Part shown: piece after piece, positions 1 to 6,780 of the stretch
How positions within the stretch are numbered: position 1 is the first letter of the stretch
How the letters are laid out: each line of letters opens with the position of its first letter
Source: Zygophlyctis sp. KS116
Lineage: Eukaryota; Fungi; Chytridiomycota
Direction of reading: 5' to 3'
Length of the DNA: 6,780 nt
NCBI GenBank assembly: GCA_054661495.1
Contig: BAAFSQ010000427.1
Location: forward strand, 1 to 6,780
Translations under genes and position numbers: made by a program
The notes under the pieces: model-generated
Seen by the model: the letters and a program-made list of their open reading frames with translations, nothing else
What the model was told of the DNA's origin: nothing
The model's database searches: none

Positions 1-65
1 GAATTTTACTACAACTGCCTTGGAATTGTTCAATACAAGGTATCAGACGACTCTTCTGCATGGAA

Positions 66-600
66 TCAATGCAATGCGAAGTTACCTCTACCGGTTTTCG
101 TTAAAGCGTATCGAATAGTTCTGTTGAGTCTTTCCACGGTGCCATTCCATTCCGGTTGATATCCTGGAGTGAAATTAAGTTGAATCATATAATCGGCTGC
201 TAATTTTTGAAATATAGACGAGACAAAAGATGATCCTCCATCTACTGTTATCACTTAAGGACATCCAAACTGAGCTATTATTTCACTTTGAACAAAATCT
301 ACGGCAGTGTTTGCTACTTGGTCTTTTGTCGCTTTTGCTATAGGATAGCGGGTTAACTTTTCAACGGCAACAATAATATAGCGGTAACCTTTGGCTGTTG
401 GAGGAAAAGGACCCAGAAAATCAATTGCAAATTCTTGAAAAATACCACTTATAGCTGATTGCCCCGAAACTACACTCCATGCATGAACTAACGTAATGTT
501 TCACATCGTTAACCCTAACCCAAGCGATCTCTAACCCATTTATATACGGTCGCAAAGCTAAAATGACCCAGTAACCTTTAGCATGTAGTAATTCTAATTT
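66..600 (-). pseudogene. Ty3/Gypsy integrase remnant (HHCC zinc finger plus rve core)
   Basis: Manual translation across frames: LH...LGHFSFATVYKWVRDR / NDVKHYVSSCMEC (zinc finger), FAIDFLGPFP, TVDGGSSF, YQPEWNGTVERLNRTI. In-frame TAA at 255-257 and several frameshifts between ~455 and 575. Confidence 0.92.
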
Positions 601-629
601 TTCAAATAACTCTTGCTTATCCTTTAGAA

Positions 630-1388
630 CTAAGGTAGGCGGTGTGGAGTATCATTGATAATTAGGAATTTCTTGCATTGGCGTAATAACTTTGAAGTGA
701 GATTTCCATCGTACGAATTTAACAAGACAGCTTTTATCCGATCAAAAGAAGGCGGTTGTTGTTGATTTACGGCCAGAAAGTAAGCTGGGTGACGAGAAAG
801 GAAATCCGCAACAATGTTCTCTTTTCCTGAACGATGTTTCAATGTAAAATTAAATTCCATTAAGCTATTCGTCCATCTTAGAATACGTCCTGCAGGGTCT
901 TTAGCGTTTAACAGACTAGCTACTGCAGAATTATCTGTAAAAATAGTGAAATGTCGTGGTGAGAGATACTTTCTAAACTGTTTAACGCTAGAAACAACTG
1001 CTAAAGCTTCTTTCTCGTATGCAGAGTAGTTCATTTCTGCCGGCTGTAATACACTAGAAAAATAACAAATAGGTACCAACACTTCATCCTGCCATTGTTC
1101 TAAACAGGCTCCTATTGCAAAACTTGAGGCGTCACTCGAAAGCACAAAAGCTCCCTCCTCTGTAGGTAGTTTTAATAGAGGTGATGTAGTTAAAATTTCT
1201 TTCACTTGATCAAATGTTTCTTGCTGCTCCACCCCCCAAGAAACAACGGACGATTTTAATAAAGATGATAAAGGCAACTTCAACTGTGCAAAATGAGGAA
1301 TAAAACGACAAAAATAAGAGACCAGACCATAAAAGGAACGAAGCTCTTTAAGATTTCGGGGTGCAGGTAACTTCGTTAAGGCGCTAAA
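630..1388 (-). pseudogene. Ty3/Gypsy RT connection plus RNase H remnant
   Basis: ORF 630-1400: P-x-N-LKELRSFYGLVSYFCRFIPHFA, W...QQETFDQVKEILTTSPLL, DASSFAIGA, EKEALA, TDN, ADFLSR. Confidence 0.95.
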
Positions 1389-1756
1389 ATAAATAATCAT
1401 GAAAGATACGGTTCATGACACGAGAGAAATGAGCGGGAGCGTTGGTCAATCTAAATGGCATTACATTGAAGCGAAATATACCAAACGGTGAGATAAAAAT
1501 AGTGTAATCTTTTGAGTTTTCAGATAATCGCACTAGCCAGTAACCCAAAAAACAGTCTAATGTAGATATAAACCTCTTTCAAGCCATCATATCTATCAAA
1601 TCATCAATGCGAGGTAATGGATAAGTGTCTTTTTTTGAGCGCGTTCAGTTTAAAGTAATTTATGCAGAACCGCGGGCTACCATCTGGCTTAGGTACGATT
1701 TTGATAGGACTACACCAAGGCGCGAATGAAGGTTCGATAATCCCAGCATCTAACAT
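1389..1756 (-). pseudogene. Ty3/Gypsy reverse transcriptase N-terminal half, truncated before YxDD
   Basis: Continues in frame after the TAA at 1757-1759: [40 protein letters not shown], a frameshift in the A/T run near 1630-1637, then [30 protein letters not shown]...FGIFRFNVMPFRLTNAPAHFSRVMNRIFHDYL. TGA at 1579-1581. Confidence 0.93.
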
Positions 1757-2641
1757 TTAAGTGACTTCCTCCTGAATAACGGCGCGTTCTTCAGTTGTAT
1801 ATCTTTTCAAATTAGACTTTATAGGAGTAACATGGGCAGGATCGAATAAAATCAAATCATAATCTGAATCTCGAATTCCTGGGATATCAGAAAATGTTTC
1901 AGCAAATAAGTCTGAATTTTCGAGAAGTAACACAGACATAGTTTTCTGCTCCTCCATAGTTATCGTTGGTTTTGTATTTACAAAATAATCTTGCAAGGTA
2001 CTCTCTGTCAATCTAAAAGCAGGGTCCTCAGAGTCGTCTTCTGTCATATTGGTAATTTCTTCTTTTGTGTATAACTGTATAGTAACCGCTTCATCTTCAT
2101 GGATCATGGTTAACGTTTGTTTAGAATAGTCAGTTAATGTTTTTAGTTGCACGAGCACGTCGATTCCTATTAAAATTGAAGAAGCGCAAGGGTCCATAAG
2201 CAAAAAGGTGATAGGAATAATGGTTCCTTCCATCTCCACAGGTAAGACTACATATTCACTAATTTCCACCGGGTCTCCTTGTATTGGCGTTAACATTATA
2301 TTTTCTCCAAGTTTTGATGGTACGTAACCCAGTTTTTTAACAAAGGTAGTCTCTGCTATGGAATAGGACGAGCCGCTATCCAATTAAATAGGTACATCGA
2401 CTTCGTTTATAATAGCTTTTATGTAACTATATCTATTACTTTTATCATCGGTGAACAAGGCATTTTTTGTCTTGTTGATATTATTTAATCTCGTTATGAT
2501 AGTGGATTTTAAGTGAGGCTGAATCTTCAATAATTCTCTAGTGGTGATTGGGGCCGGCTCGTTTAGTGTTCGTTCTACCATAGAATTGCTATCCAATCTT
2601 GTAATATTAGAATTTTTCAACTTTTTAGGATGCCTACGCAA
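1757..2641 (-). pseudogene. Retrotransposon aspartic protease and linker
   Basis: ORFs 2384-2641 and 1757-2383 share a frame and are split by one TAA (2384-2386): EVDVPI*LDSGSSYSI (catalytic DSG at 2372-2380), later ILIGIDVL. Confidence 0.9.
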
Positions 2642-2714
2642 GACGTTTCTTTTTCGTGATGTAATAAATTATCGGTTCGCATGTGGCTTTTGCTTGTTCA
2701 CCAATAACGTTTAT

Positions 2715-2858
2715 ATATTGATTTATTGCAACGATGCATGGACAGAAGAATATGAAGAAGATCAAGGTGTACCTAACGATACTGAAGGTCCAGAACTAAT
2801 AGGGGGTAACGAGCTACGAACGAGAATCAAGGAAATTATTTTAAGTAAGACTAACTAA
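2715..2858 (+). pseudogene. Probable C-terminus of a PIF/Harbinger transposase
   Basis: ILIYCNDAWTEEYEEDQ...GNELRTRIKEIILSKTN* resembles the segment after LHN in Harbinger transposases (D-x-W, acidic tract, G-x3-R-x2-I). No DDE core is present. It converges with the accessory gene below. Confidence 0.5.
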
Positions 2859-3101
2859 AGACTCTTGGAGTAGTTGGAGCAGGTATTTGAACTAGTTTTA
2901 AATGAGAAGGTATTGGAAACTGTCTGAATCTGGGCAAAACTGTCTTAATCTTTAATCTCCTCTGCGCTTTTTCCTTGTGCAATCAAGGCAAGCGTGGTCT
3001 GCGTTGCTTGCGACTAACCCTAACCGCTCTCTTGATGCCTCAGCAAATGTGCTGGCAATGTCCATCTTTTTGACATCCGCCTTCTTTACAGGTGTCTGCG
3101 A

Positions 3102-3158
3102 TCGGCGCGGCTCCGTCGTTAGTTTATCTCGAATAAATTATCATTATTATTATTATTA
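3102..3158 (+). mobile_element. 5'-truncated non-LTR retroposon (LINE/SINE) 3' stub with (TTA)n tail
   Basis: Flanked by an exact 16-bp direct repeat ttacaggtgtctgcga (3086-3101 and 3159-3174). Contains AATAAA at 3132-3137, then a (TTA/TAT)n tail. Confidence 0.85.
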
Positions 3159-3430
3159 TTACAGGTGTCTGCGACTGCGACATAGAAAAAGCATCTGAAA
3201 ATGAAGACGATCTCTTTCTCATCTCTATAATTTTCTTTGCATCCTTTAAAGAAACAGGAGATTTCCTCCTGCGAGTTGTTATCAATTAGGCTCAGAAAAT
3301 CCGCAACAGAGTCTTGGAGAGATTCATCAAGATTTACTTCTATTCCTGTTCTCTGCATAGTGTGAGACGGACAAATCTTCTGACGCCCACCAAAAAGACT
3401 GTCCATTTTCTCAAAATAAGAACATACATT

Positions 3431-3457
3431 CTTTAATTTAAGATAGAAGATAAGTAC
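3431..3457 (-). other. Putative 27-nt spliceosomal intron in the Harbinger accessory gene
   Basis: GAG|GTACTTATCTTCTATCTTAAATTAAAG|AAT. Phase 0, AT-rich. Removal gives SLSEKCENVCSYFEKMD. It contains no stop codon, so it is weaker than the Crypton introns. Confidence 0.5.
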
Positions 3458-3482
3458 CTCGCACTTTTCGCTTAAGCTATAG

Positions 3483-3722
3483 ATTTATAGCCAGTCCCTG
3501 CTATTTAAAAAAAAGGATGATCAAATTGAAAAATTCTCTGAATCAGTCTCTTGCATGGCAAAGGAAATTCAGAAACTAAACTCAGTAATTTTCAAATTTC
3601 AAGAGCAAGTAGCAAGATCTCAAGAAAACACTTCTACAACTTCGAAGGGTTCGCATCAAGTACCCTTAAGCAAGGTACAGCAGCCCGAGGGAAAAAAGAA
3701 CGGCTTAACTGTGGGTAGGTAG
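3483..3722 (+). pseudogene. Unassigned coding-like fragment (coiled coil plus low-complexity linker)
   Basis: Stop-free frame between TAG 3480-3482 and TAG 3720-3722: ...KKKDDQIEKFSESVSCMAKEIQKLNSVIFKFQEQVARSQENTSTTSKGSHQ... No recognisable family motif. Confidence 0.35.
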
Positions 3723-3915
3723 TCGAGTGGGAGATGTGCATTTTGCGTGTCGAAAGTTCGCGAGTTCAATTCCGAGTTCGGTTTTCACCCATTGGGTGTG
3801 TTTCCGCGGACAGCTCGCTAATAAATGGCTACCCTGTTGTGATTCTGCTGGGAAGTAGGTTTTGCAGGAAAGGGTTACTCAGACTCATAAAACAAAGAAA
3901 TCATAAAAACTAAAG
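3710..3915 (+). mobile_element. tRNA-derived Pol III element (SINE-like)
   Basis: A-box TAGTCGAGTGG (3720-3730) and B-box GTTCAATTC (3764-3772) at tRNA-like spacing, without a complete cloverleaf. Downstream: hairpin CACCC-ATT-GGGTG (3786-3798), AATAAA (3820-3825) and an A-rich stretch (~3886-3915). Boundaries approximate. Confidence 0.6.
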
Positions 3916-5259
3916 TAATTTAATTCATTTCCTAGTTTTAAACTATTGCCGAAATCTGTTACTAACCAAGTGCGAGCAAATGCCAAAATGTAGTCGACAG
4001 TATGTTTGCACAGATGAATTTAAATTACAATTTAATCTATTATAATACTGCGCTAATTAATTCTTCTTAACGCCCAAATCTTTTTTAACTTGTCCGAAAG
4101 ACCGGATGAAGTTTTTTGTTTAAGCGAGGCATAAACATCCTCAAACTGAGCGAGAGCATCATCTTCATTCATGCCTTGTTTAATTTCATCTTCAACTTTC
4201 GTCATTATGCCTTTAATTCGTGAATACTGTTTTGCTTCTGCTAAAGTAAATCATTTTCGCCACTTTCCTTTAGTATTTACCTCAAGCGCAGACAGACCAC
4301 CAGGATAATATGGAGCTCGAGACCACAATCCTTTGCCTGTCCATTCATGCCAATAACTTATTACTGAATTATGGAGGCTATAAAGTTTGTACTGGTTATC
4401 GTGGCGACAGAATCAATACGTTCATTATGAGATGAATCAGCATTAGGAGAATTAGAAGGAGAAGAATCAGAAGGAGAGGGATTACATACAGTGCCAAAAG
4501 AAGATGAAGCGAGACCGACTTGATTTTCTGACGAAACCAAAGCAGCCTCTCTGGCGCTGAGTGTAGGGTAATAGAAAGAATTATCGAAAGATGCCATATG
4601 GGTTATATATCTATCCACTTTATCAATCTTTGGAAGCATTTGGTAAACCGTCTCACTAAGTCTGCTTACTTTGCCACAAGTAAGGCTGTCCGCCCAACAA
4701 TATCATGATGAATTTCCCCCAGTTTTTCACTAAGGACTGGGATTGCACGATTCAACGAAAGTTCATCGGGATCATCCGCCTTAGCATGGGTGTTTAAGTA
4801 TGTAGCCATATCTGTTCTATACTTTTCGAATGCCTCAGACTGAAATATTGGAAGCGTAAAAAGCATGTGCTCTACTCCATTAAGCATCATCAAAGCCACA
4901 TCTTGGCAAAGTACTTTCCTTAAATAGACAAGTAAATTAAAAAAAGCTCTTAAAGTAGGCGCACCAGTAGTATCCATATCATCGATGAATGGTAAAATTT
5001 GATTAAGTATTTCATCCGGTACTTCAACAGCCGATCTCGGCAAGTAAAACGAACCTTTTTCACTTTTGTGCCCCGCCATTTCTCTTTAAGCCCTGAGTGG
5101 AAGTTTTGAGGAATAACGATCCTCTTGACAATCGGGATTCCAGATACCAAGTTGCTTAATAGACATAGTGTCTATTTCTTTTAGCTCAGCATGTACAGAG
5201 CCAACGGACCTACCAAATTGTACATAATGCTTTGTCTCTAGTTTCAAAGATTCGCAAGC

Positions 5260-5286
5260 CTGTAGTTAATCTGTTTACGAAATTAC
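5260..5286 (-). other. Putative 27-nt spliceosomal intron in the Crypton gene
   Basis: AAG|GTAATTTCGTAAACAGATTAACTACAG|GCT: GTAAT donor, TTAAC branch-like motif, CAG acceptor. Contains two in-frame TAA. Removal gives YRNSIEK^ACESLKLETKHYVQFGR. Confidence 0.85.
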
Positions 5287-6308
5287 CTTTTCTATACTAT
5301 TTCTATATGTTTGATCCGTGATCGCTTTTTTAGTAGTTTGACAACCATGCTTATCAATCACAGTTCCAACGTTATAACCAACAAGTAATTTTACATCGAA
5401 CCATGAGGCGTTCGAAGACCAATCAATTTCTTCCTTACCAAAGGTAAACCTGGCAAATAGGTGAAGCGATAGTGCACCTATAGGGCAAAGGTTGACATCT
5501 TTGTGCCTCATGACTCGACCATACAGGGTTTTAAGTCCATTGGTTTTTCCAACTTTAATTTGCATTACTAATATGCGACATTCATGAATACCTTGGCCTT
5601 CTATCTATATCTGGCAAAGATCTGATAGATCGCAGTTTATCACCGATTCCCCTCGTAAAATTCCAAATAAAGTTTGTAAAAGCATATATCGATCTCTAGT
5701 TGAAGCAATACATAGATTTGAGGAAGGGCTATCACATTTTAAGGTAGAATTATAATGAAAGAAGAACCGCTCAATCTTTGAAACTTGCGAGGCGAGGGCG
5801 TATGGAGCAAATTCAGCTGTTACTTTCTCTTTATAGTTCTTTTTTGCTATTCTTTCTTTCTATTCTTACAAAAGTTTAGAGTCCTCTGAATCCGCTCAGA
5901 GTGTAACATATTTTTGTTACTATTGTTGGCACCCATATCCACTTGATGCTGCCAAAGTTTAAGAATATCACACCAACTTTGATTAATAACCTCATAACCA
6001 ACCAAATTCGGGTTTTGATTGTCCAACATACCCTTGTCCGCTTCATCCATCACTTTGTTGAAATCTTCCATGTCAAATGCCGGCTTTAGCCTCTTACTTT
6101 CTGGTCGTGGTCCACGTTTCCTTGGAGATCGATAGGCTTGATAAAACAAGAATGCGAACACTTTTTCTTCAGTAACTGTCTCCGCATACGGGTGGCCACT
6201 CCACTTTTGACGACAGAAGGAGAGAAATTCTCCTGCCTTTGGGTCATATGCATTTGCAGTGTTAGTCTTAGAAGCTACAGCATTACTATCAGCTAGAAGA
6301 ATTTGAGC

Positions 6309-6332
6309 CTAATTTTAGCTTATTTGGAATAC
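6309..6332 (-). other. Putative 24-nt spliceosomal intron in the Crypton gene
   Basis: CAA|GTATTCCAAATAAGCTAAAATTAG|GCT: GTAT donor, GCTAA branch-like motif, TAG acceptor. Contains in-frame TAA and TAG. Removal joins MSLYTSGEFAAQ to AQILLADSNA...YDPK. Confidence 0.75.
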
Positions 6333-6437
6333 TTGAGCTGCAAATTCTCCACTAGTGTAAAGAGACATTTGAGGAAAAAAACTTAAGATTTCTCAAGATT
6401 ATTCGCGTACTTAATAACAGCACTTGCCTCAAGCCTG

Positions 6438-6489
6438 GGTTAATAACCGCGTTTATTTATTGTCACATGTGGTTAATAACCGCGTTTAT
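6438..6489. repeat. Exact 19-bp direct repeat GGTTAATAACCGCGTTTAT upstream of the Crypton ATG
   Basis: Copies at 6438-6456 and 6471-6489, each containing the palindrome GGTTA-A-TAACC. Partial TTAATAAC at 6411-6418. Confidence 0.9.
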
Positions 6490-6641
6490 AAACCTCAATC
6501 ATGACTGACTCGTCAGGAAACGCGCTAAAAAGTCTGACGCGACTAAAAATACTTCATATGGAAAATCACCGGGTGTGGGGTACAAATCCTGGAGGAAGGT
6601 AGAGGTTCTAATTAGGGCACCGGCGGCTCCGTCTTTAGTTA

Positions 6642-6779
6642 AATATTTTGAGAGAAGAAACTTTCAACTTCTTCTTATTTTTCGAATAAAGCTTGATCCA
6701 CTTCAGAACAAAGAACTGCGTGTTTTCTGCTTAAATTTTCGCGATTGCAATTAAGACATTCTTGGTGAAAGGCAATTCG
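6642..6779 (-). pseudogene. C-terminal zinc-knuckle fragment of a LINE-type ORF2, running off the window edge
   Basis: RIAFHQECLNCNRENLSRKHAVLCSEVDQALFEK*EEVESFFSQNI: C-x2-C-x8-H-x3-C, similar to the CCHC motif downstream of non-LTR RT domains. Confidence 0.6.
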
Positions 6780-6780
6780 A

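Follow-up and report, generated by a model that had tools for sequence, protein, structure and literature searches.

Why should the gene for a transposon recombinase be broken, in the middle of its catalytic domain, by 27 nucleotides that begin with GT, end with AG and carry two in-frame stop codons? The question is posed by a 6,780-nucleotide stretch of DNA from the chytrid fungus Zygophlyctis sp. KS116 (hereafter the window), whose minus strand carries a Crypton gene that extends from an ATG at position 6368 to a stop codon at 4055-4053. Spliceosomal introns can interrupt the gene of CryptonF transposons, a group reportedly first described by Goodwin and colleagues in 2003, and the initial annotation of the window had proposed that the segment at 5260..5286 (-) is such an intron. 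Judged from comparative sequence analysis, the segment is very probably a remnant of a genuine micro-intron of the U2 type, with GT-AG ends, that once interrupted the gene of a CryptonF-like tyrosine-recombinase transposon.

The identity of the element was established by homology searches run exon by exon. The exon pieces match the Pfam family NDC10_II, which represents tyrosine recombinases of the Crypton/Ndc10 type, with E values between 3e-12 and 9e-5, and the whole locus, when read through, scores 103 bits. Five motifs follow one another on the minus strand: ILRGES (the Arg motif, 5661-5644), GKTN (the Lys motif, 5550-5539), QFGR (5220-5209), GIW (5148) and EDRY, which carries the catalytic Tyr (5124-5113). 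We take these to correspond to the tyrosine-recombinase catalytic residues R, K, HxxR, W/H and Y. Where the window has QFGR its relatives have HxGR; specifically, HFGR or HIGR is found in the second copy in this genome, in the C137 paralogue and in the metagenome contig L047. By these motifs, the family possesses a full catalytic set and the window copy has lost the His of HxxR.

The C-terminal part of the gene is more divergent. A Ser/Pro-rich linker (4413..4668, minus strand), recognized by three-frame translation and aligned by no homologue, leads to a GCR1_C-like domain at 4056..4412 (-). The pieces of the window give no Pfam match to GCR1_C and only a weak hhalign result; positions 4400-4077 align to the C terminus of the related element L043 (E = 5.7e-12), which itself scores 22.7 bits for GCR1_C against a cut-off of 23 bits. 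Because of this alignment to a sequence so near the cut-off, we assign the window element a CryptonF-like architecture with a divergent GCR1_C domain. The union of a tyrosine recombinase with GCR1_C defines the CryptonF elements of fungi and oomycetes (Kojima and Jurka 2011, PMC3212892). The same genome contains 33 NDC10_II matches on about 28 contigs, and the full pairing of recombinase and GCR1_C occurs at many other of its loci.

Upstream of the ATG, a region at 6369..6554 (-) is recognized by comparison of the copies as common to the second copy. It includes two identical 19-nt direct repeats (6438-6456 and 6471-6489), 33 nt apart and kept in the second copy, which are a possible recombinase-binding or promoter element. 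Beside the Crypton, at 630-2641 (-), lies a decayed Ty3/gypsy-type pol gene with Pfam matches to RVP_2, RVT_1 and RNase H and with internal stops. The contig is transposon debris.

Within this gene, the 27-nt segment has the anatomy of an intron, and the initial annotation had described it correctly in every detail. Its donor is GTAAT, preceded by the exon end AAG, and its acceptor is CAG. The sequence TTAAC, a putative branch-site-like motif, is followed by exactly five bases to the 3′ end. Two codons of the segment, the fourth and the seventh, are TAA. It lies in phase 0 relative to the frame on both flanks, between exon ends NSIEK and ACES, and interrupts the gene between the GKTN Lys and the HxxR-equivalent QFGR, 13 codons upstream of the latter. 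To gauge how often such signals arise by chance, we counted them at 215,000 positions of fetched DNA. Arbitrary 27-mers have the form GT..AG in 0.28% of cases, combine a GTA[AT][GT] donor with YAG in 0.02%, and add a TRAY motif near the 3′ end in 0.006%, all of which are upper bounds because the counts include real introns.

Can the copies within this genome decide whether the segment was spliced? By its reading frame, the window copy is a dead pseudogene. It contains three private stops (TAG at 5607-5605, TAA at 5088-5086 and TGA at 4253-4251); the second copy has GAG at the position of the TAG, Leu (TTA) at that of the TAA at 5088-5086, and His (CAC) at the Gln of QFGR. A 1-nt frameshift within an A-rich stretch at 5853-5850 (-) is common to both copies. 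We also considered a 23-nt GT-AG intron at 5869..5847 and rejected it: the reading with a 1-nt frameshift is gapless against C137, L045, L046 and L047, and the KNRKK-type stretch that the window gene shares with its relatives at this place is coding in all of them. Not every frame break in the window gene is an intron. The frame changes twice in the linker, from 0 to 2 near 4668 and from 2 to 1 near 4400, and either change may reflect a frameshift or an intron of very small size.

The genome assembly (12.7 Mb in 1175 contigs) contains only one near-full-length copy of the family, together with two further fragments, C361:844-1550 at 92% identity and C636:1677-2034 at 94% identity. They meet end to end at window position ~5400. 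Both carry a duplicated 10-bp site (TGGTTCGATG; L002, about 844, in C361 and L003, about 1677, in C636), and an inverted core of about 15-20 nt lies near both insertion ends. Because of the abutting ends, the duplicated site and the inverted core, we regard the fragments as two parts of a single second copy into which a TIR DNA transposon has inserted; a duplicated site of this length would possibly fit a Mutator-like element. The region that the second copy has in common with the window reaches 6554 on the 5′ side.

The C636 part of this copy keeps the segment, with its length of 27 nt, its GT, its AG and the TAA at codon 7, and differs from the window at 5 of the 27 positions. No codon position is favored among the differences between the copies (5/4/6 and 13/14/19), and 17 synonymous changes stand beside 40 non-synonymous ones. 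This pattern shows neutral decay of both copies, from an ancestor that had probably lost its function before. Because the copies were probably dead when they separated, the TAA common to both is no proof that the segment was non-coding in a working element, and because both decayed neutrally, comparison within the family cannot prove splicing. The selection test between the two copies thus neither supports nor refutes past splicing, and the higher divergence of the intron, 5/27 against 15/331, is not interpretable under neutrality.

Stronger evidence comes from more distant homologues. The C137 paralogue (locus L020) is 51% identical in amino acid sequence, its exons are stop-free, and it continues in one frame across the junction, such that the end of exon 2 (5287..6308, minus strand) lies opposite L020 position 1863 and the start of exon 3 (4669..5259, minus strand) opposite 1864. 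Three ORF fragments from public metagenomes (P0001, P0004 and P0007) are likewise continuous. In alignment A5, no column separates the end of exon 2 from the start of exon 3 in any of these four homologues. Thus, the gap expected by the initial annotation in a protein alignment falls exactly at the 27-nt segment in each of the four. The distant families C754, C735, C162 and C403 are also continuous at the junction.

It had also been claimed that removal of the segment closes the spacing to the HxxR-equivalent motif. This is borne out by the close homologues, but not by Pfam profile coordinates, which we dropped as a test of the spacing since they are uninformative where the junction region is a variable loop. 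Indeed, loop length does vary nearby. About 20 codons upstream of the 27-nt segment, at about 5350-5376 (-), the window gene has a nine-codon insertion, GYNVGTVID, relative to all homologues. This insertion has the same length as the segment, is open in both copies, and is a coding loop that is not intron-like.

Outside this genome, no close members of the window's own Crypton family were found, the best match being 61% identical in amino acid sequence. This closest relative, L047, is 61% identical on exon 2 and 68% on exon 3. Its segment at L047:1331-1358 is 28 nt long with GT-AG ends, shares codon boundary and phase with the 27-nt intron, and is of unrelated sequence. The L047 gene consists of 18, 124, 206 and 93 stop-free codons (441 in total), and these exons join in frame only when segments of 24, 25, 28 and 25 nt are removed. 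The initial annotation had held that its reading would fall if intact copies carried sense codons at this place and homologues aligned through it. Instead, homologues skip exactly 27 nt, and L047, the best intact-looking copy, has a 28-nt intron there, in the same phase; the intron reading was not refuted.

The gene contains a second segment of this kind. Exon 1 (6333..6368, minus strand) comprises 12 codons beginning with the ATG at 6368, and its N terminus aligns with those of C137 and L047. It is followed by 24 nt (6309..6332, minus strand) with GT-AG ends, phase 0 and two in-frame stops, placed 12 codons after the start codon. Exon 2 then encodes the N-terminal domain and the first half of the recombinase domain, and exon 3 the second half; both halves match NDC10_II, the limits of the second being supported also by homologue alignment. 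The 24-nt intron is without counterpart in C137 and in L042/L043, which read straight through with an exact eight-codon gap, whereas L047 has a 24-nt GT-AG intron (292-315) at the same site. Two intron-like segments in one gene, both bounded by alignment and both matched in L047, are no coincidence.

Three other explanations deserve consideration. The one that survives best, though we judge it quite improbable, is that the 27 nt are a non-intronic insertion, such as repair filler or another small insertion, that entered an already dead element and merely resembles an intron. Both neutrally evolving copies do share an inactivating frameshift, and the lesions could predate their separation. However, homologue alignment sets the borders of the segment independently, and these borders agree with GT..AG, a host-type donor and TTAAC; the chance of such agreement is at most 2e-4 per placement for donor and acceptor together. 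The segment also shows no similarity to its flanks (shuffle p = 0.93), as a slippage duplication would, and on the same ground we rejected a duplication as the origin of the intron. Above all, a 28-nt GT-AG segment stands at the same codon boundary in the independent and apparently intact L047, and a private insertion in a dead copy is therefore strongly disfavored.

Still less credible is the proposal that the segment represents nine codons of a lineage-specific coding loop that later decayed to stops. The open GYNVGTVID insertion gives this proposal a genuine precedent nearby. Against it stand the TAA at codon 7 common to both copies, the absence of any similarity between the translated 27-nt segment and other sequences, and the counterpart in L047, whose 28 nt do not divide by three and include stops in a gene that is otherwise open. 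Finally, an assembly or sequencing artefact is barely conceivable: the assembly is fragmented into its 1175 contigs, but the segment occurs on two of them, five substitutions apart, and an equivalent segment occurs in an unrelated metagenome assembly. A micro-intron remains by far the best account of the segment.

Why, then, is the intron so small? The answer appears to lie with the host, because its own introns are about 25-30 nt long. In several HSP70 paralogues of the genome, the profile continues without loss from one match to the next across interruptions of about 20-30 nt, and the interruptions correspond to GT-AG introns of 29, 28, 29, 28, 27 and 30 nt at conserved positions; a single longer intron, of about 170 nt, also occurs. 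An ORF-bridging scan of the HSP70 loci including neighboring genes, a small sample of 29 kb in which the shortest candidates were used, yielded approximately 14 clean introns of 25-30 nt. The donors of the sampled introns are GTAAG, GTATG, GTAAT and GTATT. TAAC-like motifs also occur in them, 6-10 nt before the 3′ end versus five bases for TTAAC in the window, and most end in TAG or AAG versus CAG in the window. Among the papers that we searched, we found no report of micro-introns in chytrids.

These observations uphold, as far as gene structure predicts splicing, the suggestion that the host splices micro-introns. The companion suggestion, that the transposon has conformed to the host's size, holds in part. 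The Crypton introns (24, 27, 28 and 25 nt) fall at about the host range, but nothing points to shrinkage from a longer intron. Because intron positions differ between lineages, "conformed" is better read as introns existing at host size.

This difference in position is evident when related Cryptons are compared. The window family has micro-introns of 24 and 27 nt. L047 has 24 and 28 nt at the same two sites and two further introns of 25 nt. C137 has one of 28 nt before ILRGES and one of 25 nt at G/NW (the slash marking the splice position), and L045 has one of 27 nt at SLR/DR and one of 25 nt at G/NW. L046 has a single intron of 21 nt, L041 has one of 24 nt located 4 nt away from the window's site, and L042/L043 have introns of 21, 19 and 19 nt. 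Overall, about eleven different intron sites occur in eight related elements, with three sites shared, and the G/xW site is also used in distant families. The introns of L042/L043, at 19-21 nt and not 24-28 nt, are on a contig apparently from another host, and their length apparently tracks that host's intron size.

One of these introns hints at how such segments may arise. The 28-nt GT-AG segment of C137 (L020:1486-1513), whose removal is needed for the frame of an otherwise stop-free gene, corresponds to the upstream unit of a 33-nt tandem exon duplication, shortened by five bases (shuffle p below 0.0005). The five-base deletion created a GGTAAG donor, and the duplication junction created CACTAAC eight bases before the AG. 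L045, the nearest relative of C137, is continuous at this site. On this evidence the segment may be an intron caught at birth by duplication, or it may be a plain frameshifting duplication in a single-copy element. Two points are new: related Crypton lineages differ in their intron sites, and one intron-like segment is visibly a tandem exon duplication. We offer only as a tentative proposal, which we hold to be somewhat less probable than its contrary, that Crypton micro-introns in the chytrid lineage turn over rapidly and can be born at host size when short stretches duplicate locally, such that transposon families record intron gain.

The 27-nt intron of the window carries no such mark. Its 27-mer occurs once in the 12.7-Mb genome, even with up to three mismatches allowed, and with no further copies in the genome we rejected an introner-like, multi-copy origin.

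Two structural features of the related loci were also observed. The end of C137 and C267:1-77 overlap exactly over 77 nt in opposite orientation, which is typical of a repeat junction in a de Bruijn graph, and the 3′ part of the C137 Crypton is probably present in more than one copy that was collapsed in assembly. At L046:980-1192, on a metagenome contig, the Crypton is cut off just after the H of HxxR by a sequence that, by eye, resembles the C terminus of a Tc1/mariner transposase.

How might the intron have behaved in a working element? We infer both past activity of the element and actual splicing of its message, and the following scheme is conditional on them. In an active ancestor, the host spliceosome, which would routinely handle introns of 25-30 nt, would have removed the 27 nt. 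This removal would have joined ...NSIEK to ACES... and placed HxxR 13 residues downstream, as in the intron-less relatives. In a message that kept the intron, translation would end ahead of HxxR, W and the catalytic Tyr, and the unspliced message could therefore not make an active recombinase. The position of the intron is older than the window family, because it is common to the L047 lineage. Today, the intron is a fossil without present function, because the window copy is dead and evolving neutrally.

On its own, the 27-nt intron would be one more intron in one more dead transposon. Its value lies in what surrounds it. A related element is open only with such segments excised, and a fast-evolving gene family may thus provide independent confirmation, at the level of gene structure, that the host removes introns of 24-30 nt. 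Transposon genes in a micro-intron host carry introns of host size. Moreover, lineage-specific intron sites, together with one candidate for birth by duplication, make the origin of micro-introns testable in these fungi.

The system is best appreciated beside those already known. Genome-wide micro-introns of about 25 nt in Paramecium and about 15 nt in Stentor have been described (PMC5014332, PMC9505925). As in ciliates, nucleomorphs and some microsporidia, the GT-AG introns discussed here lie near the lower size limit of spliceosomal introns and have a narrow length distribution, and, as with ciliate-type micro-introns, in-frame stops or lengths that are not multiples of three make retention non-productive. 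Here, in contrast to the ciliates, the host is a fungus. Introners (PMC12130899) similarly link intron gain to mobile DNA. However, introners are multi-copy intron sequences, whereas the 27-mer here is unique and lies inside a transposon gene, and the transposon itself does not act as an intron.

Among Cryptons, the window element resembles CryptonF in having a single gene in which an NDC10_II-like tyrosine recombinase is followed by what is probably a GCR1_C-type DNA-binding domain. It departs from CryptonF in general in that its introns are 24-28 nt long rather than of ordinary fungal size, and from typical CryptonF in that the C-terminal domain of its subclade falls just under the Pfam GCR1_C cut-off and the copy at hand is dead. 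A parallel for variable introns is the Glomhopper CryptonA of Glomeromycota, in which predicted introns occupy positions that are not common to the copies; the authors of that study warn that introns predicted in pseudogenized Crypton copies may be artefacts of the gene predictor (PMC13465315). Glomhopper belongs to a different group (DUF3504) and has introns of ordinary size, such that the likeness is that of Crypton genes with variable introns. In contrast to Glomhopper, the two intron positions of the window family are common to two lineages and are backed by the intact-looking L047 gene, and not by a gene predictor alone.
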